Of a stretch of DNA of 64,000 bases, positions 1 to 64,000 are shown piece by piece. The DNA is taken from the IMG/VR virus record IMGVR_UViG_3300046660_000488, positions 372,001 through 436,000 of that record, one strand, 5' to 3'. Positions within the stretch are counted from its first letter, which is position 1; every line of letters starts with the position of its first letter. Made by a program: the position numbers and the translations under genes. The notes under the pieces were generated by a model. It did no database searches and had not been told where the DNA came from. It worked only from the letters and a program-made list of their open reading frames with translations.

Positions 1-654
1 ATGGAAACCGTTGGCCTCTACGTCGGCTCGTTCGATCCGGTGACCCTTGGACACCTCGACATCGTCAGCAAAGCGATGAAGACCTTCGACAAGGTCATCG
101 TCGGCAAGGGCTTCAACCCGAAGAAAAAACAATCCCTCCTGCATCCGGGCGTCGCAGCGGCTATGATCGCCCACGCCGCCAGAGAAGCGCTTGGCGTCGA
201 ATTCGACACGCGAATCGCCAAGGGTGGTGAGATCGGCGAGGGCAAGGTCATCATCCGACATGACCGCAAGGACAAGCGATATCCCTCCACCGAGCAATAC
301 CCTCGCGAAAACCTGCATCCGGCCTACACGTCGCTGGACGGCCGCCTGCACATCGGTGTCTACGAGGACGACATTTCGGCCTACGCAAAGCGCATGGGCG
401 CCACCCATCTGGTGCGGGGCCTTCGGCAGGTCAGCGATTTCAACGACGAATTCACCCTGCACGGGGTGATGCGCGAGATTTCGCCTGAACTGATCCCGAT
501 CCACATCATCTGCGACGCCAAATTCCTGCACGTCTCGTCGAGCACGGTGCGTGAACTGGCCAAGCTCGGCTACAACGACAACCTCGACTGGCTGGTTACA
601 CCCACGGTCAAGGACATGGTGATCGACTGCACGGCGTCGGTGCTGCGCTGGTGA
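1..654 (+). CDS. coaD: phosphopantetheine adenylyltransferase with an internal insertion
   Basis: Motifs GSFDPVTLGH, LVRGLR..DF..E and VSSSTVRE; 217 aa against about 160 aa for a typical CoaD. Confidence 0.88.
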   Translation: METVGLYVGSFDPVTLGHLDIVSKAMKTFDKVIVGKGFNPKKKQSLLHPGVAAAMIAHAAREALGVEFDTRIAKGGEIGEGKVIIRHDRKDKRYPSTEQYPRENLHPAYTSLDGRLHIGVYEDDISAYAKRMGATHLVRGLRQVSDFNDEFTLHGVMREISPELIPIHIICDAKFLHVSSSTVRELAKLGYNDNLDWLVTPTVKDMVIDCTASVLRW

Positions 655-917
655 TCCATCGCGGCTTGCATACGCGAGAGCGGCAGGAGTCCAAGGGCTG
701 GAAGAGCATCGCGTGGTGCTCCACGCCGGTCTATGCCGGGACAACCATGGTTGGCCGGGACGTGGAAGGCGGTGGCTGGTTCCGCACTTTCCAGAAGGGT
801 GGCATGCTGTTCTACTACCACGGGGTCGATGACCACGGTGGCCCGTTCGACGGCGGACCCTGCAAAACCAGAGCCGCCGCCGCGCGGCTGGCGTCTCGCC
901 TGTTTATGAAAACTTGA
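651..917 (+). CDS. hypothetical protein
   Basis: Start overlaps the coaD stop (GTGA). Confidence 0.5.
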   Translation: MIHRGLHTRERQESKGWKSIAWCSTPVYAGTTMVGRDVEGGGWFRTFQKGGMLFYYHGVDDHGGPFDGGPCKTRAAAARLASRLFMKT

Positions 918-1134
918 CCACAAGCCTGATGCCATACTGATCGTCGGTCGGAGGATCGCGCATCAAGCTGATCCGCGCGTTGGTCGGCTTTTGGGGCGGC
1001 GGCAGGTTCGCCACGTGGCGCTGTATGGCTTTCGTGACGAATGCGACGACGTTGATGCCATAGTGACGCTCAGCGTCCTCAACGGCTTCGGATGTGATCT
1101 GGAACGTGACGCCGTCTACGGTGTGTGTTTGCAT
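904..1134 (-). CDS. small protein with a segment resembling the gp23 capsid P-domain
   Basis: AGGAG RBS; ITSEAVEDAERHYGINV resembles gp23 WTFEAAQDA..HGIDV. Confidence 0.55.
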   Translation of the reverse strand: MQTHTVDGVTFQITSEAVEDAERHYGINVVAFVTKAIQRHVANLPPPQKPTNARISLMRDPPTDDQYGIRLVVKFS

Positions 1135-1148
1135 GGTGCTCTCCTACG

Positions 1149-1173
1149 AAAAAGGGAGGGCCGAAGCCCTCCC
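1149..1173 (-). terminator. intrinsic terminator after thyX
   Basis: GGGAGGGC-TTCG-GCCCTCCC-TTTTT on the minus strand. Confidence 0.8.
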
Positions 1174-1178
1174 GATCC

Positions 1179-2276
1179 TTATTTCTTCTTCTTGGTCTTG
1201 CCGATTTGAACAGGCGGTGTCTGGGGCGCGGTGTTGACCAGCAACTCAACCGCCTTGGGAAGGATTTCTTCCTCAAGCCTCTTGCTGGCGGCGGCCATCG
1301 ACTTGGTCAGTTCGCCGTAGGCGGGAAGGCCCCATTGCGTCGCGAATTCGCGAAGCTCACGGGGCGACATTTCGTACTTGTCGGCGAAGGCCTTATCCGA
1401 GCCCGCTTCAAGAAGCGCGTCGGTCCACCAGACCTTCGGCGCGCTCGGGCACGCCAGCAGGGCCTTCAGCAGCGAAGTCTCCATCCGCGAGTTGTGGGTC
1501 GCTTGGCGGATGTAATCCTCGAAAGCCTGAACCGACTCGGGGAACAGCGGCTGGATCAGGTCATAGATCGCGTTGGCGACGTCGCGGATTTCCCGCTGAG
1601 CATGCGGGTCCATACGCAGACGCAGAAGGTGGAACAGGTTGTGGAGGTCTTGCTTCCAGTACAGTTCCGTGTAGTTGCCGGTCGGTAGGATCGTGCGGGC
1701 CAGTTCGCGAGCGATGCCGCCGAAATCGTCGCTCAGCAGCGGGTCGGCTGGATCATACGGATCGCACCAGACATCGCGCTTGTTTTCTCCGCGATCACCA
1801 AGCAGGGCCTTGTAGATGTCGTAGGACGTGCGATTGGCTTGCTCGATCATCCAACGAACGCCGGTCTTATCCTCGTCCGAGAGGTCACCGGAGCGGCCCT
1901 GTTTGTTGTCCTTGGACTGGGGCGCGATGTAATCGGGCTCGGGCATGTAGAATTCGTCGGTCATGACCGAGTAACGACCCGAGTACTCGTTCAGGCTGGC
2001 CGTGCGGTGACGGATCAGTTGGCGAGCAATGAAGATCGGGAGCTTGATGTGCAGCTTGACTTCGCACATTTCGAACGGCGAGGTGTGGTGGGCGCGCATC
2101 AGATAGCGGAGCAGGCCGCGATCTTCGCTGACCGACTTCGTGCCGTCGCCGTAGGAGGTCCGGGCCGCCTGCACGACGGCATAATCCGAGCCCATGTGGT
2201 CGATCAGCCCCACGAAGCCATGGTCGAGCACGGGGACGTACTTGGGGTCGTTGATAACGTCAGCTTGCTTCGTCAT
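1179..2276 (-). CDS. thyX: flavin-dependent thymidylate synthase
   Basis: ThyX motif RHRTASLNEYSGRY, plus HTSPFE and HAQREIR. Confidence 0.96.
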   Translation of the reverse strand: MTKQADVINDPKYVPVLDHGFVGLIDHMGSDYAVVQAARTSYGDGTKSVSEDRGLLRYLMRAHHTSPFEMCEVKLHIKLPIFIARQLIRHRTASLNEYSGRYSVMTDEFYMPEPDYIAPQSKDNKQGRSGDLSDEDKTGVRWMIEQANRTSYDIYKALLGDRGENKRDVWCDPYDPADPLLSDDFGGIARELARTILPTGNYTELYWKQDLHNLFHLLRLRMDPHAQREIRDVANAIYDLIQPLFPESVQAFEDYIRQATHNSRMETSLLKALLACPSAPKVWWTDALLEAGSDKAFADKYEMSPRELREFATQWGLPAYGELTKSMAAASKRLEEEILPKAVELLVNTAPQTPPVQIGKTKKKK

Positions 2277-2425
2277 GTGTTTTTGCTATGCTCTAAGTAT
2301 TGGATAAACAAATCGGGATACTCTTCGCCGGTGACACGGATGCCATTGCGGAAGAGATAAAATGCTTCCCTTGATACCAATCCCCGAAATTCGTCGCCAT
2401 TAATTTCGAGGACCGGGGTCAGCAC
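2273..2425 (-). CDS. hypothetical protein (start uncertain)
   Basis: Fills the gap in a minus-strand operon and overlaps the thyX start. Confidence 0.4.
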   Translation of the reverse strand: MLTPVLEINGDEFRGLVSREAFYLFRNGIRVTGEEYPDLFIQYLEHSKNT

Positions 2426-2441
2426 GATGTCGGCGACTCCG

Positions 2442-2741
2442 TCAGGTTTCCTCGCCACCGCAGTCCTCGCTGGAGTCGCATTCTGGCCATGGAACGTCCG
2501 CGCCGTCCTTGAACAGCCAGTTGAACTCGGAATAGCGGGTCTGTTTCTCACCGGCCGCCTTCAACAGGCTTTCACCAAGGGCGCGGGCGGCGTTGGTGGT
2601 CAGGCTGACCTTGGCGGTGACGTCGCCGCTGCGGACCTTCATCCAGACGTAATCGTCGGAAGCTTCGACCACGGCCACGGTTTGCCACGGCGCTGGGCCG
2701 CTGGAATAGAACTCGGCGATCTTGATTGCATCATCACTCAT
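2442..2741 (-). CDS. hypothetical protein
   Basis: Operon packing and codon usage. Confidence 0.65.
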   Translation of the reverse strand: MSDDAIKIAEFYSSGPAPWQTVAVVEASDDYVWMKVRSGDVTAKVSLTTNAARALGESLLKAAGEKQTRYSEFNWLFKDGADVPWPECDSSEDCGGEET

Positions 2742-2745
2742 GGGG

Positions 2746-2946
2746 TCACGCCTTCACGGGGAAGGGTTCGACGCGCCACTGCCACGTGCTGGCCACGGAG
2801 GTCTTGCCGTTGTTGATCATGCTGTTGACGTAGGCTCGGGCCGACGTCTCGTTGTCGTAGACCTCAACGATCTCGTACTTGGCGGCGCCGCCGACCACGT
2901 AGGTTTCGCGGGACACGATCCATGCGATTTGTCCGGCGAAACTCAT
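2746..2946 (-). CDS. hypothetical protein
   Basis: ATGA overlap with the upstream ORF. Confidence 0.6.
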   Translation of the reverse strand: MSFAGQIAWIVSRETYVVGGAAKYEIVEVYDNETSARAYVNSMINNGKTSVASTWQWRVEPFPVKA

Positions 2947-3131
2947 GCGGAGGCTCCCTTGACGCCCCACATCACGGCTTCTTCCAGCTTGGTGATGGCC
3001 AGCGCGTACTCACGGGACTTGGGCAGTCCGGCGAACAGGGCGATGAATTCTTCGCCTTGGTCCTTGATCTTGGCGATCAGGGCAATCTCGTCTTCCGTCA
3101 GTTGACGGTATTCTTTGCGTGTTGCTGTCAT
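2943..3131 (-). CDS. Acb2/Tad1-like cyclic-nucleotide sponge (anti-defence)
   Basis: YRQLTEDEIALIAKIKDQG is Acb2-like and SREYALAITKLEEAVMW is Tad1-like. Confidence 0.65.
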   Translation of the reverse strand: MTATRKEYRQLTEDEIALIAKIKDQGEEFIALFAGLPKSREYALAITKLEEAVMWGVKGASA

Positions 3132-3412
3132 TAGAAAATATCATTTGAGTTGGAAATCGCCGCAAAACGGCGCTCAGCTTCGTCGTCGCTGAGTTTGATG
3201 AACATGCAGAAGCGCTTCCACTCGGAAGCCAAGGTCGGATTGTCCGCGATGAGCTTCTGTAGCTCTTCCCAGTACTTCGCCTTTGTCTCGGCTAATTTGA
3301 TGCGATCCTGAAGACCGTCGATAATTTTCCCAAGTCTACTAACATCATCGTTCAATTTTGTAATGCAAGCAGCTTGTGCTTCGATCATACGCTGATCTGC
3401 GGTCCGATACAT
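3131..3412 (-). CDS. coiled-coil hypothetical protein
   Basis: Coupled to the next ORF; GAGGTG RBS. Confidence 0.65.
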   Translation of the reverse strand: MYRTADQRMIEAQAACITKLNDDVSRLGKIIDGLQDRIKLAETKAKYWEELQKLIADNPTLASEWKRFCMFIKLSDDEAERRFAAISNSNDIF

Positions 3413-3468
3413 AGAAAAACACCTCTGATACTACAAGAGTACCAGAGGTGGAAAGTATAGTCTATTTT

Positions 3469-3741
3469 TTAGCTGAGTTGTTTCTTGTGGTCGATCAGCT
3501 TGAACATTTCGCTGATCTTCACGTACATCGCATGACGGAGGCGGTCGGTATCGAGCTTGAGCCTCGCGGAACGAAGGCGGCGATCAGGCCCGGTCAAGAA
3601 ATCCTGAAGCTCTTGGCCCTTCAGGTAGGTCTTGTTGCCGCGCTCGTCTACGATCTCTGCCTCGATGATGTACTGAGGGTCGATTTCCTCTACATCAAGG
3701 TCTCTGATGATGTCGTTGATAAGCGCCGCTGGATTGATCAT
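3469..3741 (-). CDS. hypothetical protein (late)
   Basis: AAGGAG RBS; TAAATA at 3762-3767. Confidence 0.7.
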   Translation of the reverse strand: MINPAALINDIIRDLDVEEIDPQYIIEAEIVDERGNKTYLKGQELQDFLTGPDRRLRSARLKLDTDRLRHAMYVKISEMFKLIDHKKQLS

Positions 3742-3778
3742 GGGGTAATCTCCTTACTTGGTATTTACCCTATTCGGA

Positions 3779-4045
3779 CTAATTAAGCGATCCGTTTGTC
3801 TTCATGTGAGCAGCATGTTCAAGGGCTGCGAGGATCACCGCCGCAGCCTTGATCAGGTCTTCTTCAAACGCCTCAGCCTGTGGCTTAGTGTGCTTCCTCG
3901 AAGAGCCCCGAAGACAGTAACTTGCCGCAATGGCGAGCCAGTCATTCGGGGTATTCTTCGTGTCCCACTCCGAGCCGGGCAGGTTGAACTGACGCTCGCG
4001 CTCCGCGAGGATTTCAGCGATGATTTCCTCGCGGCGCGCGGTCAT
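3779..4045 (-). CDS. MazG-like all-alpha NTP pyrophosphatase-like protein
   Basis: Pattern EILAERERQ...NDW...EEDLIKAAAV..AALE. Confidence 0.55.
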   Translation of the reverse strand: MTARREEIIAEILAERERQFNLPGSEWDTKNTPNDWLAIAASYCLRGSSRKHTKPQAEAFEEDLIKAAAVILAALEHAAHMKTNGSLN

Positions 4046-4046
4046 C

Positions 4047-4877
4047 TTACTTCGACGCCTTGCGGGGGCGGGTCGCCTTCACCGGCACTTCCACGACAGC
4101 TTCGGCGGCCTTGCGGGTCCGAGTTGCCTTGGCGGGTGCGGATTGAGCCACCGGCGCGGTCTGGGCGACGCGCTTGGTCGGCGCCGCGCGTTCCGGCTGC
4201 GGACGCAGTTGGGGTGCGTACTCGTAGGCCTTCTCGCGCTTCTGCTGGGCGGCGAATTCCAGATCGGACGCTTCCATCAGCAGGTTGTTGGCGATGCCGA
4301 CCGCACGTTCGTTCACGCCAGCGCGTTGGTTCTGGGCGTGCGGGTTGAACTTGTCAGCTTCTTCGTACTGCTGGGCGCGGGCCTTGGGGGCGACTTGCGC
4401 GTACAGGCTACCGACCGGGTCGATCTCGGGTTCCGGCTCAGCGACGGGATAGCCCTCGAAGCCTTCGTAGATCGACATGGCGTCGCCGTTGTAGCTCGGG
4501 GCGACCGGCTCTTCGGGGATGTAACGGCCCATCTTCTCCAGCACTTCGCGGAGCGGGAAGCTGCGCGACGGAAGCGGGAGCATCGACACTTGGTCGATGT
4601 GGATGGGTTGCAGCAGGTTGTTGTGGTGCAGGAACTTCAGCACGCTCAGCGTGCCGTCCGGCATCATCCGGGCGTCCAGAACCGTACCGAGGTCGGTGGC
4701 GGCTTGGCCTTCGCGGCTTTGCAGGATTTGCATCATGTACTGCTGGAAGCGATCCGGCAGGCTGTCAGTGGAAACCACCAGAGCGTGGTCTTCGCGCTGG
4801 GGGATTTGCATGAAGATGACCGCGTAGCGCTGGTCAGTCCGGGCGTGGCGTGCGACGTGTCGCAGAGGTGTAGACAT
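4047..4877 (-). CDS. conserved jumbo-phage hypothetical protein with a basic tail
   Basis: Long ORF, GGAG RBS, typical codon usage. Confidence 0.75.
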   Translation of the reverse strand: MSTPLRHVARHARTDQRYAVIFMQIPQREDHALVVSTDSLPDRFQQYMMQILQSREGQAATDLGTVLDARMMPDGTLSVLKFLHHNNLLQPIHIDQVSMLPLPSRSFPLREVLEKMGRYIPEEPVAPSYNGDAMSIYEGFEGYPVAEPEPEIDPVGSLYAQVAPKARAQQYEEADKFNPHAQNQRAGVNERAVGIANNLLMEASDLEFAAQQKREKAYEYAPQLRPQPERAAPTKRVAQTAPVAQSAPAKATRTRKAAEAVVEVPVKATRPRKASK

Positions 4878-4901
4878 TGTTACTCCGTAATTGGGTAAAG
4901 T

Positions 4902-5156
4902 TTAGGCTTCCGGCGTTTCGTCGCCCGCAACCGTAGTTGCGGCTTCAGCGGCTTGCTGCGCTTCAACGTATTCGATGAAGTCGAGAAGACGGCGACGGTG
5001 ACGCTGGACTTGCTCGATGTTCGACCAACCCTTCAGTGCACCTTCCCCCACAAGATGATCAATGATCTGTAGGGAGTGCTTCATGTCCTGAAGCTCCAGC
5101 GAGGGAGCGACTTCTTCAGAATCGTCGAGGTGGTCGGTTTGAGCAATATCGGTCAT
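4902..5156 (-). CDS. hypothetical protein
   Basis: ORF downstream of the late motif at 5253-5258. Confidence 0.7.
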   Translation of the reverse strand: MTDIAQTDHLDDSEEVAPSLELQDMKHSLQIIDHLVGEGALKGWSNIEQVQRHRRRLLDFIEYVEAQQAAEAATTVAGDETPEA

Positions 5157-5321
5157 AGTATGAGGACTCCAAATGGGATTACCACACAGTACACTTATGG
5201 TTAAATCTGGGTCAATATTTCTGAATGACTCCGCACTTAACTGGTGACGAAGTATTTATCAGCGGCCTTTTCTTCCGGCCAAATAAGGCTCGAAAAGGCG
5301 CTCAGCTTGAAAATGGGCAAT

Positions 5322-5352
5322 AAAAAAGCCCCGATCCATCGGGACCGGGGCT
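5322..5352 (-). terminator. intrinsic terminator after the HNH gene
   Basis: AGCCCCG...CGGGGCT stem followed by a T run on the minus strand. Confidence 0.75.
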
Positions 5353-5355
5353 GGA

Positions 5356-5940
5356 TCACGCCGCGAGGCGGATCACATTGTTCTTATTCTTCCGAGGCTT
5401 AACGATCACGTTGTCCTCCGGCCATGACAGGTACGGAACCCATGCGGCCTCGGGGATCGTGATCGGGAACTCCCGCCGCTTGGCCACAAGGTCGTAGTAC
5501 GACGGCTTGTAGGCGGGGAAATTCGGCCTGATCCTGACGTTGTTGCCCTTCTTGTTGTTGCAGGGCTTGCACGACGTGATCGCGTTCGTCCACGTGATCT
5601 GGCCGCCCAACGACTTGGGGAAGATGTGGTCGAGCGACAGCCGGTCCTCGTTCGTGAACTGCTCGTTGCAGTACGCGCACGTGTAGCGGTCACGCAGGAA
5701 GATGTTGTCCTTGTTGCAGACGACCTCACGCTCGAAGGGCTCGTAGCGCTTCTGCATGATGATCGACGGAACCATGAACTCCTGTGACGGAGTATGGACC
5801 ACCCAGTCCTCGTAGTACTCGACTACGTTGACCGATCCGACGTGGATGCAGCGCATCGCGTCTTGCCAGATCATAGTGGACAAAGGAAGGACGGTCGGCA
5901 GACCATCCGCTTGCAAGACTAGAACGTCCCCCGTTCTCAT
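5356..5940 (-). CDS. HNH endonuclease (McrA-like)
   Basis: RDRYTCAYC...SLDHIFPKSLGG..W.N...CKPCNNKKGN. Confidence 0.92.
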   Translation of the reverse strand: MRTGDVLVLQADGLPTVLPLSTMIWQDAMRCIHVGSVNVVEYYEDWVVHTPSQEFMVPSIIMQKRYEPFEREVVCNKDNIFLRDRYTCAYCNEQFTNEDRLSLDHIFPKSLGGQITWTNAITSCKPCNNKKGNNVRIRPNFPAYKPSYYDLVAKRREFPITIPEAAWVPYLSWPEDNVIVKPRKNKNNVIRLAA

Positions 5941-5995
5941 ATTAGCCTCCTGTGCTTCCGGGGTTATTTAGGACCCCGGAAATTGCTCTCGGAGT

Positions 5996-7219
5996 CTAAT
6001 GGCGGGTGAAATTCTCCAACTTGAGACCTTCTGGCGACCAGCGCAGATCAACGGACGACAGATAGCCGCCCTTACCGGCGCCCGTGTCCATAAACACGGC
6101 TTGCCCACCGGCTGCGTTGGTTTCAACGACCGGCTTAATCATCGAGCGTGCGTCATGGCCAACGAACACGGACATGTTCGAGGGAATGGCGTCGATCCAG
6201 CTATAGGTTCGGGGAGGACGATCAGGCCCTCCCAAACGTTGAGTGGGAGCGGCCGTCATATCGAACTCACCGAACAGGGAATACGTTTCCATGTTCTTGT
6301 GGTCCTGATCTGAGCCCCATGCGGACGGGTGAACCGCCGCGTGGGTAAAGTAGGTGTTATTTAGTCCCAAGCGATAAGGAGAACGAGCAACCAGCCCCCG
6401 GAACCTTGCCATCCATCGTTCCCGGCTGGCGGGACTGAGGTGAGAAAGCGCGGTTGTGGTAACCTTGTTACCTTCGCTTAATTTCATTATATGCCTCGAA
6501 CGCTCGGGTTGGTCAATCCATCGGGCGATCTTTCGCTCATGGTTTCCCAAAATTAGTTCCCCGTTTCCCCGCATCACGACCCGGTAAACCTCTTCCGCGC
6601 ATTCAATCGGCTGAGGCCCGTAGTCGATCACATCACCCAGAAAAATGATGAAGTGGCGGCGGTCACGCGCCCAGTCGATTGCCGAAAGCAAGGACTGGTA
6701 CATGCCGTGGATGTCGCCTATCACGGTGATTCCATTGAACCTTTCCTTGATAGACGCGATGTCGTTCGTCTTGAGTCGGTAAACCGGATCAACCACCGCC
6801 GCGCTCATATCGACCACGTTGGCAACTCCGTCACCCTTCATGAAATCCTTCGACGCTGACGTGAACCGTTGGCGAGCCACCGGATCGGCGTCAATGTCGT
6901 CGTACACCAGATAGAATACCGGAACACCGGAATTCACGCCGATATTGGTCAGCCCCATCCGGCCGTCCCTGCGGACGTTGGCGGCGCTGACCACCACGCG
7001 CTCACCCAGCCGAAGCTTGGTCTCCACCCGGCGGTGCAACTCGGAGAAGACGATGCCGTCGAGGTCTCGACGGTTCTCATCCCCCACCAGTTCATGCCGG
7101 ATAGCGTTGGCGCTGACGATCTCATAGTCGGGGAAAGCCTCCCGCACACGCGCGTCATTGTAGTGGGCGTTCGGACCCACGGTAATGACCAGCGAATGGA
7201 GTGGAATCAGTTTCCTCAT
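5996..7219 (-). CDS. Pnkp-like protein: degenerate kinase domain plus metallophosphoesterase
   Basis: Phosphoesterase motifs GDIHG, GDVIDYG, GNHE and GH; the N-terminal kinase-like domain lacks the P-loop GKS. Confidence 0.8.
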   Translation of the reverse strand: MRKLIPLHSLVITVGPNAHYNDARVREAFPDYEIVSANAIRHELVGDENRRDLDGIVFSELHRRVETKLRLGERVVVSAANVRRDGRMGLTNIGVNSGVPVFYLVYDDIDADPVARQRFTSASKDFMKGDGVANVVDMSAAVVDPVYRLKTNDIASIKERFNGITVIGDIHGMYQSLLSAIDWARDRRHFIIFLGDVIDYGPQPIECAEEVYRVVMRGNGELILGNHERKIARWIDQPERSRHIMKLSEGNKVTTTALSHLSPASRERWMARFRGLVARSPYRLGLNNTYFTHAAVHPSAWGSDQDHKNMETYSLFGEFDMTAAPTQRLGGPDRPPRTYSWIDAIPSNMSVFVGHDARSMIKPVVETNAAGGQAVFMDTGAGKGGYLSSVDLRWSPEGLKLENFTRH

Positions 7220-7273
7220 CTTCGCAGTGTAGTTTAGATCAGCATTTTAAGTCAAAATCCTCGTATAGGTGGG

Positions 7274-7301
7274 TTGACATGAAGCAGAGTTCGTATAGAA
7301 T
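7274..7301 (+). promoter_or_regulatory. sigma70-type early promoter
   Basis: TTGACA-16-TAGAAT. Confidence 0.7.
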
Positions 7302-7332
7302 GCTCCTACGTTCAACAACACGAGGGCCACAC

Positions 7333-7749
7333 ATGACCGACCTGATCATTCAAGACGAGCGCGTGGCCCAACTGGAAAAGCAACTGCGCGGCGCGCAAGA
7401 GACCTACGAAGGCGCCAAGGCGACCTTCATGGAGCGTTTCGAAAAGACCCCGGTCTACGCCTTCGAGTGGGCTGACACCGTCATGTCGGCCGCCGTCACC
7501 GCCAAGCTGCACAACGAATTCGCCGACAGCATCATCGCCAACCAAGAAGGCGACAAGCCGCTGTCCTACGAAGAAATCATCGCCTTCATCACCCGCGACC
7601 TGACGGACCGGGTCCTGCGCGGCGCCGAGAGCCCCAAGCAATCGACAAGCTCGACGCAGAACCTGCTGGCCCAATTCGAATTGTCCGCCGCCGCCAAGCT
7701 GCTGAAGCGCATCACCACCTTCTGGTCGCAGTCGGCGACCTACGGCTAA
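7333..7749 (+). CDS. hypothetical early protein
   Basis: GAGGG RBS downstream of the promoter. Confidence 0.75.
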   Translation: MTDLIIQDERVAQLEKQLRGAQETYEGAKATFMERFEKTPVYAFEWADTVMSAAVTAKLHNEFADSIIANQEGDKPLSYEEIIAFITRDLTDRVLRGAESPKQSTSSTQNLLAQFELSAAAKLLKRITTFWSQSATYG

Positions 7750-7792
7750 TCCGCTCCCTGAACCGATCAACCGCAGCTTCACGGAGGACCAC

Positions 7793-8092
7793 ATGGCCGA
7801 CTATCGTAAGACGAAGATGATCCACCCGGATGCCGACGTGCACAGCGCCAAGAACCCGTGCTCGTGCTGCGGCCGGAAAATGGCGGAAGCCAATCGCCGC
7901 TACTTCGTCCACATGATCGACGGCGGCTCCAACGTCCTGCATCCGGACGACTACGAGGCCTACATGGCTGATGAAGCCGTGAACAAGAGTGGTGAAATGG
8001 GCCTGCACCCGGTCGGCAACACCTGCGCGAAGAAGAAATTCGGTGCGTTCGCCGCCCTGATCGACACCGACACGTGGACGCGGGTGAAGTGA
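7793..8092 (+). CDS. hypothetical protein, possibly Zn-binding
   Basis: GGAGG RBS; CSCCGRK and HPVGNTCAKK. Confidence 0.75.
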   Translation: MADYRKTKMIHPDADVHSAKNPCSCCGRKMAEANRRYFVHMIDGGSNVLHPDDYEAYMADEAVNKSGEMGLHPVGNTCAKKKFGAFAALIDTDTWTRVK

Positions 8093-8277
8093 CCCGCCGC
8101 GTCGCATCCTACCGTGCGGCGATCTTTTGGATCGCCCGCAACGACGACACGACCTTTCTGGACGTGACGCCCCTGATCGGATCGGTCAGTGTGGCTCTGG
8201 TCGCCGACCTGTTCGGCCGGACTGACGAAGAGGTCATCGCCGACCTCCGTAAAGAGGTTTCCAAACTTGACCGATAA
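8089..8277 (+). CDS. hypothetical phage protein
   Basis: GTGA overlap; SYRAAIFWIARNDD...VALVADLFG. Confidence 0.65.
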   Translation: MTRRVASYRAAIFWIARNDDTTFLDVTPLIGSVSVALVADLFGRTDEEVIADLRKEVSKLDR

Positions 8278-8830
8278 ACCTGTGTTCACCCCGACCCTGC
8301 CCAGCAAGGTCAAGAACCGCAACATCAAGCTTGAGGTCGCTCCGGATCGCTATGCGAGGCTGGAGACCATGGCGGCCGAATGCGGAATTTCCCTGAAGGA
8401 ATTGCTTCGGCAGTTCGTCGATTTCGGCGTCGCGCACTATCAGCCGCCGACCAAGCCCATCGAGCGCCGCAGTGTCGGGCGCCCCGTGGAGCCAAAGACC
8501 TACGTGCCAGCGCCTTACATGGCCGACCTGCTGGCCGACGTGTACTCGGGGAAAATCCTGCACGTCTCGCAATTGGAGAATGCCCAGATCGACCGATTCA
8601 TCGATCTCGCGGTCCATGACCTCGCCAAGCGGTGGTCCAATTCCGACACGCCAGAAGGTGGGATCGACGCTCTGGAGCAAACCGACCACATCATCAGCTT
8701 CGTCCAACGCAATTTCCAGCAGGACGTTCTGCGAAGGTTCATCACAAGGCTGAAGGAACGGATGGTTCTGGACGCTGACTTGATGCCGACCTACAAGGGG
8801 CTCATCCGCGAGCTTGGGCTAATCGACTAA
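8267..8830 (+). CDS. ribbon-helix-helix (CopG-like) DNA-binding protein
   Basis: NIKLEVAPDRYARLETMAAECGISLKELLRQFVD; TTG start after AGAGG. Confidence 0.6.
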   Translation: MTDKPVFTPTLPSKVKNRNIKLEVAPDRYARLETMAAECGISLKELLRQFVDFGVAHYQPPTKPIERRSVGRPVEPKTYVPAPYMADLLADVYSGKILHVSQLENAQIDRFIDLAVHDLAKRWSNSDTPEGGIDALEQTDHIISFVQRNFQQDVLRRFITRLKERMVLDADLMPTYKGLIRELGLID

Positions 8831-8857
8831 CACAGCCCGAAAATATGGTAAACAAAA

Positions 8858-9577
8858 ATGGGGTCCAGTACACTGGACCTCATGAAAACCTATGCGATTT
8901 ACCTAGACCTCGACGGGGTCATGGCCGATTACGACGCCGGAATTCGGCGCTTCGGCTTCACGCCCGATCCGGCGCTTAACCGGTCGGCCCACCTTCTTCC
9001 CGGCTCTAAGAGCGAGAAGAAGCGGGAAATGTACGAGGCCATCAAGGGCAAGCATTTCTACGATGAACTGCCCTTCCTGCCCGGCGCGATCCAACTCTAC
9101 GACTACGTCAAGGACGCGGACCCAATCATCCTGACTGCTGCTCCGAAATTTGGCGCCGGTGAGGATGACTACTATCTGAACCCCTACTGGCTGGGCGCTG
9201 CGTTCCACAAGCGCAACTGGGTCGAGACCCGGTTGATCCCGGCCGCAGAGAGCTTTAGCGACGGCAAGCTCTACAATCCTGACAACCTGTCGGATGAGGT
9301 GTTGGTTCAGAAAGCCATCGACTGGATCGACAGCGAGGAAGTGTCGCTGCGCTCAGCCATCGACGACACGCGGTTCATCTGCACGACGTCGGCGCGGAAA
9401 CAGGAATTCATCAACCGCAAGCACAGCATCCATCAAATCCTGATCGACGACCGTGGCGACAACATCGACCGCTGGGAAGCCGCAGGCGGCATCGGCATCT
9501 GCTACACGACGTTCGAGGACGCCAAATCCCAACTCGACGACATCATGTTCCACGACCCGGCCAACTTCAACCAATAG
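8858..9577 (+). CDS. HAD-family 5'(3')-deoxyribonucleotidase
   Basis: YLDLDGVMAD, ILTA, LIDDR..N...W..AGG.GI. Confidence 0.85.
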   Translation: MGSSTLDLMKTYAIYLDLDGVMADYDAGIRRFGFTPDPALNRSAHLLPGSKSEKKREMYEAIKGKHFYDELPFLPGAIQLYDYVKDADPIILTAAPKFGAGEDDYYLNPYWLGAAFHKRNWVETRLIPAAESFSDGKLYNPDNLSDEVLVQKAIDWIDSEEVSLRSAIDDTRFICTTSARKQEFINRKHSIHQILIDDRGDNIDRWEAAGGIGICYTTFEDAKSQLDDIMFHDPANFNQ

Positions 9578-9642
9578 TACGAAACTCGTTGACGAGTTGC
9601 ATTGCGCGTGCAAAGCTCCACCATCAACATGGAGACTTGCAC

Positions 9643-10548
9643 GTGATCAACCCGCAGGAAGTCGAAGCGATATTGATGGACAGTCTGAGCCCGACCGGGG
9701 TTCTGGTCCAAGGCGTGATGCGGACGTTCGGCATCGACCTCGACAAGCTGGAGAAGCACCGCCAGACCTACAAGGACTGGATCGCGCAGCTTCCCACTGA
9801 ATTCCTGTCGGAGAAAGAAGGCGGCGGGGGCGGCTACTCGATGCTGAACCTCTGCGTCACCAAGGACGGCGAACTATGGACCGGTATGCAGTCCACCACG
9901 GACCTGCTGTTCGTCGGCGCCGCCGCTCTGGGCTTGGCCACCTATCTGATGCCGCGCGAAATGTGGCGGATGCTTCCGGGCTCGATGCCCTACATGGTCT
10001 TCACCACGGAAGACCCGAACCCCGACTCCATCGAACGCAAGTACATGATGCACCGGATGCTTCCGGACGGCGGCAAGGTTCGCCTGTGCATCGACGCCAA
10101 GGCGCCGCCGACGAAGGAAGAATTGGATGTCGCCTTCACCTACGTCCTGTCGGCGCTGTCACCATACGCCAATTGGACGTTGCAGGTGATGGAGGCCAAA
10201 GACCCGCTGGACGGCCGCGATGCGACTGTCATGAAGGTCTACACGCCCGATAACGCCAGCGACCTGATGCAGTACAAGCTGGGCGACGGTGACCAACCGG
10301 CCGAAATCCTGACGGTCGGAACGCGGGAAGAGATCGCCAAGGTCCCGCAGAAAATGATCATGTTGCAACAGACCGGCGTCGAAGATGGTCCGCGCGTCCA
10401 GAAGAGCCGCTACGACAGCCTGTTCGTGACCCTGATGTACGGCGACGGGGCGCGCCAGCGTCTGCACGGCGAAATGGGTGACCTGACGGTCTACCTGCCG
10501 GTCAAGAAGACGGTCCAAGCTCCGGAAGTCCAGCCTGAAGCTTCTTGA
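9643..10548 (+). CDS. two-domain hypothetical protein
   Basis: GGAG RBS and GTG start; GGGYSMLNLCVTKDGELWTG motif. Confidence 0.7.
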   Translation: MINPQEVEAILMDSLSPTGVLVQGVMRTFGIDLDKLEKHRQTYKDWIAQLPTEFLSEKEGGGGGYSMLNLCVTKDGELWTGMQSTTDLLFVGAAALGLATYLMPREMWRMLPGSMPYMVFTTEDPNPDSIERKYMMHRMLPDGGKVRLCIDAKAPPTKEELDVAFTYVLSALSPYANWTLQVMEAKDPLDGRDATVMKVYTPDNASDLMQYKLGDGDQPAEILTVGTREEIAKVPQKMIMLQQTGVEDGPRVQKSRYDSLFVTLMYGDGARQRLHGEMGDLTVYLPVKKTVQAPEVQPEAS

Positions 10549-10741
10549 CGTGCTCGTAGACCTCGTCGAGGTTCTTCTGCGCGCCGAGAACTTGCCGCTC
10601 TAGGGCGGCAAGCTCGAATTTCAGCAGGTCGTTGACACCCCGCACCTTGGCCATGTTGACCTTCAGTTCGGCGTTCTCCTTCTCGGAGGCGTCGAGCCTC
10701 GCCTGAAGGCGAGTCAGCGGGGTGTCGAGTTTGTGGGTCAT
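10502..10741 (-). CDS. coiled-coil hypothetical protein
   Basis: Operon position and heptad pattern. Confidence 0.6.
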   Translation of the reverse strand: MTHKLDTPLTRLQARLDASEKENAELKVNMAKVRGVNDLLKFELAALERQVLGAQKNLDEVYEHVKKLQAGLPELGPSS

Positions 10742-10747
10742 TGACCG

Positions 10748-11065
10748 TTACCCATGGTAATCGTCCATGTCGTCCACGAACTCGCCGCACTCTTCGTCGA
10801 AAACAGGATCGTCGTCATCGTCAAGCAACTCCGTCGCCTGATCGGCCATCAGGTTGGCGTTGTGCTCGTCCACCAGCTTGGTGGCGAACGATACCGCGTC
10901 ATCCAGCGTCAGGAAGGCGTCCGACGCCACGCGGAAGACGATCTGCGACGGAACACCGTCGAGGGCGTCTACGCGGGCCACGGGGACGTAAAAGCGGCCG
11001 TCTTCTCGGGTGACCGGATTGCCGACCGTCAGGAATTCCAGCACGAAAGCTTCGTCCAGCATCAC
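10748..11065 (-). CDS. hypothetical protein with an acidic tail
   Basis: Coupled to the upstream ORF. Confidence 0.65.
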   Translation of the reverse strand: MMLDEAFVLEFLTVGNPVTREDGRFYVPVARVDALDGVPSQIVFRVASDAFLTLDDAVSFATKLVDEHNANLMADQATELLDDDDDPVFDEECGEFVDDMDDYHG

Positions 11066-11508
11066 GCCACCGCCTTCTTGTTCTTCGAGCCCGGCGGGCG
11101 ACCACGGCGACGCGGCGCCATCGGCGTGCCGTCTTCGTTCAGCATCGGCTCAGGGACCTTCTTCTTGACGCCTGTGCCCGGCTTGCGGCCACGGCGCTTG
11201 CCCTGCGGCACGGCCTCGCCGAACGTGTCCATGCCGTAGATCGAGCCGATGGTTTGCAGGGTCATGCCGTCGATCTTGCGGACCTGATCGCCCATGATCA
11301 CGCGCGGCGAACCGTCGATGGTCGAGATCGTATCGAACTGAACCCGACCGGCCTTCTCGTAGACCTTCAGGCCGACGAGCGTAAAGGTCCCGACGCCACG
11401 CGCCAGCGGCGCGCCCGACAGGTCCACGCCCTTGTAGACGGCCTCGATTTCGGTGTTCTTGTGGATGATGCCGGTCTCAGTGAGCTTCCGAATGAGTGCA
11501 ATGTTCAC
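11062..11508 (-). CDS. AT-hook-containing DNA-binding protein
   Basis: KRRGRKP and RRRGRPPGSKNK. Confidence 0.7.
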   Translation of the reverse strand: MNIALIRKLTETGIIHKNTEIEAVYKGVDLSGAPLARGVGTFTLVGLKVYEKAGRVQFDTISTIDGSPRVIMGDQVRKIDGMTLQTIGSIYGMDTFGEAVPQGKRRGRKPGTGVKKKVPEPMLNEDGTPMAPRRRGRPPGSKNKKAVA

Positions 11509-12167
11509 GAAACAATCTCTTCTCGAAGAATGGATTTTGAAATGGAGGTAATCAAATCGTTGACACCCATCATGGCGACCATGATGTCGGTCTCAGAGTT
11601 CAAAAATAGGTTTGGGGAGTCGTCTCCAGTGAGCCAGCAAGTATCGGTGTTGTTCCGGCTCAGGAGGTAGACGTCGAACCAGTCATAAAATTCTGACCAG
11701 TCCTCTGGCGTAAAGGATCGTTTGAATTCGATCTTGTAGCGATACTTGCTCCAATAGAGCATGTCGGTGATTTCAGTCTTGATCTTACTCTTGCGGGACT
11801 TCTTGAGATAGTCGATCTCCGCTAGAGATTGCGGTCGGCTCACCTGCCGAACGTGCTTGAGATTGGAGGCGACGAACCGCTTTGCGGTCTCCGCGTCCAC
11901 GAAGAAAAAGCTGTAGCTGTGCTTGGTATTGTCGCGGACCTTCCAGTCGGAAGGCTCGCCGCTCAGGGTTTCAGTGCGGCGTTTCAGGAACCGCTTCTTG
12001 GCCTTGTCGAACGCCGCGCGCAGTACGTATGCGTCAGGCGGTGCCATGCCATCGCAGTTAGGGGGAACGACGCCGTGGTTCACGGTCACTCTGAACGGGT
12101 ACTTCCCCCAGAACAGATTCGTGATGGGCGTATAGTTCACCCCACGGTGAACGTCAAACGAGTCCAT
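11505..12167 (-). CDS. hypothetical protein
   Basis: Coupled ORF with LFWGKYPF and LYWSKYRY internal repeats. Confidence 0.7.
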   Translation of the reverse strand: MDSFDVHRGVNYTPITNLFWGKYPFRVTVNHGVVPPNCDGMAPPDAYVLRAAFDKAKKRFLKRRTETLSGEPSDWKVRDNTKHSYSFFFVDAETAKRFVASNLKHVRQVSRPQSLAEIDYLKKSRKSKIKTEITDMLYWSKYRYKIEFKRSFTPEDWSEFYDWFDVYLLSRNNTDTCWLTGDDSPNLFLNSETDIMVAMMGVNDLITSISKSILREEIVS

Positions 12168-12275
12168 AAAATGCGCTCAAGTATAAGTAGAACAATACAC
12201 AAGTCTCTGCTCCTGAAATTACGAGCAGAGGGCACTGGGGTTGCTGGACGAAAATTTCCCAGCAACCCCTATACT

Positions 12276-14555
12276 TTACACGTTGATAACCACGTTGTCA
12301 TCAACAATCGCGATGTTCGCATCGCCGCCGTTTTCCAGAGAACCGATCACGATCAACTTGGAAAGAGGCTTGGCGACATTGTCGGACAGGACGCGCTTGA
12401 GCGGTCGAGCGCCCATGAGCGGGTCGTAGCCCTTGTCGCCCAGCCAGTCCAAGGCCTCTTGCGTGAACGACAGATTGACGTTTCGCAGGGAGGCCATTTC
12501 CTGAAGCTGGCGAACGAACTTGGCCACGATGTGCAGCATGTTCGCCTTGTCCAGCCTGTCGAAGCGGATGTGGGCGTCCAGACGGTTCATGAACTCCGGG
12601 GTGAAGAACGCCTTGATCGCGGCGGTATCGCCGCCGACGTTCTCTTGCGATCCGAAACCGATCCGGTTCTTGGCCCGATCACGCGCCCCGGCATTCGAGG
12701 TCATGATCAGATGGATGTACCGGCAGTCGATGGTCTTGTTCGACGAGTCGGTGAACGAACCATTGTCCATGATCTGGAGGAAGATGTTCAGGACGTCCGG
12801 GTGAGCTTTCTCGATCTCATCCAGCAGCACCACGCAATGAGGCGTGTCGCTGACGCTCTGGGACAGCAGGCCAGCCTGATCCGAGTAGCCGACATAGCCG
12901 GGAGGGGCGCCGATCAGCCTGCTGACCGTGTGCTTCTCCATGTACTCGGACATGTCGATCCGGATGAGAGGCAGGTTGTAGACGTCCGCGAAGACCTTGG
13001 TGACTTCGGTCTTACCCACGCCGGTCGGGCCGGTGAACAGGTAGGCTCCAGCCGTCTTGTGGTTCTCACGCAGGCCAGCCTTGCTCAGGTAGATCGCGTC
13101 GATCAGGGCGGTGATCGCCGCTTCCTGCCCGAAGACGTTGGCGCGCATCTGCTCGTCGAGACGGATGATGCGTTCCTTGTCGCCCTCGGCCATTTTCTTC
13201 GGCGGGATTTTGGCGATCTGCTCAACTTCGGCCTCGATCTCTTCGACCGTGATCAGACCCTTGCGCTCGACACCTTCCTTCAGGACGTTCTGGGACGCGC
13301 CAGCGCAGTCGATCAGGTCGATGGCCTTGTCGGGCAGGAGCTTGCCGCTGATGTAACGGTGCGACAGGTCAACGGCCGCCACGAGGGCTTCGTCCGTGAA
13401 TTCGACGTTGTGGAAGGTCGAGTAATAGGGCGCGAGGCCGCGCAGGATGTCCTTGGCGTCGTCCAGCGACGGTTCGAACACATCCACCTTGCCGAATCGG
13501 CGAACGAGTGCCGTGTCCTTCTCGAAGTGCTTGTGGAACTCTGACGACGTCGTCGAGCCCATGCAGCGCAGCGTGCCCTTGGCCAGAGCAGGCTTCAGGA
13601 GGTTGGCCGCGTCCATCGTGCCGCTGTTGCCAGCCCCGGCGCCCATGATCATATGGATTTCGTCGATGAACAGGATCGACTTGGGCTTCAGTTCAAGGGC
13701 GTTGATGACTTGCTTCATCCGCTCTTCGAAATCACCGCGATAGCGAGCGCCAGCCACCAGAGCGGCCAGATCAAGCGCATAGACGGTCGAGTCCAGCAGG
13801 ATGGCCGGAACCTCGGAGCGAACGATCTTCAGGGCCAGACCTTCGGCGATGGCCGTCTTGCCAACACCCGGTTCACCCACCAGCAGCGGGTTGTTCTTCG
13901 TCCGGCGGGCGAGGATTTTGACGACGGAGTCCACTTCCTTCGTCCGGCCGATCAGCGGGTCGATGCTCTTGGTGTTGGCCCGCTCATTCAGGTTGACCGT
14001 GTAAAGCGCCAGAATGGAGTCGGCATCAGCTTCGGTCGTCGGCTTGGGCGGCGCCGTGGTCGGCTCGTCACCAGACATGATATGGCGTGCAAGACCGATG
14101 GTCGGCTTCTTGCCGTGCGACATGAAGCGCATCAGGGCCAGCGGATCGACGCCGAACTTTTGCAGGATCACGACCGCGTAACTGTCCTCCATCTTGGAGC
14201 CAGCCAGTTGCAGCAGGACATCCAGAGGGGTGACGTCAGGATCGGTGTGGGCGGCCTTCTTGCCGGTCGCGTTGAACACCAGTTCATTGGCGCGCGGGCT
14301 CGGCTCCGGCTCTTCGTCGCTGGCAGGAATGAGGCCTTCGGAGTAGAACGACTCCAACTCTTCCTGAATGCCCTCGACGTCGATCTTCATCCCTTCAAGG
14401 GCGGAGACCACATCTTCCTGCTCCAGAAGCGACGACAGCAGGTGTTCGAGGGTGATGAAAGCATGTCTGCGTTCGGTGGCGATTCGTCTAGCCCGAAGAA
14501 ACATCGCGGCTGTACGCTCAGTTTGAGCGCTATTCTCAGGCAAATCACTCATCAA
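12276..14555 (-). CDS. clpA: ATP-dependent Clp protease ATP-binding subunit ClpA
   Basis: Two AAA+ modules ([16 protein letters not shown]), [12 protein letters not shown], an IGF ClpP-docking loop and no ClpB middle domain. Confidence 0.95.
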
Positions 14556-14562
14556 AAATACC

Positions 14563-15057
14563 TTATCTACGCAATGTCTTACCTCCCGATCCTTTGGCCC
14601 TCGATAATACGAGGCGGGAGACGAGAGACACGAACGTCACCCCGTTCAGGTGGTCCGTCTCATGAAGGTAGCAGCGTGCGTCGAGATTGGCAAACATTTC
14701 GTTTACCAAATTTCCGGCCGCGTCCTGATAGCGCACCTCGGCGGTGATCGGCCGGGATACCTTCAGGAAAAGGCCGGGGAAGCTCAGGCAACCCTCATCA
14801 TCCTTGGCCTTGGTCTCGGAGACCGACAGGATTTCCGGGTTGAAGACGCCGATCTGGCGGCCGTCGCTCGTCTCCATGACGAACATGCGGTAGGGCAGGT
14901 TGACTTGCGGAGCGGCCAGACCGATGCCGCGCTCGCGCTTCATCGTAGACAGCATTTCGCCCACCAACCATTTCGGGTCGGCGGGCGGATTTTCGAAGTC
15001 GAAGGGAGGGGTGGGCTCCGACAGGATGGGGTGTGAATCGGGTACGAGGGTGAACAT
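14563..15057 (-). CDS. def: peptide deformylase
   Basis: GIGLAAPQV, EGCLSFP, HETDHLNG. Confidence 0.96.
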   Translation of the reverse strand: MFTLVPDSHPILSEPTPPFDFENPPADPKWLVGEMLSTMKRERGIGLAAPQVNLPYRMFVMETSDGRQIGVFNPEILSVSETKAKDDEGCLSFPGLFLKVSRPITAEVRYQDAAGNLVNEMFANLDARCYLHETDHLNGVTFVSLVSRLVLSRAKGSGGKTLRR

Positions 15058-15683
15058 TACAGTCTGGAGCGGATGATCTCGTGCATGACTTCGATCCCAG
15101 CGACCTTCAGGTCGTTGCAGGCTTTGGCGTCGCCCATCGAGACGATGTCGCGAAGCGAGGCGTGGATCAAGTAGGTTTCGGTGAACATCAGGCCGCGAAC
15201 CTGCGAAGCCCGCTCGTAGGAGATCATCCCCGGCGCCGTGCCCTCGCGGACAGTGATGTTGTGGCCAAGGCGGCTCATTTCGATGCCGAAGTCGCGGTTG
15301 GCCTTGATGCAGGCCTCTTGGTTGACCGGCGCGCCACGGTTCACAGCGCCACGACCCAGTTCACCGGCCTTGATCCTGTTGGAGACGTTGGCACACAATT
15401 GGGTCACGCAGCGGCTGTTGACGGCCGAGCCGACGATCTGAGCCATCTGGCTGAGGTCTTGAACGTTGGGGTCGAGGCCCTGATAGGTCGGCGAGACATA
15501 GCGCGTCTGGCCGTTGGCCATGCGCTGCTGATATTGATACTGCGGATACGGACGATCCTGCTGGCGGGTCTGCGGGCCATTGACGGCCGCCACCGCGTCG
15601 CGGGTCACGCTTGGATCGAACTGCTGGGCGTTCGCGCTCGAAGCGAACAGGACAGCGGCGATAGCAAGACCGGCGAGACGCAA
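15057..15683 (-). CDS. secreted/periplasmic hypothetical protein
   Basis: Signal peptide MRLAGLAIAAVLFASSANA; GGAGG RBS. Confidence 0.7.
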   Translation of the reverse strand: MRLAGLAIAAVLFASSANAQQFDPSVTRDAVAAVNGPQTRQQDRPYPQYQYQQRMANGQTRYVSPTYQGLDPNVQDLSQMAQIVGSAVNSRCVTQLCANVSNRIKAGELGRGAVNRGAPVNQEACIKANRDFGIEMSRLGHNITVREGTAPGMISYERASQVRGLMFTETYLIHASLRDIVSMGDAKACNDLKVAGIEVMHEIIRSRL

Positions 15684-15711
15684 GGTGACCTCCAGAGCAA
15701 TTTCGATTTGG

Positions 15712-16596
15712 CTACGTAGCAGAGTTTTGCTTCTCTTGCAAGTCTTTTACTTGCAAAAGCAGGCCTTTTTGCTCGTCCGTCAAGTCCTTGGGGACCGTGA
15801 TGTTGATGACCGCAAAGAGATCACCACGCTCACCACCGCGCTCAAGGTCCGGCAGACCGTAGCCGCTGATCCTCACCGACGACCCTGACACCTTGGTCGG
15901 AACGCCGAAATAAAGCTCTTCGCCCTCCAGCGTCACGATCTTGGCCGCGCCGCTGATCATCAGTTCAAGGGCATCCACGTCAACGCGGGCATGCAGGTTC
16001 GCGCCGTTGCGCTCGAACGCACGATGCGGCTTGACCCTTACCGTCAGGTAAAGGTCTCCAGCCTTGCCGCTCACCCAGTTCCCCATGCCCGGAACACGCA
16101 GCCGCGTACCGTGGTGAATGCCCGGTGGGATTTTCACGTTCAGGGTCTTGGCCGTTTCGAGGCCGGGATCGACCTCGATGTTCACGTTGGCCCCATTCAG
16201 TACCGAAATCAGGTCGATATCGACGGCGGCTTGCCGGTCCATCATCTGGCGACGGATGTGTTCGTCTTGGCGCCTGAAAATTTCCCGATAGCGATCCGCG
16301 AACGGGTTGTTGTCGTCGAACGCGAATTCCTGCCACCAGCCGCCCGCCGCGTCGGCGTTGCGGAAACCGTTCGGGCCATGCGGGTTCTGGCTGAAAGGGC
16401 TCGACGCCTGCTTCCACTCATTGCGCTTGGCCTGCGTGGCGATTTTCTCGTAAGCGGCTGAAATCTCTTTGAAACGAGCGTCGTCACCCCCGTTGCGATC
16501 CGGGTGATGTTCCTTGGCCAGCTTGCGGTAGGCCGACTTGATCTCGTCGTCGGTGGCGGTCTCTGCGACGCCAAGGGTGGTGAAGGGATTGCTCAT
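15712..16596 (-). CDS. dnaJ: DnaJ/CbpA-type J-domain chaperone without a Zn finger
   Basis: J-domain with HPD and a DnaJ C-terminal domain (GDLYL, GDLFA). Confidence 0.9.
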   Translation of the reverse strand: MSNPFTTLGVAETATDDEIKSAYRKLAKEHHPDRNGGDDARFKEISAAYEKIATQAKRNEWKQASSPFSQNPHGPNGFRNADAAGGWWQEFAFDDNNPFADRYREIFRRQDEHIRRQMMDRQAAVDIDLISVLNGANVNIEVDPGLETAKTLNVKIPPGIHHGTRLRVPGMGNWVSGKAGDLYLTVRVKPHRAFERNGANLHARVDVDALELMISGAAKIVTLEGEELYFGVPTKVSGSSVRISGYGLPDLERGGERGDLFAVINITVPKDLTDEQKGLLLQVKDLQEKQNSAT

Positions 16597-16672
16597 TAAC
16601 GAAATTATAACCCAATGGTAAGCCTAAAGCAGTAAAATCCAGCTTTAAGGCCAAGTATTTAGGGCCATCCCA

Positions 16673-16700
16673 TTGACATTGCGGGAATCTATAGTAGGAT
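16673..16700 (+). promoter_or_regulatory. sigma70-type promoter, back to back with a minus-strand late motif at 16656-16661
   Basis: TTGACA-16-TAGGAT. Confidence 0.6.
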
Positions 16701-16731
16701 TACTTTGTTGAAACGGTAGGAGACAGCACAC

Positions 16732-17157
16732 ATGACGAAACTGGTAAAACGGTTGGCCATCGACGCCCTGCTCGCCTACCTGTTCTATCGGTTCAGCCGC
16801 GTGGTGTTCGTCGTCGTCCTGTTTTTCGCGGCCATCTTTGGCTATGGCGTGATCAGTAGCGCGTGGTCTGATTTCCGCGCCCATGGCGGCGGCGAGCAAA
16901 TCGACCCTGCAACGGCCGCTTCATTCAGCTACAACACCGACGTCAACAACAGCCAAGTGAACTGGACCTTCCGCAACACGTCGGATCGCGTTTTGGGTTC
17001 GGTCGAGATTGCATGCGTGGCCAATGGCACGGAGACCCTGTTCTTGGCGGGCGACTATGTCGCTCCGGGCCAAGAGGTCAGCGGCGCCAAATACAACTCG
17101 ACCTTCGGCTATGACACGCGGTGTCACCTCGCCGATGCGAGACTGTACGACAAGTGA
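16732..17157 (+). CDS. membrane-anchored hypothetical protein
   Basis: AGGAG RBS, hydrophobic N-terminus, beta-rich C-terminal domain. Confidence 0.7.
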   Translation: MTKLVKRLAIDALLAYLFYRFSRVVFVVVLFFAAIFGYGVISSAWSDFRAHGGGEQIDPATAASFSYNTDVNNSQVNWTFRNTSDRVLGSVEIACVANGTETLFLAGDYVAPGQEVSGAKYNSTFGYDTRCHLADARLYDK

Positions 17158-17160
17158 CTG

Positions 17161-17860
17161 ATCAGGCGGGCTTGCCCGCCTGATGGTTTGGATGACACAC
17201 TCGCTATCGCTCGCTGGCTGTCATCCAAACCGATTTGACTGTCCTTCCTTGAGACAGTTTCTTTCCTTGTATCCTAGATTTATGTTGCATTTCTCTCCCC
17301 CTACCACAAGCAATCCCCCGTAAAGGGGGACTGACTTGCGGTAAAGGGAGAAGTGCAGACGATCCTGAGTTCGTAGTTGCTCAACCCGTGGCGTACCGCG
17401 TCTATAGCGGGGCTGGCGGTTCTCCTGTACCAGCTTGTTGCACACGTTATCTCGATCCGACCCACCTGAAGGTGGTCGAGTTGCGTCTTGACCGGTGGAT
17501 GTGCCTTTCGGCGCTTTCATCCCCGAGACGTGCTTGACGGGTGGTCGTGTGTGATCTGAACGGTTATGGCTCCCTCTCGGGGCCAATCTTACAGACCTCG
17601 CCGGTTGAGAGACGGGTCCGCACGGATAGTTGTCAAACGCGAGACATAGCTATCCTCTTTCATAAAAAGCCTTTCGTGGACCAAATTCTGGTTCACCAAG
17701 CGGCTGTGACGGGATATGCTCGCCGTGGGGCTTTCACCCGCGTGGCAATCCGACCTACTTGTTCGGTGCGCTCCTGACGTTCCGGTCCGTTGATCCCGGT
17801 TGGTCGGTTGGGCTGGGCTACCCGATACTTACTGCCCTGCGCGTATAGCTGTAAGTTGGA
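17161..17860 (+). ncRNA. candidate large structured non-coding RNA (or structured origin region)
   Basis: No credible ORF; at least ten hairpins and a multibranch junction; G.U pairs consistently on the + strand. Confidence 0.55.
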
Positions 17861-17877
17861 CAATAGAATCATAACGT

Positions 17878-18318
17878 GTGCTGAGTCAAAATGAATCGGT
17901 GGTTGCATTGAACTTAGATGTTTGGCGGTTCCAAGATGACCGGCTGGTCATGGTGCTGACGCCGATCAATTCGGACGGCGGCAATGATCGTGCGATTTAC
18001 ACGCCGGGCACTCCAGAATCCGAAGCGTTCAAGTTGCTGCGCGATGACACGATGTCGAAAAGGCATACCATCCTCTTGGTGGCCGACTGCATCGTTGAGG
18101 GTATTTTCAAGTTCAGTCTTTTCAAGACGGTGGCGCCATGGACGCCGGACGCGGACGTCAGGCTGCGCGAGAATTCGATCCTGACCGAATTCTTCGAAAG
18201 ATGCCCGGCGACCCGCATGGAGAAAATGCAGCACGTTCCGGGTGTTGACGCTTCGACTGAATTGAACATCTACATCCGGATAGAAGACCTGATGTTCCTG
18301 CGGATGATGTACTCATGA
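17878..18318 (+). CDS. paralogue family protein 1
   Basis: ENSILTEFFERCPATR...YIRIEDLMFLRMMYS. Confidence 0.75.
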   Translation: MLSQNESVVALNLDVWRFQDDRLVMVLTPINSDGGNDRAIYTPGTPESEAFKLLRDDTMSKRHTILLVADCIVEGIFKFSLFKTVAPWTPDADVRLRENSILTEFFERCPATRMEKMQHVPGVDASTELNIYIRIEDLMFLRMMYS

Positions 18319-18731
18319 AACTCGACGTCTGGAGTTTTCACGAAGGACTGCTGAACCTCGTCATCACGCCGATGCCCAAGGGCGTCAGCCATAGTTTGGC
18401 AGACGGACGTCGCACATGGCCGCCATCGACGTCGGCGTGGTGTATCGCGTTCAATAAATTCCAAGCCGACGCCCGCAAAGATAACCGCGCCATCACCCTC
18501 GTGACCGTGACCATCGAGGACGGCGTGTACGAATTCGCCGTGGCCAATATGGCGGAGCCTCGCTCGGGCTGGGCGATCCAGAACAACTCCATGCTGTCGG
18601 AATTCTTCGAGCGATGCCCGGCGGCTCGAACCAAGGTCGTGAACCTTCACCCTGACATTGCGGACGCCACCCGGACGCTGGTCTACATCCGGCAAGAAGA
18701 CTTGATGTTCCTGCGGATGCTCTACGCATGA
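18315..18731 (+). CDS. paralogue family protein 2
   Basis: NNSMLSEFFERCPAAR...YIRQEDLMFLRMLYA. Confidence 0.8.
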   Translation: MKLDVWSFHEGLLNLVITPMPKGVSHSLADGRRTWPPSTSAWCIAFNKFQADARKDNRAITLVTVTIEDGVYEFAVANMAEPRSGWAIQNNSMLSEFFERCPAARTKVVNLHPDIADATRTLVYIRQEDLMFLRMLYA

Positions 18732-19156
18732 CCAGCAAGCCTGCGACGCTCTGGACCCTGTTCGGTGGAAAGTTGGTTCTCGCGGTCAGGCCTGAAGGCT
18801 GGGGCGGCGTCCTCACGTTCGTGATCGGCAACGACAAGAGAGACGAATGTCGGTTGTTGTTCAAGCAGGAACCGACGCCAAGGGGTTCGCCATATGTCTT
18901 CAAGCTATGGTACGGGGCGCGCCACCAAGGTGACCCCGATTTGCGCGGCGTTGAGTATGTCAAATATGTGCTTGATGATTTCCTAGCGGTGTGCCCACGG
19001 TCTCGCGTTTACGAAGTGAAGCCGGAGCCCGTGCCATCGGTCCCCAACCAGCATGGCTTTCTGCCGGTTGGGCCGAATTGGAACGACCAGTCTATCGGGA
19101 CCTTCCTCGAAGTGGCGACTCTGGCCGACCTGACTGTCCTTCGGATGATGGACTAA
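18728..19156 (+). CDS. paralogue family protein 3 (diverged)
   Basis: VLDDFLAVCPRSR...ADLTVLRMMD. Confidence 0.7.
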   Translation: MTSKPATLWTLFGGKLVLAVRPEGWGGVLTFVIGNDKRDECRLLFKQEPTPRGSPYVFKLWYGARHQGDPDLRGVEYVKYVLDDFLAVCPRSRVYEVKPEPVPSVPNQHGFLPVGPNWNDQSIGTFLEVATLADLTVLRMMD

Positions 19157-19208
19157 TATTTTGCAGGCTAAATAAGGTCGCACTTTTTCGCACAGGAGCG
19201 ACCTAAAA

Positions 19209-19385
19209 ATGGCTAAAATTCAAGAAGAACTGGTGGTGATCCGCCTGAGCCGTCTCGTCAAGGACGATCAGAAACTGAGCGCCACCATCACGGGTGAAGA
19301 CTTCATCCCGAGCATGGAAGCCGTCGTGGCTGAACTGGCTGGCGCTGGCGTGCTGGTCGAAGTCGAGCGGGCGCCCACAGAGTGA
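19209..19385 (+). CDS. small late protein of 58 aa (MAKIQEELVVIRLSRLVKD...), absent from the ORF track
   Basis: TAAATA at 19169-19174, AGGAG RBS, strong codon bias. Confidence 0.75.
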   Translation: MAKIQEELVVIRLSRLVKDDQKLSATITGEDFIPSMEAVVAELAGAGVLVEVERAPTE

Positions 19386-19585
19386 TCCGCAGGTCACCCA
19401 CCGTCTATAGTCTGGAAGGCCTGATCAAAACGGTGACGGGTCCAGATCAGTCCCAAACGGGCCTTCCGGACGGACGGTGGGTTCCCACACGGCCAGTTCG
19501 TCTAGGAGGCTTACGGGAACGCCTCTATGCCGGATGGCTTGTCTTTTCGGGTCGAGCGGACGCGGTTGAATGGCCGGGCCAGTGA
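19382..19585 (+). CDS. hypothetical phage protein
   Basis: GTGA coupling; WVPTRP...RLYAGWLVFSGRADAV. Confidence 0.6.
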   Translation: MIRRSPTVYSLEGLIKTVTGPDQSQTGLPDGRWVPTRPVRLGGLRERLYAGWLVFSGRADAVEWPGQ

Positions 19586-20189
19586 GCACCTTCGGGAATT
19601 CCTGACAGGCCCTGACCCGGTTTTCCAGATTACGGACGTACTCTTGCCACATGAAGCTTCGGCTGGCGAGGTCCGGATAGTTCTGGTCGAAATAGAACCC
19701 GATGAGCCGGAAGACTTCCTGAAAGAGGAAGTCGCGTGACTTGGCGGTTCGGGCCAGCATGAATTTCGACAGGACAGCTTCGTCCATCAGCGCTTCGAGA
19801 TAGGCATGATGCTTGGCCTCGTGGACGAAGATATGCCGCTGATGCTTGGCGTGCGGAAAGCGCTCGATGTATTTCCCGATGGCCTGTTTTTCGCACAGGT
19901 GGGCGGCCAAGAAAAACATGAAGTAGGTCAGCGGCATAGGCACTGACCGAATGAACACGAAGGTGTTCTCCACCCCGTCTTGCGAGAAGGTTTCCGCGAC
20001 CGGGGTTTCCCAATCCATCATCGACATGACGCAGCCGCGATTAAGCTCGGCGCGCGGAGGGATGATCGTTTCCTTGAAATGGAACAGGCCGTCGAAGTTC
20101 ATCGGCCCATGGGTGATGAAATTCGTCAGAGAAGCAGCTTCGGCTGGCTCGTTGGGGAGCCTCGTGGCGAATTTTTCTTCAATACTCAT
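19425..20189 (-). CDS. hypothetical protein
   Basis: ATG overlaps the end of the NTase gene; the 3' end overlaps a convergent ORF. Confidence 0.6.
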   Translation of the reverse strand: MSIEEKFATRLPNEPAEAASLTNFITHGPMNFDGLFHFKETIIPPRAELNRGCVMSMMDWETPVAETFSQDGVENTFVFIRSVPMPLTYFMFFLAAHLCEKQAIGKYIERFPHAKHQRHIFVHEAKHHAYLEALMDEAVLSKFMLARTAKSRDFLFQEVFRLIGFYFDQNYPDLASRSFMWQEYVRNLENRVRACQEFPKVLTGPAIQPRPLDPKRQAIRHRGVPVSLLDELAVWEPTVRPEGPFGTDLDPSPF

Positions 20190-20925
20190 CGAGATCGTCC
20201 AACCATGTGCCGTCTTTGCTGGGGCCACCCAAGTAGATGACGCTCTGAGAGATCGCCATCCCGTCCGCGCCGTAGAAGGTCGAGAGCAGGCTGGGGTCGG
20301 GCTCAAACCCCATCATCAGGTATTTCGCCACCCGGAATGGGCGCGGCGTATGCGGCTTGTTCGGGCAACGCAGGCGCCGAGCGGCCAGATCGGCGGCCGT
20401 GTCGTCGTGCATGATAATCTCGCGTCCGTCCGTCAGCAGCATGCAGGCCGAAAAGTCGAAGTGGTTCAAAAGCTCGTCGGCCGTTTCGTATCGTGACCGG
20501 GTCACGAACTGGACGGTGACCGCAGCGCCGGTGAGCATGCTTGAAAGGCGCGCCCCGCCGCCGAACGGCGTCGGTTCGTATCGGCCTTGCAGCATCGGGC
20601 TGACGTAGCCTTCTGGGATGTCTTTCGGTGGAAAGACGTAATCTGCCGCCGCGTCTTTCGGCCGGTGGAGCCCCCGCACGATCATCGGTTCGTCCATGAC
20701 GAAATACGGACCCTTGCCCGGAAATTTGCTGTCTTCGACTTCGCGCCGATCCGGTGGGAAGAACAGGTCGATGTCAGAGTAGCCGAAATCGGTGGCGTTC
20801 TCGTAAAGCAGCCGGGCGGCGCTCCCCGCGACCCACGGTCCGGTGTCCAGATTCACGAAGCCAAGGTGCTCGCGAATGAAGCGAGCGATGGGGTGGTCCG
20901 GGTTAGGGACCGCAATGCGCTGCAT
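20179..20925 (-). CDS. Pol-beta-family nucleotidyltransferase (CCA/poly(A) polymerase head-like)
   Basis: WVAGSAAR...SDIDLFF and FDFSAC. Confidence 0.75.
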   Translation of the reverse strand: MQRIAVPNPDHPIARFIREHLGFVNLDTGPWVAGSAARLLYENATDFGYSDIDLFFPPDRREVEDSKFPGKGPYFVMDEPMIVRGLHRPKDAAADYVFPPKDIPEGYVSPMLQGRYEPTPFGGGARLSSMLTGAAVTVQFVTRSRYETADELLNHFDFSACMLLTDGREIIMHDDTAADLAARRLRCPNKPHTPRPFRVAKYLMMGFEPDPSLLSTFYGADGMAISQSVIYLGGPSKDGTWLDDLDEY

Positions 20926-21032
20926 AATGGGTTCAGACGAAATATGGTTTACGAGAATTGACCCTTTGGTATGCCCGGAGGCTCGGGGTGTCAACCGGCT
21001 AAATACCCACACGGATTAGGAGTGGGGACGCA

Positions 21033-21440
21033 ATGAGCCGGAAGAGTGTCTTGATCATCAGCACCAGCACGCGGGCTGAAGAGATCGACGTGACGGGAAA
21101 TCCGGTGAGGATCGACAATCTATACTCGTCCTCCGAGTATATGATGACCTTTGCTATTGCATCCAGTGCTTTCATGGGCCGCGTTGTGCTTGAGGGTTCC
21201 ATTATGAACTCTCCGGGCGAGAACGACTGGGCGACGATCTATCTGACCCCGGAAGGATTCATCGACTACCCCAAGACCGGTCAGCAAGGTCGCGAGACGT
21301 CCACTTTGGGCTTCACCGTCAAGGGCCGGTACACGTGGGTTCGAGCAAAAGTGCTGCGATCCCACCTCATTTCGACAGTAGCAACAAGCCTTCAGGTAGC
21401 AACGTACGGCGCTATCGACCGCATTTTGCTCAACCTCTAA
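21033..21440 (+). CDS. late, probably virion, protein
   Basis: TAAATA at 21000; GRYTWVRAKV beta-sandwich pattern. Confidence 0.65.
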   Translation: MSRKSVLIISTSTRAEEIDVTGNPVRIDNLYSSSEYMMTFAIASSAFMGRVVLEGSIMNSPGENDWATIYLTPEGFIDYPKTGQQGRETSTLGFTVKGRYTWVRAKVLRSHLISTVATSLQVATYGAIDRILLNL

Positions 21441-21500
21441 GAATTCAGTCCCAACTGTCCTTGGAGTCATAAATAACCAGAATATTTGGGGAGTTATACA

Positions 21501-23423
21501 ATGCCTTCAGTTGGTAGCAGCCGCGTCAAGACGTCCGGCCGTGGTGAGATCGAGTACTCGCAGGATTCTGCAACAAGCAATGGCGCGACGACCGCTGCTG
21601 TTTCGACCCCTGTTGATGAGCCGATCCTGTCGGTTGTCGGCGAGAACGTCGGTGGTGGCCTTGGCCTCTTCAACGGCGTCAACGGCTCCGACCATGTGGT
21701 CATGGAGTTCAAGACCCTCAAGGCAGGCGCGGGCATCGCGATTGTCAACGACGGTCTGTCCCTGACCATCCGCGCCACCGGCAATGCGACCGGCAACGGC
21801 GGCACGATCATCGGCGACGGCTTCGACATCCAGCTTGGCGACATCGCCAACAAGGGTGACGGCTCGTGGGCGCCGGGCGCCGTGGACCTGACGGACTCGA
21901 CCCCGATGTCCGAAGCCATCGACGAGATCAACGAACTGCTCGGCCTGTTGATCCCCGCAGCCCCGCCCGCTTTCCCCAACGGCACGCTGACGATCATCAA
22001 CACCGCTGGCAACTCGCCGCGTCTGGCCGCTGGCTTCACCAGCCACGTCACGGGTCAGGGCACGCCGGTCGCGGGCGATGCTGTCGCGCGCATCACGACC
22101 ACGGGCGTCAGCACCAACACCCTCAACGACGTCGGCCCGGCTAACCGTGGCAAGATTCAGCTTCTGCTGAACGACGGTTTCGTCGGCGAGCGCACGCTGA
22201 CGGAGAACAGCGACAACGGCAACTACGGCGGCCTGATCATTTCCGACGAGAAGGACTTCCCGGTCGATAAGCCCGGTTTCTGGAAGTCGCTCGACGTTGC
22301 TGGCACGGCCGTCCCGGTCGCCCAAGGCCTCAACAAGGTCCGCATCAACCACACCAACGCTGGCACGACGGCCAACACGCTGTTCGTCCGCGACGACATG
22401 ACGGCTTCGCCGTCCATCCCGACTGGCTCGGTTGCTCTCCAGACGCTGGGTACAGTCGCCTATTCGTCGGGCATCCCGCACTTCGGCCAAGGCGGCGTCC
22501 TGACGGTTGGCGGCTCGATCACCAATCTGGCTGGCCAGACCTACTACGGCGGCAACGATCCGCTGACGATCACCGGCACGAACACGGTCACGACGGCTCA
22601 AGCCTTCAGCTACACTTCGCTCGGCATCACCACCCCGATCCCGGCACAGACGACGTCTGCGACCGCGACGACCGGCGTGGCTGTCAGCATCGACGGCACG
22701 ACCCATTCGTCGGGCGTCATCCAAGCCGTGGCCAAGAACGTCAACGGACAAACGGCTCCGACGACGCTGTCGCAGTCGATCATTCTGGTCAAGCGCGGCG
22801 TCGCCGCCTCGAACCGTCTGGACGAACTGAACGTCCCGGTCATCAATCTGGGCACGGTCCCCAACGCCAATTACGCCACGCGCACTCTGATCGCCGCCAA
22901 CGCCGACCGTCCGGCTGGCGCTACGGCCAACTGGGACGCCACGGCGGCTCTGGCCAGCTACGAAGCCGCAGTCTGGGCTGGCGCTCTGGGTCACTGCCAA
23001 GTCGATTTCACCAGCGGTTACCTGCCGCAGGGTCCGAATTACTCGCAGGGCCGCAGCGGCGCTCAGTACGCGACCTTCACGTTCAACCGCGCCTCGGTCT
23101 CCAATTTCCGCATCAACGTCGTCGGCACGTACGCAGGAGTTTGGGTGAAGCTTCCGGGCGTCTCCGACAACTCGGCGATCTCTCCGAACGCCACGAACGG
23201 CTGGTGGGACGCCACCAAGGCTTACGCCGGTGCTGGTGTCCCCGGCAACTCGTCGGACTCGCTGGCTGGCTGCGTCGTCGGCACGCCGATGGGCGGAACT
23301 TCCGGCGCCTATCAGATCACTTTTGGTCCTCAGTCTTCGACGAACGCGACCTCGAACCAGATCATTGTCCGTATTCGTCTGAACGCTGGGCAAGTCATTA
23401 CTTCGCTCAATTTCTCTAACTAA
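21501..23423 (+). CDS. virion fibre/appendage-associated protein A
   Basis: Late motif at 21470; Gly/Thr/Asn-rich; paralogue of 41334-43148. Confidence 0.7.
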   Translation: MPSVGSSRVKTSGRGEIEYSQDSATSNGATTAAVSTPVDEPILSVVGENVGGGLGLFNGVNGSDHVVMEFKTLKAGAGIAIVNDGLSLTIRATGNATGNGGTIIGDGFDIQLGDIANKGDGSWAPGAVDLTDSTPMSEAIDEINELLGLLIPAAPPAFPNGTLTIINTAGNSPRLAAGFTSHVTGQGTPVAGDAVARITTTGVSTNTLNDVGPANRGKIQLLLNDGFVGERTLTENSDNGNYGGLIISDEKDFPVDKPGFWKSLDVAGTAVPVAQGLNKVRINHTNAGTTANTLFVRDDMTASPSIPTGSVALQTLGTVAYSSGIPHFGQGGVLTVGGSITNLAGQTYYGGNDPLTITGTNTVTTAQAFSYTSLGITTPIPAQTTSATATTGVAVSIDGTTHSSGVIQAVAKNVNGQTAPTTLSQSIILVKRGVAASNRLDELNVPVINLGTVPNANYATRTLIAANADRPAGATANWDATAALASYEAAVWAGALGHCQVDFTSGYLPQGPNYSQGRSGAQYATFTFNRASVSNFRINVVGTYAGVWVKLPGVSDNSAISPNATNGWWDATKAYAGAGVPGNSSDSLAGCVVGTPMGGTSGAYQITFGPQSSTNATSNQIIVRIRLNAGQVITSLNFSN

Positions 23424-23435
23424 GGGTAATACTTC

Positions 23436-26400
23436 ATGGCCATTTCAGATTCTGACAAGATTGATTTCCTCTGGAAGAAGGTTATCTTTGGTGTTACCAA
23501 GACGGCGTCGGGCACCATCAAGCTCGGCTCGAACGAAAGCGTCACGTCGCCGTTCCCCGTCGATCCGGATAACATCTGGAGCGAAGCCAGCCTGATTCCG
23601 GACACGCCGCCGACTTCGACGACCGCTCAGGTCCGTCGTTATTTCGGTGTGACCCGCGTTCACATGACGGTGGACCCGACCTCGCCGCCTAACCAGACTT
23701 GGTTCGCGACGTCGGCCTATCCGGACATCACCAGCCGCCTGACGGATTTCATCAATCCGGGCATCTTCGGCGCTGGCTATCTGGTTCAAGCCTTCATCGG
23801 CGACCCGAACACGGGTCCGGCCGCTCGTATCTTCCCTGACGCTGCTGGCGAAGAATTCGTCTTCGACTATGCGGCCGGTGTCCTGAACTTCGTCAATGCT
23901 GTCCCGGCATCGCGCGCGGCGACCGTTGGCCAAGGCACGGTCTCGGTTTCTGGCAACGGCATCTACATCCAAGCCTACCGTTACGTCGGCGCCAAGGGCG
24001 GCGGCGGTTCGGGTGGTGGCTCGGGCTTCGTCGCCAAGGCTGGCGACACCATGACCGGAACGCTGGCGTTCAACGGCATCGACGACGCTCTCTTCCTGAA
24101 GGAAGACGCTGCGAACGGCACGCAATGGGGTGCTGGCGTGGTTGGCACGGACCTGCGCGTCTTCGCCGCCGACATCGCTAACTCGGCCATCAGCTTTGGT
24201 CACCGCGCCGCCAACACCGGCGTCTTCCGCGAAGACCTCCGCATCGACGCAAACGGCGTTGTGACGGTCGGTGGAGCCGACGACGGCTTCGTCACGACCA
24301 ACGACGGCAACCGCATCGTTCTGGGCCACGTGGATGCCAACGGCTTCGTCACTGAGAACATGGTCATCGAGGCCAACGGCGTCGTCTACATCGACGGCTA
24401 CATGGTCTACCACGAAGGCAACCTGAACCTGAACGGTGGCCTGACCCCGTCTGGTGTGTCGCCGGGCGCCTACACCAACGCCAACATCACGGTTGACGTC
24501 TACGGCCGCGTCACAGTCGCCGCCAACGGCACGGGCGGTGGTGGTTCCTCGGGCACGGTCACGTCGGTTGCGGCAACGGGATCGGCTGACATCGCCGTCA
24601 CTGGTTCGCCGATCACCACGGCTGGTACGCTTGCCTTCGCTCTGTCCAACACGGCGGTCACACCGGGCACGTATACGAAGGTCACGGTTGACGCCAAGGG
24701 CCGCGCCACGGCTGGCACGAACCTGAGCAGCAGCGACGTCACCACGGCGCTGGGCTTCACTCCGCTCCAGACGGTCACCAACGCAGCCGTCGTCTCGGCG
24801 CTCGGCTATCAGCCGCTGGCGACCAACCAGACGATCACGGTCACGGGCGACGCTACGGGCTCGGGCGCTACTTCGATTGCCCTGACCCTCGCCAACACCG
24901 GCGTCGCTGCTTCGACCTACTCGCTCCCCACGGTCACCGTGGACAGCAAGGGGCGCGTCATCAACATCCAGAACGGCTCGGCTGTCACCAGCGTGGGCGT
25001 CACCGGTTCGGCCGACATCACGGCGACCGGCGGACCGATCACGTCGGCTGGCTCGATCTCTCTGGCCCTGTCCGACAAGCTGGGTGTAACGCCGGGCACG
25101 TACAGCCTGACCACGATCACCGTTGACCAGAAGGGCCGCATCACTGCGATCTCGAACGGTTCGGCCGGTGGTACTGGCACGGTCACGTCGGTCGGCCTGA
25201 CCGGCTCCCCGGCCATCACGGTCACGGGCTCGACGATCACCACGAGCGGTTCGTTCGCGGTCGATCTGTCGAACACGGGCGTCACGGCCCAGACCTACAC
25301 CAATCCCGTCGTCACGGTCGATGTGAAGGGTCGCGTCACTGCGATTTCGAACGGCTCGGCTGGCGGCACGGGAACTGTCACCTCGGTTGGAGCCACGGGT
25401 TCGGCCGACATCACCGTGGGTGGTGGTCCGATCACCAACTCGGGCACGCTGACCTTTGCTCTGTCGAACACGACGGTTTCGCCGGGCGTCTTCACCAAGG
25501 TCACGGTCGATGCCAAGGGCCGCGTAACGACGGGCGCGTTTCTGTCGAGCGCCGACGTCACCACGGCGCTGGGCTTCACACCGATCTCGACCAACCAGTC
25601 GATCACCGTCTCTGGTGACGCCACCGGTTCGGGCACAACGGCGATCACTCTGGCTCTGGCCAACACGGGCGTAACGGCTCAAACCTACGTCAACCCGACC
25701 ATCACGGTCGATGCCAAGGGCCGTGTCCTGACCGCTTCGAACGGAACGGGTTCGGCTGGCACGGTCACGTCGGTTGCTGCTACCGGCACGGCTGACATCA
25801 CGGTCACCGGTTCGCCGATCACGACGACCGGAACTTTGGCTTTCGCGCTGTCCAACACGGCGGTCACGCCGGGCACGTACACGAAGGTCACCGTGGACGC
25901 CAAGGGTCGCGCGACTGCTGGCGCCCAACTGACCAACACCGACGTCACCACGGCTCTGGGCTTCACTCCGCTGTCCACCGTCACCAACGCGGCCGTCGTC
26001 TCGGCTCTGGGCTATCAACCGCTCCAGCACAACGAAGCGATCACGGCTTCGGGAGACGTCACGGGTTCGGGTACGACGGCGATTGCACTGACGCTGGCCA
26101 ACTCGGGTGTCACGGCTGGATCGTACACCAACGCCAACATCACGGTTGACGCCAAAGGCCGCGTGACTGCGGTCGCCAACGGCGTGGCTGGTGGTGGCGG
26201 CGGTGGTTCGGTTTCGGTCAGCAAGGGTGGCACGCAAGTCGTAGCCACGGCCACCAACCTCAACTTCACGGGTAACAGCGTGACGGTGACGGACGGCGGC
26301 GCTGGCGTGGCCAACATCGCAGTCGATGACCGCGTCGAGTACGTCTACTTCCAATACACCTCGGGCAACGGCGGCACGTTCGCGAACAACACCGATTGCA

Positions 26401-26720
26401 TTCTGGCCAAGACCAGCGGCGTCACGGTCACCATCCTCGACGGAACCAACTCCATCGTGAAGTTCACCTTCACGGGTCGTCCGTTCCCGCCGGGTGGTAT
26501 TGCCGTCATGGGTCAAGCGTATTCGACCAACGAGTTCCTGTACAAGAACGTCGATGGCACGTTCGCTACCAGCAAGATCACCGGCGGCGGCACGGCGGCT
26601 GCTCCGACGTTCTTCGGTACGTTCTCCGAATACACGATCCAGCTTCGCATGACCGACACCGGCACTTCGGGCGCTGGTCTGGGCCAACGCGCGCGCGCTG
26701 CAATCATCTTCAAGTTCTAA
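23436..26720 (+). CDS. long tail-fibre-like protein B with repeated TVDAKGRVT modules
   Basis: KAGDTMTG motif and many GTYTKVTVDAKGR fibre repeats. Confidence 0.8.
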   Translation: MAISDSDKIDFLWKKVIFGVTKTASGTIKLGSNESVTSPFPVDPDNIWSEASLIPDTPPTSTTAQVRRYFGVTRVHMTVDPTSPPNQTWFATSAYPDITSRLTDFINPGIFGAGYLVQAFIGDPNTGPAARIFPDAAGEEFVFDYAAGVLNFVNAVPASRAATVGQGTVSVSGNGIYIQAYRYVGAKGGGGSGGGSGFVAKAGDTMTGTLAFNGIDDALFLKEDAANGTQWGAGVVGTDLRVFAADIANSAISFGHRAANTGVFREDLRIDANGVVTVGGADDGFVTTNDGNRIVLGHVDANGFVTENMVIEANGVVYIDGYMVYHEGNLNLNGGLTPSGVSPGAYTNANITVDVYGRVTVAANGTGGGGSSGTVTSVAATGSADIAVTGSPITTAGTLAFALSNTAVTPGTYTKVTVDAKGRATAGTNLSSSDVTTALGFTPLQTVTNAAVVSALGYQPLATNQTITVTGDATGSGATSIALTLANTGVAASTYSLPTVTVDSKGRVINIQNGSAVTSVGVTGSADITATGGPITSAGSISLALSDKLGVTPGTYSLTTITVDQKGRITAISNGSAGGTGTVTSVGLTGSPAITVTGSTITTSGSFAVDLSNTGVTAQTYTNPVVTVDVKGRVTAISNGSAGGTGTVTSVGATGSADITVGGGPITNSGTLTFALSNTTVSPGVFTKVTVDAKGRVTTGAFLSSADVTTALGFTPISTNQSITVSGDATGSGTTAITLALANTGVTAQTYVNPTITVDAKGRVLTASNGTGSAGTVTSVAATGTADITVTGSPITTTGTLAFALSNTAVTPGTYTKVTVDAKGRATAGAQLTNTDVTTALGFTPLSTVTNAAVVSALGYQPLQHNEAITASGDVTGSGTTAIALTLANSGVTAGSYTNANITVDAKGRVTAVANGVAGGGGGGSVSVSKGGTQVVATATNLNFTGNSVTVTDGGAGVANIAVDDRVEYVYFQYTSGNGGTFANNTDCILAKTSGVTVTILDGTNSIVKFTFTGRPFPPGGIAVMGQAYSTNEFLYKNVDGTFATSKITGGGTAAAPTFFGTFSEYTIQLRMTDTGTSGAGLGQRARAAIIFKF
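24440..26190 (+). repeat. imperfect tandem repeats encoding fibre modules
   Basis: Recurring GTVTSVAATG.ADITVTG.PITT.GTL.FALSNT.VTPG.YTKVTVDAKGR units. Confidence 0.85.
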
Positions 26721-26729
26721 GGAAAATCC

Positions 26730-28700
26730 ATGCGTTACGTCGATCTCCCCGCAAAAGTCCTTTCCGGAAGCGTATCTGCCATCACTGGTCTCGGTGCTTG
26801 GCCGTACGACGACGGGACGGGCGACCCGTTCTGGGTGGGGGGATCGACGCCCAAGGACTACCGCTGGCGGATGACCATGACGGTCGTCAATCAACAGCAC
26901 TCCAGCTACAAGACCCGTCGTCCTTATTACTACACTGGTATGGATGTCTCGGTTGGTGATTACGTCGCCGACCGTGAAGAAGGCATCTGCGTCAAGGTCA
27001 CTGCTGTTATCAGCAAGACGGATACGTCGGTCGTCTGTGAAGTTGAAGACGTTCTGCGCTACAATACGTTCCGTTTCCAAGGCGGAACGGGTGTCGGCAT
27101 TTTCCGTATCCCTTCGGAAGTCATCGTTTTCTCGCTGAACGAAGAAGGCCTCCCGGTCGTCGATCCGGTCCCCACGGTCGGCGTCGGTCCCAATTTCTTC
27201 CCCAACGTCATGTCCCGCTTCCAGAACATCGAGGCGGACGCCAATTTCCCGTTGGCCAAGGACAATCACGGATTTGAGCAGAACGACCTGATCTCTGCTG
27301 ATCCGAACAATAACACCTTCGTAAAGACCGACAGTGGCCACCCATACATTGTCGGCACGGTGTCGTTCAACGGCGCTGGCCCAAACACCTTCTTCATCAA
27401 CCCGATCCAGAAGGTCTTGGACAACATGGACTCGCTGATCGGCGACGTTGGTGAGGTCATCTACGCTGACCCAAACGTCGCTGGTGGATACTCCACGGTC
27501 GGCACTGTTCCGGTCATGATCAAGCTGCGGAACAACACGCAGTCGCAAACGGTGGGATCGGTGTTCGGCCCCACGTCCCCGGCCGGAACCGCCTTCAAGC
27601 TGAACGGCGTGCTGGTGACGATGTCGGCTGGAACGCTGACGGAATGCCAAAGCCTGATCAACAACACGACGGCCACGCACGGCATCGTCGCCTCCACTAT
27701 CTCGTCTCCCGTGGTCGCCCAGTCCAACCCGGCTGACTGCGTGAATGGCGAACCGGCTTTCCTGTCCACTGGTGCTCAGGCAACGATCAACGGTGTACTC
27801 GTCACCTTCAACACCACGACTGTAGGTCAGGCGACCTATGGTTCGGCCTATGCGCTTGAAGAAGACATGGCCACGGACATCAACGCGGCCAATATCCCCA
27901 ATGTCGTCGCCACGACGGCAGGCAATAAGCTGGTCCTGACCAACTCGGCTGGCGGGTCGATCACGATTGTCAACGTCGCGGCGGACACCGGCGGCAACCA
28001 GTTCGCTGGCCCGGCTTCCGCGTCTGGCGTTCCTTTGGCCACGACGTCTGGTGCTGGCGGCTCGGCCCTGAAGCTGACGGCGCCGGATGCTCGCGCCATC
28101 GACATCTACGACCAGACGGGCACGTTCTCGGAAGATTTCGGCATCGTGAGCGCAGAGAACGGCACGAAGGCCGCCGCGCTCTATATCGAGCAGGGCATTC
28201 GCGAAGCCTCGACTTATGTGGTCGCCAACATTCCGGCACGTGACGCGCTGGACGCGACGTTCGGTGACCAGTGCTTTGTTCAGGACGCCGGTAATGGCGA
28301 GTGGGCTCATTACATCCGCACGCTCGACAACTCGTGGGTCAAGCTCTCGGATGCTGACTCGTCAGTCACGGACGCTCAGTCGGTTGAAATCGAAGTCGAG
28401 TTCAACAGTGCGACAAACGGTCTCATCCACACGATCTCGTCGGGCCGCCGCGTCAGTTTCGTGACCGTCACCGTAGTCACGCCGTTCAACGGCACGGCTC
28501 CGACCATCGCTGTGGGCGACGCTGGAAGCAACTCGCGCCTGATGACTGCGGATCAGAACGATCTGACCACCATCGCAGATTACTCAACTACACCCAGCTA
28601 TACCTATAGTAATTCAGGGTCGGATACCGACATTGAGTATTACTTTGACCCCGGAAACTCTACTTCCGGAAAAGCTGTCATTGCAATCACTTATACCTAA
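26730..28700 (+). CDS. virion structural protein C
   Basis: AAGGA RBS; C-terminal domain shared with 40239-41318. Confidence 0.7.
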   Translation: MRYVDLPAKVLSGSVSAITGLGAWPYDDGTGDPFWVGGSTPKDYRWRMTMTVVNQQHSSYKTRRPYYYTGMDVSVGDYVADREEGICVKVTAVISKTDTSVVCEVEDVLRYNTFRFQGGTGVGIFRIPSEVIVFSLNEEGLPVVDPVPTVGVGPNFFPNVMSRFQNIEADANFPLAKDNHGFEQNDLISADPNNNTFVKTDSGHPYIVGTVSFNGAGPNTFFINPIQKVLDNMDSLIGDVGEVIYADPNVAGGYSTVGTVPVMIKLRNNTQSQTVGSVFGPTSPAGTAFKLNGVLVTMSAGTLTECQSLINNTTATHGIVASTISSPVVAQSNPADCVNGEPAFLSTGAQATINGVLVTFNTTTVGQATYGSAYALEEDMATDINAANIPNVVATTAGNKLVLTNSAGGSITIVNVAADTGGNQFAGPASASGVPLATTSGAGGSALKLTAPDARAIDIYDQTGTFSEDFGIVSAENGTKAAALYIEQGIREASTYVVANIPARDALDATFGDQCFVQDAGNGEWAHYIRTLDNSWVKLSDADSSVTDAQSVEIEVEFNSATNGLIHTISSGRRVSFVTVTVVTPFNGTAPTIAVGDAGSNSRLMTADQNDLTTIADYSTTPSYTYSNSGSDTDIEYYFDPGNSTSGKAVIAITYT

Positions 28701-28797
28701 ATTCTCCTGAGTACTTGCTAAATACTTCGCTTCCCGTGAACGGCCTTAAGCAAGCTGCACGAGGACAATTTGTTTCACCTATAGGAGACTACAACAT

Positions 28798-31700
28798 ATG
28801 GCTAATATCAAGAATTTTGGTATGGTTGGTGTTGGCACTGACGTGCAATTCGGCAAGGGCGGGGCTCGCCTCGTTCAGTCGGAAGGCACATTTGCTGCGA
28901 AGAATGCGACGGGCAATGCCTTCGTTCGCTTCCAAATCGCAGAAGGTGTCGATGCTGGCGATGCTGTCACGGTTCAACAGCTTACGAATGCTGTTTCCAC
29001 CGTCGCCAATGCTTCCACTGCACTCCAGACCGAAATCGACGCCATCGAAACCGGCGCCGGTCTGAACTCGGACGGCACGTACACGGCTCCGGTCGGTTCT
29101 GCCTATCTGGCCAACGCAACCTCGCTGAAGGACGCTTCGGCTCTTCTCGACACCGCTCTGGCTGCTGAAGTCGCTGCTCGCACGGCTGCGGATTCGGCTC
29201 TGTCGAACGCTGTCGCCAACGTCGCGGCCAACGCCACGTCGATGCAATCCGAAATCGACCTGATCGAAACTTCGGTCGGTCTGGGCACGGACGGTTCGCT
29301 GACTCTGGCTGACGGCAACTACCTCGCAGCCGCCAACTCGCTGGTTCAAGCTGTCGAAATCCTCGACGGCGCTATCGGCAACGTTTCGGTCGTCGCCAAC
29401 CTCGCCAACACCAAGGCCGACGCTGCTCAAGCCGACGCCACGCAAGCCCTGTCGGACGCTGCTAACGCCGCTGCTGACGTCGCTCTGCTGGACGGCCGTG
29501 TTGACACGCTGGAAATCACGACCGTTGCTCAAGGCAACTCGATTGTCGCGCTGACCAGCGATCTGGCCAACACCAACGCCAACGCCGTCACCCTGACGGC
29601 TCGCGTCGATGCTCTGGAAAACGACTCGGCCACGGCTAACGCCCTTGCCGAACTGGCTCAAGACATTTCCGACGAAGCCAACGCTCGCGTTGCCGCTGAC
29701 CTCGTTCTGTCGAACGCCATCGTTCAAGAAACCTCGGACCGCGCCAACGCCGTTGCCGCTGAAGCCAACGCTCGTACGCTCGCCGATGGCGTTCTGACGA
29801 CCGCGATTGCTCAGGAAGTTTCGGACCGCGCCAACGCCGTTGCCGCTGAAGCCAATGCCCGTACGCTCGCCGATGGCGTGCTGACGAGCGATCTGGCCAA
29901 CGCTGTCGCCGCACACGACGCTCTGGCCGCCAACGCCATCGTGAAGGACGGTTCGGTCGCTATGACCGGCGCTCTGAACCTCGGCAACAACGTCATCCAT
30001 AACGTCGCCAACCCGGTTGACGATAACGATGCTGCAAACAAGCTGTTCGTCACGACCCTCGTTGGAACTCTGGGCAACGCTTTCAACTACGTTGGATCGC
30101 TGCCGGAAATCTTCGCGACCTTCCCGGTTACCGGTGATGGTTCGCTTGCAACGCCGTACGATCTGTCTGATCTTCCGCCGGAAGGCCAGAACGCCGGTGA
30201 TTACTACAAGGTCACGGAAGAAGGCTACTATCAGGTTGGCGCCAACGCTGCCGTTCTGTTCGAAGAAAACGACGGTCTGGTCTTCAACGCCATCGGTGAC
30301 ATCGACAAGATCGACAACCAATCGTCGGTCGTGTTCGGTACGGCTGGTGAAATCGAAGTTGCTGGTAGCCCGTCCACGGGCTTCACCGTTAGCATCGACG
30401 ACGCTTACACCGCTGCTCGTCAACTGGAAGTCTCCAACGAAGCCAACGCCCGCGCCGCCGCCGACAGCCTGCTGTCGAACGCCATCGTGCAAGAAGCCTC
30501 GGACCGCGCTGCTGCTGACCTGACCCTCTCGAACGCCATCGTTCAAGAAGCGTCGGATCGCGCCAACGCTGTTACGGCTGAAGCCAACGCCCGCACCGCT
30601 GCTGACGCTGTTCTGACCTCGGCTATCGCTCAGGAAGTCTCGGATCGCGCCAACGCTGTTACGGCTGAAGCCAATGCCCGCACGACTGCTGACGCTGCTC
30701 TGACCTCGGCTATCGCCAACACGGACGCCAACGCCGTCACCCTGACGCTGCGCGTTGACGCTCTGGAAGACGAAGTCGCCAACGCTCTGGGTAACACCAC
30801 GGCTCTGGAAGCTCGCGTTGACACTCTGGAAGCCAACTCGGTCGCCTTCGACGCTCACTTCGTTTCGACGGACGCGAACGTTGCGGCTCTGGCCAACACG
30901 GTCGCCAACACGGTCGCCGATATCGCTGACCTGCAAGCTGAAGACGTTCTGATCAACGGCAACGTTTCGACCCTCACGGGCCGCGTTGACGCTGTTGAGA
31001 TCGCTGCTGCTGCTCTGGCCAACGCTGTCGCGAACAACACGGCCAACATCGTCACCCTGCAATCCGACCTGCTCGACCTGCAAGACGAAGTTGACGCCAT
31101 CGAAGCTGGCGCGGGTCTGAACTCGGACGGCACGTACGCTGCGAACGCCACGGCGAACTACATCGCCAACGCGACCTCGCTGGCCGACGCCGACGACCTG
31201 ATCGACGCCGCCATCAAGACGGTCGCCGACGAACTGGCCAACCTGTCGCAAGACACGATCAAGACTGCCGACAGCCTGAACTCCGTTCACGTTGCTGACA
31301 ACTCGGTCGAATTCAAGCTGAACGTCGGCAACGCCGCTCAGTCGGTTGGTACGATCATCGCTGGTCCGGATGCTGACTCCAACTTCCAATTCGATCTCTC
31401 CGCTGCTGGCGAAGTCATTCTGCGCGCCCAAGGCGAGCCGACCGACGTTGACCTGCGTCTGGCTGGTCAGGGTGCTGGTCACGTCATCATCGGCGAAACC
31501 GGCGTTGGTGTGATCCAAGCTGACGATGGCTACGACATGACCGTCGCTGGCGGCGTGGGTGGCGGTAACCTCAACCTGTACGGCTCGACCGTCGTGGTTG
31601 GTGGCGAAGACACCACTGCCGTCGCGAAGTTCAACAGCATCGCCAATGCTACGGCGTTCGCCGAAGTCACCAACGGCACGAACAGCGTCGAATTCAGCGT

Positions 31701-32175
31701 TGATGGCGTCGCCACCAACCTTGACCTCGTGTTCGCTCCGAAGGGTGCTGGCAACGTTAGCGTCTCGAACGCTCGCGTGATGAACCTCGGCAACGCCGTC
31801 GCTTCGACGGACGCTGCTACGCTGGGTCAAGTCGCATCGGCTGTCGCTGCTTCCGAAATCGGCCACGTCAAGACGCTGGTCGCTACGGTAACGGAAACGA
31901 ACGGCACGGTCGATCTGGGTGCAATCACTGGTACGGTCCTGCGCGTTCGCGTGCTGGTCACCGGTGCTTTCGCCACGGGTACGATCACGGTTGGTTCGGC
32001 TGAAGGTTCGGCTAACGAACTGGCAGGCGCTGCTGACATCGACGAAGCCTCGGCCGGTATCTACATCGTGGAAACCGCCAAGGATTACGTCGCTGGCACG
32101 ATCCAAGCCACCGTCGCTGGCGCTACGCCGGGCGTTGGTTCGGCCAAGGTCTACGTCGAATATCTGGTGGGCTAA
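28798..32175 (+). CDS. long Ala/Asn-rich coiled-coil fibre protein D
   Basis: Late motif at 28719; AGGAG RBS; EANARTAAD repeats and DAVT..Q/DAAT..Q neck motifs. Confidence 0.75.
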   Translation: MANIKNFGMVGVGTDVQFGKGGARLVQSEGTFAAKNATGNAFVRFQIAEGVDAGDAVTVQQLTNAVSTVANASTALQTEIDAIETGAGLNSDGTYTAPVGSAYLANATSLKDASALLDTALAAEVAARTAADSALSNAVANVAANATSMQSEIDLIETSVGLGTDGSLTLADGNYLAAANSLVQAVEILDGAIGNVSVVANLANTKADAAQADATQALSDAANAAADVALLDGRVDTLEITTVAQGNSIVALTSDLANTNANAVTLTARVDALENDSATANALAELAQDISDEANARVAADLVLSNAIVQETSDRANAVAAEANARTLADGVLTTAIAQEVSDRANAVAAEANARTLADGVLTSDLANAVAAHDALAANAIVKDGSVAMTGALNLGNNVIHNVANPVDDNDAANKLFVTTLVGTLGNAFNYVGSLPEIFATFPVTGDGSLATPYDLSDLPPEGQNAGDYYKVTEEGYYQVGANAAVLFEENDGLVFNAIGDIDKIDNQSSVVFGTAGEIEVAGSPSTGFTVSIDDAYTAARQLEVSNEANARAAADSLLSNAIVQEASDRAAADLTLSNAIVQEASDRANAVTAEANARTAADAVLTSAIAQEVSDRANAVTAEANARTTADAALTSAIANTDANAVTLTLRVDALEDEVANALGNTTALEARVDTLEANSVAFDAHFVSTDANVAALANTVANTVADIADLQAEDVLINGNVSTLTGRVDAVEIAAAALANAVANNTANIVTLQSDLLDLQDEVDAIEAGAGLNSDGTYAANATANYIANATSLADADDLIDAAIKTVADELANLSQDTIKTADSLNSVHVADNSVEFKLNVGNAAQSVGTIIAGPDADSNFQFDLSAAGEVILRAQGEPTDVDLRLAGQGAGHVIIGETGVGVIQADDGYDMTVAGGVGGGNLNLYGSTVVVGGEDTTAVAKFNSIANATAFAEVTNGTNSVEFSVDGVATNLDLVFAPKGAGNVSVSNARVMNLGNAVASTDAATLGQVASAVAASEIGHVKTLVATVTETNGTVDLGAITGTVLRVRVLVTGAFATGTITVGSAEGSANELAGAADIDEASAGIYIVETAKDYVAGTIQATVAGATPGVGSAKVYVEYLVG
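29660..30720 (+). repeat. two clusters of ~87-bp (29-aa) coiled-coil repeats
   Basis: IVQE.SDRANAV.AEANART.AD..L units on both sides of a globular insert. Confidence 0.75.
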
Positions 32176-32182
32176 CCCACGG

Positions 32183-32208
32183 GAGGGGGACTTCGGTCCC
32201 CCTCTTTT
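32183..32208 (+). terminator. intrinsic terminator, with a second hairpin at 32223-32252
   Basis: GAGGGGGAC-TTCG-GTCCCCCTC-TTTT. Confidence 0.85.
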
Positions 32209-32300
32209 CGACGACAATCATGGAAGGGCGGGGGCTTCGGTTCCCGCCCTTTCTTGTATCCAGATTTTGCCTAAATATTCAATCATCCAGTTGGTGTATC

Positions 32301-32930
32301 ATGAGCGAACCAGTCAACATCCATCGTTATGTCAAGATCGTTGTCAAAGACGAGCTTCCCAAGGAAATCTTGGGTGATTGGTTCCGCGCGGTCAAGAAGA
32401 CTGTCCCGAGCGGCGTCATGACGACGATTCAAACGACGGCCCAAGAAGGCCTGCGCTCGGCCGTGATGGTTCACCGCTCCGGCGGCGAGGACAATGCCTA
32501 CATCATCCCGATGACACGCGACCTGTCGGATGGTGAAATCGAACCGGCTGTCGAGCAATTCTCCAGCCAGCATCCTGATCTCGATTTCGAGATCGAAGTC
32601 TCATCCTCGGAAGTCGCCAATGCCAGCGACAAGCCGAAGGTCGAAATCCCTGACGAAAGCTTCTCCAACCTGTGCGTGGCTTGGGCCAAGAAACAGCACG
32701 AAGACTGGTTCAAGGATCGCACCGACGCCGGGTGGCGCTATGGCATCAACATGAGTGTCAATCAGAAGACGCACCCTCTGCTCCGCCCGTGGCACGAACT
32801 GCCGGACAAGTACCGGAACGTCAACTACGATCAGCCTCAGAACCTGCTCGATCTGCTCAACGATCAGGGTTACGCGGTGATCTCGAAGACCGAACTCGAC
32901 AGCCTGCTGAATCTGGTTCGCGGTCGCTGA
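32301..32930 (+). CDS. RyR-domain protein
   Basis: HEDWFKDRTDAGWRYG...KTHPLLRPWHELP; late motif at 32272. Confidence 0.8.
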   Translation: MSEPVNIHRYVKIVVKDELPKEILGDWFRAVKKTVPSGVMTTIQTTAQEGLRSAVMVHRSGGEDNAYIIPMTRDLSDGEIEPAVEQFSSQHPDLDFEIEVSSSEVANASDKPKVEIPDESFSNLCVAWAKKQHEDWFKDRTDAGWRYGINMSVNQKTHPLLRPWHELPDKYRNVNYDQPQNLLDLLNDQGYAVISKTELDSLLNLVRGR

Positions 32931-32956
32931 TTTTTATTGCCAAGCCTGTATGGTTA

Positions 32957-33238
32957 ATGGATTATCAGTCCATGGCAATCGGACTTATCACAATTTGGCT
33001 GGGTGTGGCGGCGTGGCTTTGGGTCCACTGCAAGCTGACGCTCGACGACGCCGAAAATGTGGAAGATGTCCCCCAGCGCTCAATTCCCGGTGCGCTGCTG
33101 TGGCCGTGGTTCTTTTTGATTTCATTGACCAATTTTTTCATCACGTGGTCTTCGGCCCTCGTGAACCATTTCAAGGCGAAGCTATATGACGAACACGGTG
33201 CAGATCATCGAAGCCCTCGAAGCGACGACGAAACGTAA
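32957..33238 (+). CDS. small membrane protein
   Basis: Two hydrophobic segments with ALLWPWF. Confidence 0.55.
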   Translation: MDYQSMAIGLITIWLGVAAWLWVHCKLTLDDAENVEDVPQRSIPGALLWPWFFLISLTNFFITWSSALVNHFKAKLYDEHGADHRSPRSDDET

Positions 33239-34568
33239 CGAGAAGGAACAAATCCTCACCGCCGCATTTATGGATGGTGAACGAGATTTTTTCACTGCTG
33301 CAAAACTGGCATACGACATTCTGGTCACCTTCGGCGTCAAGAAGGTCGCCGAGATCGATCCGGAAGCTGAAGACGTAGGCGGCGACTATTCGTTCGTGGA
33401 TTTCCTGTCGCTGGCCGCCAAGTTGCGCGCCCGTGAACTGACGGGTCACGCGGCGCGCGACGCGATCCACGAGGCCGCCAACCGCAGCAACGTGAAGACG
33501 TGGAACACGTTCTACCGCCGCATCCTGCTGAAGGATTTCAAGTGCGGCGTGGACACCTCCACGATCAACAAGGTGCTCAAGGCCATCGCCAAGAGCACGC
33601 ACCTCGCGGAAGCGTCCGACTTCATCATCCCGGTGTTCTCGTGCCAGTTGGCCAAGGACGGCGCCGATCCGGACAACGCCAAGCACGTGACCGGCCGCAA
33701 GATGCTGGACATCAAGCTGGACGGCGTCCGTCTGCTGACCGTGCTCGACAAAGAGCAGGGCACGATCACCCAGTACACCCGCAACGGCAAGGTCAACGAG
33801 AATTTCACGGAAATCCGTGAGAGCCTTCAGGCCATGATGGACTACCTGCCGGGCTCGGTGGTTATCGACGGTGAAGTCGTCGCCAAGTCGTTCCAAGACC
33901 TGATGCGTCACGTCAACCGTCGCACGGATGTGGACACGTCTGCCGCCCGGCTGGCCGTGTTCGACATGATCCCGCTGGAAGACTTCCGCGCGGGCATCTG
34001 CACGACGCCGCAGGAAATCCGCCACACGGTTCTGGCCGATCTGGACGCCGAAGGCTTGTTCAAGAAATTCACCAACGGCATCGTCTACGTGATCCCCAAG
34101 GTGACCGTCGATCTGGACACGGTCGAGGGCCAAAAGACCTACGCCGAGTTCAACAAGGCCGCCATCGAAGCGGGCTACGAGGGCGTGATGCTGAAGGACC
34201 CGGACGCGCCGTACGAGACGCGCCGCACCAAGGCGTGGCTGAAGGTCAAGCCGTTCATCGAAGTCAGCCTAACCGTGGTTGGCGTCGAGGTCGGCAAGGA
34301 AGACGGCAAGCGCAAGGGCCTGCTGGGCGCCATCGTCTGTGAGGGCTACGACGACGGCAAGTTCATCAAGTCCAATGTCGGGAGCGGATTCACCGATGCT
34401 CAGGTCAAGGAATACTGGGAAGACCAGTCCTTGGTCATGGGCATGGTGGTCGAGATTCGCGCCGACTGTCTGACCCAAGACGAGGACAGCACCGGCACGA
34501 ACAATTACTCGCTGCGGTTCCCGCGATTCAAGGGCTTCCGGGGTACGGTTCCGGGTGAAAAGCTCTAA
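33186..34568 (+). CDS. lig: ATP-dependent DNA ligase
   Basis: KLDGVR, DGEV, EGVMLK, WLKVKP, SLRFPRF. Confidence 0.95.
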   Translation: MTNTVQIIEALEATTKRNEKEQILTAAFMDGERDFFTAAKLAYDILVTFGVKKVAEIDPEAEDVGGDYSFVDFLSLAAKLRARELTGHAARDAIHEAANRSNVKTWNTFYRRILLKDFKCGVDTSTINKVLKAIAKSTHLAEASDFIIPVFSCQLAKDGADPDNAKHVTGRKMLDIKLDGVRLLTVLDKEQGTITQYTRNGKVNENFTEIRESLQAMMDYLPGSVVIDGEVVAKSFQDLMRHVNRRTDVDTSAARLAVFDMIPLEDFRAGICTTPQEIRHTVLADLDAEGLFKKFTNGIVYVIPKVTVDLDTVEGQKTYAEFNKAAIEAGYEGVMLKDPDAPYETRRTKAWLKVKPFIEVSLTVVGVEVGKEDGKRKGLLGAIVCEGYDDGKFIKSNVGSGFTDAQVKEYWEDQSLVMGMVVEIRADCLTQDEDSTGTNNYSLRFPRFKGFRGTVPGEKL

Positions 34569-34593
34569 CCACACTAGCAGAGAGCGGGGGCTG

Positions 34594-34980
34594 ATGACGC
34601 GCATCACCCCCGCGTTCGACACGCTTGCGTGCGGCTTCGTGCTACGGGACCGCCTGAACAAGATCGGCTATGAGCACTGGTCGCATTTTCTGCCCCGAGA
34701 ATGGACTATCGACCAGTCGCCGCCCTACGCGGTTGTGGTATCCGGCAATCTGTATGAAGCCGAAGAAGTGCTCGTGCGGAACAACGTAGTCCTGAAACCA
34801 TGGACAGCGATCAATTACCAGTGGGAGGTACGGCCCGACATCCAGTTCACGGTCAACGGCGTTCCGCAAGGGCCTGTGAGCTATTTGGATAAGGTAGCGA
34901 TCATCGCATCCAACTTGGAAGACCTCACCAAAATACGACTTTTCACCGACCTCAGCTTTGTTGAAATGCCATATAAATAG
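34594..34980 (+). CDS. hypothetical protein
   Basis: ORF between ligase and hydrolase with a C-terminal EDLTKIRLF motif. Confidence 0.6.
   Translation: MTRITPAFDTLACGFVLRDRLNKIGYEHWSHFLPREWTIDQSPPYAVVVSGNLYEAEEVLVRNNVVLKPWTAINYQWEVRPDIQFTVNGVPQGPVSYLDKVAIIASNLEDLTKIRLFTDLSFVEMPYK
34972..34979 (+). promoter_or_regulatory. T4-type late promoter TATAAATA (core TAAATA recurs at about 19 sites)
   Basis: TAAATA on + at 19169, 21000, 21470, 28719, 32272, 34974, 50099, 50178, 53675, 56876, 61061, 63213 and on - at 3762, 5253, 5965, 16656, 36954, 43176, 44700, each upstream of a gene in GC-rich DNA. Confidence 0.85.
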
Positions 34981-34983
34981 TGT

Positions 34984-35631
34984 ATGCGTATCAACGAACT
35001 ATTCACCGAAGAACATCTTGACGAGGGTATTCGCAAGAGCCTTGGTGCTGCGGTATTGGGTGGAGCGTTGCTTGCAACCCCGGTCGGGCAACTCGCCAAC
35101 GACCAGATCAAAAACTCAGGTCCCGCACCCCGCGACGTAGCTGTGCTCGCCCAGACGATCTGGGCTGAAGCTCGCAGCCATGGCGTTGAGGGCATGAATG
35201 CGGTTGGCCATGTCATCAAGAACCGCGTCGATGCCGACAAGGGCATGTTCGGCCACGGCCTGACTGGCGTGGTCAAGAAAGATAAGCAGTTCTCTTGCTG
35301 GAATGTAGGCGATCCTAACCGCGACCGCGTCAAGGCTATGATGGACATCGAGACTGCGATCCGGAATCAGGAATCTCCGGTAGAAGGCAAAGACTTCAAC
35401 GAGTGGTATGCCAAATTCCAGCAGACTCGGGATTTCACCGACTACAAGGCATGGCGTAATGCGTTCAAGGTTGCTCGCGACATCCTTGACAATCGCTCCA
35501 AAGACCCGACAAACGGCGCGGTCTACTACCATACTACAGGCGTACACCCGTACTGGGCAGACAAGATGATCCCGGTCGGCCAAGTTGCCAGTCATATCTT
35601 CTACCAACTACCTCAAAAGAAGTTGACATAG
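34984..35631 (+). CDS. SleB/CwlJ-type cell wall hydrolase
   Basis: TIWAEARS..GM.AVGHVIKNRV, KQFSCWN, DPTNGAVYYH, HIFY. Confidence 0.9.
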   Translation: MRINELFTEEHLDEGIRKSLGAAVLGGALLATPVGQLANDQIKNSGPAPRDVAVLAQTIWAEARSHGVEGMNAVGHVIKNRVDADKGMFGHGLTGVVKKDKQFSCWNVGDPNRDRVKAMMDIETAIRNQESPVEGKDFNEWYAKFQQTRDFTDYKAWRNAFKVARDILDNRSKDPTNGAVYYHTTGVHPYWADKMIPVGQVASHIFYQLPQKKLT

Positions 35632-35705
35632 CAGACATGCTGTGATCTACGTCCCTCGATCAATGTTAGGCGGCCGGTAGCCGTCCCATTTGGAGAAACG
35701 ATTTC

Positions 35706-36308
35706 ATGGACCATTCGCCTTTCCTCGTCACCCGCGAGCAACGTGTCGCCCTCTACATCGACGGACCCAACCTCCACGCCGCGTTCAAGACCGGCACGTT
35801 CGATGTGGACTACAAGAAGCTTCTCGCGCATTTCGAGGTCGGTGATGAACGCGGACCGTTCTGTCGCCTGATCCGCGCCAATTACTTCACCGCCATCAAC
35901 GACGTCGCCTCGGAATACTCGACGGTCAAGCCGCTCGTGGACTGGCTGAGCGCCAACGGCTACGTGGTGCACACCAAGCCGATCCGAGAAGTCCTGAGCG
36001 GCGACGGAACCCGCAAGCAAGTCCGCGCCAGCGTTGCTCCCGATCTGGCGGCGATGCTGATGCGTGATGCGTTCGCCAAGAACATCGACCACGCCATCAT
36101 CTTCTCGGGCGACGTGGACATGCTCCCGGCCGTCCGCGAAGCTCAGGCCTACGGCGTCCGCGTCACCTGCATGACGTCCAAGCCGAGCATGTCGGTCGAT
36201 CTGCGCGGGCAGGTGGATCGCTTCCTCGACCTGCACGACAAGGACGGCGTGTTCGAGAACCTGATCGGCAAGCCGCCGAACACTCCGGCCAGCCGCCGCC
36301 AAGCCTAA
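35706..36308 (+). CDS. NYN/LabA-domain (PIN-fold) protein
   Basis: YIDGPNL, SGDVD, LR.QVD.F.DL. Confidence 0.85.
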   Translation: MDHSPFLVTREQRVALYIDGPNLHAAFKTGTFDVDYKKLLAHFEVGDERGPFCRLIRANYFTAINDVASEYSTVKPLVDWLSANGYVVHTKPIREVLSGDGTRKQVRASVAPDLAAMLMRDAFAKNIDHAIIFSGDVDMLPAVREAQAYGVRVTCMTSKPSMSVDLRGQVDRFLDLHDKDGVFENLIGKPPNTPASRRQA

Positions 36309-36312
36309 GCGG

Positions 36313-36945
36313 TCAGAGCCACTTCACGGTTGCATCGCCTTCGTGTGCGTGATCCCAAACGAACCACGCGAAGGCGATCATCCCTGAATTCTTCATCTTC
36401 TCGCCGTTCCGCGTCATCGTGAGGCGCTTGGAGAAGACGTAGACGCGCTTCAGGGGCGTAGCCTCGAACATCTTCTTGCGCTTGCCGCCCTCCAGAAACT
36501 GGAGCTTGCAGAGCATCGCGACCTTGCCGCGATTGTCGGCCGTCATTTCCAACGATTTCCAGATGAACTCTTCAGCCAGCTTGAACGGCGGGTTCGTGAT
36601 GATGTTCGTCGGGTTGACCGCGATGTCGTGGGCCGGGAATTCCTTCAGGAAGTCGCGATCTCCAACGCCGTAGTTGCGGTAATTCAGGTCGGTGGATTTG
36701 ACCGTGTGCCCATGCGCTTCCAGCACCCGGCTGATGGCGCCGTCACCGCATGCCGGTTCCCAGATCGAGCCCGTGAAGGTCTCGTGGGCCAGCAAGGCTT
36801 CCGTCGCCTCCGGCGGCGTGGGGTAGAAATCGTCATCCGGTCGGCCAGCAGACGTCCCAACTAGACTTTGCGCGCGCTTGAGCTTGGCGTCGATGGTTTG
36901 GGTAATGAAATGGTCGTAGGCTTCGGGAGGGAGTTCGTCATTCAT
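36313..36945 (-). CDS. orphan amino-DNA methyltransferase
   Basis: DFYPTP, WEPACGDG, ITNPPF. Confidence 0.88.
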   Translation of the reverse strand: MNDELPPEAYDHFITQTIDAKLKRAQSLVGTSAGRPDDDFYPTPPEATEALLAHETFTGSIWEPACGDGAISRVLEAHGHTVKSTDLNYRNYGVGDRDFLKEFPAHDIAVNPTNIITNPPFKLAEEFIWKSLEMTADNRGKVAMLCKLQFLEGGKRKKMFEATPLKRVYVFSKRLTMTRNGEKMKNSGMIAFAWFVWDHAHEGDATVKWL

Positions 36946-36975
36946 GATGACGGTATTTAGTGCCGACTTTATTCT

Positions 36976-38496
36976 TTACTTGCTGTCAATCATTTTCTCA
37001 AGCATCGCGCTGACGCGACCAAGAACGACCTTCTCCCAGCTTTCACCGTCTTGCTGGTGGATGATGTGCATGGTCGGATACCACGGAGAATCGTCCCGAT
37101 TATCGAGCCAGCGCCAGCAGCCGTCAAACCGCGACAGCATCCACACCGGCTTACCCAGCGCACCCGCGAGGTGAGCCCCGGCCGTGTCCACGGTGATCAG
37201 CAAGTCCAGCCCGGCGATCCATTTGGCGGCGTACAGGAAGTCGCAGTCCGGCCCGGCCAGCACGTTCTGGAAATAGTGGTCTTGGTCGTCCGGGTCGTAT
37301 TGCAGGTTGACGAAGTCGATCTGGCGTTCGAGGCCGAGCATGAGGTTAAGCATCGTCCCTTTGGGGATCGAGCGTTTCTCGTCGATGGCCTGAAGCTCGG
37401 GGTTGCCCGGCCGCGCTTGCCCCGCCCAGATCAGCCCGACGCGCAGCTTGTGGCCGTCTCCATTCACCACGTCGGGAACGCTGAGGTACGGCGCCGGAGG
37501 TATGGACTTGAGGGTCGTGTTGAACAGGCGCGGCGCGCTCAGCATCGGCAACTCGAAATCGTAGTCGCCGACCTCGTCGCGGCTGGTGACCACCGGCAGA
37601 CCAAGGGTCTCGAACAAGGCCTTCAGCGTCCACGGCACGAGGATCGTCACCTTCCCGGCGTGCTCGGCCAGCAGCGGCGCGTAGCGAACAAACTGGATGC
37701 TGTCGCCGAAGCCTTGTTCGTGGCAGAACAGAACGTGCTTGTCCTTCGCGTCGGCGAGCGACGGCAGGAACGGCTTGACGAATTCCGTGCGGCTATTGGC
37801 CGACATCGCGCATTCCCAGCGGCGCTCGTAAAGCTCCCAGCCTTCCCCGAAATGGCCGAAGCGCAGGCGGTGGGTAGCCCGGTTGAAGTCAAGCTCGGGA
37901 CTGTTGATCGGAAGCTTGGCCAGACTGTCGAACATCTGGAGCGCGGTTTTGTACTCGCCCCGGTCGGAGTGGGTCACGGCCCGGTTCAGATTGATCCGCA
38001 CGAAGGCGTCGAGATTGCCTGAGCCCAAGACGGTCAGGGCATGCTCGTAGCCTTCCAGCGCCGCGTCCAGATAACCGAGCCGCCGCTGGGCGTTGGCATG
38101 GTGGAAAGCGTATTCCCAGTTTTCGGGCTCGCGGTTGGTGGCGACGTGGTAGTGCTCTTCGGCGCCGTGCAGGTGGCCGAGCGCCGAACGGACGTGGCCG
38201 ATCATGAAATTGACCGCCGGATGGTCCGGGCATTCCTCGTCGGCCGCGTCGATCAGCGATTCCGCCAGTTTCAATTGGCCAGCGTCGAGCAGCGCCGACA
38301 TGCTGTTGCAGAACCACGCTGGTGCGGGAGATACGGACACGGCCGCCAGCAGCAGGGTGAAGGCCTCGTCATACCGCCCGAGCGCCACGAGGGACAGGCC
38401 GGTCACGTGCATGGTCTCGGCGGCAGACGCACCAGCCTGAAGCACGGCGTCGTGCCGACCGGCGAAATAGTCCTGCCAAACTGGATTGGTACTCAT
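36976..38496 (-). CDS. TPR protein fused to a GT9-like glycosyltransferase
   Basis: TPRs, then EQGFGDSIQFVRY, VGLIWAG, LDLLITVDT..AHLAGALG, WRW...SPWYPT. Confidence 0.88.
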   Translation of the reverse strand: MSTNPVWQDYFAGRHDAVLQAGASAAETMHVTGLSLVALGRYDEAFTLLLAAVSVSPAPAWFCNSMSALLDAGQLKLAESLIDAADEECPDHPAVNFMIGHVRSALGHLHGAEEHYHVATNREPENWEYAFHHANAQRRLGYLDAALEGYEHALTVLGSGNLDAFVRINLNRAVTHSDRGEYKTALQMFDSLAKLPINSPELDFNRATHRLRFGHFGEGWELYERRWECAMSANSRTEFVKPFLPSLADAKDKHVLFCHEQGFGDSIQFVRYAPLLAEHAGKVTILVPWTLKALFETLGLPVVTSRDEVGDYDFELPMLSAPRLFNTTLKSIPPAPYLSVPDVVNGDGHKLRVGLIWAGQARPGNPELQAIDEKRSIPKGTMLNLMLGLERQIDFVNLQYDPDDQDHYFQNVLAGPDCDFLYAAKWIAGLDLLITVDTAGAHLAGALGKPVWMLSRFDGCWRWLDNRDDSPWYPTMHIIHQQDGESWEKVVLGRVSAMLEKMIDSK

Positions 38497-38526
38497 CCGC
38501 GCATTTTAGCGCAGAGGGAGTCTGGT

Positions 38527-38769
38527 TTACCAGACCTTTTTGTCCTTGACGCATTTCGGGCAGAATTGGCGGTCGTCGCGCTTGCTGATCTTCCAGCCGC
38601 GCGCTTGGACCTGCCCGACGCATTCGCGTTCGGTCTGTCCGGTGGCTTGCGCGAAACCGCCGCTGCGGTCGCCGGGGGTGATGGCCGAGCACACGAACAG
38701 GCTCTCGCCGCCGGATGACTCCGTGCTGTTGGTGCAGTAGACGTCGATGGAGTAGCAGCCGACCAGCAT
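38527..38769 (-). CDS. small Zn-finger-like protein
   Basis: ARGW.......FCPKC; coupled to the upstream ORF. Confidence 0.65.
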   Translation of the reverse strand: MLVGCYSIDVYCTNSTESSGGESLFVCSAITPGDRSGGFAQATGQTERECVGQVQARGWKISKRDDRQFCPKCVKDKKVW

Positions 38770-39143
38770 TAGATCAAACGCTCCCCAACCAGCAGCAGGG
38801 CATCTTCCCGCGCTTCTTCGATCTCAGCGTCGGACCACGTGACCTTGCCGGTGATTTCGCAGTCGCCCACGCGCCAGATCACGCCGCAGACGCCCGAACC
38901 GGTGACGTACTGGGCTTCCTCGCGGGTGCACCACACCAGACGTTTCTTGTCCGGGCCGTGGCGACCGTTGCCAGATTGCTCGTCTTCGAGCCAGATTTCG
39001 TAGGAGAAGCGCTCCAAGAACGGAGCGTCGGCGGCAGGCGCGACCAGATCGGGCAGGGCCTTCATCCAGCCGCTAACCCGGTACGTGCCCGACAGGCTTT
39101 CCGAGTTGGTGGAGCGGATGATGTCGCCTACGTCCGGGGCCAT
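38769..39143 (-). CDS. hypothetical early protein
   Basis: AGGAG RBS; promoter at 39172-39199. Confidence 0.7.
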   Translation of the reverse strand: MAPDVGDIIRSTNSESLSGTYRVSGWMKALPDLVAPAADAPFLERFSYEIWLEDEQSGNGRHGPDKKRLVWCTREEAQYVTGSGVCGVIWRVGDCEITGKVTWSDAEIEEAREDALLLVGERLI

Positions 39144-39171
39144 GTGGTCTCCTGTCGCCGTTGAGAAGTGC

Positions 39172-39199
39172 AGATTAGCACACTCTACTTTGATTGCAA
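39172..39199 (-). promoter_or_regulatory. early promoter
   Basis: TTGCAA-16-TAATCT; near copy at 39743-39770. Confidence 0.65.
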
Positions 39200-39207
39200 G
39201 CGAATAC

Positions 39208-39714
39208 TTAGACCTGTTGCGGGATGATTGCCTTCATCAGCTTGGCTTCGAGCCACATCGGGTCGGAGGTGTTGACGCAGACATGCTGTTCCTTGCCTTC
39301 GATGACGACGACCGCGCGGAACAGCAGGGTATAGTTGATCCGCATGCCGCTCATGCCCGAACCGCCGCCGACGTAGGCTTGGGTGTTCGACATGTTGTTG
39401 ATGGAGACGTTGAACGTCGAGACGCCGGAGACTTGGACCTCGTAGGCCGTGTCGATAACGCGCATCATCTGGCGAATCTTCGCCTTGTTGTACTCCGGCA
39501 GTTGCTTGCCGTTCCAGCTATCCATGTAGCCGTCGCGCTTCAGTTTCTTCAGCGTCTTGCGCGTGTGGACCAGCGCGTCGCGCAGCAGGGTCTTGCGATA
39601 GTACTTGCCGTCAACCCCGGCCATGGCCATGTCTCGCGAGACCCGCGTTCCGATGGCGATCTTCGGCATCGGGATTTCGTAGACGGGGCCGGTAGGACGA
39701 TCAGGGTGGGTCAA
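39208..39714 (-). CDS. hypothetical early protein
   Basis: AGGAG RBS and TTG start downstream of a promoter. Confidence 0.65.
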   Translation of the reverse strand: MTHPDRPTGPVYEIPMPKIAIGTRVSRDMAMAGVDGKYYRKTLLRDALVHTRKTLKKLKRDGYMDSWNGKQLPEYNKAKIRQMMRVIDTAYEVQVSGVSTFNVSINNMSNTQAYVGGGSGMSGMRINYTLLFRAVVVIEGKEQHVCVNTSDPMWLEAKLMKAIIPQQV

Positions 39715-39742
39715 GCGAGGTCTCCTGCGTTTCAACAAGCAC

Positions 39743-39770
39743 AGACTATCACACTCTACTTGCTTTGCAA
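39743..39770 (-). promoter_or_regulatory. early promoter
   Basis: TTGCAA-16-TAGTCT; shares AAGTAGAGTGTG with the 39172 promoter. Confidence 0.65.
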
Positions 39771-39801
39771 GCAGATTCTGAAGCACAGATGGAGAAAGTT
39801 G

Positions 39802-40122
39802 CTACTCGGCGGTGACCGCAGCCAAGGTTTCGGACAGGACCGCCGCTTGGCGCTTGTTGTGGGTGAGCTTGGCGTGCTTGATCTCTTGGTTGCAGATCGT
39901 CAGCGAATGCTGGAGCTTGGCGACGGCGGCCTTGGCCTCAGCTTCGGTGAGGCCATCGAGCAGCAGCCAGTCGGCCTTGCGGGTCGCCGGAGCAGCGTCT
40001 TCGTGCTCGGGCTTGCTGATAAACGTCACCGACTTGTCGGTTTTCTTGACCAGAATGGCGGAGAAGGTGGGCTTGTCGAGGAAGTGGAGGTGTTGCAGGA
40101 TCGCCCAGTTGCGTTCGGTCAT
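39802..40122 (-). CDS. hypothetical early protein
   Basis: GAGGAG RBS; promoter TTGACA-16-TATGAT at 40155-40182. Confidence 0.7.
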   Translation of the reverse strand: MTERNWAILQHLHFLDKPTFSAILVKKTDKSVTFISKPEHEDAAPATRKADWLLLDGLTEAEAKAAVAKLQHSLTICNQEIKHAKLTHNKRQAAVLSETLAAVTAE

Positions 40123-40185
40123 GATGATCTCCTCAACTTCATTTCGAGAAAGGCATCATAGCACAGTTAGTATAGGTGTCAAGCA

Positions 40186-40213
40186 AAAGCCCCCGGAATT
40201 GCTTCCGAGGGCT
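40186..40213 (-). terminator. intrinsic terminator after the minus-strand fibre cassette
   Basis: Imperfect GC stem followed by TTTT on the minus strand. Confidence 0.6.
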
Positions 40214-40238
40214 CCACTTACTCGATACTGTGTTACGC

Positions 40239-41318
40239 TTAGGCGTAGGTGATGACCACGTTGGCCGTACCGACCGTCGCCGCGCCGGTGACGTAGATCG
40301 CGATGTCCGTTTCAGCACCCGTGGGGAACTGGTAGATCGGAGTCGTGACATACGAACCAGCGCCTTGCAGGTCGTTTTGGTCCGCGCCCATCAGGCGGGC
40401 GTTGTCGCCAGCGTCACCGACGCTGATGGCGATGTCGCCGTCGAAATCGGCCGTGACTTCAACCGAAACCTCAACCACGCGAGCGCCGTTGCCGACCTTG
40501 CCCAGAGAGATCGTGCCGGTCGAAGCAGCGGTGATGGCCACCTTGGTCGTCAGGTTGTCGGAACGAGCCGAATCCTGAGTGGCGACCAGACGCCAAGCCG
40601 TGCCGTCGTACAGGTAGTCAGCGTATTCGCCAGCCGCAGCGTCGGTCGGGATGCCGCTCGCGTCGATGACGTGAACGAAATCGCCAGCACCCGGCGTGAG
40701 GCTATCGCGAGCCGCGATATCGGCGACGACCGAAGACTTGGTCGCCGAAGCACCCTTGGCGCCGATGTACTTGTAGACTTCGATGTAGACGCCGTTCGAG
40801 GCGACGGAGAACGTGCCCGTACCGATGGTCGCAGCCTTACCGCTCGGGATCGTGCCCGTGAAGTTCAGAACGCCAGAGATATAGTCGTAGACGTACTCTT
40901 CGCCAGTCGTGTCGGGGAAGATACGAGCAGCGTTGCCGCTGTTCGGGTCGCCCAGATAGACCTTGACGAGATAGCCGGAACCGAACGTCGTCGGAACGAA
41001 GTCGATCAGGCGCGAGCCCGTGTCGTTGTAGGTCGCCGTGGCCAGCCACGTCTGGTTGGACGGGGCGGTCGGGTCCATCGTCATACGGATGCGCGAGGCG
41101 CCCGTGTACAGTTGGATCGTGGCCGTGGTCGAAACAGGCGGCAGGGTAGGGATCGCAGTCGAATCCGATTGTGCCCAGATGTTCGCCGAATAGACCGGCG
41201 TGGGCGAAGCAATCGTTTCGTTCGAACCAGCCTTGTTAGCGGCCGATGCTGTCTTCGAAGTACCGAAGATTACCTTCTTCCAAAGGAAGTCAAGCTTTTC
41301 GCTGTCAGAAATTGCCAT
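40239..41318 (-). CDS. virion protein B' (N-terminus of B plus C-terminus of C)
   Basis: MAISDSEKLDFLWKKVIFG as in 23436; VVADIAARD...RLMGADQNDL as in 26730. Confidence 0.75.
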   Translation of the reverse strand: MAISDSEKLDFLWKKVIFGTSKTASAANKAGSNETIASPTPVYSANIWAQSDSTAIPTLPPVSTTATIQLYTGASRIRMTMDPTAPSNQTWLATATYNDTGSRLIDFVPTTFGSGYLVKVYLGDPNSGNAARIFPDTTGEEYVYDYISGVLNFTGTIPSGKAATIGTGTFSVASNGVYIEVYKYIGAKGASATKSSVVADIAARDSLTPGAGDFVHVIDASGIPTDAAAGEYADYLYDGTAWRLVATQDSARSDNLTTKVAITAASTGTISLGKVGNGARVVEVSVEVTADFDGDIAISVGDAGDNARLMGADQNDLQGAGSYVTTPIYQFPTGAETDIAIYVTGAATVGTANVVITYA

Positions 41319-41333
41319 GATGCTTATCCTTCC

Positions 41334-43148
41334 TTAGTTGCTGAAGCTGAGTGCGGTGATGGCTTGGCCAGCGTTCAGGCGGAAGCGCACGAGGATTTCA
41401 TTCCCCGTTGCCGACGTCGAAGAAGCCGTACCGAAGGTCATTTGGAACGAGCCAGTGGCGCCGCTCATGACCGTACCCGACGCACAGCCAGCGACGGTGT
41501 CGCCAGCTTCACCGGGGATACCGGCGCCGTCATAGGGTGCGAAACCGTTCCACCAAACGCCGCCCAGCGAGTTCGGCTGAGCCGTCGAAACGCCCGGAAG
41601 AGCGATCCAGCAGCCAGCGTACGTGCCGGTGACGTTGATCTTGAACTGCGAGAGAGCCGTACGGGCGAACGAGAACGTCACGTACTGGACTGCATCGCGG
41701 CCCGAGAGGTTCGGACCAACCGGCAGATAACCGGTCGAGTAGTTGGTTTGGTCAGCCTTCAGGATACCGCCGACGACAGCCGCTTCGTGAGCAGCCAGCG
41801 CAGCCGTAGCGTCCCAAGCGACAGTCGAGGCGTTCGGGGTGTTGCCCGTGCCCTTGCTGACGCGGATGGCGTTGTTCGCGTTCGGCGAAGAGCCCAGACC
41901 CGAGACCGGGATGGACAGTTCGTCAACCTTCGAAGCAGCCGCGACGCCGCGCTTGACCAGAACGATGTTGCTGGTCAGGTTCGTTGCCGTGCTGGAGCCG
42001 TTGACGTTTTTGGCGACGGCCGTGAGAGCGCCCATGCCATGCGTCGCGCCGTCCACGTTGATCGTCACCGGCGTGATGGCCGTGGCGGTCGTGGTGTTGG
42101 CGGCGAACGGGGTCGAGAGACCCATGTTCGTGTAGGTGAAGGTCTGCGACGAGATCACCGAGTTGGCGCCCGAGACGACGACCGGGTCAGAACCACCGTA
42201 GTAGGTTTGGCCCGACAGGTTCGACATCGACAGACCAACAGTCAGCGTGCCCGACGTGTTGTAGTGCGGAACCGACGACGAGTAGGCGACCGTACCGGCA
42301 CTGGCCTGAGCCAGCGACGTTGCGGTGATCGCCGGAACGGCCGTGACGTTGTCGCGAACGAGGAAGACATCCGAAGTCGTGCCCGAACCGGTGTGGTTCA
42401 GCTTGATCTTGTTGATGCCGGTGCTCGTGGCGCCGCCAGTGATCTGGATGTCAACCGACTTCCAGAAACCCGGCGTAGCGACCGGGAAGTCTTTCTGATC
42501 GGAAATGACCAGACCCGAGAACGTGCCAGCGTCGCCCGTACCCGTGAGGGTCTTGGAGCCGACGACAGTGCCGTTCAGCAGGAATTGGACCGTGCCCGAA
42601 TTGCCCGGACCCATGTCGTTGAAGACGTTCGAGTTGACGGCAGCGATAGTGCGGGTGACCGCGCTACCAGCCGACAGGCCCGAGCCACCGCCCGAAGCGT
42701 CAGCAGCACCGGTGGCGAGCAGCGGAGTGCTACCCGAGGTGTTGGCGACGGTCAGAGCGTTCGCGTTCGGGAACGACGGCGGCGATGCCGGGACCAGAAG
42801 GCCCAGAATTTCGTTCAGACGGTCAACTGCTTCCGAGACCGGAGTCGCGTCAGACAGTGAGACGGCGCCCGGCGTCCACGAGCCATCGCCATTGACGGCG
42901 ACGTTGCCCAGCGGGACGTGGAAACCGTCGTTAGCAGCAACCGCGTTGGACACGAAGGTCGTAACTTGACCCAGTGTGACAACGTCGGTGTCGCTTACGG
43001 CGTTAGCAGCACGCATAACGGCCAGACCTGCGTCTGCCGCGTTGCGAACTTCGACAACACCACCGTTCACTTTGAGGCGAGGACCCGCCTTACCAAACTG
43101 AACGTTGGTGCCTACGCCTGTAAGCCCAAAGTTTTTAATTTCAGCCAT
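41334..43148 (-). CDS. virion protein A' (N-terminus of D plus body of A)
   Basis: MAEIKNFGLTGVGTNVQFGK as in 28798; GDGSW.PGAV...RLNAGQ.IT.L.FSN as in 21501; late motif at 43176. Confidence 0.75.
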   Translation of the reverse strand: MAEIKNFGLTGVGTNVQFGKAGPRLKVNGGVVEVRNAADAGLAVMRAANAVSDTDVVTLGQVTTFVSNAVAANDGFHVPLGNVAVNGDGSWTPGAVSLSDATPVSEAVDRLNEILGLLVPASPPSFPNANALTVANTSGSTPLLATGAADASGGGSGLSAGSAVTRTIAAVNSNVFNDMGPGNSGTVQFLLNGTVVGSKTLTGTGDAGTFSGLVISDQKDFPVATPGFWKSVDIQITGGATSTGINKIKLNHTGSGTTSDVFLVRDNVTAVPAITATSLAQASAGTVAYSSSVPHYNTSGTLTVGLSMSNLSGQTYYGGSDPVVVSGANSVISSQTFTYTNMGLSTPFAANTTTATAITPVTINVDGATHGMGALTAVAKNVNGSSTATNLTSNIVLVKRGVAAASKVDELSIPVSGLGSSPNANNAIRVSKGTGNTPNASTVAWDATAALAAHEAAVVGGILKADQTNYSTGYLPVGPNLSGRDAVQYVTFSFARTALSQFKINVTGTYAGCWIALPGVSTAQPNSLGGVWWNGFAPYDGAGIPGEAGDTVAGCASGTVMSGATGSFQMTFGTASSTSATGNEILVRFRLNAGQAITALSFSN

Positions 43149-43263
43149 TGCAATCTCCCAAGAAAATGCCTCGGGTATTTAGGCAGTGGCCAGCTATGTT
43201 CTCGTATAGCTTAAATGTTTTTGAAGTTAAACCTGACGTTATTACTTCGTCGGGTGGCCGACG

Positions 43264-43578
43264 CTATTCCAGATACTTTTCGATAATCTCGGAATACTTG
43301 CCATCGAGCTTCATGCAGAACACCAACCAGCCTTTGTTCCAGACTGGACGTGGGTTTTCGGAGATCGTTTCGACGATCTTGGGGAAGTCCTGAAGGATGA
43401 ACAGGACATCGTCGGCCATGGCGATAGCCGAGTTGACAATGTGGTTGGTGTCGATCTGCGCGTCGAAGATGTTCGGGATTTGCCCGACCCAGACCGCCCG
43501 CGCCACAGGCGACATGCTGACGATCTCAGCGCGCATTTCTGCACGCTGAGCAGTCGTCAAATGACCGATCCGGTTCAT
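43264..43578 (-). CDS. hypothetical protein
   Basis: ATGA coupling with the upstream ORF. Confidence 0.6.
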   Translation of the reverse strand: MNRIGHLTTAQRAEMRAEIVSMSPVARAVWVGQIPNIFDAQIDTNHIVNSAIAMADDVLFILQDFPKIVETISENPRPVWNKGWLVFCMKLDGKYSEIIEKYLE

Positions 43579-44381
43579 GCCTTCGGCTTGGCTCTCGACT
43601 TGCGGGGCTTGCGCGGCGCCTTGCCCTGCTCTTCGATCTGGGCCTTCACGGCTTCCATCGCCGCGCAGGCGGCTTCCCATTGGCCGCTTTCGATCAGACG
43701 GCGCTTGGCGTTGGCTGCGGCCTGTTCCATCGTGATCGTCGGCTTGCCGTCTTCGACCGCTTTCTTGGCGGCGGCGTGCTTGTAGTCGAGGGCTTCGTTG
43801 GTCAGGCGGTGCAGACGTTCAGTCGCCTTCGCGTCCAGCATCACTTCGTCCCAGTGGCCGTACTTGGAGTGGCGGCCCATGATATAGCCGAGACCCAGAC
43901 CCAGACGCTTCCAGAAGCCGGTGGCCAGATTGCTCAGGTAGGGCTTCAGGTAGAAATCGCCATCGACTGGGTCGAGCACGAATTTGAACACGTGGTCATC
44001 GCTGTGACATTCGCACTCGAAGTATTCGGTCTTGGTGTCCTCGTCGTCGAACGCCTCGTGGTCCTTGTCGCAGTGGGCAAGGCCAGTGTTGGGATCGGCC
44101 AAGGCGTCAGAGGTGTCGTGCGTCTCCAAAGCCTTGTGGATGGCGATGGTGGCGTCGATGATCGAGGTCTGAAACTCGGGGGTGAGTTCGGTGTAGGCCT
44201 TGTCGCGGATTTGTCCGGCGAGGACTTCCAGCGGAATGGCGGCTTCGACGAGCGCCCGGCGGCCGGAGCGGACTTCAGCGACCAAGAGAAGCATCAGTTG
44301 GGTCATGCCCGTCTCGTCCGGCTCTGACAGCTTGTCGCGGCAGATGCGGTCGAGGTCGTCCAGAAGTTTTTGCGTGAACAT
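43575..44381 (-). CDS. hypothetical protein
   Basis: AGGA RBS; FECECHSDDH...FWKRL...YIMG..SKYGHWDE phage motif. Confidence 0.7.
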   Translation of the reverse strand: MFTQKLLDDLDRICRDKLSEPDETGMTQLMLLLVAEVRSGRRALVEAAIPLEVLAGQIRDKAYTELTPEFQTSIIDATIAIHKALETHDTSDALADPNTGLAHCDKDHEAFDDEDTKTEYFECECHSDDHVFKFVLDPVDGDFYLKPYLSNLATGFWKRLGLGLGYIMGRHSKYGHWDEVMLDAKATERLHRLTNEALDYKHAAAKKAVEDGKPTITMEQAAANAKRRLIESGQWEAACAAMEAVKAQIEEQGKAPRKPRKSRAKPKA

Positions 44382-44400
44382 GAAATGTCCTAAAAAATGA

Positions 44401-44695
44401 AGGGGGAGCTTTCTGTTGACAGGCAAGCCCCGAAGGACCGGCTCCCTAACCCCGGAACCATCACCGCTTACGCGGCGACAGCGTAGTCCATGGCAACGTT
44501 GTCGTTGGCATTTACAATTGTGAACTGATCGTCGGCCGTGTCTTGCCGGATATCTCGCAAACCCTTTACCGCCGCGAATCGATGCTGGTCACCCCCACTT
44601 AGAAACCCATCGCGGACGATGGGCTTGTATGGTGGAGGTGCGGGGAATCGCACCCCGGTCTTCATCGGCTTATTACAGTCTGGTCATCAATATCG
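44401..44695 (-). ncRNA. ssrA: circularly permuted (two-piece) tmRNA with tag ANDNVAMDYAVAA
   Basis: Acceptor piece ends CCGGGG-TGCGATT-CCCCG-CACCTCCACCA at 44630; 33-nt intervening hairpin; coding piece starts GGGGGTGA at 44596; G3.U70 pair; tag stop at 44468. Confidence 0.93.
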
Positions 44696-44730
44696 TCTGT
44701 ATTTAAGCATGGTTTACCAAATGGCACAAG

Positions 44731-45192
44731 CTAAATCGAATTCTCGTCCATTTTGGTGATCCGCTTGGCGGCCAAGGACTTTTTGCGTTCCTTTTCCGAC
44801 TGGTGCGCGCGGTACACAATGCACGGACCCATCCAGCCATATGGCCCCACGAACAGTGCGGTGATCAGCCACCAGTCTTGGTTTTTAACGAACCACGGGA
44901 TGTGGTGCGTGACCGTCAGCATGCCCAGCGTACCGAAGAACACGAGCAGCAGAAAAGTCGGGCCGAACGTGATGATCTCAGACCTGATCCACCGGCGCCG
45001 AGCATCTTGTTCGTCCGGGGTCACCAGCAGACCAAGCTCGTCTTCCAGCATGGCCTGTCGTTCGGCCATCGCGCAGACCTTCTTGAACCAGTGGCGGTCG
45101 TTGATGCCAATGGGGCACGGTCCGGTCTCCGGCGTCCACGAGACGAAATCGGCGACGATCTTCTGAGCCCGGTCGGCCACCACGGGTTTCAT
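44731..45192 (-). CDS. membrane protein
   Basis: Two hydrophobic segments; ATGA overlap with serS. Confidence 0.65.
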   Translation of the reverse strand: MKPVVADRAQKIVADFVSWTPETGPCPIGINDRHWFKKVCAMAERQAMLEDELGLLVTPDEQDARRRWIRSEIITFGPTFLLLVFFGTLGMLTVTHHIPWFVKNQDWWLITALFVGPYGWMGPCIVYRAHQSEKERKKSLAAKRITKMDENSI

Positions 45193-46466
45193 CGGATGAC
45201 TTCCAACCCGTTCATGTAGGGTTGCAGGACGCGGGGCACGCGGATCGAGCCATCCTCGTTCTGGTAATTCTCCATGACGGCGACCAGCGTGCGGCCGACC
45301 GCCAACCCCGAACCGTTGAAGGTCCGCAGGTAACGGTTCTTGCCACCGTCGCTGGGCTTGTAGCGGGCGTTCATCCGCCGGGATTGGAATTGCCCGAAGT
45401 CCGACACGCTCGAAATTTCGCGGTAGGTCTCTTGGCTCGGAATCCAAACCTCGATGTCGATGGTCTTGGCGGCCGAGAAGCCGGTGTCGCCGCCGCACAG
45501 CAGTACCGTGCGGAACGAAAGCTCCAGAGCGCCCAAGATGCCTTGGGCGTTGATCAGGATGAAGTTGTGCTCGTTCGCCGTTGCGCTGTCAGTTATCGAG
45601 ACCAACTCGACCTTGTAGAATTGGTGCTGGCGAATCAGGCCGCGCGTGTCACGTCCGGCCGAACCCGCCTCGGCGCGGAAGCATGGCGTCAGAGCCACGT
45701 AGCGCAGGGGAAGCTGATCCTCGGGGATGATCTTGTCGCGGACAAGGTTGGTGATCGAAACCTCGGCGGTCGGGATCAGCCAGTGATCCGACTCCGGAAT
45801 GTGGAACAGGTCGTCCTTGAATTTTGGAAGCTGGCCGGTCCCGATCAGAGCGTTGGCGTGGACCATCAGCGGAGGATTGACCTCCATGAAGCCGTTCATG
45901 GCGTGGCGGTCGAGCATGAATTGGCCAAGCGCCCGTTCGAGACGCGCCAGCGGACCCTTGGTCACGCAGAACCGGGCGCCGCTCATTTCAGCCGCCGCCT
46001 CGAAATCCATCATGCCGAGATTTTCACCCAGCGTGACGTGGTCCTTGGGTGTGAACGAGAAATTCGGGCGAAGTAATGGGAAGTCAGAGATCACCTTGTT
46101 GTGGCTCTCGTCCACGCCGATGGGCACACCAACGTCCAGCATGTTCGGGATACGCAGCAAGGTTTCTTGAACTTGCTCGTGCAGCTTGCGCTCGTTGGCC
46201 GTGGAATCCGAGAGGAAGCCCTTCAGCGCGGTCATCGACTCAATCGCCCGCTGGCGCTCGATGCCTTGAAGCGTTGGGATGCGGGCAGATTCCTCGTTGC
46301 GCTGCTGAAGCAGGCTTTCGGAATTTTGAATGGCCTTGCGGTGCTGCTGGTCCAGATCGACCAGCGTGTTGATCAGTACCGAAGCTTCGGCGTGGGTCAT
46401 CCCCTTCCGGCCAAGCTCGCTGATGACAGCATGCGGGTTGTCGCGGACGAATTTCAGATCAAGCAT
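45189..46466 (-). CDS. serS: seryl-tRNA synthetase
   Basis: N-terminal coiled coil, LIPTAEV, FRAEAGSAGRDTRGLIRQHQF, EISS, NGSGLAVGR. Confidence 0.97.
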   Translation of the reverse strand: MLDLKFVRDNPHAVISELGRKGMTHAEASVLINTLVDLDQQHRKAIQNSESLLQQRNEESARIPTLQGIERQRAIESMTALKGFLSDSTANERKLHEQVQETLLRIPNMLDVGVPIGVDESHNKVISDFPLLRPNFSFTPKDHVTLGENLGMMDFEAAAEMSGARFCVTKGPLARLERALGQFMLDRHAMNGFMEVNPPLMVHANALIGTGQLPKFKDDLFHIPESDHWLIPTAEVSITNLVRDKIIPEDQLPLRYVALTPCFRAEAGSAGRDTRGLIRQHQFYKVELVSITDSATANEHNFILINAQGILGALELSFRTVLLCGGDTGFSAAKTIDIEVWIPSQETYREISSVSDFGQFQSRRMNARYKPSDGGKNRYLRTFNGSGLAVGRTLVAVMENYQNEDGSIRVPRVLQPYMNGLEVIR

Positions 46467-46527
46467 ATGGCCGGGCCTTTTTACGAGGCCCGACCATAGG
46501 GATGTGACTAATTTTCGTCAACCAGAA

Positions 46528-46636
46528 TTGCTGGACATTTGCCGGACATCGCCGGACATGGATCAGCTAGTTAAGTCATTGATTTTTATGAGGGTGGCTC
46601 TGGCATCCGAACATTTGCTGGACATTTGCTGGACAT
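46528..46636. repeat. two triplets of 11-bp TTGCYGGACAT repeats around an IHF-consensus site
   Basis: Repeats at 46528, 46539, 46550 and about 46604, 46615, 46626; AATCAATGACTTA on the minus strand at 46572-46584. Confidence 0.7.
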
Positions 46637-46845
46637 CAACCCAGCAAGTGCTCGATGACGCTACCAAAGACCCCGGAGTCGGGATCAGAATTATGTGGTG
46701 GATGCGCGTTTCTCGCCTTGACCTCTTCCACTTCATCTGGAGAGACAAGGACCATCCGGCCGGGGTATTTGAGCCACGTGTGGCCGTCAGCAACCCATAG
46801 GGTCTCAGAAACCCAAACCATGCCGTCTTCGTCGGGTTCCATCAT
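46636..46845 (-). CDS. hypothetical protein
   Basis: Overlaps the stop of the MazG gene. Confidence 0.5.
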   Translation of the reverse strand: MMEPDEDGMVWVSETLWVADGHTWLKYPGRMVLVSPDEVEEVKARNAHPPHNSDPDSGVFGSVIEHLLG

Positions 46846-47795
46846 TTCAGGCCGACCAGCCAAGCGGCATCGTGCGAAATCCGGGTGTCGAAGATCGAGA
46901 ATTCCGTGATGGTCTTGGGGACCTCGAAGCCGATGCCACGCAGTTGGGTCGCGATGTTCTCACAGCTTCCCTTGAACCTTTCGTACGTGCCGTCGTATTT
47001 CCGGTAGGTGACCATCATGACGTAGGTGTCGTCGCTGATTTTCTTGAAGGCATTCCGTGAGACGTGGGCGTCGAGATCGTAGGCGGCGGCGCGAAGGCCT
47101 TCGATCCGGTCGTCGCTGACCACCACGTTGAAGTGGGCCTCAAAATAGCACGCCGGGGGCATCGCCTGACGACTGTGGCTATTGGACGGAGCCGCCGGAT
47201 GCCACGGAACAGTCTCGATTTTCTGGCGGGCCACGTTATAGCCGCGTTCGACCAGATCATCCTTGATCCGGCTCACTTCAAGGAACGCCGAGCGGTTGTC
47301 GCCCATGTGGACCGACGAGGTCTGGGCGTCGAGCATAACGGTCTCGCCATGTTGGTTGTGCAGGTCGATCAGCAGCGGCTTGACGCCGATCTCCGCGCAG
47401 TCGGCCTTGTACTGCTCGATGTTCAGGCCACCCTCGCCCGGCGAGACGGTGACGTGGATTTCGTAGGGGAGCGGGTAGGTGACGTCGCGCTCGCGGGTCT
47501 GAAGTTCGTCCCAGTACTGGGCCTTCTTCATCATCATCGACCCGATGTCGTCGTGGCTGTAGCCCAACTGGTAGGCGACACTCAGCGCGCAGAGGATGAC
47601 GTCGGCCGTCTCTTCAAGGATGCGCTCGGAGGTGACGAACCGGTGGGTCGTGGTCGGCACGTTGTCGAAGGGCAGGACGGCCTTGGCCAGTTCGCCGACT
47701 TCTTCAGCCGTCTTCAGGGCCTTTTCGGTCAGGGTCTTCTTATCCTTGGCGGACAGCGCGGCGATATAGTCGAAAATCTCGGGTTTCATGACCAC
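46842..47795 (-). CDS. MazG pyrophosphohydrolase fused to a C-terminal domain
   Basis: KTAEEVGELA...EETADV; C-terminal YEIHVTV, RQKIETVPWHP, YFEAH. Confidence 0.8.
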   Translation of the reverse strand: MVMKPEIFDYIAALSAKDKKTLTEKALKTAEEVGELAKAVLPFDNVPTTTHRFVTSERILEETADVILCALSVAYQLGYSHDDIGSMMMKKAQYWDELQTRERDVTYPLPYEIHVTVSPGEGGLNIEQYKADCAEIGVKPLLIDLHNQHGETVMLDAQTSSVHMGDNRSAFLEVSRIKDDLVERGYNVARQKIETVPWHPAAPSNSHSRQAMPPACYFEAHFNVVVSDDRIEGLRAAAYDLDAHVSRNAFKKISDDTYVMMVTYRKYDGTYERFKGSCENIATQLRGIGFEVPKTITEFSIFDTRISHDAAWLVGLK

Positions 47796-48067
47796 CTCAA
47801 TTTGAAAAGTGTGAATTTACTCAAATCGTCTGAACTGAATTCAATAGTTGTGTCTTGCATCATGCGAAACTGGTCTGTGTACGTATAGTACACTGCATGA
47901 TACTTGAAGTTGTTCTCTTCGGACCATTCTTTGAATTCTTCGGTGAGTTCAAGCTTGACGCCGAGTTCTGTCGTAATGGACAGGCCATTGGCGCGATGAA
48001 CCGGAGCGGCAACCAGCGTCGCTACGTCCGGGCCAACTTTCATCCTGAATTTTCCGCGAACGCTCAT
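47786..48067 (-). CDS. hypothetical protein with a C-terminal F.LRW motif
   Basis: IEFSSDDLSKFTLFKLRWS. Confidence 0.6.
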   Translation of the reverse strand: MSVRGKFRMKVGPDVATLVAAPVHRANGLSITTELGVKLELTEEFKEWSEENNFKYHAVYYTYTDQFRMMQDTTIEFSSDDLSKFTLFKLRWS

Positions 48068-48121
48068 CGGCCGGGTCCTATTTGGTTTACCAACCTACCC
48101 CGACCGGAAATTAGCGCGCAA

Positions 48122-48832
48122 TTAACTTGACTGCGGACCGGTTGGGTCTGCGTTGGTGTAATCGCTGAACTGGGTCGGATCGTCGGAGACGGGTTGGTCC
48201 TCGTCGCTGATGAACAGCCAGCCAAAATCCTCGCCCTGCGACGCTTGGTAGTCGTCCACGGCATTGGCCACCGCACCATTGGCCACCGCGTCGAGCACGA
48301 TCAGCGAGATCGGGTCGTAGAGCATGGCTTGCAGGCTGGTCGCTTCGCTCAGGGTCGCCGACACATTCAAGGCGTTGGCAAAGCTGACGCGCTCCGTGGT
48401 CATCAGGTCTTCGACATCGTCGGCCAGCGCCAGCAGGGCATTGGCGGTCGAGGGAAGACCATCGGCCGCGACCTGCACGTTGGCGATGATCGCGTTGGCT
48501 TCGCCGAGCAGAGAGCCGAAGAAATCGCCCAACGCATTGGCCGAGTCGTGGACGTTCAATTCGCCGTTGGCCATCAGCACGCCGGTGTAGGCGCCGTAGA
48601 TGTCCATGTTGGCCGACAGGTTGGTCAACTGGGTGCTGAGGTGCGAGGACAGTTCGTAGAAGGCGCCGCCGGGCACGGTGGTCTCGGCCACATTGTTGGC
48701 GGTCGCGCCGGTCAGGGTTCCGAGCTTGCTGACGATGGTGCTGACGGCCGTGTTAGCCCGGTCCGGCAGGCTGTTGTCCAGCGCGGTTCCGTTCATCAGG
48801 GCGATGTAGAAAGCCTTCTGCGTCTCATCCAT
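48122..48832 (-). CDS. Ala/Asn-rich helical protein, probably baseplate-associated
   Basis: Directly follows the PAAR-like gene. Confidence 0.6.
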   Translation of the reverse strand: MDETQKAFYIALMNGTALDNSLPDRANTAVSTIVSKLGTLTGATANNVAETTVPGGAFYELSSHLSTQLTNLSANMDIYGAYTGVLMANGELNVHDSANALGDFFGSLLGEANAIIANVQVAADGLPSTANALLALADDVEDLMTTERVSFANALNVSATLSEATSLQAMLYDPISLIVLDAVANGAVANAVDDYQASQGEDFGWLFISDEDQPVSDDPTQFSDYTNADPTGPQSS

Positions 48833-48834
48833 GG

Positions 48835-49647
48835 TCAGCGCATCTTCTTCAGGCCGGAGACATAGTTGCCGTTGGTCACGGCGGTGAGGACTTGCTTGCG
48901 GTTACCGGTGCGGTTGAAGCTACCGTGCAGCCACGGGCGGTTGCCCAAGTACTCAAGGATGAATTGATCGTAGCAGACGTTGTCCTTGATCCATTTCGCA
49001 CGGACCCAGTACTCATCGTCGCTGATGTTCAGGAACTGCACGTCGGCGGCCATGCCGCGCTCATGCTGGCTCTTCGACGAACCGGCCCGGAAGCCAGACG
49101 TGATGATCATGTTCCGGCGGCCGTATCGGGCGGCCAGAGGTTCGAGGTAATTCGTGCACATCCCTTTGAGGTTGCACACGATCTGAGCCACGGTCAGGCC
49201 ATGCTGGGCGACGACGCCTTGACGGCTGATGGCCGTGCCGACCGTCACGTCTGACAGCTTGAAATTCGGGGATAGCTGCAAGCTGTATGGGACCGTGCCG
49301 CGAATGTTCGCGCAGTCGGCTGGTAGCGGACCCGTGTTGTTCGTCACGAGGTCGTCGGTGGCCAGCGGCGATCCGGCCGATCCCGTCAGCGAGTTCGAGC
49401 GGGCGCGCTCCATCGCGGTGGGCGAACGGCCATAGACCGGGGGATAGACGGCCAGCCCGTCATCCGACTCGGGATCATCATCCTCGGAGCCGAGATCACG
49501 TTCGTCATAGATGACGACCTGACCGTTGATCGAATAGCTGATCGAAGGCGATCCCGTCGCCGGGTCGGTGAACATGCTGCTCGCGCCGGTGACGATCTTG
49601 TCGCCCTTCGCGGTCAGACTTCCAACTCTGGCAACGGGAAAAGCCAT
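48835..49647 (-). CDS. PAAR-like N-terminus fused to peptidase M15
   Basis: PVARVGS...IVTGASSMF; LSPNF.L, ITSGFR, SQHERGMAAD, WLH.S. Confidence 0.8.
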   Translation of the reverse strand: MAFPVARVGSLTAKGDKIVTGASSMFTDPATGSPSISYSINGQVVIYDERDLGSEDDDPESDDGLAVYPPVYGRSPTAMERARSNSLTGSAGSPLATDDLVTNNTGPLPADCANIRGTVPYSLQLSPNFKLSDVTVGTAISRQGVVAQHGLTVAQIVCNLKGMCTNYLEPLAARYGRRNMIITSGFRAGSSKSQHERGMAADVQFLNISDDEYWVRAKWIKDNVCYDQFILEYLGNRPWLHGSFNRTGNRKQVLTAVTNGNYVSGLKKMR

Positions 49648-49648
49648 T

Positions 49649-49981
49649 TTAGACGATCAGGCCCGACTTGGGCGGCGTCACGATGGACGACGTCGCTTGG
49701 ATGTAGGCGTCCTTGATGTCCTGACGCGGCGCGGCCGGGGCCACGAGCACGTTGGCCTTGTAGAACACGGCCTTGTCGTTGTTGGCGACCGTGGTCATGA
49801 ACGGGCCAAAGCCCAGCGACGGCTGTCCAGTTTCCGGGTGAGCTTGCAGACCGCAAAGCACCGGCTTGCCGATGACGAGTTGAGTGTCGGTATCCGAAAT
49901 CAGTTTTCCGACGATTTCCTCGCCTGTGCTGATGCGGAAGCAAACAACGTCGCCCTCGCCAGCTTTCTTCTCGATGATCAT
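49649..49981 (-). CDS. Sm-like fold phage protein
   Basis: VCFRISTGEEIVGKL...AYIQATSSIVTP. Confidence 0.6.
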   Translation of the reverse strand: MIIEKKAGEGDVVCFRISTGEEIVGKLISDTDTQLVIGKPVLCGLQAHPETGQPSLGFGPFMTTVANNDKAVFYKANVLVAPAAPRQDIKDAYIQATSSIVTPPKSGLIV

Positions 49982-50215
49982 GAGGGGAATTCTCCAAAAT
50001 ATACGCCATCATAGCACTCGGCGACGGCGTTCTCAATTTCCACATTTCGTAAAGTCTATTTATTTCGGCCGTGGAGCAAGTATCCGGCCGCTATGGGGTA
50101 AATACACAACTTAAGCCTTGCCACGCTATCCTTCTGATAACGCCTATGTTTACGGGAGGAGATAGACGGCCTCGCGCTAAATACTCAAAAGACGTTTTCT
50201 CGGAGGTCTTACTTA

Positions 50216-53152
50216 ATGGCTACTCTCGTTTCGCCGGGCGTCGATGTTCAAATCATCGACGAATCCTTCTACAGCAGCGCTGGTCCCGGTACGGTCCCGC
50301 TGATCATCATCGCGACTGCTGCAAACAAGACTGCGGCTTCGGGCGGTACGGCTCCGTACACGATCCCGTCGATGGCAGGCTCGCTCTATCTGGCCACTTC
50401 GCAGCGCGAACTGGTTCAAAACTACGGCGTCCCGACTTTCCAGACCGTGCAAGGCACGCCTGTTCAAGGTTCGGAACTCAACGAATACGGCTTGGATGCT
50501 GCGTACAAGTTCCTCGGCATCAGCAACCGCGCTTATGTGCTGCGCGCTGACATCGACCTTGCTGCTCTGCAACCGTCCACGACGGCGCCGGTCGGCAACC
50601 CTCTGCCGGGCACTTACTGGTTCGACCTGAGCGAGACTTCGTTCGGTGTGTTCCAGTCGTCGGGCAACGCCAATCCGGGTCTGGCTTGGTCCACCCAACC
50701 TGTCCTGATCGCTGCTGAAGGCAACGTTGTCCCCGATGGCGACACCGATGTCCCGAACCCGGCGTTCGGCAACGACGGCGACTTCGCCGTGGTCGTCACC
50801 ATGTCGGACAACCTGATCTACGAAAAGATCGACGGTGCTTGGTATCAAACCGGTTCCGACGAGTGGGCCGCTAAGCGCCCGACGACGATCACCGGCCGCA
50901 CGACGCCGAACAACATCATGACGACGGACACCATCGTCATCACGAGCGACGGCCAGCAATACACGGTCGCCTTCGACACGACCCTCGACCTCGGCGGCAA
51001 TGCCGTCGTCGGCACGGGCGCGCTGGACGAAGTCGTCGCCAACATCAACGCCGCCGCTATCCCGAACGTCGTCGCGACCAACACGAACGACGCTCTGGTC
51101 ATCAAGGACACGACCGGCGCCGACATCACCATCGGCAACGGCGCTGGCACTCCGCTGACCACGCTGGGCATCGTTCCGAACCTGTACCGTGGCGTGAAGG
51201 TCTACTTCACCAACAACGCCCAGTACCCGGCTAACTCGGCGACGGGTTCGGTCTGGATCAAGGGTTCGATCCCGAACAAGGGCGCTCTGTGGAAGATTAA
51301 GCTGTGGAGCAACACCGGTGGCTGGACCACGGTTGCTGCACCGTTCTACGCCTTCAACTCGTCCCTGAACGACGGCGTCGCCTCGAAGGACCAAGCCGCC
51401 ACGGCCGCCTTCGGCACTCCGCTGATCGGCACGGTCTATGTTGGCTTCGACGCCGACACCGGCGTGCAGCAACTGCGTCGCTGGAGCGGCCTGCGCTGGG
51501 AAAACCTGAGCTACGAAGCTGGTACGGTTCCGCCGACCACCGCTCCGGCCTCGGGCACGTACTGGTACAACGCTGATTTCCGCGCCGACATCATGTACGG
51601 CGACGGCACGCAGTGGGTTGGCTACAAGCGCAAGTACACCGAAACGGACCCGGAAGGCGTTCTGTTCGCGGGCACGGCGCCGCTGTATCAGTCGGACGGC
51701 ACTGAACTGGTCGATAACGACCTGTGGGTCGATACGAGCGACCTCGAAAACTATCCGATGCTGTATCGCTATGACGCGACCGCAGTCCGTTGGAACCTGA
51801 TCGACAAGACCGACCAGACGACGCCGTTCGGTATCGCCTTCGCCGACGCTCGTCAGAACTCGGGAACCAATTACACCGGCAACCCGAACCCCGGCACGTA
51901 CGCCTACAACTCGGAAGAAGCCGCCGACATGCTGGCGTCCAATTTCGTCGATCCTGACGCTCCGGATGCCCGCACGTATCCGGACGGCATCCTGATGTTC
52001 AACACCCGCTACGCGACGTACAACGTCAAGGAATGGATGCCGAACTACTTCAAGCGTGGTGGTTTCGACGAGAACACCGACTACACGATCACCGACTACC
52101 ACAACAGCGGTAGCGCTGGCCTGTTCCCGGCTCTGGCTTCGGCTGGCCGTTGGGTCACGGCTTCGGGCAACAAGGCTGACGGCACGCCGTACATGGGCCG
52201 CAAGGCTCAGCGTCTGATGATCGTTCGCGCCATGGCCGAAATGATCGCTCAGAACGAAGATATCCGTTCGGAATTGGTCTACTTCAACCTCATCGCGGCT
52301 CCGGGTTATCCGGAACTGATGGATGAAATGGTCGCGCTGAACACCGACCAGAAGGAAGTGGCGTTCGTCGTTGGCGACACCCCGATCCGTCTGGCTCCGG
52401 GTGGCACGACTGTCTCGGCTTGGGCTGGCAACACGAAGAACGCACCGTCCACGGGCGAAGACGGTCTGACCGTCGCCAACCCGTACGTCGGCGTCTACTA
52501 CCCGTGGGGTCTGGGAACCGACCTGAGCGGCAACGAAGTGATGATCCCGCCGTCCACGATGGCGCTGAACACCATCGCGTACAACGACCAAGTTGCATAC
52601 CAGTGGTATGCTCCGGCTGGTTACCGTCGCGGTCTGGTCACGAATGCTTCGTCGGTGGGTTACCTCACCAGCGAAGGCGAATTCAAGCCGGTCATCCTCA
52701 ACCAAGGACAGCGCGACGTCCTGTACAGCAACAAGATCAACCCGATTGCCTACATTCCGGGTCGTGGTCTGGTTGTTTACGGTCAGAAGACGCTGCACAG
52801 CACGACTACCGCGCTGGACCGCATCAACGTTGCCCGTCTGTCGAACTACCTCAAGTACAACCTCGACAACATCGTCAAGCCGTTCCTCTTCGAACAGAAC
52901 GACGAACAGACCCGCTCTTCCGCACAGGCGACTGTCGAGAGCTTCCTGAACGGTCTGGTCGGTCTGCGCGCACTGGAAGACTACGTGGTTCTCTGCGACG
53001 AATCGAACAACACGCCGACTCGCCGCGACCGCAATGAACTCTGGATCGACATCGCTATCAAGCCGCTGAAGGCCGTCGAGTTCATCTACATCCCCGTGCG
53101 AATTGTAAATTCGTCGGCGGACCTCACCGACGTTTCGACGACTTTCGTCTAA
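50216..53152 (+). CDS. contractile tail sheath protein (gp18-like)
   Basis: LVSPGV, WYAPAGYRRG, LYSNKINPI, GQKT..ALDRINVARL, FEQND, AVEFIYIP. Confidence 0.97.
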   Translation: MATLVSPGVDVQIIDESFYSSAGPGTVPLIIIATAANKTAASGGTAPYTIPSMAGSLYLATSQRELVQNYGVPTFQTVQGTPVQGSELNEYGLDAAYKFLGISNRAYVLRADIDLAALQPSTTAPVGNPLPGTYWFDLSETSFGVFQSSGNANPGLAWSTQPVLIAAEGNVVPDGDTDVPNPAFGNDGDFAVVVTMSDNLIYEKIDGAWYQTGSDEWAAKRPTTITGRTTPNNIMTTDTIVITSDGQQYTVAFDTTLDLGGNAVVGTGALDEVVANINAAAIPNVVATNTNDALVIKDTTGADITIGNGAGTPLTTLGIVPNLYRGVKVYFTNNAQYPANSATGSVWIKGSIPNKGALWKIKLWSNTGGWTTVAAPFYAFNSSLNDGVASKDQAATAAFGTPLIGTVYVGFDADTGVQQLRRWSGLRWENLSYEAGTVPPTTAPASGTYWYNADFRADIMYGDGTQWVGYKRKYTETDPEGVLFAGTAPLYQSDGTELVDNDLWVDTSDLENYPMLYRYDATAVRWNLIDKTDQTTPFGIAFADARQNSGTNYTGNPNPGTYAYNSEEAADMLASNFVDPDAPDARTYPDGILMFNTRYATYNVKEWMPNYFKRGGFDENTDYTITDYHNSGSAGLFPALASAGRWVTASGNKADGTPYMGRKAQRLMIVRAMAEMIAQNEDIRSELVYFNLIAAPGYPELMDEMVALNTDQKEVAFVVGDTPIRLAPGGTTVSAWAGNTKNAPSTGEDGLTVANPYVGVYYPWGLGTDLSGNEVMIPPSTMALNTIAYNDQVAYQWYAPAGYRRGLVTNASSVGYLTSEGEFKPVILNQGQRDVLYSNKINPIAYIPGRGLVVYGQKTLHSTTTALDRINVARLSNYLKYNLDNIVKPFLFEQNDEQTRSSAQATVESFLNGLVGLRALEDYVVLCDESNNTPTRRDRNELWIDIAIKPLKAVEFIYIPVRIVNSSADLTDVSTTFV

Positions 53153-53181
53153 GCTTCGGCTCCTTAGTACCTCCGAGAAGG

Positions 53182-53213
53182 AAGGGCGGCTCCACATTGG
53201 GGCCGCCCTTTTT
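53182..53213 (+). terminator. intrinsic terminator
   Basis: AAGGGCGGC...GCCGCCCTTTTT. Confidence 0.85.
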
Positions 53214-53215
53214 CT

Positions 53216-53632
53216 TTAGCGCCGCTCAAGAAGGTGGCGGTGAACTGCGATCACCCGGCGGGAGACCATCACCAAGGCTTCAGCCTCGGGGTCTTCTTCA
53301 TCGGCGAAGTCGTCGAGGAACGCCAACAGGTTGGAGTCAGCCGTTGCCGCCACGATGTCCAGAGCGACATCCGGGCCGATCTTGAACCGGTAATCCTGAA
53401 GAATCTGGATGACGATGGGAAGAAAGGCGCCCGCCTCTTCGGCCAGATCACGCGCGAATACCAACCCGAAATAGTTGGTGAAGAACGACTTGCTGTCGTC
53501 GGGGATTTCCGTGAGCAGGTCAACAAGCACTTCGGCGCGACGTTTGGCCTCTTCAGAGTCCATGATCTCCGTGATTTTGCGGTTTTGCTCGATGATTTCT
53601 TCGATACGAGAAGACTTGTTGTCGTCAGTCAT
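53216..53632 (-). CDS. hypothetical protein inserted between sheath and tube genes
   Basis: GGAG RBS; acidic helical ORF. Confidence 0.65.
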   Translation of the reverse strand: MTDDNKSSRIEEIIEQNRKITEIMDSEEAKRRAEVLVDLLTEIPDDSKSFFTNYFGLVFARDLAEEAGAFLPIVIQILQDYRFKIGPDVALDIVAATADSNLLAFLDDFADEEDPEAEALVMVSRRVIAVHRHLLERR

Positions 53633-53731
53633 GGGTAAATGTCTCCAGTAAACACTGACTATAACTCGCCTCCATAAATACAAGCAAGAAACGAAGCGCA
53701 TCCAGCGCCAGTATTTTTCGAGGTATACTAC

Positions 53732-54319
53732 GTGAGCACACTACAAAATATGGGTGTTCCGCTTGGCGGTGGCACTGGTCGTGGCGGTCTTCTGATGCCG
53801 AAGACCCGTCAGAAGTTCCGCGTGCGGGTCACCAATTTCGGTCCGGTCAACGGTGGTCTTGAACTGACGCAGCAAGTCGTCAGCGTCGGTCGCCCGTCCG
53901 TCTCGATGTCCGGCCAAGCCGTCCACTCGTACAACTCTATCGGCTACTACGCCGGTAAGGCCGAGTGGTCCACGCTTGATCTGACGGTTCGCGACGACAT
54001 CACCAACGCGGTCTCCAAGCTGGTGGGTCACCAGCTTCAGAAGCAAATGAACTTCTATCAGCAGACTTCTGCTGAAGCAGGTTCCAACTACAAATTCCAG
54101 ATGTTCCTTGAAACGCTGGATGGCGGCAACGACACCGTCACCGAGCAGTGGATCATCGAAGGCTGCTTCCTCGAATCGATCAACTACGGCGACTTCGCCT
54201 ACGATTCGTCGGACGCCCTGACGATCCAGATGACGGTTCGCTACGACAACGCCACGCAGCAGGGTGGCCTGATGCCGGTCAACCCGCAACTCGGCGTTGG
54301 CAAGATGGTTGGTTCCTAA
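53732..54319 (+). CDS. tail tube protein (gp19-like)
   Basis: FRVR, YYAGKAEW, VRDD, W.IEGCF, YDNA; late motif at 53675. Confidence 0.9.
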   Translation: MSTLQNMGVPLGGGTGRGGLLMPKTRQKFRVRVTNFGPVNGGLELTQQVVSVGRPSVSMSGQAVHSYNSIGYYAGKAEWSTLDLTVRDDITNAVSKLVGHQLQKQMNFYQQTSAEAGSNYKFQMFLETLDGGNDTVTEQWIIEGCFLESINYGDFAYDSSDALTIQMTVRYDNATQQGGLMPVNPQLGVGKMVGS

Positions 54320-54333
54320 GACAGTAGGACGCA

Positions 54334-55734
54334 ATGCCCGACTTCATTAAGAGTCCTCGGCAGGCGACAACGGTTTTTGGCCTTGATGGTCAGTCCGTCC
54401 CGCGCAAGAAGAGCTTGTTCTATGTCCGCTTTCGGCGGGCAGACAACGCTCAAGCGGGACGGGCTGGCTGGCAAGACAATCTGGGTTTCATGGCGAAGTC
54501 GGTTGACCGACCTTCTGTCCAGCCCCAGATTGAAGAGCTTAACCAGTACGGCAAGAAGCGCCAAGTCACCACCGGAATCAAGAATCAACCCGCGCGGATC
54601 GTGTTGTATGACACGGCCGATAGCATGGCTATGCGTATGTGGGTGGAGTACAGCCGCTGGTACTTCGGCGAATACCGCCAAGACTCAGATGCGATGTGGG
54701 ACTACGATGTCACCACAGAAGAAATGTATGGCATGGATGAGGGTTTCGGCTTCACGCTGCGGAACTCGTCGTCGGATGCTATCGACCTCAACTCGCAATT
54801 CTTCTTCGACGCACTTGAGGTCTATCAAGTCTGGGGTGGATATTTCACCCAGTTTGACCTGATCAATCCCAAGATCAGCGCGTTCGACCCCGACGAACTT
54901 GACTATTCGGTCACCGAGCCATCCACGATCAGCGTCACGCTGAACTATGAGGCGATGATCCACCAGAACGGCGCCGCGCCGCAGCCGATCTCGTCTGATC
55001 CTCTTGTCGCATCGGTGTTCGGCGGTCTGTTCAACGGCAACACGTTCGATCCCGAGGGCGCTGCGTCCTCGAAGCCGCGACACGGCTACAATTTCACCGA
55101 CAAGGATGTGGCCCCCGCGCCGCTGTCCTTCCGGAACAAGACGCTCGGCCAGATCGTGGACAGCGCTCTGCACACCGCGACCGGGTCGCAAGGCGTTGGC
55201 TCGCTGGGCATCTTCGGCAATTTCAACTTCGGCGCGGCCACCGGCGTCAACACCGGCAGTCTGGCGGGCGACATTTCGTACCTCGCCACCGGAAACCCGG
55301 CGCTGGCATCGGTGCTGAACCAGACGGTCGGCCAAGCCGCGACGTCTGCCTCTTCGCGCATCCTGTCCACGGGGTCGTCGAACGTCGTCTCCGGCTATTC
55401 GTCCAGCAAGGTCGATACGGCCAAGAGCGCCCTGCTCGGCGCGGCGACGAACGTGTCCAACAAGTACGCCAATCAGTACGTCAACAACAACCTGTTGGGC
55501 GGCGTAGTCGCCGCTGGCGTCATTGAAGGCACACCCGCCACGGATCAGGTCTCGAAGACTTCGTCCGGCCTGTCCCTGAAGAGCATGGCTCTGGCGGTCA
55601 TCAACTCCAATCGCGCTCCGGTAAGCCAGATCGGCTTCAACCAAGTGACCCAGCTTACCCCCGTCGTTGCTGACAGCAACCCGGCCGGGTTCCTTCCCGC
55701 AGGTGTTCCGGACGTGAATTTTGACGAGGATTAG
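54334..55734 (+). CDS. baseplate tube-initiator/hub protein (gp48/gp54-like)
   Basis: Tube-fold N-terminus: KSVDRP, LNQYGKKR, LINPKIS.FD, L.YE. Confidence 0.7.
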   Translation: MPDFIKSPRQATTVFGLDGQSVPRKKSLFYVRFRRADNAQAGRAGWQDNLGFMAKSVDRPSVQPQIEELNQYGKKRQVTTGIKNQPARIVLYDTADSMAMRMWVEYSRWYFGEYRQDSDAMWDYDVTTEEMYGMDEGFGFTLRNSSSDAIDLNSQFFFDALEVYQVWGGYFTQFDLINPKISAFDPDELDYSVTEPSTISVTLNYEAMIHQNGAAPQPISSDPLVASVFGGLFNGNTFDPEGAASSKPRHGYNFTDKDVAPAPLSFRNKTLGQIVDSALHTATGSQGVGSLGIFGNFNFGAATGVNTGSLAGDISYLATGNPALASVLNQTVGQAATSASSRILSTGSSNVVSGYSSSKVDTAKSALLGAATNVSNKYANQYVNNNLLGGVVAAGVIEGTPATDQVSKTSSGLSLKSMALAVINSNRAPVSQIGFNQVTQLTPVVADSNPAGFLPAGVPDVNFDED

Positions 55735-55736
55735 TA

Positions 55737-56273
55737 GTGGCCAAAAAGCCAACTATCACGACCGGTGGTGATTTCGAAGTAAAAGTGCAGGCCCACGCCA
55801 ACAAGAAGAAAACGGCGAACGGCGTCTTCACTCCCAAGAACCCCGACAAGTATCACGGCAAGCATCCGATCTCCTACCGTTCCTCATGGGAATTGCGGGT
55901 GATGATGAAGCTGGACGACCACCCGTACTATCTGGCGTGGAGTTCGGAGTCGGTGAACGTCACCTATTACCACCCCTATTACCGCAAGTGGAAGACGTAT
56001 CTCCCTGATTTCTTGGTCAAATACATGGACCGGAACGGCAAGCACCACATCGAAATGATCGAGGTCAAGCCGGTCAAGGAAAGCCCGCTCCACGACAGCA
56101 AGAAATTGCCGAACGGTAAATACCAGAAACTACGTCTGAACGAACAGACCAAAGCAATCCGCAACGTCAATGCTGCGAAGTGGCAAGCCGCCAAAGCATT
56201 CTGCGATGCCAAGGGCTGGAAGTTCGTCGTCTGGACGGAAGAAGAAATCTTTCAATGGGATGGTAGGAAATGA
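55737..56273 (+). CDS. head completion nuclease (gp4-like, TnsA-type)
   Basis: FTPKNPDKY, YRSSWE, WSSE, YLPDF, EVKP, KWQAA. Confidence 0.92.
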   Translation: MAKKPTITTGGDFEVKVQAHANKKKTANGVFTPKNPDKYHGKHPISYRSSWELRVMMKLDDHPYYLAWSSESVNVTYYHPYYRKWKTYLPDFLVKYMDRNGKHHIEMIEVKPVKESPLHDSKKLPNGKYQKLRLNEQTKAIRNVNAAKWQAAKAFCDAKGWKFVVWTEEEIFQWDGRK

Positions 56274-56872
56274 CCCGAGGAATGGAAATCATGCACAACC
56301 TTCCGAGCATGGAAGAGTTGATGGACATGGACAAGAAGGGCAAGGCCGTCGAGGTCATGCCTGAAGTCGAGATCGACGACGAAGATGGTGGGGACTTTGA
56401 ACCCAACTATGGCGACCTGTCGAATCTCCCGGCGAGCACCAGCCGGAGCGAATTGGTCATGAGCGGTATGCCGCTTCAGGATCACGACGACTCGATGGAC
56501 ACCATCCACGACGAGACCCTGAAGCACGCCCAAGACCTCATGGACTATGGCTACAGCGCCGAACCGCGCTCGCAGGCCACGCTCTTCGAGAAGGCGAACA
56601 TGCTCTACAAGACGGCTCTGGACGCCAAGGCCACGAAGATCGACGCACACCTCAAAATCCGCAAGCTGATGCTGGATCAGAAGAAACTCGAACTCGAAGA
56701 GAAAAAGCTGAACCATGAAATGGGCAACAAGACTGCCGACATGGAAGCAGAGGCCACGGTGATTTTCGACCGCAACGACATGGTCCGCAAGCTCCGCGAG
56801 GACGCCAAGCGCGAACGTCTGGAAGCGGGCGTTCCGGAATGGACTCCGGAACCCGACGACGGTTCTGACTAA
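56270..56872 (+). CDS. possible terminase small subunit
   Basis: Helical coiled coil ending in DRND; position after gp4. Confidence 0.4.
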   Translation: MTRGMEIMHNLPSMEELMDMDKKGKAVEVMPEVEIDDEDGGDFEPNYGDLSNLPASTSRSELVMSGMPLQDHDDSMDTIHDETLKHAQDLMDYGYSAEPRSQATLFEKANMLYKTALDAKATKIDAHLKIRKLMLDQKKLELEEKKLNHEMGNKTADMEAEATVIFDRNDMVRKLREDAKRERLEAGVPEWTPEPDDGSD

Positions 56873-56911
56873 GCATAAATAGCTGGAACGCCGTTTTCGG
56901 GGATTTTACCT

Positions 56912-57691
56912 ATGAACTTCAAGCAATACGTTGACGAAGCCACGAGCTTCTACAACTACCGTATCAAGACGATCTGCATTCTCGACGACAACGCCATGGA
57001 CTGGCTTGAGCGCGTCGTGCTGAAGTATGACCCGGTGGACATCAGCAAGCCGCGCAAGCTGATGCTGCAAAAGGCTCCGCTCGATTTCACCAACGTGCCG
57101 GTCGGCTCGGAAGTGTGGATGGTCGATATTCAGACCGCCTTGCCGGTCTCGTCCTACGTCCTCCAGAAGGAACTGCAACTGGCTCTGGGCCTGCCGGAAA
57201 CGCACGTCGTCGTGCGCGGCGCCAACGATCCGGTCGAGATCGAGAACGAGCGCAAGAACGCTGAAGACGAGATCGACAAGGAAGCCGCCGCCAAGGGCAT
57301 GACCCGTGACGCTCTGCTGAACGATCCAGACTACACCGAAGCCGATCACGACACCCCGGAACTGTACGGCGACGATTACAACGGCCGCCTGCTCGGCTAT
57401 CTCCGCACGGTCCAGAAGGAACGTGAAGGCGACCAGAAGATCGACGCCCCGAACGCCAAGTTTGGCTGGCTGAACATGCCCAAGCCGGACGTCGCCGACG
57501 ACAATGGCGCCTACAACTCCGACATCGCCGGTGCACCGACCATCGGCCAGCCGGGCGATGGCCAAGACCTGCCGACCGCGCCGCAGGGCAACCTGTCGGG
57601 CCACAAGCGCACCTATCGTCGCCTGTACGGCAAGGACGGTGCTCGCTCGACGATCTCGCGCGACATGGACACGACGAAAGACCCCAAGTAA
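56912..57691 (+). CDS. late head-associated protein
   Basis: TAAATA at 56876; CTS-like N-terminus MNFKQYVDEA. Confidence 0.65.
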   Translation: MNFKQYVDEATSFYNYRIKTICILDDNAMDWLERVVLKYDPVDISKPRKLMLQKAPLDFTNVPVGSEVWMVDIQTALPVSSYVLQKELQLALGLPETHVVVRGANDPVEIENERKNAEDEIDKEAAAKGMTRDALLNDPDYTEADHDTPELYGDDYNGRLLGYLRTVQKEREGDQKIDAPNAKFGWLNMPKPDVADDNGAYNSDIAGAPTIGQPGDGQDLPTAPQGNLSGHKRTYRRLYGKDGARSTISRDMDTTKDPK

Positions 57692-58387
57692 ATGGCGAAC
57701 GTCTACGAATTCTTCGGTGGTCCGGGCAACCTGAGCAGCAGTGATCGTGATCGGTTGCTGGCGATGTTCCACGACGCCGGTATCGACGAAGACGAAATTC
57801 GTCGTGGCATCGAATTGGATCGCTCCGGATACTGGGAGATCGCAGAAGAATTTGGTGGCATCAGCGTCAACGATGCCCGCAACATGGTCCACGAGTTGAT
57901 CCACAGCCTCCGCAACGACATTGAGGAAAGCTACAACTCGATGGTCAACGAGGACGACAACGACCGCTACGGCTATGAGAGCGACACGCTGGGCAATGTC
58001 ACCGTCCGCGACGCTGAAAGCGGCCGTAGCCGCTTCCTGAAGGGCTCCATTGCGTCCAAGCTGAAGGCTATGCTTGCAGCCCATCCGTCCGGCGAGCAAA
58101 ACATCATCGCCCAGTTCATGGGTGAAGCACTCGAAGAGAGCCTGTTCTTCGAGGAAGACGACGACGATTACGCCGGTGAAGTCAACTCGACGCGCGGTAC
58201 TTACAACTTTCCGTGGACAATTGCCGGAAAACATGGTACGGCCACTGCTGATTACAGCGGTCGCGGTGACCCCGATGCAATGACTATCGTTTCCGTCCGA
58301 GACGCAAGCGGTAAGGAATTCGACGCGGAAGCCCGTGTTCTCGCTGAACTGAAGAAGCAGGCTATCGCCTTTATTGGGAACGCATGA
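57692..58387 (+). CDS. acidic hypothetical protein, probably internal head
   Basis: Late operon; repeated IEE/VNE/LEE candidate cleavage sites. Confidence 0.6.
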   Translation: MANVYEFFGGPGNLSSSDRDRLLAMFHDAGIDEDEIRRGIELDRSGYWEIAEEFGGISVNDARNMVHELIHSLRNDIEESYNSMVNEDDNDRYGYESDTLGNVTVRDAESGRSRFLKGSIASKLKAMLAAHPSGEQNIIAQFMGEALEESLFFEEDDDDYAGEVNSTRGTYNFPWTIAGKHGTATADYSGRGDPDAMTIVSVRDASGKEFDAEARVLAELKKQAIAFIGNA

Positions 58388-58929
58388 TGGACATGAGAGA
58401 CCTGTTCGAATCGTCTATCGACGATGAAGAAGACGACGGCGCGTATCACGACAACGAATCGGATCACGCTGACGCGCTTCAACGGACCGGTTTCTGGGGT
58501 TCCGCCGGTGCGGGCCTTGTCTTCTTGTCACGTCGAACCGGTCGCCTCCTGCTGGCCCACCGTTCGTCTGAAGTCGAGCAGCCCCACACGTGGGGAAACT
58601 GGGGCGGCGCTGTAGATCGCTCCGAAATGAAGAACCCGGCCGCCGCCGCCATGCGCGAGGCCCGTGAGGAAACCGGATATTCCGGAACCATCGACATCGT
58701 CCCGGCTTTCCGGTTCCAGTCGGGAAGCTTCCAGTATTTCAACTTCATCGGCGTCGTCGATAACGAATTCGCGCCGCATCGGAATTGGGAAACCCAAGGC
58801 TTTGAATGGTGCGAGTGGGGCCACTGGCCGTCACCGCTGCATTTCGGCCTCCAAGCCCTGTTCAACGACCCCGCCTCGGCGCGCACGATCAAGACCCTGA
58901 TCAGCGATTTCCGGTCGCGCCCAGCTTAA
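58384..58929 (+). CDS. NUDIX hydrolase
   Basis: Nudix box GG.....E....AAMREAREETG. Confidence 0.9.
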   Translation: MMDMRDLFESSIDDEEDDGAYHDNESDHADALQRTGFWGSAGAGLVFLSRRTGRLLLAHRSSEVEQPHTWGNWGGAVDRSEMKNPAAAAMREAREETGYSGTIDIVPAFRFQSGSFQYFNFIGVVDNEFAPHRNWETQGFEWCEWGHWPSPLHFGLQALFNDPASARTIKTLISDFRSRPA

Positions 58930-58996
58930 CCACATTTTTGGTTTGCCAGTTCAAAACTGGCTGGCTATGATCCGCCCACTCGTTTGAGGTGCGTGC

Positions 58997-59284
58997 GTGA
59001 ACCGTCAAGCTAAATCCGACCAAGCCCTGTCGTTCCAATGTCCGACATGCCAAGCGGAACCCGGCCACAAATGCCGGGATTGGCGAGGAAATTTCGTGCT
59101 TGCACACCGCCGCCGGGTGACCTTGGCGGCCGGTCAGCAGGCTTGGGACAGGCGCCCCGATCTCGACAATTACGAAGGGGCAATCGACGACTTGATTGCC
59201 AAGCTTCAAGACGTTAAAGCCGCAGGCTTCAGTCACGTGTTCATGGACAGTGGCGTAGCTCCGATTTACGCGAGGGTGCGATGA
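58997..59284 (+). CDS. Zn-finger hypothetical protein
   Basis: CPTCQAEPGHKC...H..R; GAGGTG RBS. Confidence 0.7.
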   Translation: MNRQAKSDQALSFQCPTCQAEPGHKCRDWRGNFVLAHRRRVTLAAGQQAWDRRPDLDNYEGAIDDLIAKLQDVKAAGFSHVFMDSGVAPIYARVR

Positions 59285-59658
59285 GCCGACACATGATCAT
59301 CACCGGCAAAGACGGTGATGTGGAATTCGTCTGGGACAAAGACCAAGACGACGCCGTCCGCGCCATGATCGAGAAGAAGCTGTCGGAGGGCGTGCGGTTC
59401 ATGATCCGCAAGCCGATCCTCGGCTCGGCTCTCAAGCGGACGAAGGAGATCAAGAAGGTCTCCCAACTCAAGGGCCGCAACGTGATCGCCAAGACGATCA
59501 ACGATCAAGACATTCGCGACCTGTTCACCAGCGGCAAGGTTGAAATGGCCCGCGCCGACGACAAGTGGTACGCCAAAGAGACGCCGGTCGTCTCGACCAG
59601 CGCCGACGAGATCATGAACAGCCAATCGGTCGGCCTCGCGCCCATGCGCGGGGGTTGA
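59281..59658 (+). CDS. hypothetical protein with a C-terminal GG
   Basis: GDVEFVW...PMRGG; coupled ORF. Confidence 0.7.
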   Translation: MSRHMIITGKDGDVEFVWDKDQDDAVRAMIEKKLSEGVRFMIRKPILGSALKRTKEIKKVSQLKGRNVIAKTINDQDIRDLFTSGKVEMARADDKWYAKETPVVSTSADEIMNSQSVGLAPMRGG

Positions 59659-59661
59659 TGC

Positions 59662-60858
59662 TTGGTCGCGCACGAGAATAGCTGGTTTCTCGACTGCTCC
59701 CTGATCCTCGGGGACATCGGCCCCGACACCTACTACTATTACCAGAACGTCGATCCATACACGGATGACGTGATCGGCAACTATCGCAGCCCGCCGGGCA
59801 TGGTGTTCGACACCCACGGCGATAGCCTGTCGTATCAGGCGCTCATGATGGAAGCCCGGTTCACCGAGTGGCGCGCGGCCTTCCCCAAGGCCGCGTTGGG
59901 TGTCTCCGTGTCCAGTGTCGAGACCTTCGGCCATGTCCTACAAAATCACGTCAGTGAATTGGCGATTGGCGCCGTGAACCACGGCCACCGGCGCGTCACA
60001 GCGGAGGTGCGAGAGGCCAAGCACTTCAACCAGACCACGAAGGTCATGCGGCGGGCGATGAACAGGATCGCGGCCGACCTTCAGGGCCTCGACCGTGACA
60101 CCTTGCTTCGCATCGACGCCGAGCACACGGCCTACCTGCAATCGCGCCTGTACGAGCGCCCGCAGGACGTCGAGGGCATCCCGTTTTATCAGCGAGACCT
60201 GCGGCCGATCAAGAACGCCAAGGCCTTCATTCGCCGCGAGCAGAAGCATGCGCGCAGCATCATGAAGCGCAGCATGAAATTCCTCAGCGCCCTGATCGGC
60301 GACGACGCCACGCGGATGTTCGTGAGCGGCGACCGAATCAGGATTGAGGGCCAGCATTGCGTCTACGAAATCCATCGCACCGGCCGCATGGCCTATGAGC
60401 ACGGCGGCTCCGGCCTGAAGGTGTTCACCAAGGACGAAGACATCCACCTGTGCGACATCTGCATCTACACGCCGAACGTCCCGATCTTCGATCACGTCGC
60501 TGGGATCGTCATGCACATCAAGGCTGGTGAGGAAGACAAGATTCTGGAGATCGGCAACCCCTATAATCTCAGCGAGGCCGCCAAGCAGCAGGAATGGCTC
60601 GTTCCCTACCTGCCCAAGCCTCGTGTGCCTCAGCCGCCGGTGGAACAGCCGGACCGGGATTTCATGGGCATCCGCGCGGTCCCGTACTTTGGGGACCTGC
60701 CGCAGGTCTATCGCGGCGCTGACCGCGAGCAACGTCTGAGAACCATGCGGCATCTGATCGGCCGCCACCTATATGACGACCTTGGCCTTGAGCGCTTCGC
60801 GCTGGCCGGTCGTGTTGTGAAAGAACAAAGGGCGTTGGAACGTGTACGAGTGGCTTGA
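59662..60858 (+). CDS. hypothetical protein (start uncertain)
   Basis: Long ORF with LCDICIY..PIFDHVA...EE motif. Confidence 0.7.
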   Translation: MVAHENSWFLDCSLILGDIGPDTYYYYQNVDPYTDDVIGNYRSPPGMVFDTHGDSLSYQALMMEARFTEWRAAFPKAALGVSVSSVETFGHVLQNHVSELAIGAVNHGHRRVTAEVREAKHFNQTTKVMRRAMNRIAADLQGLDRDTLLRIDAEHTAYLQSRLYERPQDVEGIPFYQRDLRPIKNAKAFIRREQKHARSIMKRSMKFLSALIGDDATRMFVSGDRIRIEGQHCVYEIHRTGRMAYEHGGSGLKVFTKDEDIHLCDICIYTPNVPIFDHVAGIVMHIKAGEEDKILEIGNPYNLSEAAKQQEWLVPYLPKPRVPQPPVEQPDRDFMGIRAVPYFGDLPQVYRGADREQRLRTMRHLIGRHLYDDLGLERFALAGRVVKEQRALERVRVA

Positions 60859-61063
60859 TCCGGTCGCCGCCATCGACGATGTTCGAGGTCTTCGCGCCGA
60901 GCTTGCATCGGTCAAAGCCCAATTGAGGGAAGCGACCTACGAGCCTCGGCGTCAGAAAATCGAAAGCGCCCGTGCCCTCCGGTTCCTTCGGGACGTCAAG
61001 GGTCACAAGTTGTCGCCTAGACAAGAAGAGATCATTGCTATGTGGGCAGACGGTGAGCCCTAA
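60842..61063 (+). CDS. hypothetical protein
   Basis: Overlapping ORF at the end of the operon. Confidence 0.55.
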   Translation: MYEWLDPVAAIDDVRGLRAELASVKAQLREATYEPRRQKIESARALRFLRDVKGHKLSPRQEEIIAMWADGEP

Positions 61064-61073
61064 ATAAGGGATC

Positions 61074-62153
61074 ATGATCCCGACGAACCCTGCATATCTG
61101 ACAAGCAAGGAATACTTGCAGGCGACCAACCAGAGCCGCAAATGGCACGAAGGCCATGCGTACAATTGGTCGCTTGATCAGATCAACAACGGGTACGGCT
61201 CGTCCAACAAAAACACCTTCCCCAAGTTGCTTGGTCGCAAGATCATCAAGGGCCTGACTTTCGAGTTCCGTCAGAAGGACGAGAGCGAGGGTCCGATGAT
61301 CGGCGTCTGGAACGAAGAGGGCCAGAAGGTCGGCGGCACGCAGGACGAATGGGGCGCCATGCTCGTCTACGTCGCCAAGGAATACCGTGGCTTCGGCCTC
61401 GGCCCCATGCTCATCAAGATCGCACGCACGCTTGAGCCGATGAAGGACTCAGGTGGATTCACCGACGCGGGCCGCAACAACCTCGTCAAGGCACACCGCG
61501 AGTTCGTCCGCGACGCTCTGAAGAACGGGACTTACACCAAGCTGGTCCGCTCGGGTCAGATGTCCATCGAGCGCGTCAAGGAGATCGTGGACAGCGCGCA
61601 CCTGTCCATGCGTCCCAAGGCCGACACGGAAGACCTCAGCAGCAAGCCGCAGGACTGGCTGCTCTACGTCGGCGGCTACGGCGACTTCATCCTCTACGAC
61701 AAGAAACTGAAGAACCTGATCGGCCGCGATGACCGCGAGCATTTCCACGACCAGATGATCAAGGGCTACGTGCTGGTCCGCGAGCCGCGCGACGGCAAGG
61801 CGATCATCGTCCGCTTCGGTGGACAGAACGACAAGTTCAAGACCTTCATGATGACCTGCGCGATCTGGTGGGCGAACAAGGAAGGCGCGACCTTCGACGT
61901 GGACCCGGAAGACGTCAAGTACGTGGACAAGCGCTTCGCCAAGGTCTCACCCAAGCACAACATGCAGGTCGGCCACACGCGTTATCGCGTCACCGTGACC
62001 GGCGAAATCCCCAATTTCAACGACTTCGCAATGGTCGAGAAGCACTGGCGTAAGCAGAACGACCAGTACGACGAGTTCAAGAATTACATGATGGACTTGG
62101 CCAACAGCATCTACCAGCCTCAGCCGGTAGTAAAGGATCGTTGGGCGGCTTAA
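61074..62153 (+). CDS. GNAT-like domain late protein
   Basis: Acetyl-CoA motif VYVAKEYRGFGLG and FTDAG; TAAATA 7 nt upstream. Confidence 0.65.
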   Translation: MIPTNPAYLTSKEYLQATNQSRKWHEGHAYNWSLDQINNGYGSSNKNTFPKLLGRKIIKGLTFEFRQKDESEGPMIGVWNEEGQKVGGTQDEWGAMLVYVAKEYRGFGLGPMLIKIARTLEPMKDSGGFTDAGRNNLVKAHREFVRDALKNGTYTKLVRSGQMSIERVKEIVDSAHLSMRPKADTEDLSSKPQDWLLYVGGYGDFILYDKKLKNLIGRDDREHFHDQMIKGYVLVREPRDGKAIIVRFGGQNDKFKTFMMTCAIWWANKEGATFDVDPEDVKYVDKRFAKVSPKHNMQVGHTRYRVTVTGEIPNFNDFAMVEKHWRKQNDQYDEFKNYMMDLANSIYQPQPVVKDRWAA

Positions 62154-62190
62154 AATCGCAGTAAATTATGTTGTGTGCTAAGTTAATAGT

Positions 62191-62670
62191 ATGCACACAA
62201 TTCTTGAAAACATTGAAGTCGATTACGAGAAAAATCGCACGGATCGCATTTCCGGCGCTTCTGCTGGGTACGCGACTATCAAACGCATCACTCAGCCGTT
62301 CGCAGAGCGGTATGCTTTGAAGATTTGGCCGGACGAAAGCCTTCATGTCAATTCCAGATTTGAAGACATCCGTGGCCAGTCGGTGAAAGACCTGATCACG
62401 ACCAAGCTGAAAGCTCGCTGGACGTTCGAAGCTGCACAGGGAGCCGCGAGCACGACCGGACTTTCCGCAGCCGACATCGAAGAAGAGATCACCGCATTGC
62501 TCTACGAATTTCTGGCCAATGAGATCATCGTGATCCGTGATCAATTGCTTTCGGAAGGAAAGATCATGTGCCCATACCTTCCGATTTCGTCGTCGTCAGT
62601 CATCATCGACCCCGAGACATTCGAGCCTGTTGTGGCATTCACAACCAAATACGCGGTGATCAACGCATGA
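62191..62670 (+). CDS. miniature gp23 (major capsid)-like protein 1
   Basis: TTKLKARWTFEAAQ...DIEEEI.A.L...LANEI and CPYLP.SSSVIIDPETFEPVVAFTTKY. Confidence 0.75.
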   Translation: MHTILENIEVDYEKNRTDRISGASAGYATIKRITQPFAERYALKIWPDESLHVNSRFEDIRGQSVKDLITTKLKARWTFEAAQGAASTTGLSAADIEEEITALLYEFLANEIIVIRDQLLSEGKIMCPYLPISSSSVIIDPETFEPVVAFTTKYAVINA

Positions 62671-63155
62671 ACATGCCCTCATCTTTCGCAACGATCCAAG
62701 TGCTCGTGGACAACTTGATGCACTACATCAAGTTCATCGCCGAAAACGGCGTCCGGACTGAACCCAACAACGCCGCCGCAGCCAACAAGCTGTCGCTGGC
62801 CTATGCCGCGCGCCATGCGGAATCGCTGTTCCCTGATCCACGTCTCTACGTGAAGGACAAGCAGGTTCAGGGCAAGGACGTCGAAATCCTCACCCACCGT
62901 TTCTCCACCATCATGGAGTTCGAGGCGTTTCAGGATGACGTCACCCGGCGCGGGGAAGCCGCAGAGACAGAATTCCTGCATCAGCTATACGACGGCCTCG
63001 TCGTCGAGACTAAGGAACTGATCGCGCGCCATGCGGCTGAAGGCAAGATCGTCTGCCCGTACATCGTCGCCGGTTCGGCTGGTCCGGTGATCAGCCCAGA
63101 GACCTTCGAACCGTACATGCCGTTCTTCATCAAGTACGCTCTGATCGACGCCTAA
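62667..63155 (+). CDS. miniature gp23-like protein 2
   Basis: FEAFQD and CPYI...VISPETFEPYMPFFIKY; paralogue of the previous gene. Confidence 0.7.
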   Translation: MNMPSSFATIQVLVDNLMHYIKFIAENGVRTEPNNAAAANKLSLAYAARHAESLFPDPRLYVKDKQVQGKDVEILTHRFSTIMEFEAFQDDVTRRGEAAETEFLHQLYDGLVVETKELIARHAAEGKIVCPYIVAGSAGPVISPETFEPYMPFFIKYALIDA

Positions 63156-63226
63156 GCAGCGATAAAGCCTGATCTAATACGACTCCTCCGCGAATAAATT
63201 GGCTTCGCCACCTAAATACTTTGTAG

Positions 63227-64000
<774 letters not shown>

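What the first reader, a model, noticed from the sequence alone, without database searches (positions are those of the whole stretch)
17878..19156. Three tandem paralogues directly downstream of the structured region: possible RNA-protein module
Seen in sequence: three ~140-aa genes joined by ATGA overlaps share an N-terminal W.F....L..V.TP pattern, a central (E/D)F(F/L)..CP..R and a C-terminal (E/A)DL..LRM. Genes 1 and 2 share near-identical DNA near their 3' ends (TACATCCGG...GAAGAC.TGATGTTCCTGCGGATG), while their middle segments diverge. Inference: a duplicated family with a variable centre, which could be the protein partners of the upstream RNA or a diversified anti-host array. A looser version of the C-terminal motif occurs at 34594-34980 and 47786-48067.
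Basis: partly seen in the sequence, partly recalled or inferred. Interest (0 to 1): 0.6.

Follow-up and report, generated by a model that had tools for sequence, protein, structure and literature searches.

The report
Orphan phage gene triplet behind RNA
Three small back-to-back genes of a 578-kb giant phage are real, fast-evolving genes with no detectable relatives anywhere, and they are probably not dedicated partners of the large folded RNA just upstream, because that RNA recurs at least about 30 times elsewhere in front of unrelated genes or none.

Summary
The three ORFs exist as described: g1 17878/17908-18318, g2 18315-18731, g3 18728-19156, joined by ATGA overlaps. Their codon-position GC matches real genes of this genome. 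g1 and g2 are clear paralogues (BLASTP 2e-26, 35% identity). g3 is tied to them only by three short colinear motifs, so it is a likely but unproven third paralogue.

No relatives were found in Pfam, PHROGs, NCBIfam, PADLOC or PDB sequences. A 5.8-billion-protein word search and a 1.84-billion-representative HMMER search returned only the genes themselves. Both AlphaFold models are poor (pLDDT 50), so the fold is unknown.

The window belongs to a complete 578,292-bp relative of phiCbK-like Caulobacter/Brevundimonas phages. Two related phages have one unrelated-looking 129-131-aa gene in the same slot.

The upstream region is a real structured RNA of about 630 nt with strong covariation and no Rfam match. 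It has four copies in this genome, each before a different gene. It also occurs in soil metagenomes and in mobile elements of Alphaproteobacteria, always without this protein family. A dedicated RNA-protein module is therefore not supported. A lineage-specific accessory gene array is the best reading, but its function is untested. The two "looser motif" sites are noise.

The parts
17266..17897 (+). One of four genomic copies of a structured RNA element of about 630 nt. It forms the upstream boundary of the cassette, and its conserved 3' block overlaps the nominal GTG start of g1.
   Evidence: Covariance model R1 matches 17266-17455 at 167.8 bits. Seven full-length copies give 100 predicted pairs, 53 with compensatory changes. 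Across 19 copies, 84% of cells are paired against at most 47.5% in slid controls. No Rfam match. Codon-position GC is flat.
17891..17911 (+). Six-codon mini-ORF (MNRWLH) starting at the ATG inside the RNA's conserved 3' block. Its TGA stop overlaps the TTG 17908 start of g1 (a TTGA overlap). A possible coupling device; this is inference only.
   Evidence: Read directly from the sequence. The ATG-containing block is conserved in the window, L003, L056 and L008 copies; the other three own-genome copies (c97, c218, c538) keep only part of it and lack the ATG.
17908..18318 (+). g1, 136 aa from TTG 17908 (146 aa if read from GTG 17878). Paralogue of g2.
   Evidence: ORF. BLASTP to g2 2e-26. GC1/2/3 = 0.52/0.38/0.73. 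GGTGG lies 5 nt upstream of the TTG. An existing gene call starts later, at M25 (P0003), which would cut the conserved N-terminal motif.
18315..18731 (+). g2, 138 aa. Its ATG overlaps the g1 stop (ATGA).
   Evidence: GC3 0.78. Searches return only itself.
18728..19156 (+). g3, 142 aa. Its ATG overlaps the g2 stop (ATGA). A probable, highly diverged third paralogue.
   Evidence: GC3 0.72. Searches return only itself.
19209..19385 (+). 58-aa acidic gene with its own AGGAG ribosome-binding site. It is the positionally conserved last gene of the cassette. Similar 'MAQIQ...' genes of 55-60 aa follow the slot in L003 and L056.
   Evidence: No family or phage match. The similarity is seen by eye at the N-terminus; BLASTP does not detect it.
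16732..17157 (+). 141-aa gene for a predicted membrane protein that precedes the RNA in the window. Genes of similar size and character sit at the same position in L003, L004 and L050.
   Evidence: No Pfam or PHROG match. Not detected by BLASTP against L003, so the correspondence is positional.

Best explanation
g1-g3 are a lineage-specific tandem array of small soluble proteins.

Shown:
- Two genes are clear duplicates and the third is a probable older duplicate.
- The genes overlap by ATGA, and the family has no detectable relatives.
- The array fills a variable accessory-gene slot of a 578-kb phiCbK-like giant phage. The slot lies between one copy of a portable structured RNA of about 630 nt and a conserved 58-aa gene. 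Two related phages hold a single, sequence-unrelated 129-131-aa gene in that slot.
- The RNA is a generic element of alphaproteobacterial phages and mobile elements. It is not a partner specific to these proteins.

Inferred:
- The genes are transcribed as one unit with, or just behind, the RNA and are translated by coupling.
- The conserved N-terminal, CP and C-terminal blocks hold a common alpha/beta fold, or a self-association surface. The two divergent middle segments carry specificity.
- The array acts on host or competitor targets (takeover or counter-defence) rather than in the virion or on the RNA.
For: - Real genes: codon-position GC matches bona fide genes, and the antisense ORFs are shadows.
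- Duplication: g1-g2 at 2e-26. g3 is the only ORF of 6,199 with three colinear motif hits.
- Coupling: ATGA overlaps, and the same TTCCTGCGGATG stretch lies 9-20 nt before both downstream starts.
- Orphan status: Pfam, PHROGs, NCBIfam, PADLOC and PDB all blank. The word search returned only self. The exhaustive HMMER search returned only self plus two repeat-protein artefacts. No tblastn match in phages, and none in IMG/VR.
- Variable slot: L003 and L056 share the gene order around it, but with one 129-131-aa gene that HMMER does not relate to g1-g3.
- Generic RNA.
- Not virion: two reverse-strand genes separate the cassette from the structural block that starts at 21033. The family is not found in phage Colossus, phage Papperlapapp or the G001 contig.
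Against: - No direct evidence of function, expression or operon structure.
- The fold is unknown: AF2 pLDDT 50.6 and 50.0, and fold searches gave nothing.
- Homology of g3 is statistically weak.
- hhalign gives a weak colinear match between g1-g3 and the slot genes of L003/L056 (E 0.0085, probability 4.7%). The slot may therefore hold one very fast-evolving family rather than replaced genes.
- All known instances of g1-g3 and their positional counterparts lie behind the same RNA subtype, so a functional link to that RNA is not excluded.
Confidence: 0.5

Rival explanations
1. RNA-protein module: g1-g3 bind, chaperone or process the upstream RNA (possibly all four genomic copies) as a ribonucleoprotein.
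For: g1 starts immediately after the RNA, and the RNA's conserved 3' block overlaps its start region. The positional counterparts in L003 and L056 also follow the same RNA subtype. g1 has a sub-threshold hit to the RNA-binding ANTAR domain (E 0.12, 12.6 bits against a cut-off of 27.3).
Against: The RNA occurs in at least 30 places without any member of the family. These include three more copies in this genome and copies in bacterial mobile elements. The genes next to other copies are unrelated. pI is 5.0-6.8, not basic. The ANTAR hit is below threshold and absent from g2 and g3.
Confidence: 0.1
2. Only g1 and g2 are paralogues. g3 is an unrelated small gene whose three short motifs are chance, or reflect constraints of translational coupling.
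For: g2-g3 gives no BLASTP alignment, and g1-g3 gives E 0.009 over 33 residues. The shuffle z-scores are 2.0 and -0.5. The g1+g2 profile gives g3 E = 36, rank 54.
Against: The three motif hits are colinear and sit at the matching positions (N-terminus, about two-thirds along, C-terminus). That pattern is unique among 6,199 ORFs. g3 also has the same length, the same operon and the same ATGA coupling. The low-confidence models show the same N-terminal hairpin and the same C-terminal helix-strand-strand-helix order.
Confidence: 0.25
3. Virion neck or tail-completion proteins, duplicated, belonging to the structural block just downstream.
For: Sizes of about 140 aa. The structural and tail genes start at 21033 and 21486. 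The ESM Atlas model of g3 (pLDDT 0.57) aligns at TM about 0.45 with viral hypothetical proteins and with a PF11367 tail-completion gp17 cluster.
Against: No Pfam or PHROG match at all. TM is below 0.5 on a poor model. Foldseek against viral and PDB structures found nothing. Two reverse-strand genes separate the array from the structural block. The family was not found in phages Colossus or Papperlapapp, nor in the related 415-kb contig (72% complete by CheckV), which share the tail genes. Essential virion parts would not be lineage-specific orphans.
Confidence: 0.07
4. The ORFs are not genes (chance open frames in GC-rich DNA).
For: None, beyond the absence of homologues.
Against: Gene-like GC1/2/3 in all three, against flat or shadow patterns in the other frames. 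g1 and g2 are conserved at protein level with 18 of 49 identical residues encoded by different codons. The stop/start overlaps are precise.
Confidence: 0.02

Closest known systems
Clusters of small, fast-evolving accessory genes in phage genomes, such as anti-defence (anti-CRISPR-type) loci marked by a conserved neighbouring small gene (comparison from general knowledge)
   Same: Small (about 140 aa) proteins without relatives. Tandem duplication with divergent segments. They occupy a slot whose content differs between related phages while the flanks keep their order. A small conserved gene follows the slot.
   Different: No homology to any known member. The 58-aa neighbour has no recognisable DNA-binding domain. 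No inhibition of any host system has been shown. The cassette starts with a large structured RNA, which is not a feature of those loci.
ROOL and GOLLD: large structured RNAs of phages and prophages, in Rfam (comparison for the upstream RNA)
   Same: More than 500 nt, multi-helix, well supported by covariation, carried by phages and mobile elements, function unknown.
   Different: No covariance-model match to these or to any of the 4,227 Rfam 15 families, even at E <= 1. Restricted so far to Alphaproteobacteria and their phages. Up to four diverged copies per genome. In phages it sits 0-130 nt before an ORF.
Tail completion protein gp17 family (PF11367)
   Same: Similar length. A weak structural resemblance of the Atlas model of g3 (TM about 0.45).
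   Different: No profile match. Not in the structural operon. Not conserved in related phages.
ANTAR RNA-binding domain (PF03861)
   Same: A 28-residue stretch of g1 aligns to the second half of the domain (E 0.12).
   Different: The score is 12.6 bits against a cut-off of 27.3. It covers only half the domain and is absent from g2 and g3. Treated as chance.

Membership tests
g1/g2/g3 paralogue family (defined here) | Significant pairwise or profile similarity between members | tested here: inconclusive
   g1-g2 is met (2e-26). For g3: E 0.009 to g1, nothing to g2, hhalign E 0.012 over 16 columns, profile rank 54.
g1/g2/g3 paralogue family (defined here) | Three colinear motifs (N-terminal W..hairpin..P, central F..CP..R, C-terminal DL..LRM) in a protein of about 140 aa | tested here: met
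   Present in all three. g3 is the only one of 6,199 genomic ORFs with three colinear profile hits.
g1/g2/g3 paralogue family (defined here) | Membership of the 'looser motif' ORFs at 34555-34980 and 47786-48067(-) | tested here: not met
   Profile E = 140 and 360, ranks 192 and 718.
g1/g2/g3 paralogue family (defined here) | Membership of the positional counterparts L003:7765-8151 and L056:1581-1973(-) | tested here: inconclusive
   HMMER ranks 555 and 734 of 8,076. hhalign E 0.0085 and probability 4.7%, but colinear over 64 columns. At this distance even the flanking small genes escape BLASTP.
Dedicated RNA-protein module | RNA and protein family co-occur across genomes | tested here: not met
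   The RNA is found in at least 30 places. The protein family is found only here.
Dedicated RNA-protein module | Protein carries an RNA-binding domain or a basic surface | tested here: not met
   No domain. The ANTAR hit is sub-threshold. pI 5.0, 6.8 and 6.7.
Dedicated RNA-protein module | Co-transcription and physical binding | not testable with these tools
Tail completion gp17 (PF11367) / neck proteins | Profile match at or above Pfam's cut-off | tested here: not met
   No hit at E <= 1 for any of the three. PHROGs gives only noise.
Tail completion gp17 (PF11367) / neck proteins | Same fold | tested here: inconclusive
   Atlas TM about 0.45 on a pLDDT-0.57 model. The AF2 models have pLDDT 50, and Foldseek found nothing at E <= 0.001.
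Known Rfam RNA families (for the upstream element) | Covariance-model match at the gathering score | tested here: not met
   Nothing over the element in the window or in eight other copies, also at E <= 1 for five of the nine.
Phage anti-defence / host-takeover gene arrays | Descriptive traits: small, fast-evolving, duplicated, in a slot whose content varies between relatives | tested here: met
Phage anti-defence / host-takeover gene arrays | Inhibition of a host system, or homology to a known inhibitor | not testable with these tools
   No anti-defence library was on hand. PADLOC (defence proteins) is blank.

The most novel reading that the evidence does not exclude
The upstream element is a new class of large (about 630 nt) structured RNA, carried in several diverged copies by alphaproteobacterial giant phages and mobile elements. 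In phages it would act as a portable cis module. The start region of whatever gene follows (here g1, with a six-codon mini-ORF and a TTGA overlap) lies in or just after its conserved 3' block. The RNA's fold would then gate translation or stability of the g1-g3 cassette.
Probability: 0.25. Interest if true: 0.7.

Novelty: new member of a known kind. Interest (0 to 1): 0.38.

Why it matters
On their own, the three genes add one more orphan paralogue array to the large pool of unknown giant-phage genes. That is useful for annotation but not surprising.

Checking them gave two results that matter more:
- It removes a tempting but unsupported 'RNA plus its proteins' story.
- It shows that the neighbouring structured region belongs to an undescribed family of large folded RNAs, with strong covariation support. 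The family has four copies in this phage and is scattered through Alphaproteobacteria on mobile elements. Large structured RNA classes are rare, and several known ones still lack a function. A class with many diverged copies and varied neighbouring genes is a good experimental handle.

Tried and rejected
- Family scans of g1-g3 in Pfam, PHROGs, NCBIfam and PADLOC: nothing above noise.
- PDB sequence profile search: nothing.
- Word-index search with g2 and g3: only self. With the L003/L056 pair: only themselves.
- Exhaustive HMMER profile search: self plus two long repeat proteins (P0004, P0005), judged artefacts of repeats matching short motifs.
- tblastn against 50,697 phage records: no match. 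IMG/VR pattern scan: 100 pattern hits, none confirmed. Whole-record searches of phage Colossus, phage Papperlapapp and the 415-kb contig: none.
- AlphaFold2 of g1 (3-row alignment) and g3 (5-row alignment): pLDDT 50.6 and 50.0, unusable. Foldseek with them against viral and PDB libraries: no match at E <= 0.001.
- ESM Atlas look-alikes: weak leads only, all TM by query <= 0.55 on poor models (pLDDT 0.43 and 0.57). The tail-completion lead was not upheld.
- Gene conversion at the g1/g2 3' ends: 11 of 13 identical residues use identical codons there, against 20 of 36 elsewhere. This is suggestive only. Protein conservation, codon bias and the embedded start region of the next gene explain it equally well.
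- Promoter and terminator consensus scan of 16.5-20.5 kb: no more sites than in shuffles, uninformative.
A 176-position model of the 5' domain was used instead.
- Two literature searches found no description of the RNA or of the protein family.

Full report
**What is there.**
- The window is bases 372001-436000 of a single 578,292-bp virus record. The record has direct terminal repeats, is rated complete, and has 59% GC.
- The tail protein at 21486-23423 is 54-56% identical to proteins of phiCbK-like giant siphoviruses of Caulobacter and Brevundimonas (Dolichocephalovirinae). Those genomes are 205-357 kb.
- The window also carries ClpB-like, peptide deformylase and DnaJ genes and an alphaproteobacterial tmRNA.
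- This is therefore an unusually large relative of that phage group, with an alphaproteobacterial host.

**The observation.**
- Three same-strand ORFs lie at 17878-18318, 18315-18731 and 18728-19156. Their stops and starts overlap by ATGA.
- All three show the codon-position GC pattern of real genes in this genome (GC3 0.72-0.78, GC2 0.38-0.44). The antisense ORFs and the upstream non-coding stretch do not.
- The DNA of g1 and g2 is 75-86% identical over the EFFERCP block and the last ~12-16 codons, and 31-56% identical in between.
- The conserved 3' ends also hold the same TTCCTGCGGATG stretch 9-20 nt before the next start codon. Nucleotide conservation there may serve translational coupling as well as the protein.

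**Are they three paralogues?**
- g1 and g2 certainly are (BLASTP 2e-26, 35% identity, shuffle z = 36).
- g3 is not significantly similar by any standard score:
  - E 0.009 to g1 over 33 residues, and nothing to g2;
  - hhalign E 0.012 over 16 columns;
  - rank 54 of 6,199 ORFs with a g1+g2 profile.
- However, HMMER places three separate hits in g3 in the right order and at the right places. g3 is the only ORF in the genome with such a pattern (a post hoc test).
- Adding equal length, adjacency and the same overlap arrangement, I put the chance that g3 is a diverged paralogue at about 0.7.
- The two 'looser motif' ORFs elsewhere in the window score at noise.

**The start of g1.**
- The first ten codons of the 146-aa reading are the conserved 3' end of the upstream RNA.
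- The same nucleotide block closes a second copy of the RNA in a related phage, where it is followed by a stop after five codons and then an unrelated gene. A partial form of the block closes copies elsewhere in this genome.
- TTG 17908 gives MNLDVW, matching g2's MKLDVW, and has GGTGG 5 nt upstream.
- An ATG inside the conserved block opens a six-codon frame whose TGA overlaps that TTG. This is noted as a possible coupling device and is not shown.

**Relatives.**
- None were found:
  - four family libraries and PDB sequences;
  - the word search;
  - tblastn against phage records;
  - IMG/VR;
  - an exhaustive HMMER search of 1.84 billion cluster representatives. That search returned the three genes plus two long repeat proteins, which I judge spurious.
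- No further copy exists in the 578-kb genome.
- With such shallow alignments, AlphaFold2 gave pLDDT 50 for g1 and g3. Fold searches were empty.
- The low-confidence models and the ESM Atlas suggest a small alpha/beta protein. A tail-completion-like resemblance of g3 (TM about 0.45) is not backed by any profile match or by gene order.

**Synteny.**
- A 415-kb IMG/VR contig (L003) and a second lineage (L004/L056) share the local gene order:
  - ClpB, deformylase and DnaJ on the reverse strand;
  - a small membrane-protein gene;
  - a non-coding stretch of about 640-730 nt;
  - one gene of 129-131 aa;
  - a 55-60-aa 'MAQIQ' gene;
  - two reverse-strand genes;
  - then the structural genes.
- Core proteins are 28-56% identical to the window's.
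- The single slot gene is 45% identical between those two lineages. HMMER does not relate it to g1-g3. hhalign gives a weak colinear match (E 0.0085, probability 4.7%).
- At this distance even the flanking small genes escape BLASTP. I cannot tell whether the slot holds one very fast-evolving family, triplicated in this phage, or unrelated genes.

**The upstream RNA.**
- The non-coding stretch is better conserved than its neighbours. The two-sequence alignment is 75% identical by column, against 28-56% amino-acid identity for the flanking proteins.
- A covariance model of its first 176 positions finds four full-length copies in this genome, at 389266(+), 97519(-), 218421(-) and 538821(+). It finds two in the 415-kb contig and one in L004/L056, and none in phages Colossus or Papperlapapp.
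- A degenerate 23-nt hairpin pattern plus the model recovers further copies:
  - in soil and other metagenome contigs;
  - in genome assemblies of Microvirga, Azospirillum, Chthonobacter, Dongia and Caulobacteraceae.
- In one genus it was found in 6 of 41 genomes searched, once in two copies. The copies sit beside integrase or resolvase genes. This is the sporadic pattern of a mobile-element cargo.
- Covariation is strong:
  - across 19 distinct copies, 84% of cells are paired against at most 47.5% when partners are slid, with 43 double-change cells against at most 7;
  - seven full-length copies give 100 predicted pairs, 53 with compensatory changes, including an invariant helix joining the 5' and 3' ends.
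- No Rfam 15 family matches, even at E <= 1.

**What this means for the interpretation.**
- In the phage copies an ORF on the same strand starts 0-130 nt after the RNA, but it belongs to a different family each time:
  - g1;
  - a 173-184-aa protein with a DMDxT motif (no Pfam match);
  - a 182-aa unknown;
  - an outer-membrane beta-barrel protein;
  - an RNase H-like exonuclease.
- In two bacterial copies the next gene converges on the RNA.
- None of these places encodes a relative of g1-g3. The three proteins are acidic to neutral.
- The RNA is thus a generic, portable element, and g1-g3 are one of its many neighbours. A dedicated RNA-protein partnership is not supported.
- A cis effect of the RNA on expression of the cassette, or a trans role of the proteins on all copies, cannot be excluded without experiments.

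**Most likely account.**
- Shown: a real, translationally overlapping gene array without relatives, made by duplication, in a slot whose content differs between related phages.
- Inferred:
  - one transcription unit running from the RNA to the 58-aa gene, ending where it meets the convergent reverse-strand genes;
  - conserved blocks that hold the fold or a self-association surface, and variable segments that carry specificity;
  - an accessory role towards the host or competitors.
- I give this composite account about 0.5. Most of the doubt is on the functional part.

**Limits.**

Noticed in passing
window 17266-17897 (+); other copies at G000 97519(-), 218421(-), 538821(+); L003:7147-7790; L008:1423-2075; L056:1955-2580(-): A structured RNA family of about 630 nt with no Rfam match. 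It has 100 predicted pairs, 53 with compensatory changes, and a closing helix between its 5' and 3' ends. There are four diverged copies in this phage, each before a different gene. This is the most interesting object in the neighbourhood.
   Followed up: yes
L070 (Microvirga sp. VF16 chromosome), L087 (Azospirillum brasilense), L093 (Chthonobacter), L095 (Dongia), L071, L073, L079: The same RNA occurs in alphaproteobacterial genome assemblies next to integrase or resolvase genes. In one genus it was found in 6 of 41 genomes searched. This sporadic distribution suggests prophage or island cargo rather than a housekeeping RNA.
   Followed up: partly
window 17891-17911 (+): A six-codon mini-ORF (MNRWLH) starts at the ATG inside the RNA's conserved 3' block. 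Its stop overlaps the likely TTG start of g1 (TTGA), mirroring the ATGA overlaps further on.
   Followed up: no
window 44402-44738 (-): A phage-borne alphaproteobacterial (permuted, two-piece type) tmRNA gene, scoring 114-122 bits against Rfam RF01849 and RF04321.
   Followed up: no
window 12276-16596 (-): A chaperone and protein-maturation cluster on the reverse strand: a ClpB-like double AAA+ ATPase (759 aa), peptide deformylase (164 aa), a 208-aa unknown and DnaJ (294 aa). ClpB, deformylase and DnaJ recur in the same order in the related 415-kb contig; the 208-aa gene has no match there.
   Followed up: partly
whole record G000 (578,292 bp, direct terminal repeats): The genome is about 220 kb larger than the largest phiCbK-like phage records that matched its tail protein (205-357 kb). 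It appears to be a megaphage-sized member of that lineage.
   Followed up: no
window 19209-19385 (+); L003:8189-8371; L056:1377-1544(-): A small acidic protein (55-60 aa, 'MA(K/Q)IQ...') always follows the variable slot. It has no family match and could serve as a marker gene for this cassette.
   Followed up: partly
window 19382-19585 (+): A 67-aa ORF that overlaps the end of the convergent reverse-strand gene. Its codon-position GC is flat (0.69/0.57/0.57), so it is probably not a gene.
   Followed up: no

What the first reader, a model, noticed from the sequence alone, without database searches (positions are those of the whole stretch)
44401..44705. Phage-encoded circularly permuted tmRNA under a late promoter, with its own tag
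Seen in sequence: on the - strand the order is TAAATA (44700-44705), an acceptor piece ending in ACCA (44630), a 33-nt intervening hairpin CCCATCG..CGATGGG, a coding piece starting GGGGGTG, and the tag ANDNVAMDYAVAA. The acceptor stem has G3.U70. Established: the permuted two-piece form and ANDN...AA tags are typical of Alphaproteobacteria (Caulobacter ANDNFAEEFAVAA), and a terminal AA is the ClpX degron. Inference: the phage supplies ribosome rescue late in infection, and the altered middle of the tag may change adaptor or protease routing. No smpB lies in this window.
Basis: partly seen in the sequence, partly recalled or inferred. Interest (0 to 1): 0.75.

Follow-up and report, generated by a model that had tools for sequence, protein, structure and literature searches.

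The report
Megaphage-encoded two-piece tmRNA gene
A 578-kb soil phage carries an intact ribosome-rescue RNA (a two-piece tmRNA) with its own tag sequence behind a late-gene promoter motif; this kind of gene is already known in phages, and this copy is a divergent one that the standard detection program misses.

Summary
On the minus strand, 44694-44402 encodes a circularly permuted, alpha-type tmRNA (Rfam tmRNA_permuted 121.7 bits, alpha_tmRNA 114 bits). It has G3.U70, A73 and an encoded CCA ending at 44630. A 33-nt intervening hairpin follows, the coding piece starts at G44596, and the tag is ANDNVAMDYAVAA. The record is a complete 578,292-bp phage genome with 69 tRNAs, SerRS, ClpX, ClpP and a ClpA-like protein, and no SmpB or AlaRS.

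The gene appears to be under selection. Every modelled helix is kept through compensatory changes relative to Caulobacter. In related soil phages the RNA is about 99% identical while the flank is 86% identical.

TAAATA is the most enriched upstream hexamer in the genome. It precedes portal, tail, baseplate and lysis genes, and a gp55-like late sigma factor is present. It lies exactly 5 nt before the first helix, as in Sinorhizobium phage Phosso. The late-promoter reading is therefore well supported in silico, but not shown.

The tag has Caulobacteraceae-type ends, and its middle matched none of 111 bacterial tags of that pattern.

Phage two-piece tmRNAs are already published, so this is a new, divergent member of a known kind. 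Changed adaptor or protease routing remains untested.

The parts
44731..45192 (-). Upstream gene: a 153-aa ORF with hydrophobic segments. Its ATG overlaps the SerRS stop (ATGA) and it ends at TAG 44733-44731, 25 nt before TAAATA.
   Evidence: GC by codon position is 0.57/0.42/0.79, like SerRS at 0.62/0.39/0.80. No Pfam or PHROG match for the longer 255-aa reading.
45192..46466 (-). Seryl-tRNA synthetase gene, two genes upstream of the tmRNA.
   Evidence: TIGR00414 serS 453 bits (cut-off 302). Pfam tRNA-synt_2b and Seryl_tRNA_N.
44711..44719 (-). TGGTAAACC: one copy of a recurrent intergenic motif (consensus aATtTGGTAAACcAAAt), at about -25 to -17 of the predicted start. Role unknown (operator or second promoter element).
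   Evidence: TGGTAAAC occurs 51 times in the genome against about 11 expected, 38 of them between genes. The core 44719-44708 is unchanged in relatives although 6 nearby bases differ.
44700..44705 (-). TAAATA: a T4-late-type promoter motif. It predicts transcription start at G44694.
   Evidence: Most enriched upstream hexamer. 142 of 180 copies lie in the 20.6% of the genome left uncovered by a crude gene call, with a peak 30-40 nt before start codons. It precedes portal, tail, baseplate, adaptor and endolysin genes. A gp55-like sigma is encoded. Phosso has the same 5-nt spacing to its first helix. The motif is conserved in relatives while position -1 changes T to G.
44630..44694 (-). Acceptor piece (65 nt). 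It holds the 5' strands of helices H1-H4 (GAUAU 44694-44690 onward), T stem CGGGG 44657-44653, T loop UGCGAUU 44652-44646, T stem CCCCG 44645-44641, acceptor 3' strand 44640-44634, A73 at 44633 and CCA at 44632-44630.
   Evidence: Rfam alignment with all pairs canonical and the sequence itself.
44597..44629 (-). Intervening segment (33 nt) with a hairpin. It is removed on maturation; U44597 is the -1 base for RNase P.
   Evidence: Fold z = -5.96. Caulobacteraceae intervening segments are 29-30 nt.
44402..44596 (-). Coding piece (about 195 nt). It holds the acceptor 5' strand GGGGGUG 44596-44590, the D-loop analogue ACCAGCAUCGA, the 3' strands of H4-H1, hairpin CGGC/GCCG, the tag frame and the 3' domain.
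   Evidence: Rfam alignments. The 3' end is taken from the end of the alpha_tmRNA match.
44468..44509 (-). Tag reading frame: resume codon GCC at 44509-44507, tag ANDNVAMDYAVAA, stop TAA at 44470-44468.
   Evidence: Read directly. The conserved UAAAU precedes the resume codon, as in Caulobacter. The tag is unique among 111 bacterial tags of this pattern.
44404..44446 (-). 3' domain: helix GGGAGC (44446-44441) / GCUCCC (44409-44404) around the conserved loop CAACAGAA (44418-44411). This phage has an extra inner hairpin here.
   Evidence: The helix covaries with L009 (GCAACC/GGUUGC) and L010 (UGGGC/GCCUA). It matches the conserved 3' end of RF01849.
44392..44397 (-). Run of six T just after the RNA: a probable weak terminator tail. 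The SD AGGA and ATG 44381 of the next gene follow.
   Evidence: Sequence. The fold shows a terminal hairpin followed by CUUCAUUUUUU. The consensus terminator scan does not call it.
43578..44381 (-). Downstream 268-aa ORF of unknown function, possibly reached by read-through.
   Evidence: GC3 0.81. No Pfam or PHROG match. Only one distant relative in IMG/VR.
12279..14555 (-). ClpA-like two-ring AAA+ unfoldase in the same window. It sits in a minus-strand run 294aa-208aa-pdf-clpA that is headed by a TAAATA.
   Evidence: TIGR02639 ClpA 847.5 bits, below the equivalog cut-off of 993. Pfam Clp_N, AAA, AAA_2 and ClpB_D2-small. Promoter position.

Best explanation
This is a functional phage ssrA gene of the circularly permuted alphaproteobacterial type.

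Inferred transcription: it starts at G44694, five bases after a T4-type late promoter motif TAAATA that is read by host RNA polymerase carrying the phage's gp55-like sigma factor. It ends near the T-run at 44397-44392.

Inferred maturation, by analogy with cellular two-piece tmRNAs: the precursor folds so that the acceptor stem closes around a 33-nt hairpin. Host tRNA-processing enzymes remove that segment, RNase P cutting 5' of G44596 and 3' trimming back to the encoded CCA at 44630. This leaves a 65-nt acceptor piece and a coding piece of about 195 nt, held together by helices H1-H4 and the acceptor stem.

Inferred action: host AlaRS charges the RNA through G3.U70 and A73, since the phage has no AlaRS. 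Host SmpB and EF-Tu deliver it to ribosomes stalled on broken or stop-less mRNAs, since the phage has no SmpB. Translation resumes on GCC and adds ANDNVAMDYAVAA. The C-terminal AVAA is the Caulobacteraceae form of the ClpX degron, so tagged products go to ClpXP, either the host's or the phage's own ClpX/ClpP/ClpA-like set.

The likely benefit is keeping ribosomes free during the burst of late protein synthesis, when host RNA supply is failing.

Shown here: the gene's identity, its intact architecture, purifying selection on it, the recurrent promoter motif and its placement, and the absence of SmpB and AlaRS. Inferred: timing of expression, processing, charging, tagging, and the fate of tagged proteins.
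For: Identity: RF04321 scores 121.7 bits and RF01849 114 bits, both full length, and it is the only copy in the genome.

Architecture: G3.U70, A73, encoded CCA, T arm, the D-loop analogue GCAUCGA, UAAAU before the resume codon, and a 13-codon frame ending in TAA.

Selection on structure, relative to C. vibrioides: 4 of 5 pairs in H1 and 3 of 3 in H4 changed on both sides. So did T-stem pair 2 and acceptor pairs 5 and 6. All remain Watson-Crick or G.U. The 3' helix covaries among three viral sequences.

Selection in nature: contigs from other soil metagenomes differ at 2 of 231 bases (44403-44633) and 1 of 151 (44357-44507). The adjacent 44650-45302 differs at 92 of 653.

Not a recent capture: about 62% identity to Caulobacteraceae cores. 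It scores 114 bits, against about 245 for Caulobacteraceae and mostly 160-313 for 121 sampled Alphaproteobacteria.

Phylogeny: it falls in a 100/99-supported clade of viral tmRNAs that sits next to Caulobacteraceae.

Promoter: enrichment and spacing, late-type genes behind the motif, gp55-like sigma at phrog_234 76 bits, E 1e-21, identical TAAATA-N5-G arrangement in Phosso, and the motif core conserved in relatives.

Partners: no SmpB, no AlaRS, no SspB. ClpP, ClpX and ClpA-like are present, and the ClpX and ClpP catalytic or docking motifs are intact: GYVG, IGF and the Ser-His-Asp context.
Against: - No expression data: no RNA run was listed for this sequence, and the phage is uncultured.
- The second stem of pseudoknot PK1 could not be found at 4 bp or more, here or in the nearest relative L010. 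In Caulobacteraceae and Phosso it is a clear 6-bp helix.
- The 5' hairpin of the cellular acceptor piece is missing and the 3' domain is shortened.
- The promoter copy has T at -1, seen in only 5 of 180 TAAATA sites.
- The motif also precedes non-structural genes (RNR, PhoH, Sir2, ClpX), so 'late' is a majority pattern and not a rule.
- The T-run is separated from the last stem by 5 nt and the terminator scan does not call it.
- The viral clade in the tree partly reflects how its members were found, by a 27-nt pattern taken from this gene.
Confidence: 0.75

Rival explanations
1. The RNA works in trans-translation but its purpose is manipulation, not simple rescue. It competes with host tmRNA for SmpB and writes a phage-specific tag. 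Stalled products are then routed differently: they escape the host adaptor SspB, or they are preferred by the phage's own ClpX/ClpA. This could recycle host proteins or spare phage proteins.
For: The tag middle (V5, M7, D8) differs at positions that are invariant in 111 Caulobacteraceae-type tags. A-M-[DE]-Y is shared with viral contig L009, and other phage tags also diverge in the middle while keeping ANDN and xAA. The phage encodes ClpX, ClpP and ClpA-like but no SspB. ClpX and the clpA run carry the same TAAATA motif. The phage ClpX has KRG where E. coli has RKH; the E. coli residues are from memory, the phage ones.
Against: No binding or degradation test was possible. Which tag residues Caulobacter SspB reads could not be retrieved from the held literature. 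Caulobacter and Brevundimonas siphophages carry tmRNAs but gave no ClpX hits, so tmRNA and phage ClpXP are not linked across phages. Tag middles also vary widely among bacteria.
Confidence: 0.15
2. The RNA is expressed early or throughout infection and not specifically late. The start would come from an element tied to the TGGTAAACC motif, or from a sigma-70-type reading (TTGTGC-N17-TTAAAT), and TAAATA would be incidental.
For: TGGTAAACC abuts the TAAATA. It recurs 51 times in the genome and is conserved in relatives. Phage Melnitz places its two-piece ssrA after an early promoter (PMC9004378). Caulobacter phage CcrColossus has a TTGACA-type element upstream of its tmRNA. The cellular ssrA consensus has TATATT at the equivalent place.
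Against: The sigma-70 scan finds no minus-strand promoter here. In relatives TTGTGC and the first T of TTAAAT change while TAAATA does not. The TGGTAAAC motif has no fixed distance to start codons, unlike TAAATA. Phosso keeps TAAATA-N5-G without the TGGTAAACC motif in the shown upstream sequence.
Confidence: 0.2
3. The gene is a decaying passenger picked up from a Caulobacteraceae host, or the remnant of an attachment site in ssrA, with no present function.
For: The low Rfam score relative to cellular copies, the missing 5' hairpin, the shortened 3' domain and the unclear PK1. Temperate phages often integrate in ssrA and carry fragments of it (PMC9004378).
Against: Both pieces, all tRNA-domain helices and the tag frame are intact, with many compensatory changes. 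The RNA is about 99% conserved where the flank is 86%. It is only about 62% identical to any host copy, so it is not an attachment-site duplicate. Related tmRNAs persist in several phage lineages.
Confidence: 0.04

Closest known systems
Caulobacter crescentus / Caulobacteraceae two-piece tmRNA (Rfam RF01849 alpha_tmRNA; Keiler, Shapiro and Williams 2000, cited in PMC9004378 and PMC8119881)
   Same: Permuted gene order (acceptor piece, about 30-nt intervening hairpin, coding piece). G3.U70/A73/CCA. T loop UGCGAUU. The GCAUCGA element. UAAAU before the resume codon. A 13-residue tag ANDN..[FY]AVAA. The conserved CAACAGAA 3' loop.
   Different: About 62% core identity and 114 against about 245 bits. 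No 5' hairpin on the acceptor piece, a shorter 3' domain, and no evident PK1 second stem. Tag residues 5, 7 and 8 differ. A phage late-type promoter replaces the cellular one. It sits in a virus with no smpB.
Two-piece ssrA of marine T4-like myophages (OM43 phage Melnitz and pelagimyophages; Buchholz et al. 2022, PMC9004378)
   Same: An alphaproteobacterial-type permuted tmRNA carried by a T4-superfamily myophage. The same open question of rescue versus tagging of host proteins. That paper already counted 53 two-piece forms among 133 unique phage tmRNAs.
   Different: There the gene follows an early promoter and a glutamine riboswitch, in 140-kb marine phages detected by ARAGORN. Here it follows a late-type motif in a 578-kb rhizosphere phage, and ARAGORN fails.
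tmRNAs of Caulobacter/Brevundimonas jumbo siphophages (CcrBL9, CcrColossus, vB_BpoS-Kabachok; Dolichocephalovirinae)
   Same: Same viral tmRNA clade in the tree for CcrBL9 (100/99). Permuted form and the same probable host family. Unannotated in the GenBank records.
   Different: They lie inside the tRNA cluster between tRNA-Cys and tRNA-Met. They have longer intervening segments (36-89 nt) and longer tags ending in LAA, and some have a GUC resume codon. The phages are unrelated siphoviruses with no ClpX hit.
tmRNA of Sinorhizobium jumbo phage Phosso (PV764938), the nearest cultured relative by portal (47.5%) and ClpX (59.5%)
   Same: TAAATA exactly 5 nt before the G that opens the first helix. 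The tag begins ANDNV. Unannotated. The phage also encodes ClpX.
   Different: A 410-nt intervening segment and the tag ANDNVSTKVALAA. It branches elsewhere in the tree on a long branch. Its relative Atu_ph07 has no tmRNA match.
tmRNA plus SmpB of huge phages (Al-Shayeb et al. 2020, PMC7162821)
   Same: A very large phage genome rich in translation genes, including a tmRNA.
   Different: That survey reports SmpB as well and used ARAGORN only. This genome has no SmpB and that method would have missed its tmRNA.
Mycobacteriophage tmRNAs (Bxz1 group) and the DS6A tRNA-like-domain-only form (Hudson et al. 2014, PMC4131195)
   Same: Phage-borne ssrA without smpB.
   Different: Those are one-piece forms. 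DS6A lacks a tag frame and inhibits tmRNA, whereas this gene has a complete, conserved tag frame.

Membership tests
tmRNA, circularly permuted alphaproteobacterial form (Rfam RF04321 / RF01849) | Scores above the curated gathering threshold of the family covariance model over its full length | tested here: met
   RF04321 121.7 bits against 47; RF01849 114 bits against 50; model positions 1-213 and 1-355 (repeated on the whole genome).
tmRNA, circularly permuted alphaproteobacterial form (Rfam RF04321 / RF01849) | tRNA-Ala-like acceptor: 7-bp stem with G3.U70, discriminator A73, 3' CCA | tested here: met
   GGGGGUG (44596-44590) pairs with CACCUCC (44640-44634); position 3 is G.U; ACCA lies at 44633-44630.
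tmRNA, circularly permuted alphaproteobacterial form (Rfam RF04321 / RF01849) | Permuted order: the 3' half of the tRNA domain, ending in CCA, lies upstream of the 5' half, with a removable intervening segment | tested here: met
   Acceptor piece 44694-44630, intervening 44629-44597, coding piece from 44596.
tmRNA, circularly permuted alphaproteobacterial form (Rfam RF04321 / RF01849) | T arm and helices H1-H4 (P2 region) joining the two pieces | tested here: met
   All pairs canonical in the tmRNA_permuted alignment. Compensatory changes against C. vibrioides.
tmRNA, circularly permuted alphaproteobacterial form (Rfam RF04321 / RF01849) | Short tag reading frame with no start codon, an Ala resume codon, a tag ending in a hydrophobic xAA, and a stop | tested here: met
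   GCC resume codon, ANDNVAMDYAVAA, TAA.
tmRNA, circularly permuted alphaproteobacterial form (Rfam RF04321 / RF01849) | Pseudoknot PK1 between the P2 region and the resume codon | tested here: inconclusive
   The first stem CGGC/GCCG is present. No second stem of 4 bp or more runs from its loop; only GAC/GUU is possible, which becomes GAU/GUC in L010. Caulobacteraceae and Phosso have a clear 6-bp second stem.
tmRNA, circularly permuted alphaproteobacterial form (Rfam RF04321 / RF01849) | Works with SmpB | not testable with these tools
   There is no SmpB gene in the phage, so host SmpB would be needed. Binding was not tested.
tmRNA, circularly permuted alphaproteobacterial form (Rfam RF04321 / RF01849) | Processed into two base-paired RNAs, alanylated, and adds the tag in vivo | not testable with these tools
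   No RNA run was listed and the phage is uncultured.
T4-type late promoter (TATAAATA at -10, read by gp55-bound host RNA polymerase) | A conserved A/T-rich -10 motif resembling TATAAATA, with no -35, recurring before late genes at a fixed short distance | tested here: met
   The consensus is [C/A]TAAATA[C]. 142 of 180 copies are intergenic, with a peak 30-40 nt before starts and no conserved upstream positions. It precedes portal, tail, baseplate hub, tail fibre, adaptor, virion protein and endolysin genes, and also some non-structural genes.
T4-type late promoter (TATAAATA at -10, read by gp55-bound host RNA polymerase) | The phage encodes a gp55-family late sigma factor | tested here: met
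   phrog_234 (late sigma transcription factor) 76.2 bits, E 9.8e-22 at G000:C1:301797-302096. T4 gp55 itself matches at E 3e-6.
T4-type late promoter (TATAAATA at -10, read by gp55-bound host RNA polymerase) | This particular copy fits the genome's consensus | tested here: inconclusive
   The hexamer and the following C fit. Position -1 is T, seen in 5 of 180 copies, and relatives have G there.
T4-type late promoter (TATAAATA at -10, read by gp55-bound host RNA polymerase) | gp33 co-activator and sliding-clamp dependence; late timing of the transcript | not tested
   I did not search for gp33 or gp45 homologues, and there is no transcript data.

The most novel reading that the evidence does not exclude
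The tmRNA is one arm of a phage-run tag-and-destroy programme. Late in infection the phage would co-express its own tmRNA, ClpX and a ClpA-like unfoldase from the same promoter type. These would act with its ClpP and two amber-suppressor tRNA(CUA) genes. The suppressors would push ribosomes through host TAG stops into stop-less stalls. The phage tmRNA would then mark those products with a tag whose phage-specific middle (A-M-[DE]-Y, shared with another viral contig) favours the phage's Clp machines over the host SspB route. Host protein would be turned into amino acids and ribosomes freed for virion synthesis.
Probability: 0.08. Interest if true: 0.75.

Novelty: new member of a known kind. Interest (0 to 1): 0.38.

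Why it matters
As a class this is already known, so the value lies in the details.

1. A megaphage with 69 tRNAs, SerRS, peptide deformylase and its own ClpXP/ClpA also carries a selected tmRNA but no SmpB. That marks which parts of ribosome rescue a phage must bring and which it can borrow from the host.
2. The gene is wired to the phage's own late-type promoter so that the primary transcript would begin exactly at the first helix. A distant relative shares this arrangement. It is a clear example of a host-type RNA gene re-plumbed into a viral programme, and it gives a precise 5'-end prediction to test.
3. The tag keeps host-family ends but has a phage-specific middle. This offers a natural test of which tag residues matter for adaptor and protease choice in Alphaproteobacteria.
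4. ARAGORN, the tool used in published phage tmRNA surveys, misses this gene and several others. The GenBank records of CcrBL9, CcrColossus, Kabachok and Phosso leave theirs unannotated. Phage tmRNAs are therefore probably undercounted.

Tried and rejected
- ARAGORN on the window, on the whole genome and on a 1.3-kb excerpt found no tmRNA. I rejected this as evidence of absence because Rfam is unambiguous and ARAGORN also missed Phosso, L005-L007 and a Brevundimonas chromosomal copy.
- Megablast of 3.5 kb against phage records gave no match. Distant blastn found only about 30-nt T-arm matches.
- A search for relatives through the downstream ORF gave one weak locus. The portal search gave no relative above about 50% identity, so no syntenic orthologue could be compared.
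I worked round this through genome handles.
- The sigma-70 and terminator consensus scans found nothing on the minus strand at the gene.
- RNA sequencing runs: none was listed.
- A PK1 second stem was not found.
- MAFFT columns for the outer helices H1/H2 were misaligned across distant sequences. For those helices I relied on the Rfam alignments.
- TAG recoding: a first test suggested a large excess of in-frame TAG. I rejected it as a shadow-frame artefact of a high-GC3 genome. A cleaner test of what follows terminal stops shows the standard code.
- I considered the gene as an ssrA attachment-site remnant and rejected that, because the gene is complete and only about 62% identical to host copies.
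- The primary papers on Caulobacter two-piece tmRNA and on the SspB orthologue's tag recognition are not held. Which tag residues SspB reads is therefore left open.
- I did not run complex prediction. A 13-residue peptide or an RNA partner gets no verdict from that tool.
Full report
**What is there**

Reading the minus strand of 44850-44250 confirms each item in the finding.
- TAAATA lies at 44705-44700.
- A tRNA-like 3' half ends in ACCA at 44630.
- A 33-nt intervening segment (44629-44597) holds the hairpin CCCAUCG/CGAUGGG.
- A second piece begins with GGGGGUG at 44596.
- A frame from GCC (44509) to TAA (44470-44468) reads ANDNVAMDYAVAA.

Pairing GGGGGUG with CACCUCC gives a 7-bp acceptor stem with G.U at position 3, followed by A73 and CCA.

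Rfam places the locus in tmRNA_permuted (121.7 bits, E 3e-23) and alpha_tmRNA (114 bits, E 2.5e-30). Both matches are full length, and no non-canonical pair is flagged in the tmRNA_permuted alignment. The acceptor stem plus intervening hairpin folds far better than shuffles (z = -5.96). ARAGORN reports nothing, which is a false negative.

**Where it is**

The window is bases 372001-436000 of a 578,292-bp virus record with direct terminal repeats, rated complete. The genome is 59% G+C and ARAGORN finds 69 tRNA genes. The source is a rhizosphere metagenome.

The portal and ClpX are nearest to Sinorhizobium phage Phosso and Agrobacterium phage Atu_ph07, at 47-60% identity, within the T4 superfamily. 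Two tail proteins, at 21501-23420 and 41337-43148, belong to phrog_8578. The second was searched and is about 60% identical to proteins of Caulobacter and Brevundimonas jumbo phages. No closer relative is in IMG/VR; the best portal identity is about 50%.

The local gene order on the minus strand is as follows.
- Seryl-tRNA synthetase, 46466-45192.
- A 153-aa ORF, 45192-44731.
- The tmRNA.
- A 268-aa ORF of unknown function starting at ATG 44381.

The genome has no SmpB, no AlaRS and no SspB. It does encode the following.
- ClpP (NF001368, 290 bits).
- ClpX (NF003745, 553 bits, with zinc finger, GYVG and IGF motifs).
- A ClpA-like protein in this window (TIGR02639, 847.5 bits, below the equivalog cut-off).
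- Peptide deformylase.

**Evidence that it is a working gene**

Four lines of evidence argue against a relic.

1. Structure is kept by compensation. I compared the Rfam alignments of the phage and of C. vibrioides. Four of five pairs in the outer helix H1, all three pairs of H4, T-stem pair 2 and acceptor pairs 5 and 6 differ on both sides, and all still pair.
2. The 3' helix GGGAGC/GCUCCC around the conserved CAACAGAA loop is replaced by GCAACC/GGUUGC and by UGGGC/GCCUA in two viral relatives.
3. Natural variation shows purifying selection. Contigs from other soil metagenomes cover 44403-44633 with 2 differences and 44357-44507 with 1 difference. The neighbouring 44650-45302 carries 92 differences in 653 bases.
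4. It is old. Identity to Caulobacteraceae tmRNA cores is only about 62%. Its alpha_tmRNA score of 114 bits lies below nearly all of 121 sampled Alphaproteobacteria, which score mostly 160-313, with Caulobacteraceae at about 245. One of those 121 genomes, G043, is unpublished. It is a single point in that distribution and nothing rests on it.

Weak points remain. The second stem of pseudoknot PK1 is not evident. The 5' hairpin of the cellular acceptor piece is absent, and the 3' domain is shortened.

**Origin**

I built a tree of 52 tmRNA cores with 194 columns. The phage RNA falls with CcrBL9 and four IMG/VR sequences in a clade with 100/99 support. That clade together with Caulobacteraceae is split from other Alphaproteobacteria at 99/99. 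Phosso's tmRNA branches elsewhere on a long branch.

There is a caveat. The viral sequences were retrieved with a 27-nt pattern from this gene's T arm and acceptor, which favours their grouping.

Permuted tmRNAs are also present in CcrColossus and in Brevundimonas phage Kabachok. There they lie between tRNA-Cys and tRNA-Met. Atu_ph07 has none. In all four GenBank records I examined (CcrBL9, CcrColossus, Kabachok, Phosso) the gene is unannotated.

**The tag**

I scanned one genome for each of 185,579 species for ANDNxAx[DE][FY]AVAA. This gave 111 hits, almost all labelled Caulobacter, Brevundimonas or Caulobacteraceae. Every one reads ANDNFA[EGQS]E[FY]AVAA.

The phage tag therefore has the family's length, its ANDN start and its YAVAA end, which points to a Caulobacteraceae host. 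It is unique at positions 5, 7 and 8.

Other phage tags show the same pattern of conserved ends and a divergent middle.
- ANDNVSTKVALAA in Phosso.
- VNDTYAMEYALAA in L009.
- ANDNSMMETRLAA in L010.
- Longer LAA-ending tags in the Caulobacter and Brevundimonas siphophages.

The terminal xAA is the ClpX degron, from established knowledge. Whether the middle changes adaptor binding could not be tested, and the papers defining SspB contacts in Caulobacter are not held.

**The promoter**

TAAATA is the most enriched hexamer upstream of genes in this genome.
- It has 180 copies on both strands.
- 142 of them lie in the 20.6% of the genome left uncovered by a crude gene call.
- There is a sharp peak 30-40 nt before start codons.
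- No upstream positions are conserved except position -1, where C is seen 94 times, A 57, G 24 and T 5.

Of 20 genes behind well-placed copies, those with a known function are mostly virion or lysis genes. They include portal, baseplate hub, tail fibre, head-tail adaptor, three virion proteins, a second tail protein and an endolysin. ClpX, RNR, PhoH and Sir2 are also in the set. The tail gene at 43148 has a copy 33 nt upstream.

The genome encodes a gp55-family late sigma factor. In T4 the late motif TATAAATA is centred at -10, as cited in PMC9004378. Applying the same spacing puts +1 at G44694, the first base of helix H1. Phosso shows the identical arrangement, TAAATA-N5-G, at its own first helix.

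In diverged relatives six bases between 44706 and 44726 differ, including the -1 T, which becomes G. TAAATA and the adjacent TGGTAAACCAUG are untouched.

This adds up to good indirect support for a late-type promoter that starts the RNA at its mature 5' end. The reservations are the rare T at -1, the non-structural genes that share the motif, and the adjoining TGGTAAACC element. That element has 51 copies against about 11 expected, and its role is unknown.

**How it most likely works**

See Best explanation. In short:
- late transcription starts at G44694;
- host tRNA-processing enzymes cut the precursor into two base-paired pieces, which is the general route for permuted tmRNAs (PMC11915505);
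- host AlaRS charges the RNA and host SmpB delivers it;
- the added tag ends in AVAA and directs products to ClpXP, either the host's or the phage's.

Only the sequence-level steps are shown. The rest is inference.

**Comparison with what is known**

Phage tmRNAs are established.
- Mycobacteriophages and phage G carry them (PMC4131195).
- Huge phages carry tmRNA together with SmpB (PMC7162821).
- A 2025 database holds 79 unique phage sequences (PMC11915505).
- 53 two-piece forms have been counted among 133 unique phage tmRNAs, including Melnitz, where the gene follows an early promoter and a riboswitch (PMC9004378).
- Clp genes in Atu_ph07-like phages, and a tmRNA in Sinorhizobium phage AP-J-162, are published.

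This locus is therefore a new and divergent member of a known kind. Four features are particular to it: the late-promoter wiring, the host-like but unique tag, its company (ClpX/ClpP/ClpA-like, SerRS, 69 tRNAs, no SmpB), and its invisibility to ARAGORN.

**Verdict**

I score interest at 0.38.

Noticed in passing
G000:C1:109999-110155 (outside the window), minus strand: Two tandem tRNA genes with anticodon CUA (amber suppressors; ARAGORN labels them Pyl). The genome nevertheless appears to use the standard code. Sequence after terminal TAG codons is short and not coding-like, and TAG ends 109 of 692 crude gene calls.
   Followed up: partly
window 44711-44719 and about 50 other sites genome-wide: A recurrent intergenic motif aATtTGGTAAACcAAAt with palindromic arms. 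TGGTAAAC occurs 51 times against about 11 expected, 38 times between genes, with no fixed distance to start codons. It is probably a binding site for a phage regulator or a second promoter class.
   Followed up: partly
window 12279-14555 (-), 14566-15057 (-); G000:C1:87027-88289 (-); G000:C1:77760-78353 (-): The phage encodes a ClpA-like unfoldase next to a peptide deformylase, a full ClpX (zinc finger, GYVG, IGF; KRG in place of the usual RKH loop) and a ClpP with catalytic residues in place. ClpX and the pdf-clpA run are headed by TAAATA; ClpP is not.
   Followed up: partly
window 21501-23420 (+) and 41337-43148 (-): Two paralogous tail proteins of phrog_8578, each behind a TAAATA. The second was searched and is about 60% identical to proteins of Caulobacter and Brevundimonas jumbo siphophages, although the portal and ClpX are of the Atu_ph07/Phosso myovirus type. 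This suggests exchange of host-recognition genes between unrelated phages of one host group.
   Followed up: partly
L002 2475-2780; L271 (JX100810 132369-132662); L272 (ON529852 194435-194690); L152 1501-2103 (PV764938 349596-350198): Permuted tmRNA genes are present but unannotated in the GenBank records of Caulobacter phages CcrBL9 and CcrColossus, Brevundimonas phage Kabachok and Sinorhizobium phage Phosso. In the three siphophages they sit between tRNA-Cys and tRNA-Met.
   Followed up: yes
L152 about 1642-2050 (Phosso): The Phosso tmRNA gene has a 410-nt intervening segment between CCA and the coding piece, against 5-60 nt in most bacteria sampled. I did not examine whether it holds an ORF or a mobile element.
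   Followed up: no
L271, L272, L009: Several phage tmRNAs seem to resume on GUC (Val) and not on an Ala codon: CcrColossus VNDND.., Kabachok VEAHNDNF.., L009 VNDTY... The resume position is inferred from the conserved UAAAUG/ACUG context only.
   Followed up: no
G000:C1:301206-302186 (+): A 326-aa ORF holds a gp55-like late sigma region (phrog_234, 76 bits). It is much longer than T4 gp55 (185 aa), so it may carry extra domains.
   Followed up: no
L235 (Brevundimonas chromosome) and several viral loci: ARAGORN 1.2.41 with -m fails on a normal chromosomal Brevundimonas permuted tmRNA that scores 246 bits in Rfam. It also fails on this phage, Phosso and L005-L007. Surveys that rely on it undercount permuted tmRNAs.
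   Followed up: partly
window 45192-46466 (-): A full-length seryl-tRNA synthetase (TIGR00414, 453 bits) is translationally coupled (ATGA overlap) to a small membrane-like ORF just upstream of the tmRNA.
   Followed up: partly

What the first reader, a model, noticed from the sequence alone, without database searches (positions are those of the whole stretch)
46528..46636. IHF-consensus site flanked by two triplets of 11-bp direct repeats upstream of serS
Seen in sequence: TTGCTGGACAT-TTGCCGGACAT-CGCCGGACAT, then TAAGTCATTGATT (WATCAANNNNTTR on the - strand), then CCGAACAT-TTGCTGGACAT-TTGCTGGACAT. The 11-bp period places the sites on one helix face. Established: tandem arm sites plus IHF typify tyrosine-integrase att arms and iteron origins. 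Inference: a bent nucleoprotein site that could be a recombination scar from serS capture, a resolution site, an origin or a looped operator. No recombinase gene lies in the window.
Basis: partly seen in the sequence, partly recalled or inferred. Interest (0 to 1): 0.6.

Follow-up and report, generated by a model that had tools for sequence, protein, structure and literature searches.

The report
Conserved phased-repeat module in giant phages
Two sets of three 11-bp repeats around a bendable AT-rich spacer, just upstream of a 578-kb phage's seryl-tRNA synthetase gene, are a single-copy protein-docking module also found, unannotated, in cultured Caulobacter phages; its binding protein and its job (gene switch or replication start) are still unknown.

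Summary
Six CYGGACAT-type repeats (3 + 3, period 10-11 bp) lie at 46528-46636, with the two sets 55 bp apart and so in helical phase. They flank a 49-bp AT-rich spacer that holds an exact IHF consensus. This is the only such cluster in the 578,292-bp phage genome. The module sits in the 169-bp gap between a 69-aa ORF and phage serS. Its serS-side set ends 6 bp from a TTGACG-17-TATGGT promoter-like site. It is not a scar of serS capture: relatives keep the same gene order without it. It is unlikely to be an att site, because the genome has no tyrosine or serine recombinase. The new result is that the same module occurs once per genome in a related 415-kb phage, in Caulobacter phages (CcrRogue and CcrBL10 group, CcrBL9 group), in a Lacusarx-like phage and in a 279-kb relative. 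The gene neighbourhood differs each time. The distance between the two sets changes only in about 11-bp steps. phiCbK and Colossus lack it. Best reading: a cooperative, wrapped protein-DNA complex that here controls the serS promoter (about 0.4). Main rival: an iteron-type replication origin (about 0.27). The binding protein was not identified.

The parts
46528..46559 (+). Repeat set nearest serS: three direct repeats (11, 11 and 10 bp) with cores CTGGACAT, CCGGACAT, CCGGACAT. Read in the direction of serS transcription they are ATGTCC-type repeats at about -42 to -73 of the promoter-like site.
   Evidence: the 21-mer at 46530-46550 is identical to the invariant right-hand set of the Bertelyvirus phages
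46560..46606 (.). AT-rich spacer with a T5 tract and the near-palindrome TCATTGA. It keeps the two sets 55 bp (five helical turns) apart.
   Evidence: spacers of homologues share ATCAA or TCAWTGA and A/T tracts
46572..46584 (-). Exact IHF consensus match (WATCAANNNNTTR) near the centre of the spacer
   Evidence: 2 matches in the window, 0.54 expected; not exactly conserved in homologues
46607..46636 (+). Repeat set far from serS: degenerate CCGAACAT followed by two perfect TTGCTGGACAT units. The last unit overlaps the stop codon of the 69-aa ORF.
46493..46521 (-). Sigma-70-like promoter candidate TTGACG-17-TATGGT. Its -35 hexamer lies 6 bp from the nearer repeat set and it points into serS.
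   Evidence: a consensus scan only; TTGAC lies within 40 bp of one set in 5 of 8 homologous modules, against 0.04 per flank by chance
46466..46498 (-). 13-bp-stem hairpin that spans the -10 hexamer and ends at the serS start codon. Whether it belongs to the module is uncertain.
   Evidence: -25 kcal/mol, z -4.8
45189..46466 (-). Phage seryl-tRNA synthetase gene, the first gene downstream of the module
   Evidence: tRNA-synt_2b and Seryl_tRNA_N
46636..46845 (-). 69-aa acidic ORF with no family match, start overlapping the stop of the MazG-like gene (ATGA). Together with the module it fills a gap that is about 60 bp in L008 and L009.

Best explanation
The module is a docking platform for a sequence-specific DNA-binding protein that binds one protomer per CYGGACAT repeat, head to tail. 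Because all six repeats lie on one face of the helix and the AT-rich spacer can bend (in this phage probably with host IHF), the two sets are brought together into one wrapped or looped complex. In this window the complex covers about -42 to -160 of a sigma-70-type promoter, so its most likely output is control of serS and the genes behind it, which include the tmRNA gene 1.8 kb downstream. Shown: the repeats, their uniqueness, their phasing and their conservation as a single-copy module in a lineage of large phages of Alphaproteobacteria. Inferred: that a protein binds, that IHF bends the spacer, that the promoter is real, and that the output is transcriptional. The binder is unknown. It could be a host winged-helix response regulator, as for the CtrA boxes these phage lineages already exploit, or a small phage-encoded protein.
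For: The module is unique and non-random. Its geometry is conserved: own 11,10|55|11,11; G001 10,10,11|65|10,11; CcrRogue 10,11|54|11,10,10; J4 11,11|55|11,11,10; G003 11|65|11; CcrBL9 76; L267 54. In the alignment of four Bertelyviruses the right-hand set is invariant while the spacer varies. BLAST of the module against 50,697 phage records returns both sets only in Caulobacter phages, always in unannotated DNA. Each genome has one locus. A promoter-like site abuts the set nearer serS, and TTGAC lies within 40 bp of one set in own, CcrRogue, G003, Lacusarx and L267. A near-identical array lies on a TTGACA promoter of a Fic+HTH gene in an alphaproteobacterial genome. There is precedent: phiCbK-like and Lacusarx phages carry clusters of host CtrA sites, also 11-bp direct repeats, in promoter regions (PMC9437464). 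The module is not an RNA element: no Rfam match and fold z -1.2.
Against: In the Bertelyviruses the module lies between convergent gene ends with no gene to control. In G001 it ends 16 nt before a start codon with no visible promoter. The repeats point either way relative to the neighbouring promoter, which is unusual for activators that bind direct repeats. Intergenic gaps upstream of genes often hold promoters anyway, so the adjacency may be incidental. The own genome has no Trans_reg_C domain. 401 alphaproteobacterial genomes show almost no such arrays, so no host regulon is visible. One site per genome is odd for a regulator.
Confidence: 0.4

Rival explanations
1. It is an iteron-type replication origin. 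An initiator oligomerises on the two phased repeat sets, wraps the DNA and melts the AT-rich spacer or flank, and the neighbouring promoter may help activate it.
For: Wherever the context of similar two-part GGACAT arrays could be read in other phages, they lie inside or beside replication-initiator genes. Examples are O-like initiators followed by DnaB helicase (L014 group, L031, L255), a DnaD-like/O-like gene (L033), ORFs that hold the array next to DnaB (L017, L260, L268), other replication proteins (L030, L044) and a primase (L026). A pMV158-type plasmid carries three 11-bp GGACA repeats upstream of copG-repB (PMC1851628 seen). A single copy per genome and independence from position and orientation fit a replicator. 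In the Bertelyviruses the module sits in a 600-bp non-coding gap beside two conserved AT-rich boxes. In G003 it lies 74 bp upstream of the DNA polymerase gene. The spacer is in the top 0.1% of the genome for A+T.
Against: No O-like or DnaD-like initiator was found in the own genome, G001, G002 or G003 (one sub-threshold fragment in G003). No DnaA boxes occur near any module. The AT-rich stretch is only about 30 bp. phiCbK and Colossus have no module although they share host and replication genes with CcrRogue. GC skew gives no origin signal in own, CcrRogue or J4. No replication gene lies near the module in this window.
Confidence: 0.27
2. It is a DNA-handling signal of another kind: a packaging recognition site (as in P1 pac or lambda cosB, where repeats flank an IHF site), or a stop or anchor signal for stepwise genome entry like the T5 injection stop region.
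For: Repeats flanking an IHF-type bend are the layout of cosB and P1 pac (own knowledge). In CcrSC, J4 and BL47 the module lies about 250-370 bp beyond the annotated end of the long terminal repeat, inside a non-coding gap. That is where T5 has its repeat-rich injection stop region (bioRxiv 10.1101/866236). phiCbK-like phages and G003 encode T5 A1-like 'DNA transfer' proteins (PMC3556154).
Against: In CcrRogue the module is about 15 kb beyond the 10.3-kb terminal repeat, and the mapped termini of phiCbK-like phages lie elsewhere. phiCbK lacks the module. No terminase gene is nearby in the window. The record's 127-bp end overlap is an assembly overlap and says nothing about the real DNA ends.
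Confidence: 0.08
3. It is a site-specific recombination site: the repeats act as accessory 'arm' sites and a crossover core lies in the spacer.
For: Phased direct repeats plus IHF are typical of lambda-type arms (own knowledge). In Lacusarx two small arrays flank a weak tRNA-like segment directly downstream of a 458-aa tyrosine recombinase gene. All cultured carriers encode a small tyrosine recombinase.
Against: The own genome and G001 have no PF00589 or PF00239 match. phiCbK has the recombinase but no module. Except in Lacusarx, the recombinase genes lie 12-130 kb from the module. The 49-bp spacer shows no clear inverted core sites. serS synteny predates the module.
Confidence: 0.05
4. It is a small selfish or decaying cassette that lands in intergenic gaps and has no function for the phage.
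For: It occupies a different gap in every lineage. Its place is taken by an unrelated ORF in phiCbK (gp055) and in L007, or by nothing in L008, L009 and at own 111.8 kb.
Against: There is always exactly one copy. The repeat cores and the phasing are conserved across lineages whose proteins are only 25-60% identical. The right-hand set is invariant among four Bertelyviruses.
Confidence: 0.05

Closest known systems
Clusters of host CtrA boxes (TTAA-N7-TTAA) in phiCbK-like, Lacusarx and other phages of Alphaproteobacteria (PMC9437464), and OmpR/PhoB-family operators in general (OmpR F1-F4 with IHF, TorR boxes; own knowledge)
   Same: Direct repeats with a 10-11-bp period; located upstream of a -35 element; the same phage lineages; gained and lost between close relatives.
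   Different: The motif is CYGGACAT, not a CtrA box. There is one locus per genome rather than many. The strict two-part phased geometry, the variable orientation and the occurrence in a convergent gap all differ. No response-regulator DNA-binding domain is encoded by the phage.
Iteron origins inside O-like initiator genes of lambdoid phages (lambda ori paradigm)
   Same: Two blocks of GGACA(T/C) repeats with an 11-bp period, with the blocks 33-55 bp apart and in phase, next to AT-rich DNA (L014, L031, L255, L260).
   Different: Here the module is intergenic, no O-like, DnaD-like or DnaB-type gene lies beside it, and no such initiator was found in the genome.
parC centromere of plasmid R1, bound by ParR (two sets of five 11-bp iterons around a promoter; own knowledge)
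   Same: 11-bp iterons in two in-phase sets that would be bound as one continuous wrapped complex and that also regulate a promoter.
   Different: The promoter-like site lies outside the two sets, not between them. The downstream gene is serS, not parM or parR.
bind locus of the pMV158 double-strand origin (three 11-bp direct repeats for RepB; PMC1851628)
   Same: Three 11-bp direct repeats at a distance from a hairpin. A pMV158-type plasmid with GGACA repeats was found (L170).
   Different: No Rep gene was seen next to the module, there is a second repeat set, and the genome is 578 kb.
P1 pac, lambda cosB, and the T5 injection stop region
   Same: Short repeats on both sides of an IHF-type bend; a non-coding position just beyond a long terminal repeat in the Bertelyviruses.
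   Different: Not near a terminase gene, not at the mapped termini of phiCbK-like phages, and absent from phiCbK.

Membership tests
Tyrosine-integrase att site (arm-type sites, IHF, core) | A tyrosine recombinase encoded by the element | tested here: not met
   PF00589 gives no match in the 578-kb genome or in G001, while all 14 control genomes match. No serine recombinase either.
Tyrosine-integrase att site (arm-type sites, IHF, core) | A core with inverted recombinase sites between the arms, usually sharing identity with a host tRNA or tmRNA end | tested here: inconclusive
   The 49-bp spacer holds only a 7-bp near-palindrome and the intergenic region has no tRNA-like segment. Lacusarx does have a weak tRNA-like segment between its two arrays.
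IHF-bent nucleoprotein site | A match to WATCAANNNNTTR placed between the protein-binding sites | tested here: met
   46572-46584 on the - strand, one of 2 matches in 64 kb. The exact consensus is absent from all seven homologous modules. Binding itself cannot be tested here.
Iteron-type replication origin | Three or more tandem direct repeats in helical phase | tested here: met
Iteron-type replication origin | A cognate initiator gene (Rep, O or DnaD-like), usually adjacent | tested here: not met
   Neighbours are a MazG-like gene, a 69-aa ORF and serS. phrog_2514 and phrog_345 are absent from the genome, and phmmer with ten initiators found none. Only these families were tried.
Iteron-type replication origin | An adjacent AT-rich unwinding element and host DnaA boxes | tested here: inconclusive
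   There is a 30-bp stretch of 73% A+T, in the top 0.1% of the genome, but it is short. No DnaA box lies within 300 bp.
Iteron-type replication origin | Replication starts there | not testable with these tools
OmpR/PhoB-type response-regulator operator | Direct repeats with a 10-11-bp period upstream of or overlapping a -35 element | tested here: met
   The nearer set ends 6 bp from TTGACG. The same holds for 5 of 8 modules but not for G001 or the Bertelyviruses.
OmpR/PhoB-type response-regulator operator | A match to a known regulator motif, or a regulon of such sites in host genomes | tested here: not met
   No CtrA box is present. In 401 alphaproteobacterial genomes there were 12 repeat pairs, about the number expected by chance, and only one real array. 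No named Caulobacter genome could be searched.
parC/ParR-type centromere | A promoter between two iteron sets, with parM and parR downstream | tested here: not met
   The only promoter-like site lies outside the sets, and the downstream gene is serS.
pac or cos packaging site | Located in or next to the small terminase gene, with DNA ends mapping there | tested here: not met
   No terminase gene is nearby. The termini of phiCbK-like phages map elsewhere (PMC3556154). The DNA ends of this phage itself cannot be tested here.

The most novel reading that the evidence does not exclude
The module is the replication origin, or another essential single-copy control point, of a whole lineage of large and giant phages of Alphaproteobacteria. 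It would be bound by an initiator of a family not yet recognised, and it moves between intergenic gaps as a self-contained cassette. No origin has been defined for phiCbK-like or 'huge' phages, as far as I know.
Probability: 0.27. Interest if true: 0.65.

Novelty: new variant of a known kind. Interest (0 to 1): 0.5.

Why it matters
Cis-acting control sites of giant phages are almost unknown. This one is short, sharply defined and present once per genome. It is shared between an uncultured 578-kb phage and laboratory phages of the model bacterium Caulobacter crescentus (CcrRogue, CcrBL10, CcrBL9, CcrSC, J4). phiCbK is a natural relative without the module and can serve as a control. The uncultured phage's element can therefore be tested directly by pull-down of the binding protein, deletion, transcription-start mapping and replication mapping. 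If it is an operator, it shows how a giant phage controls its own translation genes (serS, tmRNA). If it is an origin, it would be the first for this group.

Tried and rejected
1. A scar of serS capture: rejected by synteny.
2. A general phage promoter motif: rejected, there is one locus per genome.
3. An RNA element: no Rfam match and no significant fold.
4. A sigma-54 promoter: by eye, the GG/GC spacing does not fit.
5. CtrA, DnaA, CcrM or LexA-type sites: no matches near any module. The alphaproteobacterial LexA half-site GAAC differs from GGAC in all the conserved copies.
6. GC-skew mapping of an origin: uninformative in own, CcrRogue, J4 and phiCbK.
7. Finding the binder by homology: no Trans_reg_C, ParB_N, O-like or DnaD-like match.
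8. Finding the binder by neighbourhood: flanking genes share no homology between lineages, and the neighbours in CcrBL9 and CcrRogue have no Pfam domain.
9. Finding the binder by presence pattern: genes present in CcrRogue and J4 but not phiCbK are 11 small ORFs without Pfam hits, and none is detectable in this genome. A first attempt gave only antisense artefacts.
10. One protein family next to all GGACAT arrays: none exists. The contexts include initiator genes, AlbA_2-HATPase_c_4-HTH genes, a Fic-HTH gene and a tail-gene region, so the shared hexamer does not prove a shared binder.
11. A link to tRNA-Ser, tmRNA or serS: seen in own, G001, L267 and Lacusarx but not in CcrRogue, J4 or G003, so it is left as an observation.
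13. Literature search for the motif returned only primer noise.
About 70 hits are expected by chance, so only arrays with four or more copies were interpreted.

Full report
**Where the window lies.** The window is bases 372001-436000 of a 578,292-bp virus record. The record's 127-bp end overlap has the size of an assembly overlap, so the real DNA ends are unknown. G+C content is 59%. The window carries a phage seryl-tRNA synthetase gene (45189-46466, - strand) and an alphaproteobacterial-type permuted tmRNA gene (44402-44738, - strand). Dozens of ORFs have relatives in phiCbK-like Caulobacter phages. The host is therefore most likely an alphaproteobacterium.

**The observation.**
- Six 8-mers of the type CYGGACAT start at 46531, 46542, 46552, 46607, 46618 and 46629. 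The fourth is the degenerate CCGAACAT. The spacings are 11, 10, 55, 11, 11.
- All six therefore fall on one face of the helix, with 98 bp spanning nine repeat steps.
- The motif is strongly over-represented. The cluster is the only one in the whole genome.
- The spacer holds one of only two exact IHF-consensus matches in the 64-kb window. It also holds a 30-bp stretch of 73% A+T, in the top 0.1% of genome windows.

**Local anatomy.** The module fills most of a 169-bp gap between a 69-aa acidic ORF (46845-46636, - strand) and serS. The ORF's start overlaps the stop of the MazG-like gene, and its own stop overlaps the last repeat.
- Read along the - strand, the set nearer serS ends 6 bp before TTGACG-17-TATGGT. 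This is the only promoter-like site in the region.
- That places the three nearer repeats at about -42 to -73, the IHF match near -90 and the farther set at about -130 to -160.
- A very stable hairpin (-25 kcal/mol, z -4.8) spans the -10 hexamer and ends at the serS AUG.
- The module has no RNA-family match and no significant fold.

**Not a scar of serS capture and not an att site.** Three relatives (proteins 50-68% identical) keep the MazG-like gene, serS and the 604-aa gene in the same order. L007 has a different ORF in the gap. L008 and L009 have only about 60 bp there, and none has repeats. The genome has no tyrosine or serine recombinase.

**The same module in other phages.** A pattern scan and a BLAST search found the module elsewhere. 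It has the same CYGGACAT or CCGGCCA units, 3-5 plus 2-4 copies, and a spacer with an ATCAA or TCAWTGA core and A/T tracts.

| Phage | Position of the module |
|---|---|
| G001, a 415-kb relative of this phage | Between two paralogous small genes. The matching place in the own genome (111.8 kb) has a 14-bp gap and no repeats. |
| CcrRogue, CcrBL10 and four close relatives | A 232-bp gap between gp056 and gp057 |
| CcrBL9 (= G002), CcrSC, J4, BL47, C1, C2 (Bertelyvirus) | A 600-bp gap between convergent gene ends, 250-900 bp beyond the long terminal repeat |
| G003, a 164-kb Lacusarx/Erythrobacter-phage-like contig | 74 bp upstream of the DNA polymerase gene |
| L267, a 279-kb phiCbK-like contig | Between a GOLLD RNA gene and a conserved 679-aa gene |
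| Lacusarx | A looser form of the module, beside a recombinase gene |

- Each genome has one locus.
- The 21-mer at 46530-46550 is identical to the right-hand set, which is invariant in four Bertelyviruses.
- The start-to-start distance between the two sets is 54 or 55, 65 or 76 bp, that is five, six or seven turns. This is the strongest sign that both sets are read together by one complex.
- Unrelated phages with two-part GGACAT arrays show the same clustering, with distances at 44-46 and 53-57 bp.
- phiCbK and Colossus have no module. In phiCbK, gene gp055 occupies the place the module has in CcrRogue, while the promoter-like sequence next to it is retained.

**What binds it.** This was not found.
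- The genome has no response-regulator DNA-binding domain, no ParB_N domain, and no O-like or DnaD-like initiator.
- Flanking genes differ in every lineage.
- Genes shared by carrier phages but missing from phiCbK gave no candidate.
- Host genomes do not show a regulon of such arrays. In 401 alphaproteobacterial genomes the counts were near chance. The one true array sits on the promoter of a Fic+HTH gene.

**Function.** Two readings survive.
- *Operator or upstream activating site (about 0.4).* The module abuts an outward-facing TTGAC-type promoter in five of eight cases, against 0.04 per flank by chance. The layout at -42 to -160 with a central bend resembles OmpR-family control regions. These phage lineages are already known to carry clusters of host CtrA sites, which are also 11-bp direct repeats (PMC9437464). 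Against this reading: the convergent-gap position in the Bertelyviruses, the lack of a promoter in G001, the variable orientation, and one site per genome.
- *Iteron origin (about 0.27).* Wherever similar two-part arrays could be placed in other phages, they lie inside or beside initiator genes next to DnaB helicases. A single copy and independence from position fit a replicator, and the Bertelyvirus gap also has two AT-rich boxes. Against this reading: no initiator, no DnaA boxes, a short AT-rich stretch, absence from phiCbK, and no skew signal.
- *Minor rivals.* A packaging site or a T5-like injection-stop signal, a recombination site, and a functionless cassette.

**Comparison and novelty.** The element belongs to the known general kind of phased direct-repeat protein-binding arrays, which includes iterons, operators and centromeres. 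It fails at least one defining test for each specific family I considered; the membership table lists these. The strictly phased two-part module, single-copy and relocating within a lineage of large phages of Alphaproteobacteria, is not annotated in any of the GenBank records examined. Gill et al. 2012 do not mention it in the sections I read.

**Limits.** The read tools could not be used.

Noticed in passing
window 44402-44738 (-): A phage-encoded two-piece (permuted) alphaproteobacterial-type tmRNA gene lies 1.8 kb downstream of the module, on the same strand as serS (alpha_tmRNA 114 bits, tmRNA_permuted 122 bits). ARAGORN did not call it.
   Followed up: partly
window 46466-46498 (-): A 13-bp-stem hairpin (-25 kcal/mol, z -4.8) spans the predicted -10 hexamer and ends at the serS AUG. 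It would form only in read-through transcripts from upstream and could block serS translation or act as a terminator without a U-tract. It is not present in L007, L008 or L009.
   Followed up: partly
L267:4309-4776 (-), L267:5975-6358 (+): In a 279-kb phiCbK-like contig the module lies about 190 bp from a GOLLD RNA gene (164 bits) that has an embedded tRNA-Ser(UGA), and 1.9 kb from a permuted tmRNA gene. In G001, tRNA-Ser(UGA) lies 650 bp downstream of the module. Together with serS here, 'serine' turns up three times; this may be coincidence.
   Followed up: partly
L185:2820-2884 (+): In Sphingobium phage Lacusarx a weak tRNA-like segment (25 bits, below threshold) lies between two small CTGGACAC/CTGGCCAT arrays, directly downstream of a 458-aa tyrosine recombinase gene. 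This looks like an attP layout in a phage regarded as virulent.
   Followed up: partly
L073, L076, L087, L115, L118 (bacterial and archaeal genomes): Genes for roughly 460-aa AlbA_2 + HATPase_c_4 + HTH proteins from very different phyla, including Nanohaloarchaea and Methanoculleus, end in or just before tandem GGACAT arrays.
   Followed up: partly
L236 (alphaproteobacterial genome G328): An array almost identical to the phage one (CTGGACAT, CCGGACAT, CCGGACAT at an 11-bp period) overlaps a TTGACA-type promoter of a Fic-domain protein with a C-terminal HTH. This protein is a candidate type of binder.
   Followed up: partly
L180:3970-4120 (CcrBL9), alignment A2 columns 300-420: Two conserved AT-rich boxes (A/T runs of about 20 bp in a 66% G+C genome) lie left of the module in all four Bertelyviruses. 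A nearly invariant 150-bp block precedes them, in a stretch of which BLAST finds several copies in the record.
   Followed up: no
phiCbK 2000-2061, J4 3290-3352 and 2313-2398 (terminal repeats): 16-17-bp tandem repeats containing GTTAAGGTTAAC lie in the terminal repeats. They fit the CtrA-box clusters described in PMC9437464.
   Followed up: no
window 46842-47795 (-), 48835-49647 (-): The 317-aa protein upstream is MazG-like (phrog_1247). It is conserved in jumbo phages of Xanthomonas and Stenotrophomonas and in a 635-kb uncultured phage (LR745206). The 270-aa protein has an M15 peptidase or endolysin domain.
   Followed up: partly
L032:4776-4882, 4932-5041, 5048-5135 (G001): The tRNA cluster downstream of the G001 module has unusually long tRNA matches (about 107-110 nt, possibly with introns) and a tRNA with a CUA anticodon, a possible amber suppressor.
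   Followed up: no
window 60236-60275; genome 95243-95279, 122288-122311, 533706-533745: Other short tandem repeats with periods of 10-14 bp and 2.4-3 copies occur elsewhere in the genome. None is two-part, and they were not examined.
   Followed up: no
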